A stretch of 64,000 nt of DNA from the NCBI GenBank assembly GCA_964291415.2, contig OZ219917.1, positions 64,001-128,000 on the forward strand. Reading direction: 5' to 3'. Position 1 is the first letter of the stretch. Each line of letters begins with the position of its first letter. Source of the DNA: Alphaproteobacteria bacterium (GTDB taxonomy: Bacteria; Pseudomonadota; Alphaproteobacteria; SP197). Below the pieces are notes generated by a model. It was not told the origin of the DNA and did no database searches. It saw only the letters and a program-made list of their open reading frames with translations. The translations under genes were made by a program, and so were the position numbers. Of this stretch, positions 1 through 64,000 are shown in pieces.

Positions 1-210
1 GCGGAACTCGAAACTCTCCATGCCGGCTTCGCGGGTCGCCTTGCCCTTGCTGCGGACATAGACATCACTGGCCGGATCCTCGCCGACGAGGACAACGGCA
101 AGTCCGGGTTTCACTCCCGTCGCGGCCGTGAGCCGCGCCACCCGGGCCGCCACGTCCTGGCGCACCTCGAGCGCGACCGCCTTGCCGTCAATGATCGTTG
201 CCTCACCCAT
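1..210 (-). CDS. folD: Bifunctional methylenetetrahydrofolate dehydrogenase/cyclohydrolase, N-terminal part (runs off window)
   Basis: Manual translation from ATG at 210: [20 protein letters not shown]...[22 protein letters not shown], a typical FolD N-terminus; absent from the ORF track. Confidence 0.93.
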
Positions 211-293
211 GGTCAGCGCTCCGGCTTCCTGTCTTCCACGCCGCACCCATAGTGAACCGCGCGCCGCGCCGTCAAGGACGGATCGCCGCCGGT

Positions 294-593
294 CTAGTGG
301 ATCGAGACCGCCATCTCGGCCAGAAGGCGGCGGGCGAAGGCGACCAGGACGAGGGCGATCAGCGGTGAGAGATCGATGCCGCCAAGATCGCCGAACAGGC
401 GGCGCAGGACCTGGCGTATGGGAGCCAGCACCGGCTCGGTGACCTGCCACAGGAAGCGGCCGATCTGGCCGACGAACGGCTGGCGCGTGTTGACGACGTT
501 GAAGGCAGCGAGCCAGCTCAGGATGACGTGCAGGATGAGAATCCAGAAGTAGATGCTGAGAAGGGAATCGGCAAGCCAGAAGATGGACTGCAT
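294..593 (-). CDS. yggT: YggT family membrane protein
   Basis: ILSWL..FNVVN...TEPVLAPIR...GGIDLSP motif; upstream of folD as usual in Alphaproteobacteria. Confidence 0.92.
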
Positions 594-612
594 GGAACCG
601 GCCTCTCCCTTG

Positions 613-2040
613 TCATCCGAAACGGGCGAGAAAATCCGCCAGGCGCTTCATGCCCTTGCCGAAGACGCGCGGGGTGTAGAAGGAACCCGCTGCCCGCTTG
701 CTGATTTCGCCCAGCGTCGGGTAGGGCGCGATCATCCCCGCCACGGCGCCGATCTTCAAGCCCGATCCGATCGCCAGCACCCAGGGAGCGATCAGTTCCC
801 CTGCCTGCGCGGCGGCGATGGTGGTTCCCAGGATCCGGCCACGCGGCGTGGTCACCACCTTGATGAGGCCCTTGGTCCTGCGCTCGGCGATGGCGCGGTC
901 ATTCTCGGCACAGGGGAACCTCAGGACGGTGACCGTCCCGTGCCGCTCGCGTGCCGCCTCTTCCGTCAGGCCGACATGGGCCAGTTCCGGATCCGTGTAG
1001 GTGACCCACGGGAAGGCGTCGAGATTCACCTTCGCCGGAAGGCGCAGCAGGGCATTCCTGATGACGATGCCTGCGTGATAGCTGGCCAGATGGGTGAACT
1101 GGAACCCTCCCGCACAGTCACCGATGGCAAAGACCCGCCGGTTGGTGGTGCGCAATCGGCGGTCCACCCGGATGCCGCTGCGATCATGCGCGATACCGGC
1201 TGCATCGAGGCCGAGATCGGCGATGTTGGGGCGGCGTCCGGCCGCCACCAGGAGATGGGTGCCTTCGAAGACGAGGACCTCGTCGTTCCTCTCGCAGGAA
1301 ACGGTGATTCGTCCTGCCTCTCCCGACACCTCACGGATGGCGACATGCTCGACGATCTCGATGCCGTCGTCCGCCATGCTCTCCTTCACGACAGCGGTGA
1401 GTTCGGGATCGTCATGGGGCAGCAGTGGACCCATGTCGAGAACCGTCACCCGGCTGCCCAGGCGGCGATGGGCCTGGGCCATCTCGGAGCCGATCGGGCC
1501 ACCGCCGATGATGATCAGGTGCTGCGGCAGCTCCTGATTGTCGAACAGTGTCTCGTTGGTGAACACGGGCACGGAATCGAGACCCGGGATGGGAGGAATG
1601 ACCGCCCTCGATCCCGTGGCGATGACGAAACGGCGGGCGTGGATCGTCCGCCCTGCCACCTCCACGGACCTGCGGGAGACAAACCGGGCGTGATCGGTGA
1701 TGACATCGACGCCGAAACTCTGGTAGCGCTCGACCGAATCGTTGGGTTCGATGGTGGCGATGACGTCGCGCACGTGCCGGTTGACCGCCGCGAAGTCGAT
1801 CTCGGGCTCGACCGGCGTGATCCCGAAGGGCCGGGTGTGGCGCATCGCGTGGGCGGTCTTGCCGGCGGCAAGCAGGGCCTTCGACGGCACGCAACCGAAG
1901 TTGAGGCAGTCGCCGCCCATCCGTTCGCCCTCGATGAGCACCGTTCTGCGGCCCATGTGGGATGCGGCGTAGGCGGTAACGAGTCCTCCCGATCCGGCCC
2001 CGATGACACAGATGTCGACGCTGTCGCCGCCCGTCGTCAT
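613..2040 (-). CDS. Pyridine nucleotide-disulfide oxidoreductase (dihydrolipoamide dehydrogenase/MerA-like family)
   Basis: GAGSGG FAD motif, redox disulfide GGDCLNFGCVPSK, GGGPIG NAD motif; no C-terminal Cys-Cys pair of true MerA. Confidence 0.88.
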   Translation of the reverse strand: MTTGGDSVDICVIGAGSGGLVTAYAASHMGRRTVLIEGERMGGDCLNFGCVPSKALLAAGKTAHAMRHTRPFGITPVEPEIDFAAVNRHVRDVIATIEPNDSVERYQSFGVDVITDHARFVSRRSVEVAGRTIHARRFVIATGSRAVIPPIPGLDSVPVFTNETLFDNQELPQHLIIIGGGPIGSEMAQAHRRLGSRVTVLDMGPLLPHDDPELTAVVKESMADDGIEIVEHVAIREVSGEAGRITVSCERNDEVLVFEGTHLLVAAGRRPNIADLGLDAAGIAHDRSGIRVDRRLRTTNRRVFAIGDCAGGFQFTHLASYHAGIVIRNALLRLPAKVNLDAFPWVTYTDPELAHVGLTEEAARERHGTVTVLRFPCAENDRAIAERRTKGLIKVVTTPRGRILGTTIAAAQAGELIAPWVLAIGSGLKIGAVAGMIAPYPTLGEISKRAAGSFYTPRVFGKGMKRLADFLARFG

Positions 2041-2765
2041 CCGGAATCCTGTCGCCGGGCCCTGATTTTCCTGACCACCACGGGCGCCAGGGCGATCACG
2101 GCCAGACCGGCCAGGCCGACGACGATCTCGGTCGATACGGCGTTCTCCAGGGAGAACTCGGCCCCGGTCTCGAACACCTCGCCCAGTCCGTCACCGATCA
2201 CGTTGTAGACCGCGGTGCCGGGAATGATGCCGATGAAGGTCGTCAGCACGTACATGCCGGTCTTCACCCCGAGAAAGGCCGGCAGGAGATTGACCACCCA
2301 GAACGGGAAGACGGGCAGCAGCCTGAGAAAGAGGAGGTAGTTGAACTCGCCGTCGCGAAATCCCTCCTCCATGCGGCCGGCATACGGCTTGACGCGTTCC
2401 CACAGGGCCTCGCCGATGGATGTGCGGGCCACGAGAAACACCACCGTCGCACCCGCCGTCGCGCCGACAACGGTGACGACGGTCCCGAGGAGCCAGCCGA
2501 AGAGAAAGCCGCCGAGCAGGGTGACCAGGGAGGCGGCGGGAAACGAGATGCCTGTCAGGAATGCGTAGGCGAGGACATAGACCACCACCGCCAGCGCCAG
2601 GTTGCCCTCTACCAATGCGCTCAGTTCGGCGTGATGCGCCTTCAGGGTCTCGAAGCTGATCTGCTTGTGAAGGCCGCTGGCGAAGAGTGCAATCAGCAGT
2701 GCTGCCACCACCAGAACCGGGAGCAGCCGCTTGAGCCGCCGCACAGTCGTTGATTGCTGGACCAT
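2037..2765 (-). CDS. TVP38/TMEM64 (DedA/SNARE-associated) membrane protein
   Basis: GGFLFG..G, LRLLPVFPFWVVN, TFIGIIPGT motifs; start uncertain (2765-2795). Confidence 0.88.
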   Translation of the reverse strand: MVQQSTTVRRLKRLLPVLVVAALLIALFASGLHKQISFETLKAHHAELSALVEGNLALAVVVYVLAYAFLTGISFPAASLVTLLGGFLFGWLLGTVVTVVGATAGATVVFLVARTSIGEALWERVKPYAGRMEEGFRDGEFNYLLFLRLLPVFPFWVVNLLPAFLGVKTGMYVLTTFIGIIPGTAVYNVIGDGLGEVFETGAEFSLENAVSTEIVVGLAGLAVIALAPVVVRKIRARRQDSG

Positions 2766-2917
2766 CACGCGCCACCCCGCCTCAGCCATCGGCACGACAC
2801 ACTAGCGGCATGACAGGTCGGAGGAAACGTCGTCGTTGACTTCGAGAGACCCCTCTCCTATACAGCACCGCCGCTCGCATCCCCTCCGGTGCGCGGCCGA
2901 TGTCTGGAGTCCCGACG

Positions 2918-3052
2918 GTGAAACGCACATTCCAGCCCAGCCGCATTGTACGCAAACGACGTCATGGCTTTCGTGCGCGCATGAAGTCCGTTGGCGGACG
3001 CGCCGTACTCGCGCGCCGGCGTGCGAAAGGCCGCAAGCGCCTGTCAGCCTGA
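2918..3052 (+). CDS. rpmH: 50S ribosomal protein L34
   Basis: Manual translation from GTG at 2918: [44 protein letters not shown]. Confidence 0.97.
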
Positions 3053-3056
3053 CTTC

Positions 3057-3407
3057 ATGTCTGTCGATGTCGTGCGCCTCAGACGGAGAAGCGACTATCT
3101 TCGCGTGGCGGCGACGCGACTGAAGGCGGTCACTCCGGGACTCATCGTCCAGGCAGCGCCCCGAAATGACGATGCAATCGGTGTCGGAATCACGGCGAGC
3201 CGCCGGGTCGGCAATGCCGTCCGGCGCAACCGGGCGCGGCGCCGGCTGAACGCCCTTGCCACGCCGGTTCTCTCCCGGTCCGGGCGCAGGGCGACCGACT
3301 ATGTCCTGATTGCCCGGCCCGAGACCGTCCATCGTCCCTTCGCCCGTCTCGTTGGCGACCTCGAGAAGGCGCTCGCCCGCCTCGGACACGCAGCGCCACG
3401 GTCATGA
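3057..3407 (+). CDS. rnpA: Ribonuclease P protein component
   Basis: RLRRRSDY, GITASRRVGNAVRRNRARRRL (RNR motif); follows rpmH. Confidence 0.95.
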   Translation: MSVDVVRLRRRSDYLRVAATRLKAVTPGLIVQAAPRNDDAIGVGITASRRVGNAVRRNRARRRLNALATPVLSRSGRRATDYVLIARPETVHRPFARLVGDLEKALARLGHAAPRS

Positions 3408-3643
3408 GACACGTCGCTTCATCCGTGCTTCAGGCCTTCATCCTGATCTACCGGTACGGCATATCGCCCTGGACGCCGGCGTCGTGCCGCTATCTGCCGA
3501 CCTGTTCGGCCTATGCCAGCGAAGCGATCCGCCGGCACGGCCCGTTGAAGGGCACCTGGCTGGCGCTCCGCCGCATCGCCCGGTGCCACCCCCTTGCCGG
3601 CAGCGGCTACGATCCGGTTCCCGAGAGAGCGAACGAGCGGTGA
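3404..3643 (+). CDS. yidD: Membrane protein insertion efficiency factor
   Basis: YRYGISP...CRYLPTCSAY...RIARCHP...GYDPVP. Confidence 0.95.
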   Translation: MRHVASSVLQAFILIYRYGISPWTPASCRYLPTCSAYASEAIRRHGPLKGTWLALRRIARCHPLAGSGYDPVPERANER

Positions 3644-5388
3644 TGGCCCCGGAACAGAGGAACGTGTGGCTGGCCACGGCAATCATCCTCCTGATGTTCA
3701 TTGCCTGGCAGTTCTTCTACGAACTCCCGAGAATCGAGCGGGAACAGGAAGCTCTGGAGCGCCAGCAGGAGCTCGCCGCCACCGATGACGATTCCACCCT
3801 GCCCCAGGTCTCCACGTCCTCGATCGGCGAAGAGGAGCCCGTCGTCCGGGAGTTCACCCGCGCGGAGGCTCTCGCGGAGTCGCCACGCATTGCCATCCGG
3901 ACGCCGAGTCTGAGCGGCTCCATCGCCCTCGTTGGCGGGCGCATCGACGATCTCACGCTCCTCAATTACCGCACGCATATCGGGCCGGACTCGCCGGACG
4001 TCATCCTGCTGTCGCCGGTGGGGGGGCCGTCCTCCTACTTCACCGAGTTCGGCTGGCTCGACGGGGGCTCCGGCGCGACCCTGCCTGATTCGGCCACCAG
4101 GTGGCAGGCCGGCGACGTCGCGCTGACACCCGAGACACCCGTCACCCTCTCCTGGGACAATGGCGAGGGCCTCCTCTTCGAACGAACCTTCGCGATCGAC
4201 GAACAATCCATGTTCACGGTGACCCAGAGTGTCACCAACCAGGGCGGGACCACTGTCTCCCTTCTCCCCTACGGCCGGATCAAGCGATACGGGACACCGC
4301 CGACGCTGGGATTCTACATCCTGCACGAGGGACTGATCGGAGTCCTCAACGAGACCCTCGAGGAAGTCGACTACGACGATGTGTCAGACCCTGATGATTC
4401 ACCGGAAATCTCCTACGACAGCCCGAACGGATGGCTCGGCATCACCGACAAGTACTGGCTCGTGGCGCTGATACCCGACCAGAGCGATCCGTTCCGCGGC
4501 CGCTTCCTCCATCACCTCCAGGGTGGAACGACGGACACCTACCAGGCGGACTTCTATCGCAGCCCGCTCGACGTGGCGCCGGGCGCGACGGTCACCGCCG
4601 AGGATCGCCTGTTTGCAGGCGCCAAGGTCGTGACCGAACTCGACGACTATGCCGAGGCCTTCAACATTCCCCTCTTTGACCGGGCGGTGGACTTCGGCTG
4701 GTTCTACTTCCTCACGAAGCCCATTTTCTTCGTCCTGCTGTGGCTCAAGGACACGATCGGTAACTTCGGTCTCGCCATCCTGGCGCTCACCGTCATCATC
4801 AAGATCATCTTCTTCCCCCTGGCCAACAAGTCCTACAGGTCGATGAGCAAGATGCGCAAGCTGGCGCCGAAGATGAAGGAGCTGCGCGAGCGTTTCGGTG
4901 ACGACAAGCAGAAGATGCAGCAGGAGCTGATGGCCCTCTACCGCCAGGAGAAGGTCAACCCGGCTTCGGGCTGCCTGCCGATCCTGGTGCAGATTCCGGT
5001 CTTCTTCGCTCTCTACAAGGTGCTGTTCGTCACCATCGAGATGCGGCACGCACCGTTCTACGGCTGGATCAAGGATCTCTCCGAGCCCGATCCGGTCGTG
5101 ATCTGGAATATCTTCGGACTGCTTCCCTTCGATCCCGCGGTCTACCTGCCGCCCTTCCTGATGATCGGCGCCTGGCCGGTCCTGATGTCCTCGACCATGT
5201 GGCTGCAGCAGAGGATCAGTCCGCAGCCGCCGGATCCCACCCAGGCAAAGATCTTCATGTTCCTGCCGCTCATTTTCCTGTTCATCTTCGCCACCTTCCC
5301 GGCCGGGCTGGTGATCTACTGGACGTGGAACAATCTGCTCTCCATCGCCCAGCAGTGGTTCATCATGAAACGGGAGGGCGTCGACTAG
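3643..5388 (+). CDS. yidC: Membrane protein insertase
   Basis: GITDKYW, DFGWFYFLTKP, NPASGCLP..Q.P.FFALYKVL, PAGLVIYWTWNN; start ATG at 3643 overlaps the yidD stop. Confidence 0.97.
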   Translation: MAPEQRNVWLATAIILLMFIAWQFFYELPRIEREQEALERQQELAATDDDSTLPQVSTSSIGEEEPVVREFTRAEALAESPRIAIRTPSLSGSIALVGGRIDDLTLLNYRTHIGPDSPDVILLSPVGGPSSYFTEFGWLDGGSGATLPDSATRWQAGDVALTPETPVTLSWDNGEGLLFERTFAIDEQSMFTVTQSVTNQGGTTVSLLPYGRIKRYGTPPTLGFYILHEGLIGVLNETLEEVDYDDVSDPDDSPEISYDSPNGWLGITDKYWLVALIPDQSDPFRGRFLHHLQGGTTDTYQADFYRSPLDVAPGATVTAEDRLFAGAKVVTELDDYAEAFNIPLFDRAVDFGWFYFLTKPIFFVLLWLKDTIGNFGLAILALTVIIKIIFFPLANKSYRSMSKMRKLAPKMKELRERFGDDKQKMQQELMALYRQEKVNPASGCLPILVQIPVFFALYKVLFVTIEMRHAPFYGWIKDLSEPDPVVIWNIFGLLPFDPAVYLPPFLMIGAWPVLMSSTMWLQQRISPQPPDPTQAKIFMFLPLIFLFIFATFPAGLVIYWTWNNLLSIAQQWFIMKREGVD

Positions 5389-5415
5389 GCCCCGTTGCCG
5401 TCATCTGGAGAAGCG

Positions 5416-6825
5416 ATGTCGGATGATCTCGTTTACCTGAGCGCGGCGGCCCTGGTCGCGGGCTACCGCGCCAGGCGCTTCACGCCTCTGGACGTTCTCG
5501 ACGCCACGCTCGCCCGAATCGAGGCGCTGGAACCTCTCCTCAATGCCTGGCAGATGGTGGATGCCCGGGCCGCCAGGCGCGACGCCCGGGCCTCGGCAAG
5601 GCGATGGGCGGCAGGCGAACCCGCAGGTCTCCTCGACGGCGTCCCGGTGGCCATCAAGGACGTCACCGAAACCAGGGGCTGGCCGACGCTCAACGGCTCC
5701 CTTGCCATATCACCCGACGGGCCGTGGCCCGATGATGCGATCGTGGTGGAACGCCTGCGGGCGCACGGGGCCGTCCTTGTCGGCAAGACCACGACGCCCG
5801 AGTTCGCCTGGAAGGGGACCACGGACAGCAGGCTTCACGGCATTACCCGCAATCCCTGGAACCCGGACTGGACCCCGTGCGGTTCGAGCGGTGGCTCGGC
5901 GGCCGCCGTCGCGACCGGCATGGCCGCCATTGCCACGGGAACCGACTCCGGAGGGTCCATCCGCGGACCGGCCAGTTTCTGCGGCGTGGTCGGGCTCAAG
6001 CCGAGTTTCGGCAGGGTTCCGGTCTGGCCGGCAAGCCCGATGATGACCCTGGAACACGTCGGCCCCATCACCCGCACGGTCAACGACGCGGCCCTGGCGC
6101 TGACGGTGATGGCGGGTCACGATCCGCGCGACGGTTATGCCCTCACCGGTCCGGCGCCCGACGTCCTTTCCGGACTGGAGCGCGGCGTCAGGGACATGCG
6201 CATCGCCTGGTCGGCGGATCTCGGCTTTGCCACCGTCGATCCCGTGGTCAGGCGCGTTGCCGGACGGGCCGCCCGCGAGGTGTTCACCGCACTCGGAGCC
6301 CGGGTTACCCGTATCAGAGCCGATATCGGCGATCCTTCACGGATGGCCGATGTCCTTTCCGATTCCCTTGCCGCCGCCCTGACGAGACGCCTGGCTCCCC
6401 GGGTGCCCGACGAACCCGTGCTCCTTGCCGCGGCGGAACGCGGCAATCGCCTCACCGCCCTCGACCTCCTCGAGGCCGAGGCCGCCCGCCGCGATCTCAC
6501 CTGCCGTCTCGAGGCTCTCCTGAGCCGCCACGATCTCCTCGTCCTGCCTACCCTGGGGACGACACCCTTCGCCGCCGAACGCTCGGCGCCAGACGGGTGG
6601 GAGCGGTCCCGGCGCCAGAGCGGCGCCGGATGGATGGCGACCACGTTTCCCTTCGACCTCACCGGACAGCCCGCCATCTCCCTGCCCTGCGGTGTCACGA
6701 AAGGCGGTGCTCCGGTGGGCCTGCAGATCGTCGGGCCACGCGGCGGGGATGCCCTGGTGCTGCGTGCCGCGAGGGCCTTCGAAGGGGCCTCGCCCTTCAC
6801 CGGCAGGCGGCCGCCCGCAGGGTGA
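5416..6825 (+). CDS. Amidase signature family protein
   Basis: GVPVAIKD, GSSGGSAAAVA, GTDSGGSIRGPASFCGVVGLKPS. Confidence 0.92.
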   Translation: MSDDLVYLSAAALVAGYRARRFTPLDVLDATLARIEALEPLLNAWQMVDARAARRDARASARRWAAGEPAGLLDGVPVAIKDVTETRGWPTLNGSLAISPDGPWPDDAIVVERLRAHGAVLVGKTTTPEFAWKGTTDSRLHGITRNPWNPDWTPCGSSGGSAAAVATGMAAIATGTDSGGSIRGPASFCGVVGLKPSFGRVPVWPASPMMTLEHVGPITRTVNDAALALTVMAGHDPRDGYALTGPAPDVLSGLERGVRDMRIAWSADLGFATVDPVVRRVAGRAAREVFTALGARVTRIRADIGDPSRMADVLSDSLAAALTRRLAPRVPDEPVLLAAAERGNRLTALDLLEAEAARRDLTCRLEALLSRHDLLVLPTLGTTPFAAERSAPDGWERSRRQSGAGWMATTFPFDLTGQPAISLPCGVTKGGAPVGLQIVGPRGGDALVLRAARAFEGASPFTGRRPPAG

Positions 6826-6878
6826 TCCGGATCGGCTGAAGTTCCCGCAACGCAGCGTCAGGCACCTTCGTCCTGGCG

Positions 6879-7403
6879 TTACATTCCTTCGATCACGCCG
6901 CACGCAATGCGGCCGCCGGCGCCGCCGATGGGCTGCGTCATGTGGTCGTCCGGATTGTCGTGGATGATGACGGCCGAGCCGTCCTCATCGAGCAGTGCCG
7001 GCAGGTCCGCGCCATTGAGCGACACGCGCGTGGTGAAGAACTCGGCCCGTGCGGAACCGTCCGCCGCCGCATAGAGATTGGGCAGATCGCCATTGTCGCC
7101 GCCTCCAGGATTGAGCAGGCCGTGCGCGACACCCTCAGGATTGATGTGGCCTCCGGAAGCCTTGAAGTCGGGGGAACAGGAACCGACGGCATGGAGATGG
7201 ATGCCGTGACCGCCAGGCGGAAGCCCCGTGACGTCAACCGACACCAGCACGCCGGCCGGCGCCTGCTGGAACGTCACCTTGCCGATCTCGACCCCGTCGG
7301 TATCGGTGATCCGGGCGGCGGCCATGTCGGCCGCCGAAGCGCCAGGGATCATGGTCAGGAAGGCAAGGGCGCCGATCGCCCGGTGAAACAGTCGTGAGTT
7401 CAT
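6879..7403 (-). CDS. sodC: Periplasmic Cu/Zn superoxide dismutase family protein
   Basis: Signal peptide; HGIHLH, C..DF..SGGHINP, GDLPNL, IIH..PDD...QP.GGAGGRIACGVI. Confidence 0.88.
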   Translation of the reverse strand: MNSRLFHRAIGALAFLTMIPGASAADMAAARITDTDGVEIGKVTFQQAPAGVLVSVDVTGLPPGGHGIHLHAVGSCSPDFKASGGHINPEGVAHGLLNPGGGDNGDLPNLYAAADGSARAEFFTTRVSLNGADLPALLDEDGSAVIIHDNPDDHMTQPIGGAGGRIACGVIEGM

Positions 7404-7671
7404 GATCCAGGTCCTCCCGAAGATGCCCAATCCATCCGGTTATGCCCCCTCTGCGACCGTCCAACAAGGGCCGTTCGTTGGGGAAAAGGACGTGCCACGA
7501 ATGCAGGTTGGAAGCCCGGTTCCCTGACGCCGGATTCCGCGCAACGGCATCGCCGTCGCCTGCGGGACAAAACTGCCCCTGCGAACAGGCGTTCCACCGC
7601 CGCGACCCGGATGCCGCGGTGGGACGCCATTCGATCATGGACGGGTCCCGGCAGAATCTGCCGGAGCGTCC

Positions 7672-8904
7672 TTACCCGGAAACCAGGCAGTCCCTGAACG
7701 ATGCGGCCATGTGATGCAGAAGGGTAAAGTACATGTCGGGCCCTTCCTCGATCTCCGCACCGATGGGATCGATCGTCCCGGCACGCACGTCCGTCCCCTC
7801 GATCAGGGTGTCGACAAAGCGCTGGTTGATCCCGGGCTCACTGAAAACGCAGACAACGCCAAGGTCGCTGATCTTGTCGCGCAGTTCGCGGACCCTCTTG
7901 ACCCCCGGCGACATGCCGGCGTGCACTACCGCCGAGCCCACGGCGTTGAGGCCGAACTGGTCCTCGAAGTACCTGTATCCATCGTGAAAAACGAGGAATG
8001 GGACACCGCGAGCGGGCTCGAGGTCAGCGGCAATGCCATCTGTGGCCTCGTCAAGGCGTTCGAGGAGCAACGCAAGGTTGGTCCGATAGGCAGCGGCATT
8101 GGCCGGATCGGCTTCCTCCAGAACAGCGGCGATTTCGCGGGCCATGGCCCGGGCGTTCACCGGATCAAGCCAGATGTGCAGGTCAATCACACCGTCTTCG
8201 TGGTCGTCATGACCCGCATGTTTCTCCTCGTCGGCGTGATCGTCCTCGTGGCCGGCCTCGTGCGCATGGTCCTCATGATCGTCCTCGTGGGCATGATCGT
8301 CATGACCCATGTGCTCTTCCTCGTCGGCGTGATCGTCGTCGTGGCCGGCCTCGTGCGCATGATCCTCATGGTCGTCCTCGTGGGCATGGTCGTCATGACC
8401 CGCGTGTTCTTCCTCGTCGGCGTGATCGTCCTCGTGGCCGGCCTCGTGCGCATGGTCCTCATGGTCGTCCTCGTGGGCATGATCGTCATGACCCATGTGC
8501 TCTTCCTCGTCGGCGTGGCCGTGGTGCGAATCCTCCTCGAAAGCGCCGCCTGAACGGAGAATCTTGAGGACCAGGCCCGGAGCCTCCGCCAGCCGAACCA
8601 CGCGCGCCGTACCGGCGAGTGACTCGATCGGTCCGACGAGCGGTGTTTCCAAACCGTCGCTGATGAGAAAGATGACATCCGCCTCCTGAAGTGCCGCGGC
8701 GGCCGATGGACGGATCGTGAAGGCGTGAGGCGAGGCCCCGCGTATGATCAGAAAGGGCTCACCAACGCCAGCCATGACGGCGCTTGCGAGGGAATGCACC
8801 GGCTTGATGGAGGTGACGACTCGAAGCCCGGAATCTGCCGATGCCGGACCGTTGAACAACAGGAACGTGCCAGCAAGCAGAAGGCAAAGGCGCCTGAAAG
8901 TCAT
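7672..8904 (-). CDS. znuA: Zinc ABC transporter substrate-binding protein with long His/acidic repeat loop
   Basis: VVTSIKPVHSL, SPH, DLHIWLDP, FHDGYRYFE, CVFSEP; divergent from znuCB. Confidence 0.93.
   Translation of the reverse strand: MTFRRLCLLLAGTFLLFNGPASADSGLRVVTSIKPVHSLASAVMAGVGEPFLIIRGASPHAFTIRPSAAAALQEADVIFLISDGLETPLVGPIESLAGTARVVRLAEAPGLVLKILRSGGAFEEDSHHGHADEEEHMGHDDHAHEDDHEDHAHEAGHEDDHADEEEHAGHDDHAHEDDHEDHAHEAGHDDDHADEEEHMGHDDHAHEDDHEDHAHEAGHEDDHADEEKHAGHDDHEDGVIDLHIWLDPVNARAMAREIAAVLEEADPANAAAYRTNLALLLERLDEATDGIAADLEPARGVPFLVFHDGYRYFEDQFGLNAVGSAVVHAGMSPGVKRVRELRDKISDLGVVCVFSEPGINQRFVDTLIEGTDVRAGTIDPIGAEIEEGPDMYFTLLHHMAASFRDCLVSG
8195..8517 (-). repeat. Intragenic tandem repeat, 93-bp (31-aa) unit, about 3.5 copies, in znuA
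   Basis: HADEEEH(M/A)GHDDHAHEDDHEDHAHEAGH(E/D)DD repeated three times plus a partial fourth copy. Confidence 0.92.
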
Positions 8905-9028
8905 CCCACATCTCCTCGGATCACAACTGTTCAGGATACCGTATCAGGCTCGTCAAGCGATCCATGACATCGGCTGTCGGTTCAATCTTCTTGCGCGGGC
9001 CGGGACCGTGTGCCTTGAATCGGCGATC

Positions 9029-9688
9029 ATGTTCCGACCTCCACCATCCGACAGGCCGGGATGCCTTGTTGAAGCCACCAATCTGGGCGTCAGGCGCGGA
9101 GACCGATGGATCTTCCGGCATGTCAACCTGACGGTCTCGCGCGGCGAGCTTGTCTTCGTGATCGGCGCCAACGGCGCCGGCAAGACAACCTGCGTCAAGG
9201 CCCTCCTCGGTCTGATCTCCATCGACGAGGGCACCATCGATCGTGCCGCGGGACTGGAAATCGGCTATATCCCGCAACGGCTGGTGGTGGACCCGACGCT
9301 GCCGCTGACCCTGCGTCGCATGATGACGCTCACCGGTCGATTTGCGGCACGCGACATCGACGCCGCACTGGCAGCCGTCGGTCTGGAACCACTCGGAGAC
9401 CCCCCGGTTGCCAATCTGTCGGGCGGCGAGTTCCAGCGCATGTTGCTGGCGCGCTCCCTGATTCACCAACCGGATCTCCTGGTCCTCGACGAACCAGGCC
9501 AGGGCGTCGATGTTGCCGGAGCAGATGTCTTCGATGACCTGATCGACGGCATCCGCCGCGAGTTCGGTTGCGGCGTCGTCATGATCTCTCACGACCTCCG
9601 GCAGACCATGGGAACAGGAGACGACGTGGTCGTCCTGGTGCCTCATGAACACGATGCCTCCGTCGGCGACGGCGCCGGGAAGAGTTGA
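9029..9688 (+). CDS. znuC: Zinc ABC transporter ATP-binding protein
   Basis: GANGAGKT Walker A, LSGGEFQR signature, LVLDEP.QGVD, ISHDL. Confidence 0.9.
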   Translation: MFRPPPSDRPGCLVEATNLGVRRGDRWIFRHVNLTVSRGELVFVIGANGAGKTTCVKALLGLISIDEGTIDRAAGLEIGYIPQRLVVDPTLPLTLRRMMTLTGRFAARDIDAALAAVGLEPLGDPPVANLSGGEFQRMLLARSLIHQPDLLVLDEPGQGVDVAGADVFDDLIDGIRREFGCGVVMISHDLRQTMGTGDDVVVLVPHEHDASVGDGAGKS

Positions 9689-9691
9689 ACC

Positions 9692-10492
9692 ATGCTGGAT
9701 GACTTCTTCGTACGCGCTCTCGTTGCCGGCACGGGGCTGGCACTCGTCACCGGACCCATGGGGTGTTTCATCGTATGGCGCCGTCTCGCCTATTTTGGCG
9801 AAACGATTGCCCACTCAGCCCTGCTCGGTGTGGCCATTGCCATTCTCGCGGACGCCCATCTGGTGATCGGCGTCTTCGCCATGGCCTCACTGGTGGTCGT
9901 GATCATGTTCTATCTTGAACGCCTTGACAGGATGCCGGTGGACACACTGCTGGGCATCCTCTCCCACAGCGGCCTTGCCCTGGGCCTGGTCGTCCTTTCC
10001 TTTCTTCCACCCATGCAGCTTGACCTGCACGGCCTGCTGTTCGGCGACATTCTCGCCGTCTCGCGCGATGACATCGCATTGATCTGGATCGGAGGCGCGG
10101 CGGCGCTGGGTCTCCTGTCGTGGATCTGGCGACCGTTGCTGGCAGCGACAGTCAATGCGGACCTGGCCACGGTGGCCGGATTGCGCCCTGAGCGGGCCCG
10201 CCTGGTGTTCGGCATGCTGCTGGCGGCGGTGATTGCTGCCGCCATCGAGATCGTCGGTGTCCTGCTGATCGTTGCACTGCTGATCATCCCTGCCGCCACG
10301 GTCCGGCGCCTGTCCAGGACTCCCGAAATCATGGCGGGGCTGGCAGCGGTCGCCGGTGTTGCCGCGGTGATCGCGGGGCTCTTTTCATCGGCACGGCTGG
10401 ATACGCCGACGGGCCCCTCGATCGTCGTTGCCGCCCTCGCCTTTTTCGCACTCACCCGCATCGGCTTCATGGGACCGAGACGGGATCCCTGA
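9692..10492 (+). CDS. znuB: Zinc ABC transporter permease
   Basis: MLDDFFVRAL, GCFIVWRRLAYFGETIAHSALLG, LFGDILAV, DTPTGPSIV. Confidence 0.95.
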   Translation: MLDDFFVRALVAGTGLALVTGPMGCFIVWRRLAYFGETIAHSALLGVAIAILADAHLVIGVFAMASLVVVIMFYLERLDRMPVDTLLGILSHSGLALGLVVLSFLPPMQLDLHGLLFGDILAVSRDDIALIWIGGAAALGLLSWIWRPLLAATVNADLATVAGLRPERARLVFGMLLAAVIAAAIEIVGVLLIVALLIIPAATVRRLSRTPEIMAGLAAVAGVAAVIAGLFSSARLDTPTGPSIVVAALAFFALTRIGFMGPRRDP

Positions 10493-10610
10493 ACGGACGA
10501 GAGGGCGTCGACGCCGGGATCTGCCGGCGGTGGACGCCATCGGGGGCGGGGAATAGTGTGCAGGCCGGCACCGGGACTGCATACGCTGGCGCGGTCGGGA
10601 ATGACGTCGC

Positions 10611-11756
10611 ATGAACCTTGAACCGAGTGCGGAACAGATGGCCTTGTTCGACGCGGCCCGGGCCTTCGCGCGCGACCGCCTGGCGCCCGTCGCCCGGGAT
10701 CTCGAGGAGGCCGGGACCATACCGCGGTCCCTGCTTCGCGACGCGGGCGAGCTGGGTCTGGGAGGCCTGTTTGTCGACGGGGAATTCGGCGGTGCGGACC
10801 TTTCCAGGCTCGACGGCGCATTCGTCTTCGAGGCCCTGGGTGGGGGGTGTCCCTCGATCGCCGCCTACATCTCCATCCACAACATGTGTGCGGGCATGAT
10901 CGACCGGTACGGCTCACCGGAACAGCGCGCGCGATGGCTCCCTGGACTGGTGGCCATGGATCTCGTCGCCGCCTATTGCCTCACCGAACCCGGCAGCGGA
11001 TCCGATGCCGCCGCCCTTGTCACGAGCGCCCGCATGGACGGCGACTCTTATGTGCTCAACGGCACCAAGAGTTTCATCTCAGGCGCCGGACTTGCCGACC
11101 TCTACCTCGTCATGGCGCGCACCGGGAATGAGGGTCCGCGAGGCATCTCCTGCATTGCCGTCGAGGCCGGCGCCCCCGGCCTTGGGTTCGGCGCGCCGGA
11201 AGACAAGATGGGATGGCGGGCCCAGCCCACGGCCGACGTGATCATGGACGAATGCCGCGTCGGGGCCGGCAACCTCGTGGGCGAGGCCGGCGCCGGCTTT
11301 CGCCAGGCCATGGCGGGTCTCGACGGCGGCCGCCTCAGCCTCGCCGCCGTTTCCCTGGGCGCGGCCCAGGAAACCCTTGACCGCAGCATCGCCTACTTGG
11401 GCGGGCGCCGCGCCTTCGGCGCCACCCTCGATCGGTTCCAGGCCCTGCAGTTCCGGCTGGCCGACATGGCGACGGAACTCGAGGCGTCGCGCGCCCTGTT
11501 GCGCCAGGCTGCGTGGAAGCTCGATCGCGGCGCCGGCGATGCCACGGTGCAGTGCGCCATGGCAAAGCGCTTCGTCACCGACGCCGCGTTCCGCGTGGCC
11601 AACGACGCCCTGCAGCTCCACGGCGGCTACGGCTACCTCGCGGACTACGGCATCGAGAAGACCGTGCGCGACCTCAGGGTGCACCAGATACTCGAGGGAA
11701 CGAACGAGATCATGCGCCTCATCATCAGCCGTGCGCTGATCGGTCCGCCTGCGTGA
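10611..11756 (+). CDS. Isobutyryl-CoA dehydrogenase-like acyl-CoA dehydrogenase
   Basis: YISIHNM, YCLTEPGSGSDAA, RDLRVHQILEGTNEIMR; adjacent to valine catabolism genes. Confidence 0.9.
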   Translation: MNLEPSAEQMALFDAARAFARDRLAPVARDLEEAGTIPRSLLRDAGELGLGGLFVDGEFGGADLSRLDGAFVFEALGGGCPSIAAYISIHNMCAGMIDRYGSPEQRARWLPGLVAMDLVAAYCLTEPGSGSDAAALVTSARMDGDSYVLNGTKSFISGAGLADLYLVMARTGNEGPRGISCIAVEAGAPGLGFGAPEDKMGWRAQPTADVIMDECRVGAGNLVGEAGAGFRQAMAGLDGGRLSLAAVSLGAAQETLDRSIAYLGGRRAFGATLDRFQALQFRLADMATELEASRALLRQAAWKLDRGAGDATVQCAMAKRFVTDAAFRVANDALQLHGGYGYLADYGIEKTVRDLRVHQILEGTNEIMRLIISRALIGPPA

Positions 11757-12802
11757 CAGGGGATCTCCAGACATGGTGCGAGGGCGGCCTCGGCCGCCTT
11801 GTCCTCGACCGGCCCGGAGCCCTCAATGCCCTCACCCACGCCATGGTGAGGGAACTCCTTGCGGTGCTTGGTGCATGGAGGGATGCCGATGACGTCTCCG
11901 GTGTCGTCATCGAGGGTAGCGGCGACAAGGCGTTCTCGGCGGGCGGCGACATTCTCGGTCTGTGGCAGCACGGCAAGCGCGGGGACCACGCCTTCGGGCG
12001 CGCCTTCTGGCGCGACGAATACCGGCTCGACCGGATGATCGCGCGCTATCCCAAGCCCTTCGTTGCGCTCATGGACGGCATCGTGATGGGCGGCGGCGTG
12101 GGCGTGTCCGCCCACGGATCGCATCGCATCGTGACCGAGCGGTCCGTCGTCGCCATGCCGGAGGTGTCCATCGGCTTTCTCCCCGATGTCGGAGGCACCT
12201 GGATCCTGTCACGCGCCCCGGGGAGACTGGGCGAATACCTCGCCATGACGGCCACGCGCCTGGGTCCGGCGGATGCCATTGTTGCCGGTTTCGCAGACCG
12301 CTTCATGGCATCCGATCGCCTCCCGGAACTGGTGAGGCGCCTGGAAGCCCAGGGACCGAATTCCGTCGACCGTCTGGCCGGTGAACCGCCCGGCGGTCTC
12401 CTCGAAGCGCGCCTCGACGAGATCAATGAGGCCTTCTCGGCGGCCGACGGTCCGGCCATCGTCGCCCGGCTGGAGGACTCTTCTGCGCCATGGGCACGCG
12501 AGGCTGCCGGCGCCATCCGGCGTCATTCGCCGCTCTCGGTCGCCTGTGCGCTGGAGGCCGTGCGCGCGGCGCGCCGCCTGGCAGATCTCGAAAGCTGCCT
12601 TGCCATGGAATTCCGCTTCGCCTGGCGGGCGACGCAGCAGACCGACTTCCTCGAGGGCATCCGCGCCGCGATCATCGACAGGGATCGCCACCCATGCTGG
12701 CGCCATGCCCGTCTCGATGACGTGACACCCGCCGAGGTCGCGGATCTGTTCGCGCCCCTCGGCGACGAGGAACTTGACCTCAAGGGAGATAGAGAACGAT
12801 GA
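11753..12802 (+). CDS. 3-hydroxyisobutyryl-CoA hydrolase (crotonase family)
   Basis: GTG start overlaps the upstream stop; FSAGGDI, DGIVMGGGVG, MPEVSIGFLPDVG, DFLEGIRAAIID. Confidence 0.88.
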   Translation: MTGDLQTWCEGGLGRLVLDRPGALNALTHAMVRELLAVLGAWRDADDVSGVVIEGSGDKAFSAGGDILGLWQHGKRGDHAFGRAFWRDEYRLDRMIARYPKPFVALMDGIVMGGGVGVSAHGSHRIVTERSVVAMPEVSIGFLPDVGGTWILSRAPGRLGEYLAMTATRLGPADAIVAGFADRFMASDRLPELVRRLEAQGPNSVDRLAGEPPGGLLEARLDEINEAFSAADGPAIVARLEDSSAPWAREAAGAIRRHSPLSVACALEAVRAARRLADLESCLAMEFRFAWRATQQTDFLEGIRAAIIDRDRHPCWRHARLDDVTPAEVADLFAPLGDEELDLKGDRER

Positions 12803-13686
12803 CCTCAGTCGGATTCATCGGCCTTGGCAACATGGGAACACCCATGGCGGCCAATCTGGTGGCGGCAGGGCTCCATGTCACCGGCCACGACGTGGCGGAT
12901 GGGGCCCGCTCCGCGGCCCGCCACAAGGGTGTCGACATCGCCGACAGCGCGGTCGCCGCGGCGGCGGGCCGCGATGTCGTCATCACCATGCTGCCGGACG
13001 GCGCTGCCCTCCTCGAGGTCTACCGCACGATCATGGCCGACGTGCGTGCGGGCGCAGTCGTGATGGACTGCTCGACGGTCGACATCGCTGCCGCAAGAAA
13101 GGCGCATGGCATGGCGGCGGAACGGAACCTTCCCTCGGTCGATGCCCCGGTCTCCGGAGGCATCGCCGGCGCCGAGGCGGGAACGCTCACCTTCATGGTC
13201 GGCGGGGACCCACCCGCTTGCGAGGCCGTCCGCCCGCTGCTCGACGTCATGGGCCGCACGATCGTCCTGTGCGGCGGTCCGGGATGCGGCCAGGCGGTCA
13301 AGATCTGCAACAACATGATTCTCGGGATCTCGATGATCGGCGTCGCCGAGGCCCTCACCCTCGCCGGAAAACTCGAACTCGAGCCCGAGCGGGTGTTCGA
13401 TGTCGTCTCGACCTCGTCGGGTTCGTGCTGGTCGATGAACGACTATTGCCCGCTCCCGGGCGTCGGGCCCGACAGTCCGGCCGATCACGACTATGCGCCG
13501 GGCTTTGCCGCCGCCCTCATGTCGAAGGACCTGGGCTTGAGCCAGCAGGCGGCTGCTTCGGTGGATGTCGCCACGCCGATGGGCGCGACGGCAGCCTCCG
13601 TCTACGAGGCCATGGTGGCGTCGGGCAAGGGCCACCTCGACTTCTCGGCCGTCATCCGGCATGTCCGGTCGCTGATGAGGGAGTGA
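12799..13686 (+). CDS. mmsB: 3-hydroxyisobutyrate dehydrogenase
   Basis: FIGLGNMG.PMA.NL, DAPVSGG, LTFMVGG, KICNNMILG, GFAAALMSKDL. Confidence 0.93.
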   Translation: MTSVGFIGLGNMGTPMAANLVAAGLHVTGHDVADGARSAARHKGVDIADSAVAAAAGRDVVITMLPDGAALLEVYRTIMADVRAGAVVMDCSTVDIAAARKAHGMAAERNLPSVDAPVSGGIAGAEAGTLTFMVGGDPPACEAVRPLLDVMGRTIVLCGGPGCGQAVKICNNMILGISMIGVAEALTLAGKLELEPERVFDVVSTSSGSCWSMNDYCPLPGVGPDSPADHDYAPGFAAALMSKDLGLSQQAAASVDVATPMGATAASVYEAMVASGKGHLDFSAVIRHVRSLMRE

Positions 13687-13692
13687 TCCAGC

Positions 13693-14463
13693 ATGTCTGA
13701 ACACATCATCGTCGAGCGCGACCGCCGTGTCCTCGTTGTCCGTCTCAACCGGCCCCAGGCGCTCAACGCCCTCAACACCGACCTCGCCAGGGACCTCTTA
13801 CGTGTCCTTGAGGAGGCCGACCGCGACCCCGCTATCGGCGCCTTCGTCATCACCGGCTCCGAAAGGGCCTTTGCCGCCGGCGCCGACATCCGGGAGATGG
13901 CATCCAGGGACTTCGCCTCCGTCTTCGGCGACGACCTCTTCGCCGAGTGGGACCGCTTTGCCTCCCTCAGGACACCCGTCATCGCCGCCGTCGCCGGCTA
14001 TGCCCTGGGCGGCGGATGCGAACTTGCGATGATGTGCGACATCATCATCGCCGCCGAGGACGCCCGGTTCGGCCAGCCGGAAATCAGGCTCGGCGTCATG
14101 CCGGGCATGGGCGGCACGCAGCGCCTTGCCCGTGCAGTCGGCAAGGCCAAGGCCGTCGATCTCATCCTGACCGGTCGCATGATGGATGCCGCCGAGGCCG
14201 AACGGTCGGGGCTGGTGGCGCGTGTCGTGCCCGCCGACCGGCTGATCGACGAGGCTCTCGAGGCGGCGCACACCATCGCCGGACACGGCCGGCTCGCCAC
14301 GCGCATGGCCAAGGAGGCGATCAACCGCGCCTTCGAGACCTCGCTCGCCGAGGGTCTCGCCTTCGAGAAACGCGCCTTCCAGTCTCTCTTCGCCACCGAC
14401 GATCAGAAGGAAGGCATGGCCGCCTTCATCGAAAAACGCTCACCCCGATTCACGGATTCGTGA
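13693..14463 (+). CDS. Enoyl-CoA hydratase
   Basis: [39 protein letters not shown]. Confidence 0.93.
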
Positions 14464-14469
14464 CGGCCG

Positions 14470-15300
14470 TCAGTCTCTCAGGAGTTCGTTGATGGACGTC
14501 TTGGCGCGCGTCCTTTCATCCACCTGCTTGATGATGACCGCACAGTAGAGCGAGGGGCCGCCCGGGACCTTCGGCGGCAGGGCTCCCGGCACCACGACAG
14601 AACCGGCCGGGACGCGTCCGGTGATGGTCTCTCCCGTCTCGCGATGAACGATCCGGGTGGAAGCGCCGATGAAGACACCCATGGAGAGCACCGAACCCTT
14701 CTCGACAATCACGCCTTCGACGACCTCGCTGCGGGCGCCGATGAAACAGTCGTCCTCGATGATCACGGGCGCGGCCTGCAGCGGCTCGAGGACGCCGCCC
14801 AGGCCTGCGCCCCCGGAAATGTGGCAGTTGCGGCCGACCTGGGCGCAGCTCCCCACGGTGGCCCAGGTATCCACCATCGTCCCCTCGCCGACCCAGGCGC
14901 CGACGTTGACGAAACTCGGCATCAGCACGACGCCGGGCGCGACATAGGCGCCGTGACGGACGATGGCGTGCGGCACGGCCCGGAATCCGGCCGCCGCGAA
15001 CCGGGCGTCATCCCATCCCTCGAACTTGTTCTCCACCTTGTCATACCAGCTGGCATCGGCGCCCGGGGCGCCCGGAATGGTCCGGGTTTCGGTGAGCCTG
15101 AAGGACAGCAGAACCGCCTTCTTCAGCCATTCGTTGATGATCCAGCCGTCGCCGCCCGGTTCGGCAATCCGGCAATCACCCGAATCCAGCAGGTCGACAG
15201 CCTGAAGAACAGCGTCCCGGAGCGGCCCCGTGGTGGCGGTGTTGATCGTGGTCCTGGCGTCCCAGGCCTCCTCGATCGTGGTCTGGAGATCGTGCGTCAT
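14470..15300 (-). CDS. dapD: Tetrahydrodipicolinate N-succinyltransferase
   Basis: [46 protein letters not shown]; start at MTHDLQ. Confidence 0.97.
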
Positions 15301-15998
15301 CAAGGGAACCCTTCCCGTCTGGTGGAGGCTGAAGCGCCGCCGGACTGGATGAGCGCGGCCAGCCAGCCGGCGAGATCCGGCGTGTGATGGTCGATGTGAT
15401 CGCCCGCCGCGTCTGACGGTTCCCCGACCAGGACCGTGGTCATGCCGAGATCCTTGGCCGGCTTGAGGTTGCGGGCGAGGTCCTCGAAGTAGATGGCCCG
15501 GACAGGATCGATATCGTGACGCCGGATGAGCGCCTGGTAGACGACGGGATCGGGCTTCGGGATGTAGCCCGAGGCGACGATGTCGAACACGGCCTCGAAA
15601 CATCCGGCGACACCCAGGCGTTCCATGGCGCGCATGGCATGCGGCTCATCGCCGTTGGTGAAGATCAGCTTGCGCCCGGGCAGTTCCTCCAGCGTGCGGG
15701 CGAGGTCCGGATTTTCCGGTATCGGCGACCAGTCGATGTCGTGCACGAAGGCGAGGAACTCCTCGGGGTCGCAGTCATGGATCTTCATCAGGCCGTTCAG
15801 CGTGGTGCCGTGCTCGAGGTAGTACTGCTTCTGCAGCGCCCGTGCCTGGTCCTGTCCGAGTCCGAGGAACTCAGCGATGTAGATGGTCATGCGGTCGGTG
15901 ACCTGGTCGAAGAAGCCGAACCGGGCGGAATAGAGCGTGTTGTCCAGATCGAAGATCCAGGTGTCCACGGTCCCGAGAATGCGTTCTGCGGTTCTCAC
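15300..15998 (-). CDS. Pyrimidine 5'-nucleotidase (HAD superfamily)
   Basis: [41 protein letters not shown]. Confidence 0.92.
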
Positions 15999-16915
15999 GC
16001 GTTGATCTTCGTGCCGGTGCCGTTTTCCGTGAACAGCTCGAGCAGCAGGACATGGGGAATGCGGCCGTCAAGGATGTGGGCGGCGCCGACGTCGTGCTCC
16101 AGGGCCTTCAGACAGGTCTCGAGCTTCGGAATCATGCCGCCGGTGATGGCTCCGGTGTCGAACAGCTGCTTCGCTTCCAGGAGCGACATCTCCGAGATGA
16201 GCGTGCCCTCGGCATCGAGCACCCCCGGGACATCGGTGAGCAGCAGCAGCTTGGGCGCCTTCAGCGCCACGGCGATGGCGCCGGCCGCGGTATCGGCGTT
16301 GATGTTGTAGGTATCGCCGTTCTCGGCGATCCCCACCGGCGCGATGACGGGTATCGCCTGGGTCGACGCCAGGAGCGTCAGGATGTCGGCATTGACCTTC
16401 TCGGGCTCGCCGACGAACCCGAGATCGACGATTCCTTCGATGTTCGAATCGGGATCACGGGTCAGCCGCTCGACCTTGCGGGCCTGCAGAAGACGCCCGT
16501 CCTTGCCCGAGATGCCGATCGCAAGACCGCCCTCGGCATTGATCGACGACACGATCTTCTTGTTGATGGAGCCGGCCAGGACCATCTCCACCACGTCCAT
16601 GGATCGCTTGTCGGTGACTCGCAGGCCATCGACGAACTGCGACTCGATCGCCAGGTCGTCGAGCATGGAACCGATCTGCGGCCCGCCACCGTGAACGATG
16701 ACCGGGTTGATTCCCACCTGCTTGATGAGGACGACATCGCGGGCGAAGTCCCGCGCCAGCTTGTCGTTCCCCATGGCATGACCGCCATACTTGATGACGA
16801 AGGTGTACCCGGAAAACTGGCGCAGATAGGGCAATGCCTCCGCCAGGGTCTCGGCGGTTCTCAACCAGTGCTTGGTGACAGCGATGTTCTTTTCGGCAGT
16901 GCCGCGCCTGATCAT
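15995..16915 (-). CDS. argB: Acetylglutamate kinase
   Basis: [47 protein letters not shown]. Confidence 0.97.
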
Positions 16916-17016
16916 GGAGGGCCGCCTTCATTCACCCGAATCCGGCAAGGGGAACCCTGAGAATAGTCCGGTTGTTCCGGCAGGTGCAAACCGGCCGCCT
17001 CGCCCGGTATCCGGCC

Positions 17017-17811
17017 TCAAGCCTCGGCGGAGTGCAGGATCTGGCTCAGGAAGAGCTTGGTGCGGTCGCTCTTCGGATTCCTGAAGAACTCCGTCGGCGG
17101 CGCCTGTTCGACGATCTGCCCGTCGTCCATGAAGATGATCCGGTTGGCGACCTGGCGGGCGAACCCCATTTCGTGGGAGACGACGAGCATCGTCATGCCG
17201 CTTTCCGCGAGATCCACCATGACCTCGAGAACCTCCTTGATCATCTCCGGGTCGAGCGCCGAGGTCGGTTCATCGAACAGCATGACGCGCGGCTCCATGC
17301 ACAGCGACCGGGCGATGGCCACCCGCTGCTGCTGGCCGCCGGACAGCTGGCCCGGGAACTTGGAGGCCTGTTCGGGAATCTTCACCCGCTCGAGATAGCG
17401 CATGGCGGATTCCTCGGCGTCGGCCCTGGGCATGCGCCGCACCCAGATCGGCGCCAGGGTGCAGTTCTCCAGCACGGTGAGGTGCGGGAACAGATTGAAG
17501 TGCTGGAACACCATGCCCACCTCGCGGCGCACCTGGTCCATTTTCTTGATGTTGTCGGTCAGCTCGATGCCGTCGACCTCGACCGTGCCGCGCTGATGTT
17601 TCTCGAGCCGGTTGATGCAGCGGATCATGGTCGACTTGCCTGACCCCGAGGGACCGCAGATCACGATTCGCTCGCCGCGGTAGACGGTCAGGTTGATGTC
17701 CTTCAACACGTGGAAGTCGCCGAACCACTTGTTCATCGACGTGATGTCGATCACCACCTCGTCGGTGACAGCGCCGGCGACGGTTGCCTGGGGGGCGTCC
17801 TGATCAGTCAT
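17017..17811 (-). CDS. aapP: General L-amino acid ABC transporter ATP-binding protein
   Basis: [43 protein letters not shown]. Confidence 0.9.
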
Positions 17812-17821
17812 GGCATGTGTC

Positions 17822-18928
17822 CTAGTGACCGGTGTGCAGCCTGCGCTCGAGCCATGCGGAATAGCGCGACATGCCGAAGCAGCACAGGAAGAAGAAGATG
17901 GCAACGAAGATGTAGACCTCCGTCGACAGGCCCTGCCACGTGGTGTCGGAGAGCGTCGCCTTGCCGATGCCGAGGGGATCGAGGAGGCCGATGATGATGA
18001 CCAGGGTCGTGTCCTTGTAGAGCGCGATGAAGGAGTTGACGATTCCGGGGATCGAGATCTTCAGCGCCTGGGGCAGAATGACGAGTCTCATGGTCTTCCA
18101 GTAGGGAAGACCCAGGGACTTCGCGGCCTCGTACTGCCCCGACGGCATGGCCTGGAGCCCGCCGCGGATGACCTCGGCGAGGTAGGCGGCCGAGAACAGG
18201 GTCACCATGATGAGGACGCGCACCAGCAGGTTGAAGCTGGTGCCGGGCGGCATGAAGTAGTTGAGCAGGGTCGAGGCGACGAAGAGCAGCGTGATGAGCG
18301 GCACGCCGCGTATGAATTCGATGAAGGCGACGCACAGCACCCTGATGATGAAGAGATCGGACTGCCGGCCCAGGGCCAGCAGGATGCCCAGCGGCAGGGA
18401 GGCGGAAATCCCGGTGATGCCGATGACGATGGTGAGCAGGAACCCGCCGAATCGCGCGGTCTCCACCTCCGGCAGGCCGAGGCCGCCGATCAGCAGGAAG
18501 TAGGCGACCACGGGATAGCAGATGGAGAACCCGACGAGGTACCGCCGCCACGGAATCCTGTCGTAGAGCACCGGCGCCAGGGCCACGAACAGCAGGACAA
18601 AGGCGAGATTCGCTCTCCAGCGTTCGCTCTTCGGGTAGTCGCCGTAGACGAACTGGTCGAAGCGTGTGACCACCACCGCCCAGCAGGCGCCGTCAGAGGT
18701 ATCCCAGCACTCGGTACGTGACGCGGCGTTCCACACCGCGTCGAAGATCGCCCAGTCAAGGAGCGGCGGGATGATCAGCCACAGGAGATACACCACCACG
18801 AAGGTGAGGACGATGTTGGAGGCCGACGAGAAGAGGTTGTCCTTGAGCCAGCGGGCGATCCCCACCGACATCACGGGCGGTGGCAGGGTCGGCGCCTTCT
18901 CGTGAACGATATGGAGGGGACGCTCCAT
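17822..18928 (-). CDS. aapM: General L-amino acid ABC transporter permease
   Basis: [36 protein letters not shown]. Confidence 0.9.
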
Positions 18929-18932
18929 GGCG

Positions 18933-20129
18933 TCACCGCTCCACCAGGCGGATGCGCCGGTTGTACCAGTTCATGAAGGCCGAAATCGTCAGCGAGATGA
19001 GCAGGTAGATGGTGAGCAGGATGGACATGCACTCGAGCGCCCGGCCGGTCTGGTTCAGCGATATGCGGCCGATGGTGGCGGTGAGGTCCATGTAGCCGAC
19101 GGCGATCGCCAGCGACGAGTTCTTGGTCAGGTTGAGATACTGGCTGATGAGCGGCGGAACGATCACCCGCAGCGCCTGCGGGATGATGACGAGGCGCATG
19201 GTCCAGCCGGGCTTGATGCCCAGCGAGTAGGCGGCTTCGGTCTGTCCGTGACTGACCGCCACGATGCCGCCGCGCACGATCTCGGCGATGAACGCCGCCG
19301 TGTAGATCGACAGGGCGAACCACAGGGCGAAGAACTCGGGCTTGAGCGCGATGCCGCCCTGGTAGTTGAAGCCCTTGAGGGCGGGCCAGTCGAGACTGAC
19401 CGGCGATCCGGCGACGAAGAAGGCGACGACGGGGACGGCGACGATGGCCGCCAGGGACATCGACAGGACGGGATAGATTCGCCCGGTCTGTTCCTGGACA
19501 CGCCGCGCGTGGCGGGCAAACAGGTAGACGCCGACAAGGGTGGCGACAAGACTGACCGGTATCACCCAGGCAAAATCCTCGAAGACCGGGCGCGGCAGGT
19601 AGAACCCCCGGTTGGAGAGAAAGAGCCCGCTGACCGGCTCGATGGCCTGCCTGGGATGCGGCAACACGTGCACGACGATGCCGTACCACAGGAGGATATG
19701 GAGGAGCACCGGCACATTGCGCGTGAACTCGATGTAGGCGGTCATCAGCCTGGAGACGAGCCAGTTGTTCGACAGGCGCAGGATGCCGACCATGAACCCG
19801 AGGAGCGTGGCGAAGATGATGCCGGTGACCGCGACCAGCACCGTGTTCAGGAATCCGACCAGGGCGGCGCGCGCGTGGGTCGAGCGAGAGGAGTACTCGA
19901 TCAGTCGCTGGTTGATGTCGTAGCTGGCCGGATGCCCGAGGAAGCCGTACCCGGTTTCCACACCGAGATTCTCGAGGTTCTGGACCGTGTTGTTGATGAT
20001 CCAGCCCAGCGCCAGGAGCAGGACGACGAGGGCGAGAATCTGGATCACGAGGGACCGGGACCGTTCGTTGGTCCACAGGTCGGACAGGTGAAAGTCCCTG
20101 CCCTGTTCAACACCCGAATGGGCTGTCAC
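18933..20129 (-). CDS. aapQ: General L-amino acid ABC transporter permease
   Basis: GFLNTVLVA, LRLSNNWL, YTAAFIAEIVRGGI, QYLNLTKNSSLA. Confidence 0.9.
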   Translation of the reverse strand: MTAHSGVEQGRDFHLSDLWTNERSRSLVIQILALVVLLLALGWIINNTVQNLENLGVETGYGFLGHPASYDINQRLIEYSSRSTHARAALVGFLNTVLVAVTGIIFATLLGFMVGILRLSNNWLVSRLMTAYIEFTRNVPVLLHILLWYGIVVHVLPHPRQAIEPVSGLFLSNRGFYLPRPVFEDFAWVIPVSLVATLVGVYLFARHARRVQEQTGRIYPVLSMSLAAIVAVPVVAFFVAGSPVSLDWPALKGFNYQGGIALKPEFFALWFALSIYTAAFIAEIVRGGIVAVSHGQTEAAYSLGIKPGWTMRLVIIPQALRVIVPPLISQYLNLTKNSSLAIAVGYMDLTATIGRISLNQTGRALECMSILLTIYLLISLTISAFMNWYNRRIRLVER

Positions 20130-20173
20130 TTAAGAATCCGGTCCCGGAAGATCAGTGATCATGCCAGGAACCA

Positions 20174-20209
20174 CAACCGGCACCCGTTCCAGTCAACGGG
20201 TGCCGGTTG
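20174..20209. terminator. Perfect 15-bp stem-loop between aapJ and aapQ (terminator or mRNA stabiliser)
   Basis: caaccggcacccgtt-ccagtc-aacgggtgccggttg just after the binding-protein stop codon. Confidence 0.7.
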
Positions 20210-20233
20210 CGATTTCTCGAAGATCAGCTCAGA

Positions 20234-21250
20234 TCAACGGAACGGCGGGGCGTAGAGGATGCCACCGTCGAGATAGGAGGCATTGACACCACGCGAAAGG
20301 CCGATCGGCGTATCGGGACCGATGTTGCGATCGAAGATCTCGGCGTAGTTGCCAACGGCGTTGATGACGTTGACGACCCAGTCCTGGTCGAGCCGCAGCA
20401 TGGCGCCGAACTCGCCTTCGGTGCCGAGCATGCGATTGATCTCGGGGTTGTTGGTGCCTTCCGCAAGATCATTCACGTTGCCGGAATCGATGCCGTACTC
20501 CTCGGCAAGGATCAGCGCGTTGAGCGTCCAGCGGGCGATGTCGCCCCACTCGTCGTCACCGTGCCTCACCAGCGGGCCGAGTGGCTCCTTCGAGATGATC
20601 TCGGGCAGGACCACGTGGTCATCCGGATTGTCGAGGGCCGCACGGGTCGCGGCGAGACCGGAACGGTCCGTCGTGTAGACGTCGCAACGCCCTGCCAGGT
20701 AGTTCTGGCGCGCTTCCTCGTTGTTCTCGATGGGAACCGGCTCGTAGTCCATGCCGTTCGCCCGGAAGAAGTCCGCGAGGTTGAGCTCGGTGGTCGTGCC
20801 GGTCTGGATGCAGACCGAGGCGCCCTCGAGATCATGGGCACTCTCGACGCCGAGCGCCTTGTTCACGATGAACCCCTGGCCGTCATAGTAGTTGACGCCA
20901 ACGAAGGTGAGCTTGAGGTCGTTGTCGCGGCTGTATGTCCAGGTCGTGTTGCGCGACAGGACATCGATCTCGCCCGCCTTGAGGGCTTCAAAGCGTGTGG
21001 CGCCGGTGAGGTTCGTGTACTTCACTGCGCCGGCATCGCCGAACACTGCCGCGGCCAGTGCCTTGCAGTAGTCAACATCGAAACCCTGCCAATCGCCCGC
21101 TTCATCCTTGAAGGCAAAGCCCGGCAGACCGGTGTTGATGCCGCATTGCACATGACCCTTCGCCCGGACGTCGTCGAGCGTCGCCGCCCCGGCGACGGAC
21201 GTGACGGCTGCCAGTGCTCCGGCTGCGATCAGTAAGATCAGTTTTCTCAT
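20234..21250 (-). CDS. aapJ: General L-amino acid ABC transporter substrate-binding protein
   Basis: GFDVDYC.A.AAA, LSRNTTWT, YYDGQGF, GTTTELNLADFF, ISKEPLGP, VGNY.EIF.RN. Confidence 0.93.
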   Translation of the reverse strand: MRKLILLIAAGALAAVTSVAGAATLDDVRAKGHVQCGINTGLPGFAFKDEAGDWQGFDVDYCKALAAAVFGDAGAVKYTNLTGATRFEALKAGEIDVLSRNTTWTYSRDNDLKLTFVGVNYYDGQGFIVNKALGVESAHDLEGASVCIQTGTTTELNLADFFRANGMDYEPVPIENNEEARQNYLAGRCDVYTTDRSGLAATRAALDNPDDHVVLPEIISKEPLGPLVRHGDDEWGDIARWTLNALILAEEYGIDSGNVNDLAEGTNNPEINRMLGTEGEFGAMLRLDQDWVVNVINAVGNYAEIFDRNIGPDTPIGLSRGVNASYLDGGILYAPPFR

Positions 21251-21419
21251 GTGTCTTGGTCCCTTTCAGTGTTGTTCGTCGGTCAGGAGAGTGCCTCTGA
21301 CAACGAGGGTCTCATCCTCTCCCAACCGGGCCCCGACTGTCAATCGTGAGGACCTCGGCGGTGAGCGTGCCGCCTTCGTGATCCGGTGGTTCCTTCACAG
21401 GCGAACCGGATGTCTTCGC

Positions 21420-22058
21420 TCAGGCGACAAGGGCGGCGACGGCGGAGCGCAGATCGCCGATGCCCCGGCCCTTGCGGGCGCTGGTGACGAGGATGCCCGG
21501 AACGGCGGCGGGCCGCCGCTGGAGTTCGCGCGCCACCTCTCCAACCACGTCGTCGAGGCCGGCCTCCTTCACCTTGTCGGACTTGGTGAGCACGGCCTGC
21601 CAGGCGACGCCGGCGGTATCGAGACTGTCGAACGTCGCACGGTCCCTGTCGGTGATCCCGCGGCGCGCATCGAGCAGCAGGAAGACGCGCCGCAGCGCCG
21701 GGCGCAGGGCAAGGTAGTCGTCCACGGCCCGCGTCCACCCGGCGATGTCCGCCTTGCCGGCCGCGGCATAGCCGTATCCCGGCAGATCGACGAGATTCAT
21801 GCGTCCGTCCAGGCTGAAGACATTGATCGAGCGCGTCCTGCCCGGCGTCCTGGAGGTCCGCGCCAGGCTTCGCCGCCCCGTCAGCGCATTGATGAGCGAC
21901 GACTTGCCGCAGTTCGAACGCCCCGCAAAGGCGACTTCGGGGACCTCAGGCTCGGGCAGCCCCTCGAGCGACGTTGCGGCGACGACGAACCTGCAGGGCC
22001 GCGCAAAGAGCCTGCGCCCGGCGGCGCTCGCCACCGTCTTCCGGGTTCCACCCGTCAT
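21420..22058 (-). CDS. engB: Ribosome biogenesis GTPase YihA/EngB
   Basis: [40 protein letters not shown]. Confidence 0.95.
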
Positions 22059-22840
22059 GCCGGAGCCGGCCCGTCTCTCCGGGTTCCCTCGTCATCCGTC
22101 CCCGGGTAGCGGACGGCGGCGAGGTAGAGTCCGTGGGCCGGGGCGATCATGCCGCAGGCCTGGCGGTCCCGTTGCTCGAGGGCGCGCCGCAGGTCGCCCG
22201 GGGTCCACCGGCCTTCCCCGACATGGACGAGCGAGCCCACCATGCTGCGGACCTGGCGATGCAGGAAGGAACGGGCGCGGGCGCTGATCACGATGGCGTC
22301 TTCAGGACCCGAGACGCCGAGTTCATCGAGAGTCTTGACGGGTGAGGACGCCTGGCAGCCGGCATCCCTGAAGGTGGTGAAATCGTGCCTGCCGACAAGG
22401 CCCTGCGCCGCCTCGTGCATGGCCGCCGCATCGAGAGACCTCGGCACGTGCCAGGCCCGGTTGAGATCGATCGTCAACGGCGCCCGCCGGCACACGATCC
22501 GGTAGCGATAGAGGCGCTCGACGGCATCGAACCGGGCATGAAAGTCCGCTGCGGCCCGCGCCGCCTCGAGGATGGCAATCGCCCGGGGGCGCAGGTGCTG
22601 GTTGACGGCGTTTCTCACGGTGGAGGGCGGCCAGTCCCGGACCAGGTCGACATGGGCCACCTGCCGGAGGGCATGAACACCGGCATCCGTCCGTCCCGCC
22701 GCCACCAGGGTCACGTCATCCTGGCAGAACGACCGGAACGCCTCCTCCAGCGCCTGCTGAATGGAGGGCCGGTCATGCTGCCTTTGCCATCCGGCATAGC
22801 CGGTGCCGTCGTACTCCAGTGTGAGGCGATAGCGCGGCAT
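22055..22840 (-). CDS. truA: tRNA pseudouridine(38-40) synthase
   Basis: [47 protein letters not shown]. Confidence 0.96.
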
Positions 22841-22842
22841 GG

Positions 22843-23766
22843 TCAGGCGAGACGCTGGGGCGGCGCGAGGCGCTGGCCGCGCAGCCAGGCGGCGCCATCG
22901 GTGGTCTCCCGTCCGGCAGCGCGGACCGTCACGAGACGCAACGCACCTTTGCCGCATGCCACGACGGCATTGCGGTCAAGCAGCGTTCCCGGCGGTGCTT
23001 CGCCGGCGACGGCCTCGGCCTCGAGGACCTTCACCGGCGCCGATTCCGGTCCGAAGTGAACACCGGGGCGCGGATTGAGAGCCCGCACCAGGCGATCGAT
23101 GTCCTCGGCGCTGCGTCGCCAGTCGATGCGGCCGTCCGCCCGCGTGAGCTTCCCGGCGTAGGTGGCGTCCCGGTCGTTCTGGGGTTCTGCCCCCGCCAGA
23201 TGGCGTCCGGGATCTCGAAGGAGTCCCGGGAGGACATCGGCGGCAAGATCGGCAAGAGAGGATTCCAGGCTCTGGGTTGTGGCGCGGCAGGGCACGGGCA
23301 GGCGGTGGCGGCAGACAATGGCGCCGGTATCGAGGCCTTCGTCCATGCGGAAGACCGTCAGGCCGGTTTCGCTGTCGCCGTGGAGGATGGTGTGAGCCAC
23401 CGGGGCGGCGCCCCGCCAGCGCGGCAGCAGCGATGGATGAAGATTGATGCAGCCAAGCCGCGGCGCGTCGAGAATGGGCCGCGGCAGGATCAGTCCATAG
23501 GCGGCAACGACCGCCACGTCGGCATCGAGCGCCCGGAAGTCGGCAGCGGCAGCGCCATCCCGCAGCGAGACCGGAGTTCTCACGTCGAGGCCAAGGGCCT
23601 CGGCCCGTTCGGCGATCACGGAGGCGCGCATGCGCTGGCCGCGCCCGGCGCGGCGCGGCGGCTGCGTGTAGACAGCCACCATGTCATGGCCATCGCGACA
23701 GAGCGCCTCCAGCGCCGGCAAGGCGAAGGACGCCGTTCCCATGAACGCAAGCCTCAAGGGGGTCAC
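22843..23766 (-). CDS. fmt: Methionyl-tRNA formyltransferase
   Basis: [40 protein letters not shown]. Confidence 0.95.
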
Positions 23767-24286
23767 GCGATGTCGCGCAGCCGCGCCTTCTTCCACTTGA
23801 TCATCTTGCGCAGGATCAGCCGGCGGCGCAGGGCCGAGAGGTGATCGACGAAGAGAATGCCGTCGAGGTGGTCGATCTCGTGCTGCAGGCAGCGTGCCAG
23901 AAGGCCCTCGGCGTGAAGCTCCCGGCCGGCGCCGTTCTCGTCGAGGTAGGCGATGTCGACCGATGCCGGGCGCTCCACCATGGCGTAGAGTTCAGGAAAC
24001 GAAAGACAGCCTTCATCGAACTCCACCCGTTCCTGCGACGCGGCGGTGATATCCGGGTTGACGAGCTTCAGCGGCTCTGAGTCCCGTCGCTCCGCGCCAC
24101 GTCGACAACCACGATGCGCCGGGGGATGCCGACCTGGATTGCCGAGAGACCGAGCCCCTTCTCGGCGTACATGGTCTCCAGGAGATCATCCATGAGCCGG
24201 CGGACACCGTCGTCCACGTCGTCCACGGCCTCCGAGACCACCTGGAGACGCGGATCGGGAGCATGAATGACTGGCATGACCGTCAT
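23763..24286 (-). CDS. def: Peptide deformylase, split by a 1-nt frameshift near 24083 (probable assembly error)
   Basis: N-terminal frame has PDPRL...GLGLSAIQVG; the second frame continues PLKLVNP...EGCLS...QHEIDHLDG; one extra G in the GGG run at about 24083-24085 joins them. Confidence 0.9.
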
Positions 24287-24401
24287 CGCGACCCGCCCTC
24301 TTCACCCTGTCGGCATGACGCAAGAGTAGATTCAGGGCCCGGAGCGATCAAGACATGGCCCTCCGGGACGTTACCGGGACATCACCGGGCGAATCGCCAT
24401 C

Positions 24402-24431
24402 TTGACGTTGCCCTTGAACCCTGCATAGCCT
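24402..24431 (+). promoter_or_regulatory. Putative sigma70 promoter (TTGACG-N17/18-ATAGCC/TAGCCT)
   Basis: ttgacg at 24402 and a -10-like element immediately before the structured segment. Confidence 0.4.
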
Positions 24432-24437
24432 TCCCCA

Positions 24438-24652
24438 TCGCCAAACACATCCGTGCGGCTCCATGCCGGGCCGCCCGCCGCGATGCGGGAATCTTCTAAG
24501 CACGGATGATTGTTTGGCGACCGGCCCGGCACCACGTCGGGCTGACCGATCGCTTGGAGCGGTCGGAACCGGAGGGCAATCCGGCTCCGACCAAGCAATG
24601 GGGTCTCGGGGCAGCTGGGAGAGCGTGACCGAGATCCCGCCGCTCCAAGCAC
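24438..24652 (+). ncRNA. Candidate structured RNA (pseudoknot plus three-way junction), family unknown
   Basis: 24438-24456 pairs with 24500-24520; 24464-24473 pairs perfectly with 24522-24531; 24552-24562 pairs with 24640-24650 enclosing two hairpins; strand inferred from the promoter. Confidence 0.5.
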
Positions 24653-24705
24653 GCTAGACGTTGCCATGCGTCCACTCAAGCACGCTCTCCCAGTGGGGGA
24701 GAGAC

Positions 24706-25475
24706 GTGAAAGCCATCGTGATCAGTCTGCCGCACGCCCATGAGCGACGGAAACGCGCGTCGCAGCGGTTTGCCGAAATCGGTCTGTCTTTCGAATTCCT
24801 TGATGCCGTTGACGCGGGTGAACTGACCGATGCGGACATCGTTCGGATGGATGCGCGATACCGGCGCCGGTGGGGTCTTCGTCCTTTGGCCGCTACCGAA
24901 CTTGCGTGCTGGCTGTCACATGTCCGCGCGATCCACCAGGCAAGCATCGGATCCGATGAAGCGACCGTCATATTCGAAGACGACGCCATGCCCCGGCCCA
25001 ATGCACATCTGTGCTGACCGCCTTGGAACACTGTCACATCGACTTTGATCTGGTCAGCCTCGGCCGACGGAACACGACTCGGCCGCATGTTGACGTGCAC
25101 GCCCTTGAAGCCGGTCGATCTCTCTGCCGGGTCCGGTTCGAGTACGGCGCGTTCGGTTACGTGATCACGAAAGAAGCGGCACTTCGCCTCGGTCCTCGCC
25201 TGACCCGGATGCGCGTCCCGATCGACATGGATCTCATGTTCTTCTGGGTCCACCGGCTCAACCTGTGGTTTCTCGATACGCCGGTGGTCGACCACGATGA
25301 CAACGTGCCTTCGTATCTCACTGCCGACCGTGAACGAATGCTCGTCGGATGGAAGCCTTCGCGACTACGTCGGATCGCCTACCGTCTACACATGGCGGTG
25401 GCCAAGCGGATCGGATTCCGGCGGCTCGTCCAAGGGCGCTATGCGAGCAAACAGAAAACGACCCGTCGCACATGA
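24706..25475 (+). CDS. Glycosyltransferase family 25 (LPS biosynthesis), frameshifted near 25005
   Basis: VISL...ERR, FEFLDAVD, ELACWLSH, IFEDDA in frame 1; GAFGYVITKEAA..L, PID in frame 2; 1-nt deletion (error or real). Confidence 0.82.
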
Positions 25476-26278
25476 CTCCCTTCCTCATCAGGAACTGTCC
25501 GCGTTGCGGCGCCGACAATTCCACCACACGCGCCCTTTCCTATTCCTGGCGGCATTGGCGTCTTCGCCGCTGCATGGCGTGTGCTTTCGTCTACCTTGAG
25601 AACCCGCCGGACTATGCCGATCTGAGCGTGGACTACGCATGGGAGACGGACGACTACACACAACGCATGCGTCAGGAGTATCCCTTCACCCGTCGAGTAT
25701 CGCGCGGCTGGCGAAGGGTTCGCCGCCGGTTGATCCCAAGGCCCGACAAGTTGGCCCGACGGGTTACCGCGCATGTCCCACCGGGCCGTGTGATCGACGT
25801 GGGTTGCGGCAGCGCCGGACACCTGATGGCGCTCGCGCCGCACTACAAGATTGTCGGGATAGAGATATCCGTGGCATTGGCCGCCGAAGCGAACGCCCGT
25901 CTCGCCAAGCGCAACGGCACGGTCGTCAACATGCCGGCGATCGAAGGACTCGCCGACATGGCCGCGGCCTCGGCAACCGGCGTGCTGATGCGTTCCTTCC
26001 TCGAACACGAACACAGACCCGCGACGCTGCTCGCCCAAGTGGCGCGCGTTCTCGCGACCGGCGGCGCCGTTGTCGTCAAGGTGCCCAACTTCGCCTGCCT
26101 GAACCGGCGGGTCATGGGATCCCGCTGGTGCGGGTTCCGCTTCCCTGGTCACGTGAACTACTTCACGCCGACGAGCCTCAAGGAAATGGTCGAAGATGCC
26201 GGTCTAACGATATCGGCCTTCGATCCTTTTAGTCGGTTCCCGCTGGCAGACAACATGTGGCTGGTGGCACACAAGTGA
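25472..26278 (+). CDS. Class I SAM-dependent methyltransferase with N-terminal CxxC..CxxC
   Basis: CPRC...CMAC, IDVGCGSA, GIEIS, FLEH, KVPN, PGHVNYFTP. Confidence 0.85.
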   Translation: MTPFLIRNCPRCGADNSTTRALSYSWRHWRLRRCMACAFVYLENPPDYADLSVDYAWETDDYTQRMRQEYPFTRRVSRGWRRVRRRLIPRPDKLARRVTAHVPPGRVIDVGCGSAGHLMALAPHYKIVGIEISVALAAEANARLAKRNGTVVNMPAIEGLADMAAASATGVLMRSFLEHEHRPATLLAQVARVLATGGAVVVKVPNFACLNRRVMGSRWCGFRFPGHVNYFTPTSLKEMVEDAGLTISAFDPFSRFPLADNMWLVAHK

Positions 26279-26355
26279 GATTGGATTGCAACGCCCGGTA
26301 CGGGCGGCCCAGAAAATCAAAGTGAGACACTACCCCTCTTGCGGGCCGGCGGGCC

Positions 26356-26997
26356 TCAGCCCGGCGTGAGCGTGCGGCGGGCCTGCATCGCCGCACCGAG
26401 CGTGCCATCGTCAAGGAAGTTGAGCTCCCCGCCCACCGGAACGCCAAGCGACAGGCGCGACACGGTGACATCGCAGGCGGCAAGCATGTCGACGAGATAG
26501 TGGGCCGTGGTCTGCCCGGCAACCGTGGCGCTGGTGGCGAGAACCACTTCCGCGACGCCCGCCGATCGGGCGCGGGCCACGAGGCCCGGGATCCGCAGAT
26601 CCTCGGGCCCGACGCCGTCGAGCGCCGACAGGGTGCCTCCCAGAACGTGATAGCGGCCGGAAAACACGGCCGAACGCTCCATGGCCCACAAATCGTCGAC
26701 ATTCTCGACGACACAGATGATCGAGGAGTCACGCCGCTCGTCCGAACAGAGGGCGCAGGGGTCTCTGGTATCGAGGTTCCCGCACCGGTTGCAGGTCGTG
26801 ACGGCCTCGCCCGTCTGCTCGAGCGCCTGCACGAGGTTGACCAGCAGGGTCTCGCGGTGCTTGAGAAGGTGGAGCACGAGACGGCGCGCCGAGCGCGGCC
26901 CCAGACCCGGCAGGCGTGCCAGCAGGGTCGTCAGGCGGTCAATCTCGGGGCTGGCATGGACCATCTCAAGGGCCCGGAAACGAGAGTCTTGCGACAC
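26356..26997 (-). CDS. recR: Recombination mediator RecR
   Basis: [11 protein letters not shown], CxxC..Cxx[31 protein letters not shown]; start may be 26964. Confidence 0.96.
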
Positions 26998-27000
26998 CCA

Positions 27001-27321
27001 TCAGAAGGGCAGCTTCAGTCCCGGGGGCAGCTGGAAGTCGCCGGCGATGTCGGCCGTTCTTTCCCGGACCGTCTCCTCGGCCTTGCTGTGCGCATCGTTG
27101 ATGGCCGCAACGATCAGGTCCTCGAGCATGCCCCTGTCGTCGGCCGTGACGAGAGAGGGATCGATCGACAGGCTGTTGAGCCGGTGCTGGCAGGTCATCG
27201 AAGCCTTGACCATGCCGCCGCCGGAGACGCCCTCGACCTCGATCCGGCCGAGATCCTCCTGGAGGCTCTCCATGCGCGACTGCACTTCCTGCACCTTTTC
27301 CATCATCTTCAGAAAATTCAT
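27001..27321 (-). CDS. ybaB: YbaB/EbfC nucleoid-associated protein
   Basis: EG.SGGGMVK, LEDLIVAAINDA, LPPGLKLPF; between dnaX and recR. Confidence 0.95.
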   Translation of the reverse strand: MNFLKMMEKVQEVQSRMESLQEDLGRIEVEGVSGGGMVKASMTCQHRLNSLSIDPSLVTADDRGMLEDLIVAAINDAHSKAEETVRERTADIAGDFQLPPGLKLPF

Positions 27322-28940
27322 GGGCTGCCGTTCCTTGCGTGCGGTTTGTCGCCCTTCCGGACATCGACGATCTCGGCTCCGGGAAAGGTCTCGAGTATGC
27401 GCGAGAGGTCCGGTTCCCTGGCCGTCTCCTCCAGGAGGGCCTTCCTCTCCTGCTCTTGCGAGCGTGCAATCGTGGGAGCCCCGTCGCTTGTGGACGGCGT
27501 CACCCGCCAGGCCATGCCCGTCCAGGTGCCGAGCAGCCTGGCAAGGTCGGAGGGAAGCTCGCGGGGCGCATCCTTGCCGAGCCTGATCTCGATATCGCCG
27601 ACGGCGAAGGAAACGAGGTGGACATTGGTGCGCAGGTGGGTATGGAGGATGGCCTCGCGGCGGCGCTCCACGAGATCGAGCACGGCCTCGAAACTTCGGG
27701 GCACCTCGTCGCCGGCATCCCCGGATGCCGCAGGCGCCCGGCTTTCGGGCGCCTTTGCCGGCGCGGGCGGCGGCGTCCCGTCGAGCACCTTCAGCGCCTC
27801 CTCGGGTGTCGGCAGTGTCGAACTGAAGGCCAGCCGGACCAGGGTCATTTCCACGGCCTGCAGGCTGTCAGGGGCACCGTTCGCCTCGCCGATTCCCTTG
27901 AGGAGAATCTGCCAGGCCCTCGTGAGGTGCGGTATGCCGAGGGTTTCGGCCATCTCCGCCCCTTCCGTGCGCTCGAACTCGGGCGCCGCCTGCCGGGCAG
28001 CGTCGGGAGTGGCCTTGCAACGGGTCAGCCAGTGCGTGAGCTCGAGCAGATCCTCGAGAACGACGACCGGATCCACGCCTGACCTGTACTGCTCCGCCAG
28101 GCCCTCGAGCGCCTCGGCGATCCGGCCGGCCATGACATGGCGATAGAGCGCAAACGTCCTTCCCCTGTCGGCGAGTCCGAGCATGGCGCGCACATCGTCT
28201 CCGGTCACCGTTCCACGGCCCTGGGCGATGGCCTGATCGAGGATGGAGAGGCCGTCGCGCACCGAACCATCGGCGGCGCGGGCGATCAGGGCCAGGGCCT
28301 CGTCGCTCGCCGATGCCTGTTCCCTGGACGCGATCTCGCCGAAGTACCGGGCAAGCTCTCCGGCATCGACCCGGCGCAGGTCAAACCGCTGGCAACGTGA
28401 CAGGATGGTCGCCGGAATCTTGCGCAGTTCGGTCGTCGCGAAGACGAACTTCAAGTGCTCCGGCGGCTCCTCCAGGGTCTTCAGCAACGCATTGAACGCC
28501 GGTCCGGACAGCATGTGGACCTCGTCCATGACGTAGACCTTGTAGCGGCCGAGGGAGGGCCGGTAGCGCGCTGCATCGAGCAGGCTGCGCATGTTGTCGA
28601 TGCCCGTGTGACTCGCGGCATCGACCTCGAGGACATCGACATGGCGATCGGCAGCGATGGCAACGCAGTGTTCGCAGACGCCGCAGGGCTCGGCCGTCAC
28701 GTCGCCCGTGCCGTTCTCGCCGACACAGTTGAGCATGCGCGCCAGAACGCGCGCCGTCGTCGTCTTGCCGACCCCGCGAACGCCGGTCAGCAGGAAGGCC
28801 TGGGCGATCCTCCCCGTCTCCACCGCATGGGTCAGCGTGCGCACGAGGACATCCTGACCAAGCAGTTCACCCAGGGTCTGTGGCCGGTACTTGCGGGCCA
28901 GGACTCGGTACTGCGGGTTGTCGTGATCAGGAGGTGCCAT
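27318..28940 (-). CDS. dnaX: DNA polymerase III subunit gamma/tau
   Basis: YRVLARKYRP, GVRGVGKTT, DEVHMLS..AFNALLKTLEEPP, SRCQRF, GSVRDGLS. Confidence 0.97.
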   Translation of the reverse strand: MAPPDHDNPQYRVLARKYRPQTLGELLGQDVLVRTLTHAVETGRIAQAFLLTGVRGVGKTTTARVLARMLNCVGENGTGDVTAEPCGVCEHCVAIAADRHVDVLEVDAASHTGIDNMRSLLDAARYRPSLGRYKVYVMDEVHMLSGPAFNALLKTLEEPPEHLKFVFATTELRKIPATILSRCQRFDLRRVDAGELARYFGEIASREQASASDEALALIARAADGSVRDGLSILDQAIAQGRGTVTGDDVRAMLGLADRGRTFALYRHVMAGRIAEALEGLAEQYRSGVDPVVVLEDLLELTHWLTRCKATPDAARQAAPEFERTEGAEMAETLGIPHLTRAWQILLKGIGEANGAPDSLQAVEMTLVRLAFSSTLPTPEEALKVLDGTPPPAPAKAPESRAPAASGDAGDEVPRSFEAVLDLVERRREAILHTHLRTNVHLVSFAVGDIEIRLGKDAPRELPSDLARLLGTWTGMAWRVTPSTSDGAPTIARSQEQERKALLEETAREPDLSRILETFPGAEIVDVRKGDKPHARNGSP

Positions 28941-28993
28941 CGCGGTCCCTGATGAACGGGGCGGGGATTCGCGCAACCGTTGGTGCGGCGGAT

Positions 28994-29088
28994 GACTGGA
29001 AGGCCGGACTGACCCGGTTGAACACGCTACGGCTGCTTCCTCTCGGACCTGACCGGGTTCACGAGCCAATTCCGTCCATTCCGGCCCC
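28994..29088 (-). ncRNA. ffs: Signal recognition particle 4.5S RNA
   Basis: Minus strand contains aacccggtcaggtccgagaggaagcagcc (SRP helix 8 core); upstream of dnaX as is typical; ends approximate. Confidence 0.9.
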
Positions 29089-29167
29089 CGTCGGCAACAC
29101 TAGCCGCCACGACCGACGGCACGCAAGCCTGATTGCGCGGCAACGGGCCGCGTGCGAACGTCGTTTC

Positions 29168-30067
29168 ATGGTCGACGTCTCCCACTACCGGGGCGATCTG
29201 ATCGATCGCGCCAGCGAGCTGCGCCGGGACGATCAGTGGATTGCCGCCAGGCTGCGCGATCCCGCAACCCGGCTCGTTCCCGTTCATCGGGGGCGCAACC
29301 TGCTGCGCGGCATAAACGCGGCCTTCCTGGCGCCCGGCGATGTCGATGGATTCCCCGACGATCCCCTGATGGAGCCCATCTTTCTGGGAATCGACGAGGT
29401 GGGTCCGCTGTTTGCCGTCGACGTGTCGCATCTCGAAGAAGGGGTTCTCGCCAGCCCCGGAACGGACTGCGTCCTCGAGGAACTCTACGGCATCGCGACA
29501 CAGCTGTTTCGCCGCGACGCCTCGCTTCTCTCCCATGCGGCCTGGCTCGTGCGATGGCGGCGGCACCACCGCTATTGCGGTGTCTGCGGCCATGTCACCG
29601 AATCGCGGGAGGCCGGGCACGTGCGGGTCTGCACCAACGAGACGTGCAGGACCCTCGCCTTTCCGAGGACCGACCCGGCGGTCATCATGGTGACCGAGTT
29701 CGCCGACCGGTGCCTGCTGGCCCGCCAGAAAAACTGGCCGGGCGGCCTGCATTCCTGCCTGGCGGGGTTTGTCGAACCCGGCGAATCGGCGGAAGAGGCG
29801 GTGGTGCGCGAGGTGCGCGAGGAATCGGGCCTCGAGGTACGCGATGTCCGCTACCACGCCACCCAGCCATGGCCCTATCCGTCCTCGCTCATGCTGGGCT
29901 ACTTTGCCATCGCCACGCACGACGTCGTCGTCATCGATACCGACGAACTGGCCGCCGCCCGCTGGTTCACCCGCGACGAACTCGTGTCGCTCCCCGACGG
30001 CGTCGAACTGCCACGCCGCGATTCCATCGCCCGCGCCCTGATCGACGCCTGGATTGCCTCGGGCTAG
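29168..30067 (+). CDS. nudC: NAD(+) diphosphatase (Nudix)
   Basis: YCGVCG...C...C, FPRTDPAVI, AGFVEPGES.EEAV.REV.EE, QPWPYPSSLM. Confidence 0.94.
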   Translation: MVDVSHYRGDLIDRASELRRDDQWIAARLRDPATRLVPVHRGRNLLRGINAAFLAPGDVDGFPDDPLMEPIFLGIDEVGPLFAVDVSHLEEGVLASPGTDCVLEELYGIATQLFRRDASLLSHAAWLVRWRRHHRYCGVCGHVTESREAGHVRVCTNETCRTLAFPRTDPAVIMVTEFADRCLLARQKNWPGGLHSCLAGFVEPGESAEEAVVREVREESGLEVRDVRYHATQPWPYPSSLMLGYFAIATHDVVVIDTDELAAARWFTRDELVSLPDGVELPRRDSIARALIDAWIASG

Positions 30068-30104
30068 AGTGACGGTCGCCTTTTTCGAGCACGAGGAGCC
30101 GCCC

Positions 30105-30875
30105 ATGAGCCGTCTCGAGGTCCACCAGATTCCGGTTCTCTCCGACAACTACGTCTATCTGGCGCATTGCCCCGAGACGGCGGCCACGGCGGTCGTCGAC
30201 CCGGCGGTCACGAAACCCGTGCTCGACGCGGCCGCGGACAAGGGATGGTCCATCACGCACATCATCAACACCCACCATCACGACGACCACACGGGCGGCA
30301 ATCTCGACATCAAGCGGGCCACGGGGTGCACCATTGTCGGGCCGGGACCGGACCGCAACCGCATCCCGGGGATCGACATCATGGTCGACGAGGGCGACAC
30401 CTTCATGCTCGGGGCGGCCGAGGCCCGTGTCTTCTTCGTCCCCGGGCACACGCGCGGGCACATTGCATACTGGTTCGCCGACTCGGCGGCGCTCTTCTGC
30501 GGCGACACCATGTTCGCCATGGGGTGCGGCCGGCTGTTCGAGGGGACCCCGGTGCAGATGTGGGCTTCACTGCAGAAGCTCATGGATCTGCCCGGCGACA
30601 CGCGCGTCTACTGTGCCCACGAGTACACCCAGACCAACGGCCGGTTTGCGCTCACGGTCGATCCGCAGAACACCGACCTCGTGCGCCGCATGACGGTTGT
30701 CGACGACATGCGCTCCAGGGATCTGCCGACAGTTCCCTCGACCATCGCCGAGGAACGGGCGACCAACCCCTTCCTGCGGCCGCGCGACCCGCTTGTCATG
30801 AAGGCCCTCGGCATGGAGGGCGCCGATCCGGTGACGGTGTTCGCCGAACTGCGCGCCCGCAAGGACAGGTTCTAG
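30105..30875 (+). CDS. gloB: Hydroxyacylglutathione hydrolase (glyoxalase II)
   Basis: LSDNYVYL, THHHDDHTGG, PGHTRGH, GDTMFAMGCGRLFEG, YCAHEYT, NPFLR. Confidence 0.95.
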   Translation: MSRLEVHQIPVLSDNYVYLAHCPETAATAVVDPAVTKPVLDAAADKGWSITHIINTHHHDDHTGGNLDIKRATGCTIVGPGPDRNRIPGIDIMVDEGDTFMLGAAEARVFFVPGHTRGHIAYWFADSAALFCGDTMFAMGCGRLFEGTPVQMWASLQKLMDLPGDTRVYCAHEYTQTNGRFALTVDPQNTDLVRRMTVVDDMRSRDLPTVPSTIAEERATNPFLRPRDPLVMKALGMEGADPVTVFAELRARKDRF

Positions 30876-30895
30876 GCCTGTGGGCCGGCGGCGGA

Positions 30896-31777
30896 TCAGC
30901 CGCTGGCGTCACCACCCTGGCTGCTCCACCACGCCGTCCACCGGTCGTAGTCCGGTCCGATGTCGGCGCCGGTGATGGTGCGCAGCGACCACGAGGAGAA
31001 CCAGCGAACATCCTGCGAGGTGTCCTGGAGGGCCTCGATCAGCGCCGATACCGCCGCCGGGTCGCCGATGCGGCCAAGCGACCATGCCGCCTCCCAGCGA
31101 ACGCGGTCATGTTCGTCCTCGAGGGCCTCGACGAGCGCCGGCACAGCCTCCGGATCGGCGGTGTCGCCGAGGGCCGAGGCCACCGAAAAGCGCACTTCAT
31201 GGCCAGGTTCGTCGAGAGCGGGGAGAACGCTCGCCACTCCCCAGACATCGATCATGACATTGACCAGCGCCTCGAGAAAGCCGTCCGGCTTCACCAGCGC
31301 TTCACGAAACGGGGCATTCTCCGGCTTGTCGTACCCGTGATCGATCAGGATCTCGAAGGGACGTTCGACCGTGGACGTGAAGAGGCGCATGCTTTCGACC
31401 GCCCCGGGACCGGTGATCGCCACATCGCCGGCGAGGTCGGCGCCGGTGTAGAGAAAGGCTCTCTCCTGGCCAACGTAGAGCCTGCCGAGTGCCCGCCCCT
31501 CCAGGGAGACCTGGAGTTCCCAGCTCTCGCCGCCGGCGTCACCGTCGAGGGGCTCGATGTCCGCCGCCAGGAGCATGTCCTCGGCATAGTCGACGAGCGG
31601 CAGTTCATAGTCCTCCAGAATGTGGGGCTCGGGCAGTGACGCCTTGCGGTACTCGAACACCTGTTCGATGGTGATCACGACCACATCGGGAAGCGGCGCC
31701 CGGGAGGCGTCGGAGCGGGAAGGCGCCAGCACGAGGCCGGCAACGGCTACCAGAATGAAGAGCGCACGCCTGGACAT
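30896..31777 (-). CDS. Secreted protein with C-terminal PBS-lyase/HEAT repeats
   Basis: Signal peptide; three repeats of the form VR..AA..LG.IGDP.AV.AL.EAL.D. Confidence 0.8.
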   Translation of the reverse strand: MSRRALFILVAVAGLVLAPSRSDASRAPLPDVVVITIEQVFEYRKASLPEPHILEDYELPLVDYAEDMLLAADIEPLDGDAGGESWELQVSLEGRALGRLYVGQERAFLYTGADLAGDVAITGPGAVESMRLFTSTVERPFEILIDHGYDKPENAPFREALVKPDGFLEALVNVMIDVWGVASVLPALDEPGHEVRFSVASALGDTADPEAVPALVEALEDEHDRVRWEAAWSLGRIGDPAAVSALIEALQDTSQDVRWFSSWSLRTITGADIGPDYDRWTAWWSSQGGDASG

Positions 31778-31815
31778 GACACGGCCATTCTAAACCGCAT
31801 CACCCGGTGGAGTCC

Positions 31816-32523
31816 CTACTTCGTCTCTGCTTCCAGCCACGCCTCCAGGGCGGCCGCGCCGCGTTCCCGCGTGGCGTCATCAAGAGTGCCCTCGAGGTTG
31901 GCCAGGTTCGTCGACGCGATGTCGTCACCCGCCCGGGCAGCAAGGCTGAGCCACAGATAGGCACCGACGGGGTCGTATGGTTCCACGGTCAGGAGCAGGA
32001 ATCCGAGAAGCGACATGGCGTCCCGTTCCCCGGCCCCGGCCGCCGCCTCGAGAAGGGCCCGGGCACCGTCCGGATCCGCCGGACCTCCCTTCGCCTCGAG
32101 AAGCAGGCGGGCAAGGCGCACCCTCGCCCGGTCGTGTGCCTGTGCGGCAGCTTCGCCGTACCAGTGCCGCGCCTCGACCAGATCAACGGGGAAGGGACTC
32201 GGGTCCCCCCACACATGACCGAATGTCGATCCGGTCTCGTAGCCATAGCCCAGGAGGAACTGCGCCTCGGCATTGCCCGCTTCGGCCTCGACGCGATACC
32301 ACGTCATCGCCTCGACAAAGGTCTCGGGAACATCCGCAGCAACGGGCAGGCCCGACCATCCGGTCACCAAGGCTGCCAACACGACAAGTCGCGTGTGTCG
32401 GAGGGTTCCATTCACCAGGCCCAAAACAGTCACTCCCGCCCTGATCAGCTCATCCAGGCAGCACGGCGATGCCGACAGTCCTGAAGCCTCATGAACCGGC
32501 CGAGCGTTCATACTACTCTCCAA
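31816..32523 (-). CDS. Secreted Sel1-repeat protein
   Basis: AMTWYR..AEAGNAEAQFLLG..YE.G, ARHWY.EAAAQ, AYLWLSLAA..G; true start probably near 32415-32433. Confidence 0.8.
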   Translation of the reverse strand: MESSMNARPVHEASGLSASPCCLDELIRAGVTVLGLVNGTLRHTRLVVLAALVTGWSGLPVAADVPETFVEAMTWYRVEAEAGNAEAQFLLGYGYETGSTFGHVWGDPSPFPVDLVEARHWYGEAAAQAHDRARVRLARLLLEAKGGPADPDGARALLEAAAGAGERDAMSLLGFLLLTVEPYDPVGAYLWLSLAARAGDDIASTNLANLEGTLDDATRERGAAALEAWLEAETK

Positions 32524-32583
32524 CCACGGGGATTGACCACTGTTTTGACGCGCCCCGGCCAGGGGTGTCCTGATGGCGGGGCG

Positions 32584-33537
32584 TCAGCCGGAATCGTCAC
32601 GGCCAACGAGAGTCTCCAGCAGGTGACGGGCGGCATCATCGATTCCCGTGGTGCCGTCTGCCACGGCATTGGAAAGATCGGTCAACCCGGGGTGGTGAAG
32701 GGCCCGTTCACGGGCCAGCACCAAAGCCGTCTCGATGATGTCCTGGCGCAGGCCCTGCCGGGTGCGCCGTGGCGATCGCGCGCCATGATGTCCAGTATCC
32801 AAGAGGAGGCCGGCAAGCTCGCCAACCCCGTCGCCGCGCGTGGCGACCGTCATGAGGACCGGAGGCACGTGTTCGCCTCTCCAGGACACTGCCGCCTCCA
32901 GTGCGGCTTTCGCGGCAAGTGCACCGGGTTGATCGGCCTTGTTGACAACAATCAGGTCCACGGTCTCCAGAATCCCGGCCTTTGCCGCCTGGATGTCGTC
33001 GCCGGACCCGGACGGCCACACCAGGATGCTCCTGTCCGCCAGGCGGGTGATCCCGCTCTCGGACTGGCCCGTGCCGACCGTCTCGACGATGATGATGTCG
33101 CATCCGGCAGCATCCATGACGTCGATGACGCGTGACGTGGTCGCCGCGAGACCGTCCGGACGGCCCCTGGAGGCGTGGCTGCGGATGAAGACTCCGCGGT
33201 CGCCGGAGTGGCCGGACATGCGGATGCGGTCACCGAGAAGGGCACCCCCGGTCAGGGAACTCGACGGGTCGACGGCGAGGACCGCGACCAGCCTCGAGCG
33301 GCGGCGGAATTCCCGCACCAGGGCGTCCGTCAGCGTCGACTTCCCGGCGCCGGGAGGACCGGTCAGGCCCAGGACGAACGCATGGCCGGCTTCCATGCGC
33401 GCGGTCTCGACGATCGCGGCAGCGTCCGGATAGTCGTTCTCCACGGCGGTCACGGCACGGGCGACGGACGCGCGCTCGCCCCGCCTCATGGCGCCAACCC
33501 AGGAAGGAGTGTCCGGCGCGCAAGCAGGATCTGTCAT
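32584..33537 (-). CDS. meaB: MeaB/ArgK family GTPase (methylmalonyl-CoA mutase chaperone)
   Basis: GLTGPPGAGKST, AVDPSS..TGGALLGDRIRM, VETVGTGQSE, GDDIQAAKAGI.E, VNKAD. Confidence 0.9.
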   Translation of the reverse strand: MTDPACAPDTPSWVGAMRRGERASVARAVTAVENDYPDAAAIVETARMEAGHAFVLGLTGPPGAGKSTLTDALVREFRRRSRLVAVLAVDPSSSLTGGALLGDRIRMSGHSGDRGVFIRSHASRGRPDGLAATTSRVIDVMDAAGCDIIIVETVGTGQSESGITRLADRSILVWPSGSGDDIQAAKAGILETVDLIVVNKADQPGALAAKAALEAAVSWRGEHVPPVLMTVATRGDGVGELAGLLLDTGHHGARSPRRTRQGLRQDIIETALVLARERALHHPGLTDLSNAVADGTTGIDDAARHLLETLVGRDDSG

Positions 33538-33592
33538 GGCAGGGGAGAATACTCCTGCCGGCGGGACCGGCAACCGGCCGCCCGCCGAGCGA

Positions 33593-34012
33593 TCAGGGAT
33601 CCCCGTCCCCGAGGGACATCAGGTAGGCGATCACGTCGGCGCGATCATCCTCGTCCTTCAGCTTGAAGACCATCTTGTTGCGCACCCTGGTGGCGTCCAG
33701 GGTGTCCTTCAGGAAGGCCTTGGGATCCGCGATGTAGGCGTCCACCAGTTCCGGCGTCCACACGAGACCCGCCTCGCCGGCCTCGATCATGCTGGTGGAG
33801 AACCTGTAGTCCGCCGTCCCCGCCTGGCGCCCGAAGAGACCGAGCAGGTTCGGACCCGCCGGCTTCGTCCTCCCCGCCTCGACCGAATGGCAGGCCTTGC
33901 ACTTCCTGAACACCTTCTCGCCGCGCACGGCATCTCCCGGCGTGAAGGCCACGCTGAAGGTGGTGAACAGGATCAACGCCAGGACTCCCGGCAGCAACGC
34001 GGCTCGCATCAT
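33593..34012 (-). CDS. Cytochrome c2-like class I c-type cytochrome (copy 1)
   Basis: Signal peptide, CKACH, GPNL.G.FGRQAG, KM axial Met. Confidence 0.92.
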   Translation of the reverse strand: MMRAALLPGVLALILFTTFSVAFTPGDAVRGEKVFRKCKACHSVEAGRTKPAGPNLLGLFGRQAGTADYRFSTSMIEAGEAGLVWTPELVDAYIADPKAFLKDTLDATRVRNKMVFKLKDEDDRADVIAYLMSLGDGDP

Positions 34013-34639
34013 GTCTGACTCTCTTCAAAATTCTCCGAACGTTGCGACTTCGCTGGCAGGGGTTCTCAACCTTCCGTCATGAAGGGAGCGATCCCCCGGG
34101 CCGCCTACCTTGACCATCAGGAATGTCGATGTCGACTCCGCGGCTCTTGCCGTTCAGGGCCGGGTGCCGCAGGGCACCCGAGTTGCCGTGAAAGGCCCCA
34201 TCATTGACAAACCATTGAGCGTGGTTCAATCCCGGGTGTGGTGTCGTGTTAGCTTAGCCAACGGTGATCGGATGGTCTCTGCCAAACGCTCTCGACAACG
34301 CAAGCAGACCGGCAGGGAAGACGTGCAGTCGGCCCGGAACCTCGTCGAGTTCGAGGTTGATCGTCCTGGCAGTCATGAGCCGTCGTCCGACCTCGCGATC
34401 GGCCAGGAGCTGCGATACCGGGACCTGACCGGCGTGACGCTCGCCGGTCTCTCAGGCATGGCGGTCAGGATTGAGAAAGGGAGCTTGGCGCCCTCGATCC
34501 AGACGCGCGTGCGCACGGCCGACGCGCTCGAGGTCCCCACCTCGATGGTCTTCCATCGCCCGAACAGGCGCCCGTCGGCCAACGTCGTGCCTTCGGGCAA
34601 CGGACGGGTGATCGACCGCAGCGGGACACGGCACCGCGC

Positions 34640-36718
34640 ATGACCCGGGATCCGCGCCACGACGTTCTCTTCGAGCCGGTGCGCATCGGACCGGTCACGG
34701 CGCCGAATCGCTTCTATCAGACTCCCCAGTGCAGCGGCATGGGGCGGAACTACCCCTCGTCGTGGGCCGTGATGCGCGGCATCAAGGCCGAGGGTGGCTG
34801 GGGGGTGGTCTTCGCCGAACAGTGCGACTTTCATCACAGCACCGACAACCCGCGCAACGTGCGCCTGTGGGATGCGCAGGACCTCGGCATCGTCACCCGC
34901 ATGGTCGAGGAGGTGCACGCCCACGGCAGCCTCGCCGGCCTCATGCTGGCGCACAACGGCTTCGTCACGCCCAACCTGATCAGCCGCGAAACGCCCCTGG
35001 CGCCCTCGATGATACCGTTGTTCGGCACCGCTCCCGGTCATGCCCGTCCGCTCGACAGGGCCGACATCCGCACACTGCGCCAGGCGCACCGAAGCGCCGC
35101 GCTGCTCGCCTGCGAGGCAGGCTTCGACATCGTCAACGTCTATGCCGGCCATGACCTGGCGCTGCCCATGCACTTCATCGCGAAACGCTACAATCAACGC
35201 AGTGACGAATACGGCGGAAGTCTCGCGAACCGTGTGCGCCTGCTGCGGGAGCTGATCGAGGACACCAGGGAGGCGATCGGCCACCGCTGCGCCGTCGGCG
35301 TGCGCTTCGCGGTCGACGAGATGGTGGGCGAGGCCGGACTCACCTGCGAGGGCGAGGGCCGCGAGGTCGTCGAGATGCTGGCGGAGCTGCCGGATATCTG
35401 GGATGTCAACGTGTCGCCATGGGCCAACGACTCGATCACGTCACGCTTCGGCGAGGAGGGTTCCCAGGAACGCTATGTCGCCTTCGTCAAGCAGCTGACG
35501 ACGAAGCCCGTTGTCGGGGTCGGACGGTTCACCAGTCCGGACACCATGGTCTCGCAGATCAGGCGCGGCATCCTCGACATGATCGGCGCGGCGCGCCCGA
35601 CGATCGCCGATCCCTTCCTGCCGCGCAAGATCGAGGAAGGGCGGCCGGAAGACATCCGCGAGTGCATCGGCTGCAATGTCTGCACCACCAACAACTACCT
35701 GATGGTGCCGATTCGCTGTACCCAGAACCCGACGATGGGCGAAGAGTGGCGCCGCGGCTGGCACCCGGAGCGCATCCCCGCGAAGTCGACGGACGACAGC
35801 ATCCTGATCGTCGGTGCCGGTCCCGCCGGCCTTGAGGCGGCCCGTGCCCTGGGCCAGCGGGGTTACGATGTCATGCTCGCCGAGGCGACCCGCGAGCCGG
35901 GCGGCCGGGTGAGCCGCGAATCGCGCCTGCCCGGACTTGCCGCCTGGGCGCGCGTGCGCGACTGGCGTCTGGGTCAGATCGCCAAGATGGCCCATGTCGA
36001 GATGTTCCTCGAGAGTCCCATGACGGCCGCCGACGTGCTGGAGACCGGCGCAACGCTCGTCGGCGTCGCGACCGGCGCATCCTGGCGGCGTGACGGAGTC
36101 GGCCGCCACCACCGCAGCCCGGTGCCAGGCATCGAACGTCCACACGTCATGACACCGGACGATCTCATGGACGGACGAGAGATCGCGGGCCACGTCGTGA
36201 TCTGGGACGACGATCACTACTACATGGCGAGCGTGCTCGCCGAACTGCTCGTCGAAGCGGGCTCTACCGTGACCATCGTCACACCCCAGGCGTCGGTCGC
36301 GGCCTACACGCACTACACCCTGGAGCTCGATCACATTCACCGCCGCCTGGGCCAACTCGGTGCCGCCATCGTCGGCCACCATGCCGTGACGCGCATCGCC
36401 GAAGGTGGCGTGGATCTTGCGAACGTCCACGGCGGGTCCGGTTCCGCGCTCGACTGCGACGGCGTGGTGATGGTGACGGGCCAGGTGCCGAACGACGCCC
36501 TTTGCCGGGAACTCGCGGCCCTGGCGCAAGCGCCGCGTCCGGTCGCCTTTGGCGACTGTCTCGCACCGTCTGTCATCGCGGCGGCGGTCTTTGCAGGTCA
36601 CCGCTTCGCCCGCGACCTCAATTTCGATCTCGCCTCCACCACGCCCTTCCTGCGCGAGGACGTCGCGATGGCGCCGCGACCGCCCCGGGAGCGCCTCGCC
36701 GTCCCGGGTGGCGGCTGA
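34640..36718 (+). CDS. Trimethylamine/histamine dehydrogenase-like iron-sulfur flavoprotein
   Basis: NRFYQTPQC (Cys at the covalent FMN position), KAEGGWG, SDEYGGSLANR, 4Fe-4S motif CIGCNVC..C, TQNPTMGEEWRRGWHPE, GAGPAGLEAA. Confidence 0.9.
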   Translation: MTRDPRHDVLFEPVRIGPVTAPNRFYQTPQCSGMGRNYPSSWAVMRGIKAEGGWGVVFAEQCDFHHSTDNPRNVRLWDAQDLGIVTRMVEEVHAHGSLAGLMLAHNGFVTPNLISRETPLAPSMIPLFGTAPGHARPLDRADIRTLRQAHRSAALLACEAGFDIVNVYAGHDLALPMHFIAKRYNQRSDEYGGSLANRVRLLRELIEDTREAIGHRCAVGVRFAVDEMVGEAGLTCEGEGREVVEMLAELPDIWDVNVSPWANDSITSRFGEEGSQERYVAFVKQLTTKPVVGVGRFTSPDTMVSQIRRGILDMIGAARPTIADPFLPRKIEEGRPEDIRECIGCNVCTTNNYLMVPIRCTQNPTMGEEWRRGWHPERIPAKSTDDSILIVGAGPAGLEAARALGQRGYDVMLAEATREPGGRVSRESRLPGLAAWARVRDWRLGQIAKMAHVEMFLESPMTAADVLETGATLVGVATGASWRRDGVGRHHRSPVPGIERPHVMTPDDLMDGREIAGHVVIWDDDHYYMASVLAELLVEAGSTVTIVTPQASVAAYTHYTLELDHIHRRLGQLGAAIVGHHAVTRIAEGGVDLANVHGGSGSALDCDGVVMVTGQVPNDALCRELAALAQAPRPVAFGDCLAPSVIAAAVFAGHRFARDLNFDLASTTPFLREDVAMAPRPPRERLAVPGGG

Positions 36719-36721
36719 CAG

Positions 36722-37864
36722 ATGACCGGGGCCGCCAGACCCGAACTCCCGCTCGCCGGCCACACGGTGGTCGAGATCGGCTCCTCGGTCGCCGCGCCCT
36801 ACGCGACATGGATCCTCGGCATGCTGGGCGCCGACGTGATCAAGGTGGAGAACGCCGAAGGCGGCGACGACGCCCGGCGCTGGGGCCGCATGTTGCCAGA
36901 CGGACGGTCGTCCTTCTTCCTGGCGCTCAATGGCAACAAGCGCTCGGTGCGGGTCAACCTCAAGGACGAGGCCGACCACGCCTGGCTCGCCCGTTCGTGC
37001 GCCGGGGCCGACGTCGTCGTGCAGAACATGCGGCCCAACAAGATCGCGCGCTACGGTCTCGACGGTCCCTCGCTGGTCGCGGCCAACACGCGCCTGGTCT
37101 ACTGCAACCTCGGCGCCTTCGGCGCCACGGGACCCATGAAGGACCGGCCCGGCTACGATCCCTTGATGCAGGCCGCAGGTGGCATCATGAGCGTCACCGG
37201 CGAGCCTGACCGGCCGCCCGTGCGCGTCGGCGTGTCGATCGTCGACATGGGAACGGGCATGTGGTGCGGCATCGGCATCCTTGCCGCGCTCTACGCGCGC
37301 AGGGAGACCGGGCGGGGCTGCATCGTCGATGCCTCGCTCTACGAGACCGCGCTCGGCTGGGTCGCGAACCAGGCCGCCATGGTGCAGGTGGACGGCGTCA
37401 ACCCGGAAAGGGTCGGCTCGGGCGCGCGTGGCCTGGCGCCCTACCAGGCCTATCGCTGCCGTGACGGCTGGCTGGTGGTGAGCGCACCCAACGACCGTCT
37501 CTTCGAACGGCTTGCCGGAGTGCTCGGTCATCCAGAGTGGCCAGGGGACGAACGCTTCTCCGGCAACCAGGAGCGCTACGCCAATCTCGGCGATCTCAAT
37601 GCGCTCATCGAGCCGATCCTCGCGGCCCGGACCCGCGATCACTGGATCGGCGTGCTCGATGACGCAGGCGTGCCCTGCGCGCCGGTGCGGGAGATCACCG
37701 AGATGCTGGCCGATCCGCAGACTGAAGCTCTCGGCATCCTCCAGCGTCTGGGCGCCGAGATTCCGCTGATGGGCCTGCCGCTCAGTTTCGACGGTATCCG
37801 GCCGCCGCTGCGCAGCTTGCCGCCGGATTTCGGCGAGCACGACGCACTGAAGGAGGAGAAATGA
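36722..37864 (+). CDS. CaiB/BaiF family (class III) CoA-transferase
   Basis: LGADVIKVE, NGNKRS, ADVVVQNMRP, PGYDPLMQA..GIMS.TG. Confidence 0.92.
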   Translation: MTGAARPELPLAGHTVVEIGSSVAAPYATWILGMLGADVIKVENAEGGDDARRWGRMLPDGRSSFFLALNGNKRSVRVNLKDEADHAWLARSCAGADVVVQNMRPNKIARYGLDGPSLVAANTRLVYCNLGAFGATGPMKDRPGYDPLMQAAGGIMSVTGEPDRPPVRVGVSIVDMGTGMWCGIGILAALYARRETGRGCIVDASLYETALGWVANQAAMVQVDGVNPERVGSGARGLAPYQAYRCRDGWLVVSAPNDRLFERLAGVLGHPEWPGDERFSGNQERYANLGDLNALIEPILAARTRDHWIGVLDDAGVPCAPVREITEMLADPQTEALGILQRLGAEIPLMGLPLSFDGIRPPLRSLPPDFGEHDALKEEK

Positions 37865-38655
37865 GGAGCGATTTCGAAACGCTGACGCTCGAGCGCGTGG
37901 GCGATCACGTGCTGCTGGTCACGCTCAACCGTCCGGAGGTGCTGAACGCGACCAACACGACGATGGGCCGCGAACGCCTGGAGCTCTTCGGCGGCCTCTA
38001 CGTCGACCAGGAGGACGTGCGCTCAATCGTGCTGACCGGCGCCGGCCAGAGGGCGTTCAGCGCCGGTGGCGATCTCAAGGAACGCAAGGGCATGTCGGAT
38101 GCCGACTGGCGCCGCCAGCACGCGATCTTCGAGCAGGGCGCCATGGCGCTCAAGCAGTGCCCCGTGCCGGTGATCGCGGCGGTCAATGGCGTGGCTTTCG
38201 GCGGCGGCTGCGAAACCGTGCTCTCCTGCGACTTCGCCTATGCCTCGTCGACCGCGATGTTTGCGCTGACCGAGGTGAAGATCGGCATCCTGCCGGGCAC
38301 CATGGGCACCCAGCAGCTGCCGCGCGCCGTGGGCGAGAGACGGGCCAAGGAGATCCTGATGACCGGCATGCCGTTCACGGCCGGGGAGGCTTTCGCGTGG
38401 GGACTGGTCAACCGCGTGTGCGAGCCCGACCGCCTGCTGGAGGAGGCACTCGAGACCGCGAGAGTGATCGCCGGCAACGCGCCGCTCGCCGTGCAGCGCA
38501 TCAAGCGCGCCGCCGGCGTCGCAGGCGATCTTGACCTCGCCTCCGGCTTCCAGTTCGAGCTGGAGGCCTACAACAGGCTGGTCGTCACCGAGGACCGCCA
38601 GGAGGGCGTCAACGCCTTCAACGAGAAACGCAAACCGCAGTTCAGGGGCAGGTGA
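37861..38655 (+). CDS. Enoyl-CoA hydratase/isomerase (methylglutaconyl-CoA hydratase-like)
   Basis: AFSAGGDLKERKGM, NG.AFGGGCE, TEVKIGILPG, DRQEGVNAFNEKR. Confidence 0.88.
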   Translation: MRSDFETLTLERVGDHVLLVTLNRPEVLNATNTTMGRERLELFGGLYVDQEDVRSIVLTGAGQRAFSAGGDLKERKGMSDADWRRQHAIFEQGAMALKQCPVPVIAAVNGVAFGGGCETVLSCDFAYASSTAMFALTEVKIGILPGTMGTQQLPRAVGERRAKEILMTGMPFTAGEAFAWGLVNRVCEPDRLLEEALETARVIAGNAPLAVQRIKRAAGVAGDLDLASGFQFELEAYNRLVVTEDRQEGVNAFNEKRKPQFRGR

Positions 38656-38656
38656 G

Positions 38657-39601
38657 ATGAGCGAGATCGATGTCGTCGTCCAGGAGGTCGGTCCGCGGGA
38701 CGGGCTGCAGAATGTCGAGCGGACCATGCCGACGGATGCCAAGATGGAGTGGATCGGCGCGGTCTGCGAGGCGGGCGTCCCGCAAGTCCAGGTCGGCAGC
38801 TTTGTGCCGCCCAGGCTGATTCCGCAGCTTGCCGACACCGCCGAGATCGTCCGGCGTACGCGTGAAGGCTGGCCCCGGGTGGCCCTCTCCGTGCTGATTC
38901 CGAACCTGAAAGGCGCCGAGCTCGCCTTGCCGACCGGGCCCGACCAGGTGGCCTTCGTGCTCTCTGCCTCGGCCGCCCACAACGAGCGCAACGTGCGCCG
39001 CCCCGTCGACGAGTCGCTTGCCGACTTCGCCCGCATCGTGGCGCTGCGCAACGAGCTCGATCCCCGGCGCCGCGTGAAGGTATCGGGCGGCATCGCGACG
39101 GCGTTCGGCTGCACCATGCAGGGAGAGGTGCCGGAGGCGGAGGTTCTGCGCCTGGCCGTGACGCTGGCCGAGGCCGGCGCCGACCGCATCGGCATCGCCG
39201 ACACCGTGGGCTACGCCAACCCCGGGCAGGTGCGGCGTGTGTTCACGGATGTGCGGGCGGCCATCGGCCCCGAGATTGCGCTCGGCGCGCACTTCCACGA
39301 CACCCGCGGTCTCGGACTCGCCAACGTGCTGGCCGCGCTGGAGGCGGGCGTGCGCCAGTTCGACGGCGGCATGGGCGGCCTCGGCGGCTGTCCCTATGCG
39401 CCCGGCGCCACCGGCAACATCGTCACGGAGGATCTCGTCTTCATGCTCGAATCCATGGGGCTCAGAACAGGCATCGACCTCGAGAGGCTGGTCGCTGCGC
39501 GGCGCATCATGGAAGCGCACCTGCCGGGCGAGCCGACCCATGGCACCTTTGTCAAGGCCGGCGCGCCCAAGGGCTTCGTGCCCGCGAGCCGGGCGGCCTG
39601 A
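38657..39601 (+). CDS. Hydroxymethylglutaryl-CoA lyase family protein
   Basis: EVGPRDGLQN, ADTVGYANP, HFHDTRG.GLAN, GLGGCPYAPGATGNI.TEDL. Confidence 0.92.
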   Translation: MSEIDVVVQEVGPRDGLQNVERTMPTDAKMEWIGAVCEAGVPQVQVGSFVPPRLIPQLADTAEIVRRTREGWPRVALSVLIPNLKGAELALPTGPDQVAFVLSASAAHNERNVRRPVDESLADFARIVALRNELDPRRRVKVSGGIATAFGCTMQGEVPEAEVLRLAVTLAEAGADRIGIADTVGYANPGQVRRVFTDVRAAIGPEIALGAHFHDTRGLGLANVLAALEAGVRQFDGGMGGLGGCPYAPGATGNIVTEDLVFMLESMGLRTGIDLERLVAARRIMEAHLPGEPTHGTFVKAGAPKGFVPASRAA

Positions 39602-39603
39602 CC

Positions 39604-40788
39604 ATGGCGGAGATGCCGGTGATGGAGCTCGGCGAGGACTATCCCGAGCTGCGCCGCCAGGTGATGCGACTGTGTGCCCGCTTTCCCGGGGAGTACTGGC
39701 GCGAGCTCGAAAGGCAGCCGGTCGACACGTCCTATCCCACGGCATTCATCGACGCCATGACCGAGGCAGGCTATCTCGCCGCGCTGATCCCCGAAGACTA
39801 CGGCGGGTCGGGCCTGCCGCTGCGCGCCGGCGCCGTGATCCTCGAGACGGTCAACCGCTGCGGCGGCAGCGCCGCGGCCGGTCATGCCCAGATGTACACG
39901 ATGGGCACGGTGCTGCGGCATGGCAGCGACGCGCAGAAACGAAAGTACCTGCCCAGGATTGCCTCGGGCGAACTGCGCCTGCAGGCCTTCGGCGTCACCG
40001 AGCCGGCGTCGGGTTCGGACACGACGCAGATCGCCACGCGGGCCGAACGCACGAACGAAGGCTACGTCATCAACGGACAGAAGGTCTGGATCAGCCGCGC
40101 ACTGCACTCCGACCTGATGCTGCTGCTTGCGCGCACGACGCCGCTCGCCGACGTCGAGAAGCGACACCACGGCATCTCGACGTTCCTGATCGATCTCCGG
40201 GATGCGCAACGCAACGGCTGCACGATCCGTCCCATCGACGCCATGATCAATCACAACACCACCGAGGTGTTCTTCGACAACGTCGTGGTGCCCCACGATG
40301 CGCTGATCGGCGAGGAAGGCCGGGGGTTCCGCTACATCCTCGACGGCATGAACGCCGAGCGTTGCCTGACGGCATCGGAGGCGATCGGCAACGGCCGCTA
40401 CTTTGTCGACAAGGCCGTGGCCTACGCCAGCGAGCGCGTCGTGTTCGGCCGGGCCATCGGCCAGAACCAGGGCATACAGTTCCCGATCGCCGAGGCCCAC
40501 ACGCATCTCGAGGCGGCCGAGCTGATGGTGCGCAGAGCCACGGCGCTGTTCGACGCCGGCGAGCCCTGCGGCGCCGAGGCCAACATGGCGCGCTATCTCT
40601 CGTCGAAGGCGGCCTGGGACTGTGCCGAGGCCTGCTTCACGGCCCATGGCGGCTTCGCCTTCGCCCGCGAGTACGACATCGAGCGCAAGTGGCGCGAGGC
40701 GCGCCTGTCGCGCACCGCGCCCATCTCACCCAACCTGATCCTGAGCTTCATCGCCCAGCACGTTCTGGGCCTCCCCAGGTCGTACTGA
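39604..40788 (+). CDS. Acyl-CoA dehydrogenase
   Basis: HAQMYTMG, LQAFGVTEP.SGSDT, GMNAER, YDIERKWREARL. Confidence 0.92.
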   Translation: MAEMPVMELGEDYPELRRQVMRLCARFPGEYWRELERQPVDTSYPTAFIDAMTEAGYLAALIPEDYGGSGLPLRAGAVILETVNRCGGSAAAGHAQMYTMGTVLRHGSDAQKRKYLPRIASGELRLQAFGVTEPASGSDTTQIATRAERTNEGYVINGQKVWISRALHSDLMLLLARTTPLADVEKRHHGISTFLIDLRDAQRNGCTIRPIDAMINHNTTEVFFDNVVVPHDALIGEEGRGFRYILDGMNAERCLTASEAIGNGRYFVDKAVAYASERVVFGRAIGQNQGIQFPIAEAHTHLEAAELMVRRATALFDAGEPCGAEANMARYLSSKAAWDCAEACFTAHGGFAFAREYDIERKWREARLSRTAPISPNLILSFIAQHVLGLPRSY

Positions 40789-41018
40789 TGACCGCGCCTG
40801 GCCAGATCTCCGGTCCCCGGTTGGCGCGCGGCGAACCCGAAGGGCCATCGATCCGCGGCCGGTCCTCCGACGCACCCTCCATGCTCGAGTTTGATGCCGC
40901 CTCCGCCGGTACCTGTGATACGATTCCTGGCGAGTGGAGCCTGCCGGCGGGCCAGGGACCGGAATGCCCGCTGCGGACGTGTTGAACCCTGACCGACCGC
41001 CTGAGGGAAGACGACAGG

Positions 41019-42137
41019 ATGGCCATGTTCAAAGCTCGCGACCTCGGTATCGACATCGAGGAGATCGATCGGCGCCTGGCGGACAACTGGAGCCTGCCGA
41101 CCCGGTTCTACTGGGATCCGGACATCTTCGATCTCGAGATGGAGGCGATCTTCGCCAGGAACTGGCTCTACTTCGGGTCCGTGCACCAGGTCGCCAGGCC
41201 CGGTGACGTCGTGGTGCGCCGACTGGGACGCTGGCCGATCGTCGTGACGCGGGACAGGACCGGCAAGCTGCGGGCCTTCCTCAACATCTGCCGCCACCGC
41301 GGCTACACGGTGGTGGAGAGCAGCAGGTCGAACTGCCTCAGGCTTGCGTGCCGCTACCACGGCTGGTCCTACCATCTCGACGGGACCCTGGCGCACGCGC
41401 CGGATGCCGCGGGCGAGGCCGGTTTCTGCAAGGACGAGCTGGGCCTCACGGCGATCGCGATCGAGCAATGGGGGCCGGCGCTCTTCGTCAATCCCGATGC
41501 CGGGGCCGAACCGATCGCGACATTCTGGGGCAAGGGCTACACCAGAAGCGACGCCGAGGGCCTCGCCCCCGACGCGGAAGAATTCGAGCTCGTGCGCGAG
41601 GTGATCTACGACGTCCGGACCAACTGGAAGCTGTGGTACGACAATGGCGCGGAGTGCTACCACTGCGCCCTGATCCACGGCGAGTCCTTCGCCAACGCCT
41701 ACCAGTCGGATGCCGGCACCTACGAGACCGAGACCGGCCCCAACTTCAGCTTCAACATGTACCACGGCAAGCCGCGCAGGGGCGCCAACGCCGGCCCGGC
41801 GAGCGACAATCCGGTGTTGCAGGCCTTCCCCGGCTTCGTCGGCTTCCGGGACGGCGACATCCTGCACCATGCCGGCATGGTGCCGGTCGCGCCGGACCGC
41901 ACCTGCCACGTCACCCACTACTACGCGCGGCCCGGCACGGACCCCGACTACGTCGCGTCGTGGTGCGACCTCTGGGACCAGACCTACCGCGAGGACAACG
42001 TGGTGACCGCGGATCAGCACCGCAATCTGGCGTCGGCCCTGCAACCCTGGAATCGCTATGTCGCGAGCCGCGAAGCCGGCGCCCAGCACATCAGCCGGGA
42101 AATCTGGCGCCATTGCAGGACCGCGCTTGAAGCCTGA
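41019..42137 (+). CDS. Rieske oxygenase alpha subunit (choline monooxygenase/CntA-like group)
   Basis: CRHRG...CRYHGWSY Rieske motif; NWK...DN..ECYHC..IH iron site; RED. Confidence 0.88.
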   Translation: MAMFKARDLGIDIEEIDRRLADNWSLPTRFYWDPDIFDLEMEAIFARNWLYFGSVHQVARPGDVVVRRLGRWPIVVTRDRTGKLRAFLNICRHRGYTVVESSRSNCLRLACRYHGWSYHLDGTLAHAPDAAGEAGFCKDELGLTAIAIEQWGPALFVNPDAGAEPIATFWGKGYTRSDAEGLAPDAEEFELVREVIYDVRTNWKLWYDNGAECYHCALIHGESFANAYQSDAGTYETETGPNFSFNMYHGKPRRGANAGPASDNPVLQAFPGFVGFRDGDILHHAGMVPVAPDRTCHVTHYYARPGTDPDYVASWCDLWDQTYREDNVVTADQHRNLASALQPWNRYVASREAGAQHISREIWRHCRTALEA

Positions 42138-42374
42138 CGTCCCGCATCCCTCGAGGCCGAGGTTCACGATCAATTCCGGGCGTCTTCGAAGACGAGAACG
42201 TCACGCATGAGCCAGCTCCCGAAACTCCCTTGCGGCCAGGACGGACCCGCGCTGGTCTGGAAGACACAGGCACGCCGAAGGCTGCCGGGTGACTTGCCAT
42301 CGGACCGGCCTCTATGGTCTAGATGGCGACAGCCGCAACAGTCGGGCAGGCGCACGATTTAAGGAGACGAGGTG

Positions 42375-43664
42375 ATGAGTGACGGCAAGACGATTGTTTT
42401 CTTCCCCGAGGCCGCATTCGGGCCGGCCCTCAATTCGGTGGGCATCGCCCAGGTCTGCCGCGACATGGGGCACCGGCCGGTGTTCCTGGCGGATCCCGGA
42501 TTTGCCGGGGTCTTTGCGGACTACGGCTTCGAGGAGCATGCCGTGCCGATGTCCGAGCCCATGGAGCCCGAAGCCATGGCGCGGTACTGGTCGGACTTCA
42601 TCAACGGCCAGATTCCGAACTTCCACACACCGCCCATCGAACAGGTCTCGACCTACATCAAGGCCTGCTGGGAGGCGATCGTCGAAACCGCCGTATGGGC
42701 CGAGAAGTCCCTTCCCGGCGTCCTTTCAAGAGTCGAGCCCGATCTCATCTGTGTCGACAACGTGGTCCTGTTCCCCGCCACCAAGCGCCACGGCGCGCCC
42801 TGGGTGAGGATCATCTCGTGCAGCGAGAACGAGATCGAGGATCCGGATATCCCGCCCCACCTGTCAGGGTGCCGCGAGGATGATCCGGAAGGCTTCCGTC
42901 TCTATCGCGAAGCCTTCGAGAGGGAAATCGCCCCCATCCACGCACAGTTCAACGAGTTCCTCGCATCGTGTGGCGAGGAGCCCTATCCGCTCGGGCAGTT
43001 CTTCGAAACCTCTCCCTGGCTCAACCTTCTCCACTATCCCAAGCCCCTCGCCTTCCAGCGCCGCCACCCCCTGGACGAGGAGAAGTTCGTCTACCTCGAG
43101 GGCTGCATCCGGGAGGAAGATCCCTACACCGTCCCGGACTTCGCGGCCAACCAGGACGGACCGCTCGTCTACGTCAGCTTCGGCAGCCTGGGATCGGGCG
43201 ACACGGACCTCATGAAACGCCTGATGGCAACGCTGGGCACGCTGCCCATGAGGGTGCTGGTCAACGTCGGGGACTATAGCGAGGCCTACGACCATGTGCC
43301 GCCGAACTGCCATGTCGACAGCTGGTATCCGCAGCCTTCGGTCATCGCCGAAGTCGACGCCGTCATCCATCACGGCGGCAACAACAGCTTCAACGAGTGT
43401 CTCTACTTCGGCAAGCCGTCGCTGATCATGCCCTATTGCTGGGACGGCCACGACAACGCGACCCACATCGACGAGAGGGGCTACGGCCTCGCCATGGAAC
43501 GCTACACCTGGAAGGACGCGGACATCGCCGCCGCTCTCGAGAGGCTGCTGACCGACGCCGCCATGAAGCAGCGACTCGCGTCCCTCTCGGCGCACATGCA
43601 GGCCGAGGACGGCCGCCGCAAGGGCGCCAGGGAGCTCGACCGCCTGCTCCGGAAGAGCGCATGA
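42375..43664 (+). CDS. UDP-glycosyltransferase (GT1/MGT family)
   Basis: VYVSFGSLG, WYPQ..V....DAVIHHGGNNS.NE.L.FGKP...P..WD. Confidence 0.85.
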   Translation: MSDGKTIVFFPEAAFGPALNSVGIAQVCRDMGHRPVFLADPGFAGVFADYGFEEHAVPMSEPMEPEAMARYWSDFINGQIPNFHTPPIEQVSTYIKACWEAIVETAVWAEKSLPGVLSRVEPDLICVDNVVLFPATKRHGAPWVRIISCSENEIEDPDIPPHLSGCREDDPEGFRLYREAFEREIAPIHAQFNEFLASCGEEPYPLGQFFETSPWLNLLHYPKPLAFQRRHPLDEEKFVYLEGCIREEDPYTVPDFAANQDGPLVYVSFGSLGSGDTDLMKRLMATLGTLPMRVLVNVGDYSEAYDHVPPNCHVDSWYPQPSVIAEVDAVIHHGGNNSFNECLYFGKPSLIMPYCWDGHDNATHIDERGYGLAMERYTWKDADIAAALERLLTDAAMKQRLASLSAHMQAEDGRRKGARELDRLLRKSA

Positions 43665-43999
43665 TGCAGGCGTCGGTCCTCGCCAGGGGACCACTCGTCG
43701 ACTGGGGACCGGTCGAAACGCCCCTGGGCGAGCCCGTGTCGCAGACGTCGGGACGGCTCCTTGAAGGCGGGTCCGGCTGCTTCCCCGAGGCCGGGTACTG
43801 GCGCTGCACCGAAGGCCGCTGGCGCTGCGAAATCGCGCGGAGCGAGTTCTGCCACTTTCTCGAGGGCGAGTGCACCTACACGAGCGATGACGGCGCCGTC
43901 ATCGACGTGACCGGCGGCCAGACAGTGTGGTTCCCCGAGGGCTGGAAGGGCGAATGCCGGGTCCTGAAGACCGTCTCCAAGGTCTACCTCATCGTCTGA
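43661..43999 (+). CDS. Cupin domain protein (DUF861/EutQ-like)
   Basis: GYWRCTEG.W, EFCHFLEG, FPEGWKG...V..TVSKVY. Confidence 0.85.
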   Translation: MMQASVLARGPLVDWGPVETPLGEPVSQTSGRLLEGGSGCFPEAGYWRCTEGRWRCEIARSEFCHFLEGECTYTSDDGAVIDVTGGQTVWFPEGWKGECRVLKTVSKVYLIV

Positions 44000-45303
44000 C
44001 CGCCCTCCCGAGGCGCGCCAGGAGCTGTCTCGCTCTCCTTTGCGTCCTGTGGCTCCACGCGCCGGCCTGGGGTTCCGCCACCACCGCACAACTCGAGGAG
44101 TTCACCAGAACCGTCCTGGAGTCAGTCCCGGGCGGGAACGCCATCGCCTACCGGATCGCCATGACCGATGCGGACGATGGCGCCGTCATCGCCACGCTCT
44201 TCGACATCTCCCTGCCTGATGCGGCCACGCCAATCGTTGTCGACGACATCGCCGTCACCTGGAGACCGGCAGGTGGCCGGCTCTACTCCGCGTCCATGAC
44301 GTTGCCGGCTGTCAGCGCGCTCGATGACGAAGGCAACACGATCGCCCGCCTCATGGCAGGCGGCGGGACGCTCGACCTCTTCGTCCACATCGATACCGGC
44401 CACCTCGAATCCGCCGACCTGGACGCCACTGGCGTGACGCTGTCCCTGGCCGAGGGCGCGGCGACGATCCGCATCGACCACCTGGCGGCGTCCGTGACAC
44501 CCGAAGAGGTCACACCCGCAACATGGGCGGGTCGGGCTCAACTCGACCTGGACGGGCTGGACGTGACGGGACGTGACGGGACGACCGTCACGCTGGCCCG
44601 CGGCCATGCCACCACGCGGTTCCGCGGAATCCCGGCGACACCGGCCGAGGGGATTCTTCCGGAGGGGGCCTCCCTCAAGGGCGCGGTCACCCTGGAGGGA
44701 CTGTCCGGAGGCGGCGGATCCGGCGTGCGCGGCGTCCTGGATTCATCTCTCCTGGAGTTCACCGTGTCGGGCACCGGCGGCAACCTGGGCGCCATCGAAC
44801 TGGAGTACAGCCACGAGGGGCTCGCCATCGAGGACGCCGGCCTGGCGCCGGTCATGCCACGTTCCCTGGCTGGTGACGTGACCCTTGGCGCCGTGCCGGT
44901 CGCAGACCTGCCGGCGGCCTTCGCCCGACCCTTCGGGAGCGCCGTGCCGGAGGGCGCCACGCTCGGACTTGACCTCGACTGGACATGGCCCGACGGCACC
45001 GGCAGCGTCAGCGGCCAACTCGCATCGGCGCCGCTTGCGCCGGTGCCGGCAACCGGGAATGTCCGGTTCGTCACCAGTGGCCTGGAGGGCCTGGTCGAGA
45101 ATGTGATGGCGGCGGCGCACGCGGGCAACCGGCAGGCGCGCCACCTTGTCACCTACCTTGCCCTTTTCAGGGCCATGGGCCGCCACGACGAGACGGCTTC
45201 AGAGCCGCGTCTCGTCCATGACATCGTGCTGCTTCCCGACAACAGGATCCTGGTGAACGACAACGACATCAACATCCTCCTCAGCCTGCTGAACGCCGAC
45301 TGA
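43996..45303 (+). CDS. Secreted hypothetical protein, paralog of the convergent downstream gene
   Basis: Signal-peptide-like LALLCVLWLHAPAWG; C-terminus resembles 45465..46967; start unclear (CTG overlapping the upstream TGA?). Confidence 0.65.
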   Translation: MTALPRRARSCLALLCVLWLHAPAWGSATTAQLEEFTRTVLESVPGGNAIAYRIAMTDADDGAVIATLFDISLPDAATPIVVDDIAVTWRPAGGRLYSASMTLPAVSALDDEGNTIARLMAGGGTLDLFVHIDTGHLESADLDATGVTLSLAEGAATIRIDHLAASVTPEEVTPATWAGRAQLDLDGLDVTGRDGTTVTLARGHATTRFRGIPATPAEGILPEGASLKGAVTLEGLSGGGGSGVRGVLDSSLLEFTVSGTGGNLGAIELEYSHEGLAIEDAGLAPVMPRSLAGDVTLGAVPVADLPAAFARPFGSAVPEGATLGLDLDWTWPDGTGSVSGQLASAPLAPVPATGNVRFVTSGLEGLVENVMAAAHAGNRQARHLVTYLALFRAMGRHDETASEPRLVHDIVLLPDNRILVNDNDINILLSLLNAD

Positions 45304-45464
45304 ACCTGTTGCCGCACGCGCCAGATCCCGACGCGTCGCCTGATCGGACTGTCTCTTCCTCCGGAGAAGCAAGACCGGATCCTGCACCGTCTCCGCGCAA
45401 CCGGCCGAAGAGGTCGGGCGCCTCGCAGAGCGCCGGAATTCCGGGCTTGCGAAAGGGGCGGGCC

Positions 45465-46967
45465 CTAGCGCATCGCGTCTTCCAGCACCAGGCCTCCCAT
45501 GTCGTTGCCGTTGAGCAGGATGCGGCCTTCCGGAGCGAGCTCGAGGTCGTAGACGTGCCGTGCCGCGCTGCCCTCCCCGACACGCCGGCCCATCGCCTGC
45601 ATGGCGCCAAGCACCTGTACGATGTCATGCGCTTCCGAATCGCCCGAGGCCGCCAGGCCTGTCGCGCGCTCGGTGAGACCGTCGAGGCCGAGCACCTCGA
45701 GCCGCGCCGTGCCGACAGCCATCAGGGGCGACTGACCGGATGCGGTGAACCCTCCGGAAAGGTCCGCCTGCAGCGCGGCGCTCTCGAAGCCCAGGCGCTC
45801 GATCTCGAACACGCTGCCTGCCTGCAGCACGTGCTGCAGGGCAAGCATTGCGAAATCCCCGGCCTCGAAGGGGACGAGATCGATGAGGTCGTTGCGAACC
45901 ATGTCCACGCCCAGGACCGCCAGATCGCGGGAGGGCAGGTCACGGAGCGCCAGGCGCAGGTCGAAGGCATGGGGCGCGAGATCGGCATCCAGGCCGGACG
46001 CCGGAATGGCGAGACCGTCATGAGCATACTCGACGACGAGGGAGGCCGCATCGGTGTCCAGCCCCTCCATCGTCATGGCGAGGTTCAGGGCGTCGAAACT
46101 GACCTCATCGAGCGAGTCGGGATCGCGCAGGAAGAAATCCGTCAGGACGACCGTCATGGACATGCTTTCCATGAGGGGTGCCCGCGCCATGGCCATATCC
46201 GCGAGCCGGGCGGCGGTCTCCTTCATCCGCTCCTCGTCCGGCGGCCCGGTGCTCTCCATCTCCTGGAACGCTTCGCTCGCGGCGGCGAGAAAAACGAGGT
46301 CCCAGCCGCCATAGGCGCCCTCGGCATTGAACCGCGCGAGTCCGAGCCCTTCAAAGCCGTCCACGCTGAGCCGGACGCCCTCGACGCTCATGGAGCCGGG
46401 ACCGCTCCACTTGCCGTCCCGGTCTTCCTGGAGCGATGACCGCAGCGCCACCTGGTCGACGGAGAGCCGAAACTCCCCTTCGTAGGGAAACGTTCCGTGG
46501 AAGAACAGGTCCGTGAAGAGGCAGTCGGAGTCGGTCCAGGAGTCGATGCCGGGAACGTAGGTTCCGACGCACCGCTGGCTGCCGAGCGTGGTGCCGCCGA
46601 TCAGTGCGCGCTCGCCGTCGTAGAGCGACGTGGTCCGGGGCAGCCGCAGCGTCGCGCGGTAGCGGCCCGGACCGTCCGGAACCAGAACGAGTCCCACATC
46701 GCCGATCCTCCAGACGACGTCGTGTCCGAAAAGAATGATGTCGCGCACGTCGAACGAGATGGCGCCGCCTGCGTCCTCGCTCACGTCAACGATGTAGGAA
46801 ACGCCGCCGCCGTCGCGTTCCATCTCGACCGAGACCTGGTCCATGAACCTTTCGACCTGCTGCCGCAGAAGCGAGGCCGCGTCGGACTCGTCGGCCGTGA
46901 CCTGCGCCACGGCGGGAGAGGCTGCCAGGGCCGCGCACAGGACAATGGCGGACATCGGCCGGGTCAC
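45465..46967 (-). CDS. Secreted hypothetical protein (DUF2125/YdgA-like beta-rich)
   Basis: Signal peptide AIVLCAALAASPAVA; long ORF; C-terminal YDLELAPEGRILLNGNDM. Confidence 0.7.
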   Translation of the reverse strand: MTRPMSAIVLCAALAASPAVAQVTADESDAASLLRQQVERFMDQVSVEMERDGGGVSYIVDVSEDAGGAISFDVRDIILFGHDVVWRIGDVGLVLVPDGPGRYRATLRLPRTTSLYDGERALIGGTTLGSQRCVGTYVPGIDSWTDSDCLFTDLFFHGTFPYEGEFRLSVDQVALRSSLQEDRDGKWSGPGSMSVEGVRLSVDGFEGLGLARFNAEGAYGGWDLVFLAAASEAFQEMESTGPPDEERMKETAARLADMAMARAPLMESMSMTVVLTDFFLRDPDSLDEVSFDALNLAMTMEGLDTDAASLVVEYAHDGLAIPASGLDADLAPHAFDLRLALRDLPSRDLAVLGVDMVRNDLIDLVPFEAGDFAMLALQHVLQAGSVFEIERLGFESAALQADLSGGFTASGQSPLMAVGTARLEVLGLDGLTERATGLAASGDSEAHDIVQVLGAMQAMGRRVGEGSAARHVYDLELAPEGRILLNGNDMGGLVLEDAMR

Positions 46968-47129
46968 GGAGACCTCCCACGAGGTGGGGATGCGATCCTG
47001 CAGGGTAGGGCATGGAGCCCCGCTGCGACAACCCCGCCCGCGCCGCCCGATCGCCGACTTCAGCCGGGAATGGATGGGCAATCGGTTCCGCTTCCCTGGG
47101 GGGCCGCCGGTCACGGCCGGTCATGCCTC

Positions 47130-48191
47130 CTAGTAGGCAATCAGGCTTCGATGCACCAGGAGACCGTCCGGGCGCTGCAACTCGGTGTGCAGCACCCGGT
47201 CCGTCTCGCGCGTTTCCAGGATCAACTCGCCCGGCATGGAAATGCCGGCGGACTCGCCGGTGCGGGCCGCATCGACGAACGCCCCGATCTCGACGAGCGT
47301 CGGCTGTCCGCGCGCCAACACGTCCTTTTCCGCAATGGCTTCCGTGGCCGCCGCGGTCAACTGCCGCGTCCAGAGTTTGCGGAACAGGCCGCCGTTGGCG
47401 AATTCGTCCCCTCCGGCGATCCTGCCGTTGATGGCGAAGACATAGCCGACGGCGTCCCGATGCCCTTGAGCCAGCGAGCCCAGGGTCGACTCGTAGTGCT
47501 CCAGAGCCGCGGCGAGGTCCGCGTTCTCGAGCGACAGCTGCAGGCTCGATGGAGAACGTTCGTCCGCGACGTCCAGCATCATGGCCGAACCGAGATCCGC
47601 CTGCACCGCGCCGACGGACTCCCACACCCGGCTCTGAAGATCCTCGCCGTCCGGCCATGCCGCGAGGTCACCTTCGGGTGCGAACCAGCGTTGCGCCTCC
47701 TTGAAGAGCGCGATCCTGCCGTCCCTCGACGGCAGGCGAGCCGTGGATTGCGAGAACCAGTTCGCCTCCTCTCCGTAGCGTGCGGACCATCGTCCGCTCT
47801 CGACGCAGAAGACGTCGACGGCAAGATCGCCCGAACCGGGCGGCACGATCATGCTGGTGATCAGGACACGGTCCTGCTTGCCACCCTTGAAGATGTCGCC
47901 CGACTGGAGGAAGACCTCGCTGTCGCCCGTATTGCGCACGACGAGTTCCTCGACCACGCCTGTCTCGATGACCTCGATGAGGCCCCGTTGCATCGCCTCG
48001 TCGAGGGTGAGCGGAACGGGACCGTCGTCTGCGCCTTCGCGGTGAATCAGGTAGACGGCCAGGTTGTCGTACGCGTAGGGACCGCTGAACCAGGTGCTCC
48101 CCTGGTCCGCGCCGGCTGCAGCCGGCGTTGTCCATCCCGTCACGATGACGGCGGCCAGAGCGGCGGCCAGCCGGAATCCGTGTCGGCGCAT
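47130..48191 (-). CDS. Secreted ARPP-1 (DUF6569)-like domain protein
   Basis: NLAVYLI...LTLDEA...V.EL.V.N.G...VFL.SGDI.KGGKQDRVL...VFCVESGRW resembles ARPP-1 as recalled; N-terminal signal peptide. Confidence 0.7.
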   Translation of the reverse strand: MRRHGFRLAAALAAVIVTGWTTPAAAGADQGSTWFSGPYAYDNLAVYLIHREGADDGPVPLTLDEAMQRGLIEVIETGVVEELVVRNTGDSEVFLQSGDIFKGGKQDRVLITSMIVPPGSGDLAVDVFCVESGRWSARYGEEANWFSQSTARLPSRDGRIALFKEAQRWFAPEGDLAAWPDGEDLQSRVWESVGAVQADLGSAMMLDVADERSPSSLQLSLENADLAAALEHYESTLGSLAQGHRDAVGYVFAINGRIAGGDEFANGGLFRKLWTRQLTAAATEAIAEKDVLARGQPTLVEIGAFVDAARTGESAGISMPGELILETRETDRVLHTELQRPDGLLVHRSLIAY

Positions 48192-48449
48192 GTGGAACTC
48201 CCTCCCCCAAGACTGCCAATCCGGGTTACGGACTACCTGGCGGATGAGGCAACGGCGCGGCGCAATTGAGGCCATTCATTGTCCGGCATGATCCCCGGCA
48301 CCGACCGGATGCAGGCTCCACCATGGGGCCCATCCGCGCTCACGCCCCGTTGAAGCGCCGCGCCGCACCCTTTATGTCTGGATCCGCAGAACAACACCAA
48401 AGGGCACGGCCGGTGCGAAGAAACCCGCCCCGAGTCAGGGACGACACCC

Positions 48450-49862
48450 ATGGAAGGCGAGTTTGACTTCGATCTGATCTGCATCGGAAGCGGGCCCGCT
48501 GGTCAGCGGGCCGCCGTGCAGGCCGCCAAGCTGCGCAAGCGGGTGGCGGTCGTGGAACGCGGCCTCGATGTGGGCGGTGTCTGCGTTCATACCGGCACCA
48601 TCCCGTCCAAGACCTTTCGCGAGGCGGTACTCACCTTCAACGGACAGCGCCACGGCGCGGCCTATCAGCACAGCCGCTCAGGCGGAATCGGCCACGACGA
48701 ACGGCCGACAGCCGGAACACTGCTGTCGCGCGTCGGCGCGATCGTCAGAACCGAGGCCCGCGTCCAGCAGGACCAGTTGCGGCGCAACGGTGTCGCCATC
48801 GTGCCCGGCACCGCAACGCTGACCAGCCCCAACGGCGTTCTGGTCCACGGACCGGCGGGCAACCGGGAGATGACCGCCCACAAGCTGCTGATCGCAGTCG
48901 GCACCAGGCCCTCGCCCAACATGGACATGCCCACGGGCCTGCCGTGTGTCATCACAAGCGACGACATACTCAAGCTGGGGGAACTCCCGCGCAGCCTGAT
49001 CGTCGTGGGCTGCGGCGTGATCGGCGTGGAGTACGCCTCGATGTTCGCCGCGCTCGGCGTGAAGGTGACGGTGGTCGATGGCCGCGAGCGGCCGCTGGAG
49101 TTTCTCGATGGCGAGATCGTCGACGAGCTGATCCACCAGATGCGCAACAGCATGGTGACGTTCCGTCTGGGCGAATCGGTCGAACATGTGGGCCATCACG
49201 AAGGCCCGCCCGATCAGGCGCTGGTCCACCTGCAGTCGGGAAAGCGTCTGGTGGCCGACCTCGTGCTGGCCTGCACCGGCCGGGTCGGCGCCTCGGAGGC
49301 CCTCGACCTGGAACGCGCCGGCCTGAGCGCTGACGCCCGCGGCCGCATCAAGGTGGGCGAGGACTACCGCTCCGACGTACCCAACATCTTCGCGGCCGGC
49401 GACGTGATCGGATTTCCGAGCCTCGCGGCCACGTCATCGGAGCAGGGCCGGTTGGCCGCGCGCCACGCGTTTGGCCTGCCCGCCGAACCCATGCCCGACC
49501 ACTTTCCCGTGGGCATCTACTCCATCCCCGAGATTTCCATGGTCGGCCAGACGGAGCTGGCGCTGACGCGGCGCAAGGTGCCCTACGAGACCGGCATCGC
49601 CCGCTATCGCGAGATTGCCCGAGGCCAGATCCTCGGTGACGATTCGGGCATGCTGAAGCTGATCTTCCATGCCGAGGACCACAAGTTGCTGGGCGTTCAC
49701 ATCATCGGCTCGGGCGCCACAGAACTGGTCCACATCGGTCAGGCGGTGATCGGGCTGGGCGGGGGGCTCGACTATTTCCTCACGACCGTCTTCAACTATC
49801 CGACGCTCGCCGAGTGCTACAAGGTCGCGGCGCTCGACGCCCACAACAAGCTCCTTCTCTAG
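48450..49862 (+). CDS. sthA: Soluble pyridine nucleotide transhydrogenase
   Basis: GSGPAGQRAA.QAAK, GGVCVHTGTIPSKT.REA, FNYPTLAECYKVAA. Confidence 0.93.
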   Translation: MEGEFDFDLICIGSGPAGQRAAVQAAKLRKRVAVVERGLDVGGVCVHTGTIPSKTFREAVLTFNGQRHGAAYQHSRSGGIGHDERPTAGTLLSRVGAIVRTEARVQQDQLRRNGVAIVPGTATLTSPNGVLVHGPAGNREMTAHKLLIAVGTRPSPNMDMPTGLPCVITSDDILKLGELPRSLIVVGCGVIGVEYASMFAALGVKVTVVDGRERPLEFLDGEIVDELIHQMRNSMVTFRLGESVEHVGHHEGPPDQALVHLQSGKRLVADLVLACTGRVGASEALDLERAGLSADARGRIKVGEDYRSDVPNIFAAGDVIGFPSLAATSSEQGRLAARHAFGLPAEPMPDHFPVGIYSIPEISMVGQTELALTRRKVPYETGIARYREIARGQILGDDSGMLKLIFHAEDHKLLGVHIIGSGATELVHIGQAVIGLGGGLDYFLTTVFNYPTLAECYKVAALDAHNKLLL

Positions 49863-49875
49863 CAGGCGATCCCCT

Positions 49876-50316
49876 TCAGGCCGGCCGGTTCGCGGGCGCC
49901 CCGCCGGCGAGGCCGAGATCCTGCATCACGCTGGCCGGATTGTAGTAGGCGACAATCCGGACGATCCGGCCGTCCCGGAAGTCGGCGATCATCGCGAAAT
50001 CGAAGGCGATCCGGGCTCCGGCCGCCGCGACTCCGTAGAGCGGCGCGCCGTCGTGTGTCATCTCGAGGCGGACCTCCGTCGCGACGCGGCTGCCGCCTAT
50101 CGTCTTGCGCAACGGGGTGGCGCGGCGATCGCTCGACGCCTCGAACCAGCCAGCAGCATAACGCCTGAACGCGTCGCGGCCGTGGAGCGGCTCCTGTCCG
50201 GCGTTGTCGCTGTAGACGACGTCCTCGGCGCACCCTGAGACGAAGCCGTCGAGGTCGCCGGCCGAGAAGGCCGCCCAGGCCGCGTCGATCGCTTCGCTCA
50301 TCCGATCGGGCGTCAT
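49876..50316 (-). CDS. SnoaL-like/NTF2 ester cyclase family protein
   Basis: AFSAGDLD....AEDVVY, GRDA, H.G...G..A.G, FRDGRI....YY. Confidence 0.82.
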   Translation of the reverse strand: MTPDRMSEAIDAAWAAFSAGDLDGFVSGCAEDVVYSDNAGQEPLHGRDAFRRYAAGWFEASSDRRATPLRKTIGGSRVATEVRLEMTHDGAPLYGVAAAGARIAFDFAMIADFRDGRIVRIVAYYNPASVMQDLGLAGGAPANRPA

Positions 50317-50650
50317 GGTCTTGTCCTCCGGGATCATGGCCGACGGGCCGGGACTCTACCCGGCGGGCCGGCCGGGCGTCCAAGGCGACGACCTTTGCGA
50401 CGAGGAGGACGATCAGGGCCGGAACGCCTCGCAAGGTGACACTGGCGGCGTCGGTGCCTCGGCACGCAGGAAAGCGCCTTCACCACAGCACGCACCTTTG
50501 TTTCTAATCTACTGTAATACCTACCCGTTTTCTCTCGACCATTGTTGCGAACGAACGGAATGCGACACTCCCGATCGCGGTAGGGAACCGGGTTGCCCCG
50601 GTCCCCCCCGCGCAGATCCGGACGAGCGCTGTTCGCATCCGGCTCCTCCC

Positions 50651-51488
50651 TCAGGTCCTGACGACGAGCCGTTGGTTTGGCCACGGGTGGCGGATGCTGG
50701 CTTTGGGCCAGTGGGCGGCGGTGAGGAGGTCAATATCCGTCCATTCGGTGCGATCCTTCTGAGATCGTCGCCGAAGCGCACACCTGAACAGCCTGCGGCA
50801 TTGGCGTATGAACCTCTGCAAGTCATGGCCGCTCCCGGGGACGGCAAAGTAGTTGAGCCAGCCATTGATAACTCGCCCAAGCCACTTGGCCGTTTCGTGC
50901 CGGTTGTCGTGCCACCGCATGCTCAGTGCCTCCTTGATCCGCCGCAGAGTGCGGCGGACCCGTTTCCGGGACGGTTTGCGGCCAACCCTGAACCGGCCAT
51001 TCCTCGTCTGCTCGCAGAAGTGCGTCATGCCGAGAAAGTCAAACGTCTCCGGCTTGCCCTGCCCCCGCTTGCGGCGGTTCGCTCTCGCAAACCGACCGAA
51101 CTCGATGAGCCGGGTCTTGTCCGGATGCAGTTCCAGTCCATAGCGGGCCAGCCTCTCCCCGAGGTCCCGGAGGAAGCGCTTCGCATCGCCCAGATGCTGG
51201 AAGCCGCACACAAAATCATCGGCATAACGCACGATGATGGTGTCGCCTCCAGCCATCCGCTTGCGCCATGTGTTGTGGAACCAGTCGTCGAGCACGTAGT
51301 GCAGATAAACGTTCGCAAGGCAGGCCGATACAATCGCCCCCTGCGGCGTTCCCCTGCCGGTGTCCGACCAGTCGGCCCCCTCCATGACGCCGGCGTTGAG
51401 CCACTTGACGATCAGCCTGATGACCCGCTTGTCCCCGATACGTTTCTCGAGCATCCGAACCAGATGGTCCCGGCCGAGATTGTCGAAG
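50651..51488 (-). CDS. ltrA: Group II intron RT/maturase, C-terminal part (RT3-7, X)
   Basis: FDNLGRDHL..., GTPQGA.VS..LANVYLHY.LD, RYADDF, LHPDKTR, FDFLG; no endonuclease domain. Confidence 0.92.
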
Positions 51489-51813
51489 GACCACCCGACA
51501 CACTACCCACCTCCGTGAGCTTCCGGTCTCGGTCAGGATTACGCGCGAGGCGCATCCCTATCAGGGCCAGTCGCTTGAAGTCCTGAAGCAGATTCGCCGG
51601 CAGGACGGCGTCCTGCTTCTTCTCCTTCTTGGTCCTGACGGCAGCCGCCGTCTTGTTCCCGTCGAGTGGACGGATGCCGTGCCCGGCGATGCCACCGGAC
51701 AACCGGGGACCGGTCATCAACTCACAGCCGGACCGCACGATCTGTTGCACTTGCGATCTCTCGTCGATGCTCTGCTCGCTCGTTCTGAAGCGGAGCCCTG
51801 TCGATGCAACTGA
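51481..51813 (+). CDS. DUF5372-like small accessory protein (no canonical start inside the element)
   Basis: Manual translation: ...VRITREAHPYQGQSLEVLKQIRRQDGVLLLLLLGPDGSRRLVPVEWTD...LLHLRSLVDALL; family assigned from memory. Confidence 0.6.
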   Translation, partial: CRRTTRHTTHLRELPVSVRITREAHPYQGQSLEVLKQIRRQDGVLLLLLLGPDGSRRLVPVEWTDAVPGDATGQPGTGHQLTAGPHDLLHLRSLVDALLARSEAEPCRCN

Positions 51814-51963
51814 ACCTGATCTTTCCGGGAACCCGGGAACCGCACGAGGAGCTGTGGACAGCCCTCGACGAGGAGACACGCCGCGTCGTGCTCGGAACGG
51901 CTGGCCGAGGTCATCGCCAAGGCGGCACCGGAGAAGCCCCAGGCGGAGAGCATCGGACCATGA
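51804..51963 (+). CDS. Small helical accessory protein upstream of the recombinase (1-nt insertion near 51893)
   Basis: MQLNLIFP...LWTALDEETRRVVL/ERLAEVIAKAA...GP*; corrected stop overlaps the recombinase ATG (ATGA). Confidence 0.55.
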
Positions 51964-54172
51964 CTGATGGCAAGATCTGTGCTGCACATCGGCAACGCCG
52001 TGCCCTCGTGTACGTCCGCCACGTCCTCGCCGTCCCAGGTCGAGAACAACCGCGAGTCGACCCGGCGCCAGTACGCCCTGGCCGATCGCGCCCGTGATCT
52101 GGGGTGGCACTCCGACCGGATCACGATCGTCGACGAGGACCTCGGCCTCTCGGGCGCCACTGCCGAAGGACGCAGCGGCTTCGCGCGCATGACCGCCGAA
52201 GTGGCCCTCGGCCAGGTCGGGCTCCTGCTCGGGCTCGAGGTGTCGAGACTCGCCCGCAACAACGCCGACTGGTACAGACTGCTTGACCTGTGCGGATTGA
52301 CCGACACCCTGATCGGCGACGCCGACGGCATCTATCATCCCGGCCTGTTCAACGACAGACTCGTCCTGGGACTGAAGGGCACCATGAGCGAGGCGGAGCT
52401 TCATATCCTGCGAGCACGGCTCGATGGCGGAATCCGCAACAAGGCGGCGCGCGGTGAGCTCTACCGAGGACAGCCCATCGGATACATCCGGGGCGAGGCC
52501 GGCGCCGAGATCCTTCTCGACCCCAATGAGGAGGTTCAGGCCGCGATCCGCGCCGTGTTCGAACGATTCGCCGAGTTCGGATCGGCACGCCGGGTGTGGC
52601 GCTGGTTCGTGATGGAGAAGCTGCACTTTCCCCACCGCTTCCACCGCCATGCCGAGCTTCGCTGGGAACCGCCCGCCTATCACACCATCCATGAAGTGCT
52701 GACCAATCCGGTCTATGCCGGCGCCTACGCTTACGGCAAGTCGCGGCGTGAGCGCCATGTCGACGAGAACGGCATCGTGCGCACGCGCATCCGCAGGCTG
52801 CCCCGCTCCGAATGGCAGGTACTGATCCACGACCATCATCCCGCCTATATCGACTGGTCCACCCACGAAGCCATTCTCGAGCGCCTGTCGCGCAACACCC
52901 GGCCGCTGTCGCATGGCGCGGGCAAGGGAGCGGTGCGTGAGGGAACGGCCTTGCTGCAGGGTCTCGGCATCTGTGGCGAGTGCGGGCGCCGCCTGGCGAC
53001 CCACTACACCGGCCGGACCTCCTCGCCCGGATATCATTGCAGGGGCAAGGAGCTGGTCGAGGCGCGGCGCTCCCTGTGCTTGCATGTGGGGGCCGTGCAG
53101 ATCGACCAGGCGGTCGCCAAGGCCGTCCTGGAGGCGATCCGACCGGCCGGCATCAAGGCCGCCTTGCAGGCGGTCGAGCGCATCGAGGCGGACTACGATC
53201 AGGCGCTCAAGCAATGGGGGCTCACCGTCGAGCGAGCACGTTACGAGGCCGAGAAGGCCGAGCGCCGGTATCGCGCTGTCGAGCCCGAACATCGTCTCGT
53301 CGCCCGCGGGCTGGAACGGGAATGGGAGCAGTGTCTGAACGCACTCGAAGAAGCGCAGAATGAGATGGAGCGGCGTCATCGCGACCGGCCGCGCCAACTC
53401 GATGCCGCCGAGCGCGATTCGCTCCTGGCCCTCGGCGAGGATCTCCAGCGCGCCTGGGATGCGCCCACGACGACGGCTCGCGACAGGAAGGAGCTGCTGC
53501 GCACGGTGCTCGATGAGGTCATCGTTCTTGCCCCGCGCGGCGAGTATCATATCCACCTGACACTGCGCTGGCGGACCGGGTTGTTGACCGAGATCGAACT
53601 CGAGCGCCCGCGCAAACGACGGGCGGCGGTCCGCACCGACGACGACATCATCGATCTGGTCCGCCGCCTCGCTCAGTTCCATTCCGATGCGGTGATCGCC
53701 GCCATACTCAATCGCCAGGGCAAGACAACCGCCTACGGGCATCCCTTCAATGTCCATCGCGTCGGCAATCTCCGCCGGCACTGGAGCATTCCGTGCTTCG
53801 ATCCAGCGACCGCGGCCACCGATGGCGAGCTGGTCAACATCGCCCAGGCGGCGAAGATACGTCGGCATCGCAACCTCGACGGTGCATCGATGGCTCAATG
53901 ACGGCTTCATCGACGGTGAGCAAGTCACGCCGGGAGCCCCGTGGCGCATCCGCATCACGGACGCGTTCCGTCCCAGGCTCATGGAAGAGGCGCCGCCCGG
54001 CTACGTCCCGATGATCGAGGCCATGCAGCGTCTCGGTGTGACCCGTCAGACCGTGTTGCAACGTGTAAAGCGTGGCGAACTCGACGCCATCCATGTCCGC
54101 GCCGGAAGAAAAAAGGCTCTACGTATCAGGGTTGTAGACGATAAGCCGGACCTCTTCGGTCACTCCGCATAA
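51960..54172 (+). CDS. Large serine recombinase (resolvase + recombinase + Zn-ribbon + C-terminal HTH), with two +1 frameshifts (about 52022 and 53861)
   Basis: MTDGKI...VYVR(Q)SS.SQV, DEDLG.SG, EVSRLARN, LGLKGTMSEAEL, NPVYAGAY.YG, CGECG. Confidence 0.9.
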
Positions 54173-54193
54173 GCTGGGGGACACGTATGACAA

Positions 54194-54842
54194 TGTCGAA
54201 GAATCCGCTGATATCCGCGTCCAGCACCCAGTTGACCTTGCGCCGCTCAATCCCGACCGTGACCGCGTCGAGCGCATCGTGCGCCCCGCGCCCCGGGCGG
54301 AACCCATAGCTGAAGCCGAGGAACTCCGTCTCGAAGATCGGCACCAGGATCGTGTCTGTCACCGCGCGCTGGACGATCTTGTCCTCCAGCGCGGCGATGC
54401 CGAGCGGTCGTTGCCCACCGTCCTCTTTGGGAATGTAGACCCGCCGTGACGGCAGCGCCCGGTACGCTCCCCTATGCAGGCGGCCCTGCAGGTCGCTCAG
54501 GCGACCGTCCAGACCGTCCGCGTAGTGGGCCCACGTCACGCCGTCGACCCCGGCCGCCGCGTCCTTCCTCAACGAGTGGAACGCGTCGCTCAGGGCCTCT
54601 GTCGTGATGTGGTGGAGGAGCGCAACAAGACGCTCTCCCGGGTTCCTCTTGGCTGCTGCCCGTATCCGGTCCGCCGCCTGTGGCACGCTTTCCCGCTTCT
54701 GGGCACGGCGCGTGGCGCGACTTTCCGGCTTCCCCTCAGGTCCGGCCCTTCGCTCCACGAGCTCCGCCGGCGCCAAGGCGCCTTTGTTCGCTCGCTTCAT
54801 CGCTACTATGGCCGAATCCGACTTCTCCAAATCGTTCGTCAT
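54194..54842 (-). CDS. ltrA: Group II intron RT/maturase, N-terminal part (RT0-3)
   Basis: LLHHIT, AAAGVDG, YIPK.DG..RPLGI..LEDKIVQ, SYGFRPGR..HDA, LDADISGFFD then the insertion. Confidence 0.92.
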
Positions 54843-55191
54843 CAGTTACGGACTTCTCCTTTCATCAGCGGCCCCGTACGACACGGGGCGACTTGGAGAC
54901 CTCCCGGGTCCCGGCAGAAGGCGTGCATACGTGCCTGGGTTCTCAGACGCCGCGGAGCCGGCTCGACCCTCGTCCTGTCGGTCCGAGCCGTGTTGCCTTC
55001 GACCCCTAGGACGGTCTCGGCACTCCGAACTTGGGATTTCGGCGCTCAATAGCCCCGCCCGCATACCCCGCTACCGACGCTTCACCGACAGCCTCACGAC
55101 TGCCCGCGCACGGCTCGCGGAGAAGGTTGGCTGACTAGGCCTTACCTCCAGCGGACTTTCACCGCCTCCCTTCTGCCAGTTGGCCCGGCAC

Positions 55192-55493
55192 TCCCCAGGT
55201 CCCGGTGGACTGCTTCGGCGCGTGCCATGGTTCTTTGACCCCGCGGAGCCCCTCGTCACCTCACCAAAACGACTCAACGGGTGTTGCCTTCGGCTCACGG
55301 GACGGCCTCGGCACTCCAGATCACTAGCTTTTCGGGTCTCGATAGCCCGGCCCACGCTTGCCCCCCCAACGCTTCGCCTGCCGCCTCGCGACGACCGACG
55401 CATGGTTTGCGGGGAAAGTGGTTGGTTGAGCTCTGTTTCTGCTTCTGCCAGGACATTCACCCGGCAACATTCCCACCAGTTTGCCTGGCGCAC
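55192..55493 (-). mobile_element. Orphan group II intron domain I (intron B remnant) directly 5' of intron A
   Basis: Starts GTGCGCC at 55493; ccagg/ctggtggg pairs with ccaccgg/cctgg; shares gagtgccgag..cgaaggcaacac and gaagcg motifs with intron A domain I. Confidence 0.78.
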
Positions 55494-55571
55494 CCCCCTT
55501 GTGCGTCCCCTTGCAATGCAATGACGCGGTGGTCATACTTTCATTCATCACCGATCAACGGGAGGAATGAG

Positions 55572-55856
55572 ATGAAACATTGGCTTATCGCAATCTGTGC
55601 TGGGATGTTCACATTCGGAAGCGCTGCCATGGCGGATGACATGATGGACTGCGCATTGTCCTACGATGTCTATGAAATGAGTGTGCCCCATACCGATCTT
55701 GAGGCATGCCCTGATGCAGTGGCCGCCGAGGGCCTGTTCTGCCGCCTCTCGGTCGTCGCGGAGGTAGCGACCATCTTCGCGTTTGACGAGGAAAGTGGCT
55801 GTCTTGTCAGCGCCGCATCATTCGAAGAGGACGAGTTCACCATCACAATTCACTAG
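55572..55856 (+). CDS. Small secreted acidic protein with four Cys in the mature part
   Basis: RBS ggagg, signal peptide MKHWLIAICAGMFTFGSAAMA; PHTDLEACP. Confidence 0.7.
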   Translation: MKHWLIAICAGMFTFGSAAMADDMMDCALSYDVYEMSVPHTDLEACPDAVAAEGLFCRLSVVAEVATIFAFDEESGCLVSAASFEEDEFTITIH

Positions 55857-55917
55857 GCTCTTACGAGGGGCGGGTGGCCGCCACGCGTGGCCCCCGCCTC
55901 AAAGCGGGGAAAGCGCC

Positions 55918-56331
55918 ATGCGAAATACTATCCTGCTGACCGGTGCTTTAGCACTGGTCATGGCTGCGTCGATGAGCGCGGCATTCACGCCGGGCGATCC
56001 TGTTCGGGGCCAGACTGTTTTCAAAAAGTGTAGTTCCTGCCACTCGGTTGAGGAAGGGAAGAACCGTCCCACAGGGCCGAATCTCTTGGGCGTTTTTGGC
56101 CGCCAGGCCGGCATCGTTGAGTTCCGCTTCAGCGAGAGCCTCGTGGAGGCTGGAGCGGCAGGCCTTGTCTGGACACCGGAACTAATGAACGCCTACATCA
56201 CCGATCCGAAACAATTCCTGAAGGACACGCTTGGCGTATCCAAGGTACGCAACAAGATGAAGTACAAGATGCGGAAAGAAGAGGACCGCGCTGACGTGAT
56301 CGCCTTCCTGATGTCCCTTCAGGAAGAGTAA
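55918..56331 (+). CDS. Cytochrome c2-like class I c-type cytochrome (copy 2)
   Basis: Signal peptide, CSSCH, GPNLLGVFGRQAG; colinear paralog of 33593..34012. Confidence 0.92.
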   Translation: MRNTILLTGALALVMAASMSAAFTPGDPVRGQTVFKKCSSCHSVEEGKNRPTGPNLLGVFGRQAGIVEFRFSESLVEAGAAGLVWTPELMNAYITDPKQFLKDTLGVSKVRNKMKYKMRKEEDRADVIAFLMSLQEE

Positions 56332-56863
56332 AAAGGGGCGTTGCAGAATGCTGATGGTGCTCGGACAACGACCGACAACCTATGCAAGCGTGAGTATCTC
56401 CAGATCTTTCCTACCGGCATGTTGTCCAGAGACAGAAGGGACAAAAATGTGATTCGGGCCATGAGTTGCGCACTGATAACATGTCGCACCATCAGGAAGA
56501 TTGCTGCGACGACACTGCGGGAACAAACCGAGATGCGTGCTGAGACTGAATCACAGGCGAGTTTCCCAGTTGTGCGACGAGAATGCTCCAAGTCCAACGT
56601 CTAGCCCGCTTTGGGGTGACCTCCGTTGGTTGCCACGGTCACCCGTCTTCCGTAATGGGGCGTTCGCCGTCAAACGCGATTTGTCGCATGGTTGTCTCCT
56701 AGACACCAAATTGCGCGGGAGGTTGGCCCCGACCGGCGCCGGGGTCAATAGGGCCGAACGAAGGGCTGAAACGGTTGCCTCCCATATGCTCCGCTCAACG
56801 GTAACGGTGATTGTGCTGTCGCCGCAGAGGTTCTGCGCATTCGCCTCGATTGCCACCGGGAAC

Positions 56864-56892
56864 GTGCTCCCCGACCACGCGGGGATGAACCA
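56864..56892 (+). CRISPR. Solitary type I-E-like CRISPR repeat (no array, no cas genes in window)
   Basis: GTGCTCCCCGACCACGCGGGGATGAACCA versus the typical I-E repeat GTG(T/C)TCCCCGCnnnnGCGGGGAT(G/A)AACCG. Confidence 0.55.
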
Positions 56893-57188
56893 ACGTCCGT
56901 GATGCGGGCCCGGACTGCCGCAGCGAGCGACCCACGGCGGACCGGTGGAACCCCATGGCTGCCATGCGCCTCTGCCCGTCTATCCAGGGGTGCCTTTCGC
57001 TGCCGGTATCGGGTACAGTTGCTCTCGAACGAAAGTGCCGATGAGGGAGACTCCACGGCGGGGAGGCGGCACGCTCCTGTCGCACGAGAGGAAACATCCC
57101 CATGGCGCCGAGCCGCCCCCCGGTCGCTCTGTCGCAACCGCTTCCCACCAACACCGCACCTGCGGTCACTTAGTCGCGGTAGGGATCC

Positions 57189-57530
57189 AGCCAGCCAGAT
57201 GCTGTCGGCCACATCCGTTTTGCGTCCCTTGATCTGCTTGACGTGCTGGGCATGGACCAGCACAGGCTTGATGCCGGCGTCCTCGAGAGCCTGGAAGGGC
57301 GCCTCCCAGTAGATGCCGGTGCCCTCCATCACGGCGGCGCTCACCCGATGCTCCTGGAGCCAGCGCACCATCCCGGCAAGGCCCTTGGGGAAGGCGCTGA
57401 ACTGCCGGGTCTCGACAACCGCCTCCTTGCCGGGCTGTGCGATCCTCACGCTCGCCGTGATCTCGACCTTGTGGATGTCAAGACCGGCCGCACGCTCATG
57501 GATGACATTGAGATGATCGTTTTCTACCAT
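57189..57530 (-). pseudogene. IS110 family recombinase, N-terminal RuvC (DEDD) fragment
   Basis: GLDIHK, VMEGTGIYW, HVKQIKGRKTDVADSIWLA, then similarity ends abruptly. Confidence 0.88.
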
Positions 57531-58036
57531 GACGCTTCCTCCGTCTGTTGGGGGTGGCGGAAGCGGGAGACCTCCGGACAGCTGACAGATATCGATGGCG
57601 ACATCGTGCGTTTTGCTGTTCGTCCACGGATTGAACCGGGTACTTCGCGGGGTGCGAACCGTCAGTCTGGGACAGTTTGTTAACGGGCATGAAGCCTCGA
57701 AATTAAAGCGTCCACGAGCCCGCTTCCGCCGTGAGTGTGTTGCACTCAAGGCAGGCGGACAATACGCGCCCGACTCCGAGCAGGCCTGTTACATCAACAC
57801 GCCGGGTGTGCCTGAAACGACAGGATCATGGCAGTTTGTTTGTCCACATGCGGTCCGGTGTTCCGACATTCCGGTTTCTGCGCCCTGTGGCCAGGGGGAC
57901 GTGCAGCTCGTGATCCAGGAAGCATGAGTGGGCTGCCTTCCCTTGATCACGGTAACGTGACCTGACGTGAGGGCGCCGGGCGGTGCTGTGACCACGTTCA
58001 TCGGTAACGTTACCGCGTACAATGGGATCCCAGGTC

Positions 58037-58327
58037 TCATGTGTCCCGTCCGTAGCCGCGCGGTGGCTCGATCTCCTCGAGGGCCTCGATGTCGGCCTCG
58101 ACGATGATTTGCAGGCGCTCTCCATAGGCCGTGTCATGCAGGGGGTCCGGGAGCCTGTCGAGACAGTCCCGATAGTGCTCCTGCAGTGCGCCGAGTTCGG
58201 CCACCGCATCGCGCCAGCGTTGGGCACGGGAGCGCCGGTCGCGGGGCTTGCGGGTGCGCACGGGAGGGTTGCCGGCCTTGAGCCGTTCCCGATAACGTCG
58301 CTGTTTCTCTGCAGGCGTGAGGGCCAT
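58037..58327 (-). CDS. Small hypothetical protein (96 aa) directly after the IS110 C-terminus
   Basis: RBS aaggag; MALTPAEKQRRYRER...RSRAQRWRDAVAEL..LQ..Y...IEPPRGYGRD. Confidence 0.75.
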   Translation of the reverse strand: MALTPAEKQRRYRERLKAGNPPVRTRKPRDRRSRAQRWRDAVAELGALQEHYRDCLDRLPDPLHDTAYGERLQIIVEADIEALEEIEPPRGYGRDT

Positions 58328-58340
58328 GAGGGAGTCTCCT

Positions 58341-60509
58341 TCACGCCGGCAACCGTGCCGGTGCTTCGGGCGACCAGCAGCGCTGTTCCCGCAGCAGGGC
58401 GTTCGCCAGCACGATGAGTTTGCGCATGAGGGCGACGATCGCCACCTTGTGGGCCTTGCCGGCGGCCTTGAGGCGTTCGAACACGCTTGCGAGATCCTGG
58501 TTGCAGCGTGATGCCGTGGTGGCGGCCATGAACAGGAGATCGCGTGGCCTGCGGCGCCCGCCGCGAATGTGCCGGGTGCCGTGGTGCTGGCCGCTGTCGT
58601 CGGCAACCGGCGCCACTCCGATCAACGCCGCCGCCTGGCGACCCTCGAGACTGCCGAGTTCGGGCATCCAGCAAAGAAGGGCGGCGGCGGTCACCGGACC
58701 GACGCCGGGGATCGAGATCAGGATGCCGTACTTCTCGGCCTGCTCGGGATCACCGGCGATCACCGCTTCGATCGCCGCATCCAGTGCGGCAATCCTCTCG
58801 TCGAGATCGGCGACCGTGGCCCGTGTGAGGGTCTCGCCCTCGCCGTCCACCTCACCCGCCACCTGCCTCAGCATCTTGCGTGCATCGACATGCCTGGCGC
58901 GCACCACCAGGAGGTCCTCCAGGCGGTTGAGGAACGCCTCCTGGGGAGCCACGGGCTCAAGGTCGTCGAGCACCGTCCCGAGCCTGGCCAGCATCAACGC
59001 GTCGACGCGGTCGGTTTTGGCCAGATGGCCCAGCGCCTCGGCGAAGCGCCGGGTCGGCCATGGATGGCGGATACGCAGCTGCGGCCAGAACGCACGCGCC
59101 AGAGAACCAACGGTGGCCAAAGTGGCACGATCCATTTGGGACCGACGCCGCAGCACACGGCACCAGATCTTTAGAAGTCGCCGCACGAACCGCTTGAGGG
59201 ACAGGAAGCTGGTGGAGACGGCATAGTAGCCGAGCCAACCATCAACGACCCTTCCGAGCCATTTGGCCACTTCATACCGGTTGTGGTGCATGCGGTGGCG
59301 CAGAACCGTCCGGAGACGAGCCAGGGTTCGGGTGACCCGTTGCCTGGCCGGCTTGCGCCCCAACCCGAAGCCTCCGCTCCGCGTGGTTCGGCAGCAATGC
59401 GTGAACCCGAGGAAGTCGAAGGTTTCGGGACGCCGTTCCCCTCGTGCCCGACGGTTCGCCATGGCGAACTTTCCGAACTCGAGGAGACGGGTCTTGGCAG
59501 GGTGAAGTTCCAGCGAGAACCGAGCCAGTCGTTCCTTCAGATCGTCGAGGAACCGTTCCGCGTCCTGCCGATGCTGGAATCCGACCACGAAGTCATCGCC
59601 GTATCGCACGATGAACGTGACACCACGGGCTGTCTGGGTGCGCCACTTCTTCTGGAACCAGAGGTCGAGGGCGTAGTGGAGGTAGATGTTCGCCAGAATC
59701 GGCGAGACGACCGAACCCTGCGGAGTGCCCCGCAGGTTGTCCCTCCATTCACCCTCGTCCATGGCACCGGCATGGAGCCACTTGGCGATCAGCCGGATGA
59801 CCCGTCTGTCACCAATGCGGTGTTCCAGGAACCGGAGAAGACATCGTCGGTCAATTCGGTCAAAGTAGGACCGAATGTCCGCGTCAAGGATCCAGTTGAT
59901 GGAGCACCGTTCTATCCCGTAGGCCAGAGCATCGAGCGCGTCATGCGCCCCGCGCCCCGGTCGGAACCCATAGCTGAACCCGAGGAACTCCGGCTCCCAG
60001 ATTGGCTCAAGGATGGTCTCGACCACCGCCTTCTGGACGATCTTGTCCTCCAGCGCAGCGATGCCAAGCGGTCGTGTCCCCCCGTCCGGCTTCGGGATGT
60101 TCACCCGTCGGGACGGGAGCGCTCGGTACGCGCCGCTGTGAACACGGTCATGCAGGGCGAGCAGACGCTCGTTCAGTCCATGTCCGTATTCGTGCCACGT
60201 CACCCCGTCCACCCCTGCCGCCGCGTCCTTCTTCAACGAGAAGTAGGCAGCGCCGAGAGCGTCCGTCGTGATGTGGTGCAACAGCGCAGTGAGCCTCTCC
60301 TTCGGAGTCCTCGTGGCCCTTTGCCGTATCCGCTCCGCCGCCTGTGACATGCGAGCCCGGCCCTGTGTCCGGTGCATGCTTTGGTGTCGCGGATTCCTCT
60401 TGGTTTCGGCCCTTCGCTCCATCGCCTCCGCCAGAGCCTCGGTTCCCTTGTTCGGCGACTTCACAGCTACTATGCCCGAATCCGATTGCTTCAACTCGTC
60501 CATCTTCAT
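58341..60509 (-). CDS. In-frame fusion of group II intron RT/maturase and the IS110 recombinase C-terminal half (722 aa)
   Basis: RT motifs through RYGDDF and HPWP; from RRFA onward AKTDRVDA, SIPGVGP..AA, GVAP...DSG, IRGGR, GKAHKVAIVALMRKL. Confidence 0.88.
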   Translation of the reverse strand: MKMDELKQSDSGIVAVKSPNKGTEALAEAMERRAETKRNPRHQSMHRTQGRARMSQAAERIRQRATRTPKERLTALLHHITTDALGAAYFSLKKDAAAGVDGVTWHEYGHGLNERLLALHDRVHSGAYRALPSRRVNIPKPDGGTRPLGIAALEDKIVQKAVVETILEPIWEPEFLGFSYGFRPGRGAHDALDALAYGIERCSINWILDADIRSYFDRIDRRCLLRFLEHRIGDRRVIRLIAKWLHAGAMDEGEWRDNLRGTPQGSVVSPILANIYLHYALDLWFQKKWRTQTARGVTFIVRYGDDFVVGFQHRQDAERFLDDLKERLARFSLELHPAKTRLLEFGKFAMANRRARGERRPETFDFLGFTHCCRTTRSGGFGLGRKPARQRVTRTLARLRTVLRHRMHHNRYEVAKWLGRVVDGWLGYYAVSTSFLSLKRFVRRLLKIWCRVLRRRSQMDRATLATVGSLARAFWPQLRIRHPWPTRRFAEALGHLAKTDRVDALMLARLGTVLDDLEPVAPQEAFLNRLEDLLVVRARHVDARKMLRQVAGEVDGEGETLTRATVADLDERIAALDAAIEAVIAGDPEQAEKYGILISIPGVGPVTAAALLCWMPELGSLEGRQAAALIGVAPVADDSGQHHGTRHIRGGRRRPRDLLFMAATTASRCNQDLASVFERLKAAGKAHKVAIVALMRKLIVLANALLREQRCWSPEAPARLPA

Positions 60510-60862
60510 TTCGGATCGTTTCCTTCCTTCCGCGGCCCCGGTACGACAACCGGGGCAAGTTGAAGCCCTCCCGAGTCCCGGTGCAGGGGTGTACGTGCGT
60601 CCCTGGATTCCTCTGACACCGCAGAGCCCGGTCTGTCCTCACCAAAGCGGACATGCCGGTGTGGCCTTCGGCAGATATCAGTGCCTCGGCACTCTGGAAC
60701 TTAACCTTTACGGTGCTCAATCATCCCGGCCACACGCACCGCTACCGACGCTTCGGCCGTGCCCTCACAGGCGCGTCCGCACGGCTCGCGGTGGAAGTGG
60801 AGGTTACCCTTTCTTCCCGTCGGACTTTCACCGACTCCCCTGCGCCAGTTAGCTCGGCGCAC

Positions 60863-60977
60863 GACATCATGGATTGACCATGACCTGCCCTCCTCGATGT
60901 GGCTCTGTACTCACGGGTTCCTGACCTCGAGCATAACCCACGATCCTCGAGGCCAGGGCAGGTCAATCCATGATGTC
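60863..60977. repeat. 115-bp imperfect palindrome (MITE-like) with 17-bp perfect terminal inverted repeats
   Basis: gacatcatggattgacc (60863-60879) / ggtcaatccatgatgtc (60961-60977); inner tgacctgccct/agggcaggtca. Confidence 0.8.
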
Positions 60978-61275
60978 TGACCGGAATGTTCTGTCGGGTC
61001 CGAAAGAGCCTACGGATGTCGTCCGCGATGACGGCGGGCATTATCGATGCCCTGGGGAACATGCGGCGGATCGCCGGCTGATCTGATCGACGGGAGGGTC
61101 CGAAGCTCAACCGGTCCGTGACCTGTCGCGTGCGCCACAATTCAAATTGAGCACCACCCGACCGCCTTGCGGTTTGACAAACAGGTCCGGGCCCCGAAGG
61201 GTTCGCCCGATCATGCGCGGGCCGGAATGCCGGTCCGGCGTACCAGGAAACATGCCCACGAGCCGGGGAATCGGG

Positions 61276-63327
61276 ATGTCCTATCGCGTCGGAGTCGATA
61301 TCGGTGGCACGTTCACCGATTTCTTCGTGTTCGACGAGACCACCCTGGAGACACAGGCCCTGAAGGTGCCGTCGCGCCCCGACAGGCCGGGCGCCGAGGT
61401 GCTCGAGGGTCTGCGTCAGCTTGAAGCCCGCTTCGGCATCGCCCCCGGCGAGATCATCCATTTCAGCCATGGCACCACCGTGGGCGTGAACACCGTAATT
61501 CAGCGCAAGGGCATCAGGCTCTGCCATTTCACGACCGAAGGGTTCACCGACGTGCTCGAGGTGGCCCGGCTGAGAACGCCGGACGTCTACAACCTGCTCT
61601 CGAAACGTCCTGCTCCTCTCATCCCGAGGGAGCGCGTCTTCCCGGTCGCGGGGCGCCTGGCGAGCGACGGCAGCGAACTCCAGCCGGTCGACAGGACCAG
61701 CGTCGAGGCCGCCGTCGCAAAGGCGCGCGAGGCGCGCGCCGAAGGCATCGTCGTGGCGCTCCTGAATGCCTACCGCAATCCGGCCCACGAGCATGAGGTG
61801 GCTGCCCTGGTGCGCGTGATGGCGCCGGAACTTCCCGTGTTCTGCTCTGCCGACGTCTGGTCGATCATCCGCGAGTACGAGCGCACGATCACCGCCGTCA
61901 TCCACGCCTACGTGCAACCGCGCGTCAGCCGCTACCTGGGCTCGCTGCAGGATGCGCTGCGCGAGGCGGGCGTCCCGGCCGAGCCGCTTGTCACGAAGTC
62001 CAACGGCGGGGTGATGAGCGCCGAGATGGGCAAGACCGCCTGCGCCCAGATGATCATGTCGGGCACCGCCTCGGGCGTGATCGGCGCGAGCCATGTCGCC
62101 GTGCTCTCCGGGTGCCGCAATGCCATCAGCTTCGATGTCGGCGGCACCAGCGCCGATGTCGCATTCATCGCCGACGGCCACCCGCAGTACGGTATCGGAG
62201 AGATGATCGGCGAGTTCCCGATCTACATCCCGACGGTGTCGGTCACCTCGATCGGCGCTGGTGGTGGATCGATCGCCCGCATCGACGATGCCGGTGTGCT
62301 CAACGTGGGACCCGAAAGCGCCGGCGCGGTGCCGGGCCCGGCCTGCTACGGCACGGGCGGCGACGAGCCGACGCTGACCGACGCCTTCGCCGTTCTGGGT
62401 TACATTGGCCGGACCGGCCTCGGCTACGACACGGTCCCGGTGAAGACCCGCGCCGCCCGCCGCGCCATGGGCGCGCTCGCCGGGCGCATGGAGCGCAGCG
62501 TCGAGGAGACGGCGGAGGCCATCGTCCAGGTGGCGGTGTCCGGCATGTACCTGGAGGTCTCGAAGCTCGTGTCGTCCCGGGGCATCGATCCGCGCGACAA
62601 CGCCCTCGTCGCCTTTGGCGGCGCGGGCCCCATGATCGCCTGCTTCCTGGCTCGCGAGCTGAACATGTCGACCGTCGTGATTCCGACGGCACCCGGTGTC
62701 CTGAGCGCCATGGGCGGCCTGATCGCCGATCTCAAGAACGACTTCGTCCGGACGATCTACGCCGATCTCGACGCCGGGACGGCGCCCGCGATCCGGGATG
62801 GCTTCGAATCCCTGCGGAACCTGGGCGAGCGATGGCTGCGCCAGGAGCAGCGCTACGACGGACCCGCCGCCTACATCCACTCGGCGGACATGCGCTACAA
62901 GGGACAGTCCTTCGAGATCGAGGCGGTCCTCGACCCGGACGCCATCGAAAAGGGCGATGTCGCGGCACTCGGGGAGGCATTCCACGCCGCCCACGAGCAG
63001 CTCTACGCCCATGCGGACAGGGCGGCGCCGGTCCAGATCGTCAACCTGCGTCTGGTCGCGCTGGGCCAGACCCCGAAGCCTCGCTTCGAGTCCGCCGACG
63101 GGATGCCGGCCGCCGCGCAGCCGGAGGACAGCATCCCGATCCACGCGCAAGGCCGGACCGTCCGGGCCGCGCTGTTCCGGCGCGAAGCCTTGCAGCCCGG
63201 TCACACGTTCAGCGGCCCGGCCGTCGTCCTGCAGAACGACACCACCGTCTGCGTGACGGAGGACTTTCAGGCCCGTGTCGACGGCTACGGCCAGCTGATC
63301 CTGACCCGGGGAGAGGGAACCCGATGA
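61276..63327 (+). CDS. Hydantoinase/oxoprolinase subunit A
   Basis: GVDIGGTFTD, HGTT.G.N, IREYERT, FDVGGTSADV, GAGGGS, GPESAGA.PGPACY, FGGAG. Confidence 0.93.
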   Translation: MSYRVGVDIGGTFTDFFVFDETTLETQALKVPSRPDRPGAEVLEGLRQLEARFGIAPGEIIHFSHGTTVGVNTVIQRKGIRLCHFTTEGFTDVLEVARLRTPDVYNLLSKRPAPLIPRERVFPVAGRLASDGSELQPVDRTSVEAAVAKAREARAEGIVVALLNAYRNPAHEHEVAALVRVMAPELPVFCSADVWSIIREYERTITAVIHAYVQPRVSRYLGSLQDALREAGVPAEPLVTKSNGGVMSAEMGKTACAQMIMSGTASGVIGASHVAVLSGCRNAISFDVGGTSADVAFIADGHPQYGIGEMIGEFPIYIPTVSVTSIGAGGGSIARIDDAGVLNVGPESAGAVPGPACYGTGGDEPTLTDAFAVLGYIGRTGLGYDTVPVKTRAARRAMGALAGRMERSVEETAEAIVQVAVSGMYLEVSKLVSSRGIDPRDNALVAFGGAGPMIACFLARELNMSTVVIPTAPGVLSAMGGLIADLKNDFVRTIYADLDAGTAPAIRDGFESLRNLGERWLRQEQRYDGPAAYIHSADMRYKGQSFEIEAVLDPDAIEKGDVAALGEAFHAAHEQLYAHADRAAPVQIVNLRLVALGQTPKPRFESADGMPAAAQPEDSIPIHAQGRTVRAALFRREALQPGHTFSGPAVVLQNDTTVCVTEDFQARVDGYGQLILTRGEGTR

Positions 63328-64000
63328 CGATCGACAAGGTGACCCTGCAGATCCTCTCCAATCACTGCCAGGCGGCGGCCGAGGCCATGGCGCGCACGCT
63401 GATGCGCACGGCCCATTCGACCTTCGTGAAGGAAAGCGAGGACTTCACCTGCGGCCTCGTGACGCCTGGAGGCAAGACCTTCGCCTCGCCCTTCGACTTC
63501 GGGGCCACATGGTTCGTCGGTCTCGACTACGCGCGCGGCCTCGGCCTCATCGATGCTTATGACGAGGGCGATGTCGTCATCTGCAACGACCCCTACAGCG
63601 GGTTCGTCTGCACCCACACGCCCGACATGCATATCTGGAAACCCATCTTTCACGACGGCGAGGTGGTCTGTTTCGCCGTCGGCCACGTGCACAACACCGA
63701 CATCGGCGGCGCCGTGCCGGCGAGCCTGTCGCGCCAGCTCACGGAGGTGCACCAGGAGGGCCTGCGGCTGCCGCCGACCAGGCTCTGCCGCAAGGGCGAG
63801 CTGAACCGGGAACTGGTCGACATCATCATGGCGAACGTGCGCATGCCCGAGCAGAACTGGGGCGACATGAAGGCGCAGCTGGCATCGGTCAACATCGCGG
63901 AAGCGAGAGTGAGGGAGATCATCGCCCGCTTCGGCGCCGACACCTTCAGGGAAGGCGTCGAGGATCTGCTCAATCTCGCCGAGACCCAGGCGCGGCGGGT
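63324..64000 (+). CDS. Hydantoinase/oxoprolinase subunit B, partial (runs off window)
   Basis: Manual translation: MTIDKVTLQIL...AEAMARTLMRTAHSTFVKESEDF...NDPYSG...THTPD...H..DIGG.VP.S...QEGLRLPP. Confidence 0.92.
   Translation, partial: MTIDKVTLQILSNHCQAAAEAMARTLMRTAHSTFVKESEDFTCGLVTPGGKTFASPFDFGATWFVGLDYARGLGLIDAYDEGDVVICNDPYSGFVCTHTPDMHIWKPIFHDGEVVCFAVGHVHNTDIGGAVPASLSRQLTEVHQEGLRLPPTRLCRKGELNRELVDIIMANVRMPEQNWGDMKAQLASVNIAEARVREIIARFGADTFREGVEDLLNLAETQARR

Follow-up and report, generated by a model that had tools for sequence, protein, structure and literature searches.

The locus considered here raises the question of why the reverse transcriptase (RT) gene of a group II intron is interrupted, inside a conserved motif, by an antisense insert encoding a large serine recombinase (LSR). 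The window, that is, the whole stretch of DNA analysed (64,000 nucleotides; positions 64,001 to 128,000 of contig OZ219917.1, from an alphaproteobacterium of the SP197 lineage), contains the interrupted intron A at positions 50574–55191 on the minus strand. A ribozyme match, an RT and a maturase domain (GIIM) characterize intron A as a group II intron. Rfam model RF02005 (D1–D4) matches at 54938–55159(−) with 172.5 bits, the 5′ end GTGCCG is read at 55191–55186(−), and domains V and VI are matched by RF00029 at 50574–50647(−) with 33.2 bits and E 9.8e-5, under the gathering score of 40. The ribozyme ends, described as intact in an earlier note made from the sequence alone, were thus both recovered.

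The N-terminal half of the RT occupies 54201–54842 on the minus strand and ends in ..DADISGF and the first two bases (TT) of the following Phe codon; the corresponding ORF, 54126–54842(−), reads ..DADISGFFD and then continues into the sequence of the insert. The C-terminal half, which includes the left crossover dinucleotide and starts with F-D-N-L-G-R-D-H, lies at 50651–51487 on the same strand (ORF 50651–51454). In Pfam, the first half matches RVT_1 profile positions 1–82, and the second matches positions 100–204 plus GIIM. Scripted removal of 51489–54201 gives a 492-aa ORF (1479 nt including the stop codon). With both halves, the junctions and the rejoined ORF found, the proposed split of the gene by a 2713-bp antisense insert holds.

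The body of the inserted element lies at 51488–54198 on the plus strand and makes up the insert together with one copy of the crossover dinucleotide. This dinucleotide is AA on the plus strand (TT in the sense of the intron) at 51486–51487 on the left, and AA on the plus strand at 54199–54200 on the right. At both edges of the insert there is also an exact 8-bp direct repeat, tgtcgaag (51481–51488 and 54194–54201), by which the earlier note bounded the insert. Such a repeat is what a DDE-type transposon with an 8-bp target-site duplication would leave. We give this reading almost no credence: besides its serine recombinase the insert encodes two small ORFs but no DDE transposase, another copy in this genome, like the other loci, has just the dinucleotide common to both ends, and 8-bp duplications were not seen in the 53 loci with both junctions read. 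In its left copy, the repeat combines the target bases GTCG with the AA and the element's first G, while the right copy is a product of an aberrant right arm; the repeat exists in the window because this arm is 2 nt short and ends in TCG. Neither the second copy nor any of the other loci has it, locus L033 having only the ending TCG/AA in common. Thus, the repeat is exact in the window but peculiar to this copy, and the att core is instead the 2-bp TT within the second Phe codon (read as AA on the strand of the recombinase gene).

The left arm of the element (GGAC..GACACACTACCCACC; 51488–51517, plus strand) is a putative recombinase half-site conserved in 72 loci. The right arm occupies 54169–54198 on the plus strand. 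The arms are imperfect inverted repeats of each other, located 11 and 10 nt from the dinucleotide. In the window copy, the spacing from GTATG to AA in the right arm is 9 nt, not 11, and the arm ends in TCG, not TCC. This departure from the canonical right arm counts against the explanation that we prefer below.

As the earlier note described, the insert carries an LSR gene and two small ORFs, all on the plus strand. OrfA (51487–51965), which is DUF5372-like, is a junction-spanning frame without a start codon of its own at the left end. OrfB (51804–51967), a conserved small reading frame of about 53 aa (MQLNLIFPG..), stops where the recombinase gene begins; its +1 frame is preserved in each of the 18 loci inspected, and family profile searches returned no match for it. 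The recombinase gene (51960–54172) contains Pfam Resolvase, Recombinase and Zn_ribbon_recom domains and two HTH_17 stretches. In the window, OrfA is out of frame past extra bases at 51803, 51894 and 51955, the latter two of which also break OrfB, and extra bases at 52022 and 53861 split the recombinase into ORFs of 644 and 140 aa. No sigma-70-like promoter was found within the element.

The second, near-identical copy is located at G000:C1:1158993-1161693. It is intact, including its recombinase; the copy in the window has either decayed slightly or been mis-assembled. Because the second locus already encodes an intact enzyme, the frameshift-corrected recombinase called for in the earlier note is unnecessary. 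The window copy differs from the second copy in five 1-base insertions and in the right end (a substitution at 54181, a 1-base insertion at 54184 and a 2-nt gap with C>G), and in nothing else. It is possible, though on balance we doubt it, that nothing at this locus is active, real frameshifts and arm damage having turned the window copy into a dead relic. In the window assembly, the five insertions do fall in OrfA, OrfB and the LSR gene, and the right arm is indeed 2 nt short. However, the extra bases are absent from the contigs of four read sets and may be assembly errors: in run X14, the run containing 0.79 of the sampled words, the sole contig is free of the extra base at all five places, as are contigs of runs X1 and X2, and contigs of run X3 lack the four that they cover (53861 being uncovered), where all these contigs could stem from the identical second copy and not from the window copy. 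The spectrum of differences would also suit unpolished consensus errors in a repeat. In run X1, the omitted base lies at 51953, not 51955. The contigs of runs X14, X1 and X2 cease to match the window at 54180.

The LSR of the intact second copy is 736 aa in length. Pfam Resolvase matches its residues 16–166 with 61.4 bits, and the Arg-x-Ser motif is YVRQSS (residues 18–23), one Ser of which is the probable nucleophile. The Recombinase domain (PF07508, 65.7 bits) and then a zinc ribbon (PF13408, 27.6 bits; cut-off 25.3) follow, and the C-terminus contains a tandem excisionase-type HTH (HTH_17). The catalytic domain, the Recombinase domain with zinc ribbon and the putative att arms around a 2-bp core place the protein in the large serine recombinase family. 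Membership in the IS607 family was rejected (NF033518, 24.2 bits against a cut-off of 110, the match being limited to the C-terminal HTH). A multi-targeting, TndX-like LSR was also rejected: DUF4368 was not among the 24 Pfam families matching at E up to 1, and the flanks of related elements, described below, contain the RT motif and not many unrelated targets. The intact OrfA (P0001) aligns with DUF5372 over profile positions 2–76 of 78 (24.1 bits, E 3.7e-5; cut-off 25).

Both copies lie antisense at the same RT codon, in introns of different Rfam classes (RF02005 in the window; RF02001 and RF01998 at the second copy), and their RT flanks are 37% and 41% identical beside the junction. RVT_1 matches the genome at four places, corresponding to three RT genes, two of which are occupied by the element. 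The C-terminal RT half beside the second copy escaped detection in the RVT_1 profile search of the genome; it reads YADS, where YADD would be expected, and reads on with no stop.

These features bear on the reading of the insert as a domesticated switch, comparable to skin in sigK or the fdxN element with XisF, in which timed excision would turn on the maturase and RT. The removal of the insert at the dinucleotide does restore the exact frame, and the best NCBIfam match of the LSR is XisF. However, this match (NF041201, 76.9 bits against a cut-off of 375) rejects an XisF-type excision recombinase, the RT half beside the second copy has YADS, no stop and an undetected RVT_1, and an element that is multi-copy and spread over many unrelated introns and communities behaves as selfish mobile DNA does. 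We regard such a switch as very unlikely.

We consider it highly probable that the insert is a copy of a minimal integrative mobile element, consisting of the LSR, OrfA and OrfB, that uses the RT motif as attB. The attB would comprise about 40–50 bp encoding ..D-(L/A)-D-(L/I)-x-x-(F/Y) followed, across the junction, by F-D-x-(I/V/L)-x-H of group II intron RTs, a motif known as RT3. Strand exchange, presumably catalysed by the LSR, would take place at the TT opening the Phe codon of F-D, and because TT is not palindromic the element would always land antisense to the intron. Integration would split the RT between RVT_1 positions 78 and 79, disabling the RT and leaving the ribozyme intact.

This proposal gains its main evidence from relatives of the element. 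A metagenome scan kept the best 80 of more than 597 relatives, with LSRs 58–70% identical. The RT motif was read in 48 of the 49 right flanks that have a junction and at least 18 nt of flank (the exception is L038), and in 66 of the 69 left flanks with a junction and at least 19 nt; L075 is also an RT by tblastn, and L063 and L096 fail. In random translated stretches, the same motif test succeeds in 10 of 16000 cases on the N side and 83 of 16000 on the C side. Together with the second copy, these dozens of relatives, which are non-independent samples where loci are related, make the insertion at the same codon more than chance. The left junction is AA in 74 of 75 loci and TA in the remaining one, whereas the right junction is AA in 57 of 57. 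The length of the element varies from 2669 to 2933 bp in the 53 loci with both ends.

Pfam was run on 90 flank peptides of at least 50 aa, obtained from 128 flanks. RVT_1 was found in 35 of 42 N-side peptides, ending at profile positions 75–78, and in 45 of 48 C-side peptides, starting at position 79 in 43 of them, at 80 in one and at 100 in one. The break point is thus between positions 78 and 79. Pfam did not detect RVT_1 in seven N-side and three C-side flanks, some of which are short or divergent. The flanks that do not read as RT may be off-target insertions, rearrangements or chimeric contigs; metagenome contigs over a 2.7-kb repeat can be chimeric, and the N and C flanks belong to different RT types in L053, L057 and L091. 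The left flank of L095 is 10 nt long and does not read as the RT motif. The RT runs for 6 aa in L104, and in L062 it extends for about 25 aa and is followed by a LuxR-type gene.

The expectation that flanks of recombinase homologs would be enriched for RT genes split at the same codon was borne out, and a scatter over diverse sites, named in the earlier note as the refuting outcome, was not seen: LSRs 58–90% identical sit antisense at the RVT_1 78/79 boundary, in host RTs that span at least three Rfam ribozyme classes among close homologs. The idea of the conserved RT motif as attB is therefore strongly supported by the same-codon insertions in the second copy and the metagenome relatives, so far as sequence comparison can indicate. 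Antisense to the LSR, ribozymes were detected in 11 of the 20 loci scanned (RF02005 in eight and RF02003 in three). In L019, where the LSR is 61% identical, the adjoining RT N-half ends in ..DLDLRSY and is 37–39% identical to the RTs of the SP197 genome.

Recurrence at one codon could also result from hitch-hiking, i.e., from a single ancient insertion in one intron lineage that was spread by retrohoming, so that co-inheritance and not targeting would be observed. Fourteen pairs of loci are at least 95% identical over the first 900 nt of the recombinase gene, and 11 of these are comparable. Two lie in the same RT, as hitch-hiking would predict, and L004 is likewise related to the window in its element (LSR 89% identical) as well as in its intron (83% and 71% identity in the RT halves). 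The other nine pairs lie in RTs merely 33–55% identical, which indicates incongruence between element and RT. The two copies in the genome are in introns of different classes, and the dinucleotide junction with conserved arms is typical of a site-specific recombination site. We accordingly find little room for co-inheritance as the explanation and retain targeting of the RT motif. What the sequences show directly is the anatomy of the element, its recurrence at one codon across many unrelated introns, the dinucleotide, the orientation and the junction-spanning frame.

A further potential target occurs in the window itself. The RT of intron C (58341–60509, minus strand; 61.7% identity over 486 aa) is uninterrupted at the homologous site. 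This attB-like site (..RSY/FDRIDR..; 59839–59888, minus strand, central AA at 59863–59864) is empty, as the earlier note stated, but the sequence difference stressed there does not make it clearly incompatible. Its matrix score of 24.9 is the highest of the 3479 AA sites in the window, although one half-site is weak, the C-side half reaching 4.0 where the median is 17.2.

Excision at the crossover dinucleotide would recreate the RT frame exactly and release a free circle, in which the two arms would form an attP-like imperfect palindrome. When the element ends are joined in silico, a frame of 127–239 aa is obtained in 51 of the 52 loci with both ends, and the start codons of the joined-end frame are ATG in 49, GTG in two and TTG in one. 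The right arm joined to the left end supplies a Shine–Dalgarno-like GGGGG and an ATG to OrfA. In the free form, OrfA at full length would thereby be favoured, perhaps along with the OrfB and LSR genes coupled to it. An in-frame GTG at codon 15 in 25 of the 52 loci is a possible, slightly downstream start that does not need the circle, so OrfA is not strictly circle-dependent across the family. The circle and restored attB junctions proposed in the earlier note were sought and found in none of the contigs of four runs, contigs being products that drop rare variants; none of the 114 loci contains an attP-like junction. The catalytic activity, the circle, functions for OrfA and OrfB and a consequence for the intron are inferred. 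The element might ride in introns, and its excision might switch on the maturase, as was suggested earlier.

We found no description of an LSR element family targeting the RT motif in a literature search; this family is widespread and apparently undescribed. Serine integrases of phages and integrative elements, such as those of phiC31, Bxb1 and A118, likewise combine Resolvase, Recombinase and zinc ribbon domains and perform precise conservative insertion at short att sites, which are imperfect inverted repeats with a non-palindromic central dinucleotide fixing the orientation. Unlike them, the RT element has no phage or cargo, is 2.7 kb long with three genes, targets a conserved motif in the gene of another mobile element across many divergent introns, and has an LSR with the extra C-terminal tandem HTH_17 and a DUF5372 gene completed over the joined ends. 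Tn4451/Tn4453 (TnpX), Tn5397 (TndX) and the multi-targeting LSR clade are also LSR-moved non-phage elements with a presumed circle and many copies. Transposons of the Tn4451/Tn5397 kind have resistance cargo and a loose choice of target, and the circle junction of Tn4451 forms a promoter. A passage in Durrant et al. (2022, PMC10083194) gives DUF4368 in 63% of the multi-targeting clade. The RT element family, in contrast, is site-specific for one motif, and no DUF4368 was found in the LSR of the intact copy at E up to 1.

In the circles of IS911, IS30 and IS2, expression depends on the junction: the joining of ends makes an expression signal for the element's own genes and couples it to the excised state. 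The join in the RT element would act likewise, but what the split accessory gene would gain from it is a start codon with its ribosome-binding site, not a −35/−10 promoter. The skin element in sigK (SpoIVCA) and the fdxN element (XisF) interrupt genes and are excised by LSRs, and they too lie inside a coding sequence that exact excision restores; however, they are single-copy, host-domesticated and in host genes, whereas the RT element has a selfish element as its target and passes from lineage to lineage. Mobile elements homing into mobile elements include nested group II introns (twintrons) and IStrons (PMC4227781). They resemble the RT element in using another selfish element as a safe harbour, but they do so by ribozyme/RT homing or IS transposition, whereas in the RT element a DNA recombinase would read protein-coding conservation.

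The RT element is a parasite of another selfish element: a DNA element specialised on a retroelement, with its landing site in a coding stretch of the RT catalytic core that the intron cannot change. It clearly exemplifies parasitism among selfish elements and may act as a natural brake on group II introns. It also explains why genomes and metagenomes contain a class of intron RT genes that look "broken" and recombinases with generic annotations. Natural LSRs with attB and attP readable from sequence and tolerant of synonymous variation are of interest for recombinase engineering, and an accessory gene completed by joined ends is a simple way to distinguish "integrated" from "free".

More speculatively, and with a rather low expectation that it is correct in full, RT elements could be obligate retroelement hyperparasites with two routes of spread. 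In the DNA route, the recombinase would integrate the element into any group II intron with the motif still present in its RT gene; in the passenger route, the element would be carried within domain IV of the intron RNA, and copying would occur whenever an intact intron's RT mobilises an interrupted intron in trans. The circle-only DUF5372 start would then sense the free state, setting the direction of the reaction. If so, a sister clade would extend the picture to a broad class of recombinase elements landing on the protein-coding conservation of other mobile elements. In this clade of the same LSR family (39–41% identical; L021, L022 and L029), elements of about 2.6 kb are likewise antisense in the catalytic gene of another mobile element, namely inside IS110-family transposase genes. 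The target gene and end sequences are different, and the arm motifs of the RT clade are absent or poor. The L021 flank matches Pfam DEDD_Tnp_IS110 at positions 89–153.

The host of the element, intron A, is a group II intron (50574-55191, minus strand). It contains a D1-D4 ribozyme region at 54938-55159 on the minus strand (Rfam RF02005, 172.5 bits) and a domain V/VI region at 50574-50647 on the same strand, where the match to RF00029 (33.2 bits, E 9.8e-5) is below the gathering score of 40. The reverse transcriptase (RT) gene of the intron is divided into two minus-strand ORFs. The N-half (54126-54842) covers positions 1-82 of the Pfam profile RVT_1 and ends with ..VLDADISGFFD, after which foreign sequence follows; the C-half (50651-51454) covers RVT_1 positions 100-204 and also matches GIIM. 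Between the halves, on the plus strand of the 2713-bp insert, lies a large serine recombinase (LSR) gene with Pfam Resolvase, Recombinase, Zn_ribbon_recom, and HTH_17 matches, broken in the window into two frames of 644 and 140 aa. The 8-bp repeat tgtcgaag is located at 51481-51488 and 54194-54201, and removal of 51489-54201 in silico by a script restores a 492-aa ORF (1479 nt). The description in the earlier note of an intron RT split by an antisense LSR insert, bounded by this repeat and yielding a continuous ORF on deletion, is correct in every point.

A third RF02005 match (55229-55448, minus strand, 107.3 bits) is separated by only about 38 nt from the 5' end of intron A, on its upstream side. 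Neither an RT nor a domain V was found to go with this match, which may represent the 5' part of another intron or the remnant of an intron invaded by intron A. An 856-aa open frame antisense to the recombinase gene (51412-53982, minus strand) has no match and probably results from the high G+C content.

The insert has one other match in the same genome, L002 (G000:C1:1158993-1161693), the LSR of which is an uninterrupted ORF of 736 aa. This copy is also antisense within a group II intron, different from intron A, with RF02001 and RF01998 matching ribozyme domains D1-D4 and RF00029 matching domain V. The host RT reads ..VVDLDLEKF on one side of the element and FDRVNHDILM.. on the other; over the 70 residues adjoining the junction, its identity to the intron A RT is 37% on the N side and 41% on the C side. 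Four RVT_1 matches in the genome represent three RT genes (intron A, the L002 intron, and the neighbouring intron C), two of which are occupied. The RT C-half of L002 (locus positions 4212-5699, plus strand) was not detected by this RVT_1 search; it has YADS in place of the expected YADD, and its frame runs without a stop through domain V to the locus end. Judging from these features, the RT of the L002 intron looks decayed, while the element inside it is intact.

Read in the intron sense, one side of L002 consists of the target ..GAGAAGTTC, TT, and the element end GGAAGC.., and the other side of the element end ..GGTGGTCC, TT, and the target CGACC... This layout is common to L004 and L019, two relatives from genome contigs, and to nearly every metagenome locus. 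On the recombinase strand, the dinucleotide common to both ends is AA at 74 of 75 left junctions (the remaining one is TA) and at all 57 right junctions. As for the 8-bp repeat, which bounds the insert in the earlier note, it is present at both ends of the insert but is not a general core. It is explained by the peculiar right arm of the window copy, in which 9 nt instead of 11 separate the conserved GTATG from AA and the end is TCG instead of TCC; only L033 also has TCG here, with normal spacing. The repeat as a target duplication or a general core was rejected, the other loci sharing the dinucleotide only.

Among genome contigs, one close relative, L004, was found (LSR 89% identical). The two halves of its RT share 83% and 71% identity with the intron A halves, and its host intron is assigned to the same lineage. 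Two more relatives came from 401 sampled genomes of the class, G000 being one of them. L019 (LSR 61%) has as its flank an antisense RT N-half ending at the motif; L020 (genome G089, LSR 55% identical) has only OrfA and OrfB homologs in 610 bp upstream, and the contig ends before any junction. A metagenome scan revealed more than 597 relatives, of which the best 80, with LSRs 58-70% identical, were kept; five of these contigs stop inside the element. Among these best 80, 48 of the 49 right junctions with at least 18 nt of flank end with D-(LIVMA)-x-x-(FYC), L038 being the exception, and 66 of the 69 left junctions with at least 19 nt of flank start with (F/L)-(D/G/N/T)-x-(LIVMA). The left flanks that do not follow the pattern are those of L063, L096, and L075, the last of which is nevertheless an RT by tblastn. 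In random translated stretches of these loci, the patterns occur in 10 of 16000 cases (right, N side) and 83 of 16000 cases (left, C side).

Of the 128 flanks, 90 gave peptides of 50 aa or more, and these were run against Pfam as an independent check. Among the 42 N-side peptides, 35 matched RVT_1, in every case with the match reaching the junction at profile positions 75-78. RVT_1 was also matched by 45 of 48 C-side peptides, 43 of which start at profile position 79 with residue 1 (L079 starts at position 80 and L069 at 100). Many C-side peptides also match GIIM. There was no RVT_1 match in the N-side peptides of L048, L065, L074, L087, L093, L102, and L104, or in the C-side peptides of L062, L075, and L096; in L062, a LuxR-type gene takes over from the RT after about 25 aa. 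Of the 20 longest loci, 11 have ribozyme parts antisense to the LSR according to Rfam (eight with RF02005, three with RF02003). An Rfam search of the first 14 homolog loci gave no group II match; that set comprised sister clades with 33-46% identity and L004, the contig of which is without ribozyme parts. The expectation that homolog flanks would be enriched for RT genes split at the same codon is borne out by these counts. In L050, L059, and L074, tblastn revealed that the contig contains a further LSR fragment at a distance of 2-3 kb; there may be more than one element, or nested elements, in one intron cluster.

The LSR genes of 14 locus pairs are at least 95% identical over their first 900 nt, and the RT flanks can be compared in 11 of them: in nine, the flanks are only 33-55% identical, and in two, they are the same. 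Simple co-inheritance of the element with one intron lineage is therefore ruled out, although co-inheritance also occurs, as the pair of L004 and the window indicates. In L053, L057, and L091, the N and C flanks of one element come from different RT types, which may reflect an exchange between copies of the element located in different introns, or else a chimeric contig assembled across the repeat.

The insertion finding is real, and the proposed mechanism is well supported by sequence comparison. The main idea of the earlier note, a conserved RT motif serving as attB of a recombinase element, holds on comparative evidence, namely, the flank motifs, the Pfam boundary at positions 78/79, and the AA junctions. 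The domain composition of the enzyme and the logic of its att sites place it among the large serine recombinases, and the specificity of the element is, on comparative evidence, for a motif in the RTs of group II introns. The enzyme fits neither the DUF4368 multi-targeting LSR clade nor IS607 nor XisF. The cluster members of two LSRs are without names. The element apparently works like a serine-integrase integrative element but is reduced to IS size. Searches of the open literature found no description of LSR elements inside the RT genes of group II introns, and reverse transcriptase is not named as a target in the main text or six supplements of PMC10083194.

The element is 2669-2933 bp in length in the 53 loci with both ends. 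On the LSR strand, the left arm consists of AA, GGAA, five variable bases, and GACACACTACCCA, and the right arm of GGGGGCAGTATGA, about seven variable bases, ATCC, and AA. The two arms are imperfect inverted repeats, as are serine-integrase attP sites. Conservation in the target half-sites has a three-base periodicity tracking the codons of V-D-A-D-I-x-G-F and F-D-x-I-x-H; the enzyme would thus read DNA whose conservation stems from that of the encoded protein motif. An attP-like junction (the right-arm motif followed within 15-35 nt by the left-arm motif) was found in none of 114 loci and not in the window.

The RT of intron C, 61.7% identical to that of intron A, is uninterrupted at ..RSY|FDRIDR... 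When the site was scored with position matrices built from the flanks of other genomes, the N-side half-site reached 20.9 (median 21.9) and the C-side half-site 4.0 (median 17.2, 5th percentile -0.3), and the total of 24.9 is the highest of the 3479 AA sites in the window. The site is therefore a plausible but weaker target. It had been noted as differing and empty; it is indeed empty, yet it remains the best-scoring AA site. Intron C (58341-60828, minus strand) has an RF02005 ribozyme at 60607-60828. In its 722-aa ORF, the RT/maturase is followed in frame by the C-terminal portion of a transposase of the IS110 family (Transposase_20, and DEDD_Tnp_IS110 starting at profile position 77); hence, intron C sits inside an IS110-type transposase gene.

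The LSR C-terminus has two HTH_17/excisionase-type motifs. OrfB, of about 53 aa in the +1 frame, ends at the LSR start and is conserved in all 18 loci inspected. NCBIfam has no family for OrfA or OrfB, and a scan of the intact element for sigma-70-like promoters found none (0.3 expected). The frames of OrfA and OrfB overlap in L002 (locus positions 3726-4203, minus strand), as they do at the corresponding place in 18 other loci, and the stop codons of the two lie no more than a few bases from the ATG of the LSR (..CCATGACTGA..); this arrangement suggests translational coupling or a frameshift product.

OrfA is DUF5372-like (Pfam, 24.1 bits, just under the cut-off of 25); no paper mentioning DUF5372 was found in searches of the open literature. 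In 51 of 52 loci with both ends, a start in the right arm opens a frame that crosses the dinucleotide into OrfA, giving 127-239 aa (median 165); the exception is L046, the arm of which is 1 nt short. The start codon of the junction frame, 4 nt after GGGGG, is ATG in 49 of the 52 loci, GTG in two, and TTG in one. In the integrated state of L002 and L004, no in-frame start occurs within the element before codon 64, which is beyond the conserved core. In nearly half of the loci (25 of 52), translation could begin at a GTG at codon 15 and yield a slightly shorter OrfA without joined ends, so the dependence of OrfA on the circle would be strong for the copy in this genome and only partial across the family. 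An AF2 model built on a 47-row alignment (mean pLDDT 73.6) shows, with confidence, a small beta-barrel at residues 15-62, as well as a helix at 83-102. Foldseek against PDB gave nothing at E <= 0.001 (the best was a Tudor domain, E 0.017), and the best Z in a wide VIA search was 6.1 (NdhS, KOW, Tudor, and SH3-like barrels). A small beta-barrel of this generic kind gives no basis for assigning a function.

Compared with the intact copy, the window element has five 1-base insertions (51803, 51894, 51955, 52022, and 53861), an A/G difference at 54181, an inserted base at 54184, and the change in the right arm. Contigs of the public sequencing runs X14, X1, X2, and X3 were compared over 51000-54700; X14 holds 0.79 of sampled words. 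The sole X14 contig and the X1 and X2 contigs are without the extra base at each of the five places (in X1, the omitted base is at 51953, not 51955), and the X3 contigs are without four of them and do not cover 53861. The indels, confined to the repeat, suit unpolished consensus errors in the window copy; the contigs could equally derive from the second copy. The match to the window ends at 54180 in the X14, X1, and X2 contigs, and the X14 contig has 24 further letters, which would be the distance to the divergence of the flanks of the two copies if both had the canonical arm. Neither a 51488>54202 joint nor a back-joint is present in the contigs of the four runs over this region; being contigs only, they tell neither way about excision.

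RT flanks are absent at the loci with LSRs 33-46% identical (L003, L005-L017, and L021-L030). The window's genome encodes a third, distant LSR on another contig (L003, G000:C2:1270774-1273923), 38% identical over 652 aa; the locus as extracted has no RT, and the LSR match reaches its end, the downstream flank lying outside it. One Planctomycetota MAG has six copies of a 3.2-kb relative (L005-L010, LSR 37% identical) flanked by short tandem repeats (CACACGGACTCC-like), in which no target gene was recognised. L021, L022, and L029 (genomes G155 and G191; LSRs 39-41% identical, elements about 2.6 kb long) are inserted antisense in genes for IS110-family transposases, which they split. They are a sister clade with a different mobile-element target, so the habit of landing in the gene of another mobile element may be older than the RT-specific clade.

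Follow-up and report, generated by a model that had tools for sequence, protein, structure and literature searches.

Should a single unbroken reading frame, in which a group II intron reverse transcriptase (RT) is continued by most of an IS110-family bridge recombinase, be taken for a new enzyme, or does it mark the place where the remains of two mobile elements happened to be joined? The question is raised by a 722-aa ORF in a 64,000-nt stretch of an Alphaproteobacteria bacterium genome (GCA_964291415.2, OZ219917.1:64001-128000; hereafter the window, all positions being counted from its first nucleotide), which a first-pass annotation had described as an RT/maturase fused in frame to the C-terminal half of an IS110 transposase. 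As argued below, this ORF is very probably an accidental, in-frame, microhomology-mediated chimera of two decayed mobile elements, the parts of which are given in Table 1.

Table 1. Coordinates of the fused ORF, its constituent parts and the adjoining remains of mobile elements in the window.
Feature	Coordinates	Strand	Basis
Fused ORF, 722 aa	58341..60509	minus	RT residues 1-490 + IS110-A residues 487-722; overlap = RRFA
Group II intron RT/maturase part, 490/495 aa of P0001	59040..60509	minus	Pfam, alignment to P0001
Junction common to both parent lineages, 15 nt, encodes RRFA	59039..59053	minus	Alignment limits of relatives
IS110-A transposase codons 80-315 and native stop	58341..59053	minus	Homology to intact copies, Pfam, IS621 alignment
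Accessory ORF of IS110-A, conserved, 96 aa, without Pfam match	58037..58327	minus	Present after the transposase in intact copies
IS110-A right-end region, non-coding	57838..58036	minus	Homology to C2 copy
Intron RNA 5' part, domains 1 to 4a	60510..60862	minus	Rfam match, GTGCG start
5' exon (homing site), 16 nt	60863..60878	minus	Identity to IS110-C antisense terminus
IS110-C fragment: left end and 5' UTR up to second codon	60879..60985	minus	Multi-copy repeat homology
IS110-B, N-terminal fragment of another unrelated IS110-family transposase	57183..57488	minus	DEDD profile

The frame itself is real enough: in the ORF listing of the window it starts with an ATG and runs unbroken through its 722 codons, with no stop codon inside the frame in either half, and Pfam places on it RVT_1 (residues 138-370, E 7e-34), a weak GIIM (residues 394-457, 18.4 bits, under the 23-bit cut-off), positions 77-140 only of the 155-position DEDD_Tnp_IS110 profile (residues 482-545) and Transposase_20 (residues 596-674, E 8e-17). 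Together with the order of the motifs, i.e., YGDD (303-306), HPWP (482-485), RRFA (487-490), KTDRVDA (498-504) and DDSGQ (637-641), this bears out the initial description of an uninterrupted ORF holding an RT (YGDD) and a Tnp domain, and, as both halves match their families strongly in frame, the fused ORF is not a chance ORF of a GC-rich sequence. What had been called the “C-terminal half” of an IS110 recombinase is indeed a C-terminal portion, its extent, however, being codons 80-315 of approximately 315, which is about three quarters.

The join was delimited by a DNA search in which a 341-nt query spanning it was compared with 33 genomes of the order, the genome containing the window (G000) included. 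RT relatives stop at query position 182 (window 59039), IS110-A relatives begin at query positions 162-174, mostly at 168 or 170 (168 corresponding to window 59053), and both sides of the junction were covered in G000 alone, the fusion being found in none of the other 32 genomes of the order. An RT limit at 59039 and an IS110-A onset at 59053 give an overlap of 15 nt, within which 59040-59051 are the codons of RRFA. The nearest intact RT found, P0001 (495 aa, 96% identical over the searched region), ends in ...HPWPTRRFAVTHSR, i.e., RRFAVTHSR, and the IS110 parent reads ...PLRARRFAEVMGHLAKTDRVDA at the join, RRFA being encoded by both parents; the early suspicion of a microhomology junction at a motif fitting either parent was thus well founded, 15 nt being common to both lineages. 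For the RT side, we infer the 15-nt identity from the alignment ends of relatives and from one approximately 97% identical metagenome contig (X2 record 17, 7 mismatches in 248 nt, its alignment to the window ending at 59039), as the closest intron DNA is merely 81% identical, none closer to the window copy having been recovered (L017, 81% in DNA; L102, 81% in protein).

On the RT side of the join, the ancestor of the locus is a group II intron of the ordinary bacterial kind. The RNA upstream of the RT matches the Rfam family group-II-D1D4-6 (RF02005) at 60607-60828 (minus strand) with 156.2 bits (the gathering score being 49), and its 5' end, GTGCG, lies at 60858-60862, with 60862 as the first base. 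The loop proposed as EBS1 (60670-60683; the proposed EBS2 is at 60715-60726) carries GAUAUC, which, on inspection of the alignment, pairs with GAUGUC, the last 6 nt of the 5' exon, with one G-U pair, and the same EBS1 loop pairs with the differing exon ends of L083, L102, G011 and the window's second intron. In sequence, the 5' exon equals the left-end terminus of IS110-C, a third IS110-family element, read on its antisense strand, and, since it pairs with the intron's own EBS1, the 5' junction looks like a genuine homing junction. Found here, therefore, are the D1-D4 RNA with its 5' end, an RT with a maturase domain and an EBS1-IBS1 pairing, which are features of a group II intron; what is lacking is the catalytic domain 5 and the branch-point domain 6 (D5 and D6) after the ORF.

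This loss can be followed at the very end of the RT, which differs from P0001 at 11 of the 490 aligned positions: judging by the tail of P0001, the fusion retains 490 of the 495 RT residues, and the last five codons and the stop are gone. In intact relatives (L019, L017, L102-L104), the RT stop is followed directly by D5 and D6, terminating in ...CTACCGCGAC, and RF00029 (D5/D6) matches L019 at 34.5 bits and L022 at 34 bits, while no match to RF00029 was found at E ≤ 1 within 54000-64000 of the window; with IS110-A standing directly after RRFA, this leaves an intron RNA without its catalytic core and branch site. Because the catalytic D5 and the branch-point D6 are missing, the window intron would presumably be unable to splice or retrohome. 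The intron belongs to a class without an endonuclease domain, in which the RT ends right after HPWP...RFA and for which we take RmInt1 to be a comparable case; for priming, RmInt1-type introns rely on 3' ends of foreign DNA.

The other half of the ORF is what remains of an ordinary gene for an IS110-family recombinase and keeps the RuvC tail with KTDRVDA (D500, D503), the coiled coil and the Tnp domain with S639-G640. Nothing before codon 80 is homologous to the intact or near-intact IS110-A copies, and of the two element ends the right one alone is present; protein identity to the copies in 7 related loci, some of which are intact transposase genes, is 82-93%, and the intact copies of related genomes are approximately 315 aa long and followed by the conserved 96-aa ORF (L010). 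A second IS110-A copy in the same genome (G000:C2:86224-87433) has 90% DNA identity to window 59053-57838, the homology of the right end being clear until approximately 57838 and weaker for maybe 60 nt beyond. That copy is frameshifted near codon 22 and, as it is the sole other one in the genome, no full-length partner is available there.

How much of the recombinase is left is best seen against IS621, for which the relevant passages of the published account (PMC11208158) describe RuvC (1-122), coiled coil (123-188) and Tnp (189-326) domains with composite active sites assembled in trans between protomers, a bridge RNA expressed from the left end and the abolition of recombination by mutating any of D11, E60, D102, D105 and S241. 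Fusion residues 488-707 align by phmmer with residues 92-313 of the IS621 chain (8wt6_A, E 1e-12; chain numbering equals native numbering + 2), D500 being the equivalent of D102, D503 that of D105 and S639-G640 that of S241-G242 (chain S243-G244). Equivalents of D11 and E60, which in intact IS110-A copies stand in the motifs GIDVSK and MEATG, are absent and would sit in the missing first 79 codons, and the alignment starting at chain residue 92 agrees with the earlier remark that the first RuvC D and E residues are lacking. The coiled coil and the Tnp domain with an equivalent of the catalytic serine (S639-G640) are therefore in place, and a complete RuvC-like DEDD domain (IS621 D11, E60, D102, D105), the left end with its bridge RNA gene and the full pair of element termini are not. 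With the left end, the bridge RNA site, gone and only two RuvC catalytic residues left out of four, the IS110-A part would be expected to be incapable of working as its parent element.

The surroundings of the fused ORF are a patchwork of truncated and broken mobile elements. The 5' part of IS110-C present here is an approximately 104-nt multi-copy repeat (60876-60985), and full IS110-C copies elsewhere in the genome run on into an IS110-type N-terminus; 17 nt upstream of the intron's 5' junction the sequence switches to the IS110-C sense strand with a 4-nt overlap, which means that the 5' flank of the intron has also been rearranged and that the history of the locus comprises more than one event. 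The IS110-B fragment matches DEDD profile positions 1-105 of 155 (Pfam) and then goes out of frame, and the RT of the window's second intron is in two pieces (54126-54842 and 50651-51454), interrupted by an insertion with a large serine recombinase (51967-53901).

The first-pass annotation had envisaged a new architecture combining an RT with an RNA-guided recombinase should the fusion recur, and fused relatives were looked for at several levels. A word-indexed search of 5.8 billion proteins, scored over fusion residues 400-600, gave 13 matches and no fused homologue among them, each match covering at most 45% of these residues and having RVT_1 only, bar one with GIIM as well. The exhaustive HMMER search with a 221-aa junction-spanning query against 1.84 billion representatives returned 1772 matches at E ≤ 0.001, and among the best 150 of these all were one-sided and none had the fused form. 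Three proteins that cross the junction by at least 40 residues were rejected as fusions on inspection of their sequences, P0014 being an IS110 fragment, P0094 an RT C-terminus with read-through and P0126 an ordinary IS110, as was P0054, which has two matching stretches, the best of them ending at residue 335 of 340 and leaving no room for IS110. Longer proteins containing IS110-A amounted to 3 matches, none with an RT. At the DNA level, the fused form was seen in 0/159 related intron loci (79 on genome contigs and 80 on metagenome contigs) and in none of the 60 other related genomes (61 including G000), G000 alone spanning the junction, and the literature search, as far as titles and the opening parts of abstracts tell, returned no paper on an RT-IS110 fusion. 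The fusion thus remained a singleton in every search, and the idea of a new architecture was not borne out, no homologous fusion being found in the proteins, loci or genomes searched.

Among the 159 intron loci, IS110-A lies directly downstream on the same strand in one only (L089, the same place as L019), which led us to discard IS110-A as a general homing site of this intron family; L047 and L028 have distant or weak IS110 matches only, elsewhere in the locus. In the single positive locus (G011:C5), an intron that is 72% identical in DNA sits inside the IS110-A gene, the 5' exon being IS110-A nt 1-99 and the 3' exon resuming at nt 100, which puts the insertion precisely between codons W33 and R34; this intron keeps its own stop, D5 and D6 (the RF00029 match of 34.5 bits mentioned above), and its EBS1-like loop is complementary to the IS110-A insertion site. 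Separately, the IS110-A gene of G011:C5 has undergone a 125-nt internal deletion, nt 123-232 being lost; the deletion is bounded by two 15-nt stretches of similar sequence, the second one being the RFA site that is also found at the window junction, and this shows that the short GC-rich RFA motif is prone to microhomology events. A G011-like ancestor of the fused ORF (an intron at IS110-A codon 33/34, followed by slippage between two RRFA sites) was considered and rejected, as the 5' exon in the window, pairing with the intron's own EBS1, is the antisense IS110-C terminus and not IS110-A. As a side observation, the intron family homes into IS110-family elements, once at a left-end terminus and once in a transposase gene; it is well known that other mobile elements can be hosts to group II introns.

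The constraint on the two halves was looked at by different means. For the RT half, 206 columns are invariant in 21 relatives, and of the 11 differences from P0001 four (W223C, V280A, Y372C, P432S) fall in them, where random placement would give about 4.6; P0001 itself has 0 changes at invariant columns, most relatives have 0-2, four have 4-6 and one has 10. Such changes would fit an RT under relaxed constraint. In the IS110 half, none of the 145 invariant columns has a change unique to the fusion, dN/dS against the C2 copy is 0.25 (0.17 for the accessory ORF), and the divergence of this half from that copy must mostly predate the join. The IS110 half thus gives no sign of decay by dN/dS or by the invariant-column test, the latter being the one by which the RT half was assessed. 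An undecayed IS110 half would be expected from a young accident, and selection on the C-terminal half would look alike.

How, then, could such an ORF have come about? The course of events that we favour is as follows. First, a group II intron of the endonuclease-less kind would have taken the left-end terminus of an IS110-family element, on the antisense strand, as its homing site. The intron would then have had its 3' end (the last five RT codons, stop, D5 and D6), along with whatever followed, replaced by the 3' three-quarters of a different IS110 element, IS110-A, the join falling within the 15 nt where the C-terminal RRFA codons of the RT happen to equal those of IS110-A. Illegitimate microhomology-mediated recombination, either as a deletion or as a replication template switch, between element fragments that were inert by then would suffice for this, and the join may have come out in frame by luck, the chance being 1 in 3, with open frames persisting easily in a 65% GC genome. 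The product would be unable to work as either of its parents. The first reading of the locus as “most likely an accidental deletion” therefore stands as to the accident, given the singleton status and the 15-nt microhomology, a deletion being just one of the possible routes. It is unlikely, on the other hand, that the intron RT itself made the junction and left a non-functional retro-chimera, be it by cDNA synthesis on the intron RNA with an IS110-A DNA 3' end priming at the 15-nt match, or by the RT leaving an IS110-A transcript at that match and continuing on the intron RNA as its template. The precise intron 5' end, placed on an exon that pairs with its own EBS1 as if reverse-spliced, a truncation that falls exactly on the 3' end, the usual starting point of cDNA synthesis, and the need of introns of this endonuclease-less class for foreign DNA 3' primers would all suit such an origin, but nothing separates it from ordinary microhomology recombination at the DNA level, the same motif has given a purely DNA-level deletion in G011:C5, and the IS110-A part runs through the accessory ORF to the right end, as a DNA copy would.

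That the junction is an assembly artefact, i.e., that two loci were joined in silico at a common short sequence, seems very unlikely to us as well, even though the join sits in sequence common to two repeat families and the genome has a contamination score of 8.99%. The 15 common bases are fewer than the word sizes that assemblers use, the contig measures 1.24 Mb, and the flanks are not collapsed repeats (the nearest in-genome IS110-A being 90% and the nearest intron 72% identical). Of the 20 sequencing runs listed as sharing sequence with the window, none is an RNA run, and X1 comes closest, with 0.67 of the sampled words; over 57600-61100, contigs of X1, X19, X2 and X3 were compared, as listed pieces only. 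Perfect-match X1 contigs flank the junction at similar depth, 18.5 on one side and 22-27 on the other, and the absence of a piece bridging 59039-59053 among those listed, which might be held in favour of an artefact, is no evidence of one, as these are some of the X1 contig pieces only. The alignment of an IS110 contig of X3 ends at 59053 and that of the RT-like contig of X2 at 59039, limits that would match the separate parents in other samples. Hardly any weight can be given to a functional new protein, in which the RT would be tethered to the coiled coil and Tnp domain, so that cDNA synthesis and RNA-guided recombination would be coupled, or which would act as a modulator pairing with full-length IS110-A protomers. 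What speaks for it is that the frame is open over 722 codons with an undecayed IS110 half, that the coiled-coil dimerisation domain has been kept, as has the catalytic Ser-Gly loop, and that IS621 active sites are described as forming in trans between protomers (PMC11208158). It is opposed by the fusion being a singleton in every search, by the frameshift in the sole other IS110-A copy, which deprives the genome of a full-length partner, by the four RT changes at invariant positions, by the missing intron D5/D6 and by the loss of the D11 and E60 equivalents and of the left end, the bridge RNA source in the account of IS621 (PMC11208158). We therefore regard it as extremely improbable that the chimera is expressed and kept, whether as an RT-bridge-recombinase hybrid with the RT tethered to a dimerising coiled coil/Tnp portion, which would be the first natural one, or as a truncated protomer regulating in trans.

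An accidental chimera of two decayed elements matters little for biology per se. A functional fusion would link reverse transcription to RNA-guided recombination; every test made here argues against it. The main value of the locus is arguably that of a warning: where unrelated mobile elements have short GC-rich microhomologies, there can arise, in GC-rich genomes, long, clean-looking multi-domain ORFs, which annotation pipelines and surveys of domain architectures could take for new enzymes.

Compared with IS621 (PDB 8wt6), the IS110-A part is without the first approximately 79 codons, with the D11 and E60 equivalents, and without the whole left end, and is like it in the D102/D105 equivalents, the coiled coil and the Tnp domain with its Ser-Gly. 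With bacterial ORF-containing group-II-D1D4-6 introns, the window intron shares the D1-D4 RNA, GTGCG, EBS1/IBS1, RVT_1 and a weak GIIM, and it differs from them in having lost the last five RT codons, the stop, D5 and D6. A chimera of a similar making is P0164 (637 aa, Hydantoinase_A + Transposase_20, seen once on one contig), in which an IS110 C-terminal part, 62% identical to IS110-A, is likewise joined in frame to an unrelated protein, although the partner is another one, with no RT, and the join lies approximately 25 codons further into IS110. G011:C5 has the two element families arranged as in the window, in order as well as in strand, and IS110-A resumes there at nearly the same RFA codons, but its intron is unfused, retaining stop, D5 and D6, and its RFA breakpoint goes back to a deletion of separate origin. 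The type of event is an already known one, namely, the decay of mobile elements yielding a chimeric pseudogene.

The intron carrying the window's fused ORF lies directly downstream of a roughly 104-nt repeat, copies of which are also found in the window's own genome (G000) at C1:229137-229240, C2:1297247-1297357 and C2:682287-682396, among others. This multi-copy repeat corresponds to the left end plus 5' UTR of IS110-C, a third IS110-family element; in full copies, an N-terminus reading MVEYNAFVGLDVHKETIAV comes after it. The 16-nt 5' exon of the window intron is identical to the antisense left-end terminus of IS110-C, and IS110-C ends therefore appear to be this intron's homing target.

In a locus of related genome G011 (L019, contig C5, 2349-4470), the codon boundary W33/R34 of the IS110-A transposase gene is the exact insertion point of such an intron, which is oriented in sense relative to the gene and whose EBS1 loop (the RNA loop pairing with the 5' exon) matches the site; the same intron-bearing gene has a 125-nt internal deletion bounded by two similar 15-nt stretches. 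At three places on contig C2 of another related genome, G005, a related intron stands head to head with a copy of IS110-A, with about 550 nt between them, and the first bases of the intron look replaced at these sites. Such pairs may be repeats of a single composite unit, or they may reflect targeting of one element by the other.

The second group II intron of the window has its RT split by an insertion with a 644-aa large serine recombinase (51967-53901, +). Upstream of this RT, a tandem pair of matches to intron RNA domains D1-D4 (55229-55448 and 54938-55159) points to the possible presence of a fragment of a third intron.

Features of the window and of related loci
Feature	Location	Strand	Remarks
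IS110-B, N-terminal fragment of another IS110-family transposase	56745-57749	-	Pfam match 57183-57488
Conserved 96-aa ORF (MALTPAEKQRRYRERLKAG...)	58037-58327; L010 2242-2532	- (window)	3' of IS110-A transposase
Second group II intron	50651-55448	-	RT in two pieces, 54126-54842 and 50651-51454
820-aa ORF	60742-63204	-	antisense to hydantoinase gene
IS110-C left end and 5' UTR (~104-nt multi-copy repeat)	60863-60985	-	directly 5' of intron
IS110-A/intron head-to-head pairs (L020, L021)	G005:C2 near 2594901-2598250, 2669079-2671321, 3033120-3036469		

The mobile-element cluster is flanked by a hydantoinase gene (61147-63327, +), and the 820-aa ORF antisense to it is spurious, typifying the long spurious ORFs that arise in this GC-rich genome. 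A hydantoinase (Hydant_A_N and Hydantoinase_A) joined to the C-terminal part of IS110 makes up the 637-aa protein match P0164, which occurs once, on a single 3.2-kb contig.

IS110-B, whose start is no more than about 300 nt from the right end of IS110-A, matches DEDD profile positions 1-105 and is out of frame thereafter; no further copy of it was found in the window's own genome. The sole other IS110-A copy in that genome (L002, G000:C2:84705-88406) directly follows a truncated TnpB-like gene (OrfB_IS605) and has a frameshift near codon 22. In this C2 copy, a 4-nt difference puts the 96-aa ORF in frame with the transposase as one fused ORF. The 96-aa ORF comes after the IS110-A transposase in every copy examined. 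With a dN/dS of 0.17 and no Pfam match, it is a possible accessory gene in the IS110 subgroup to which IS110-A belongs.
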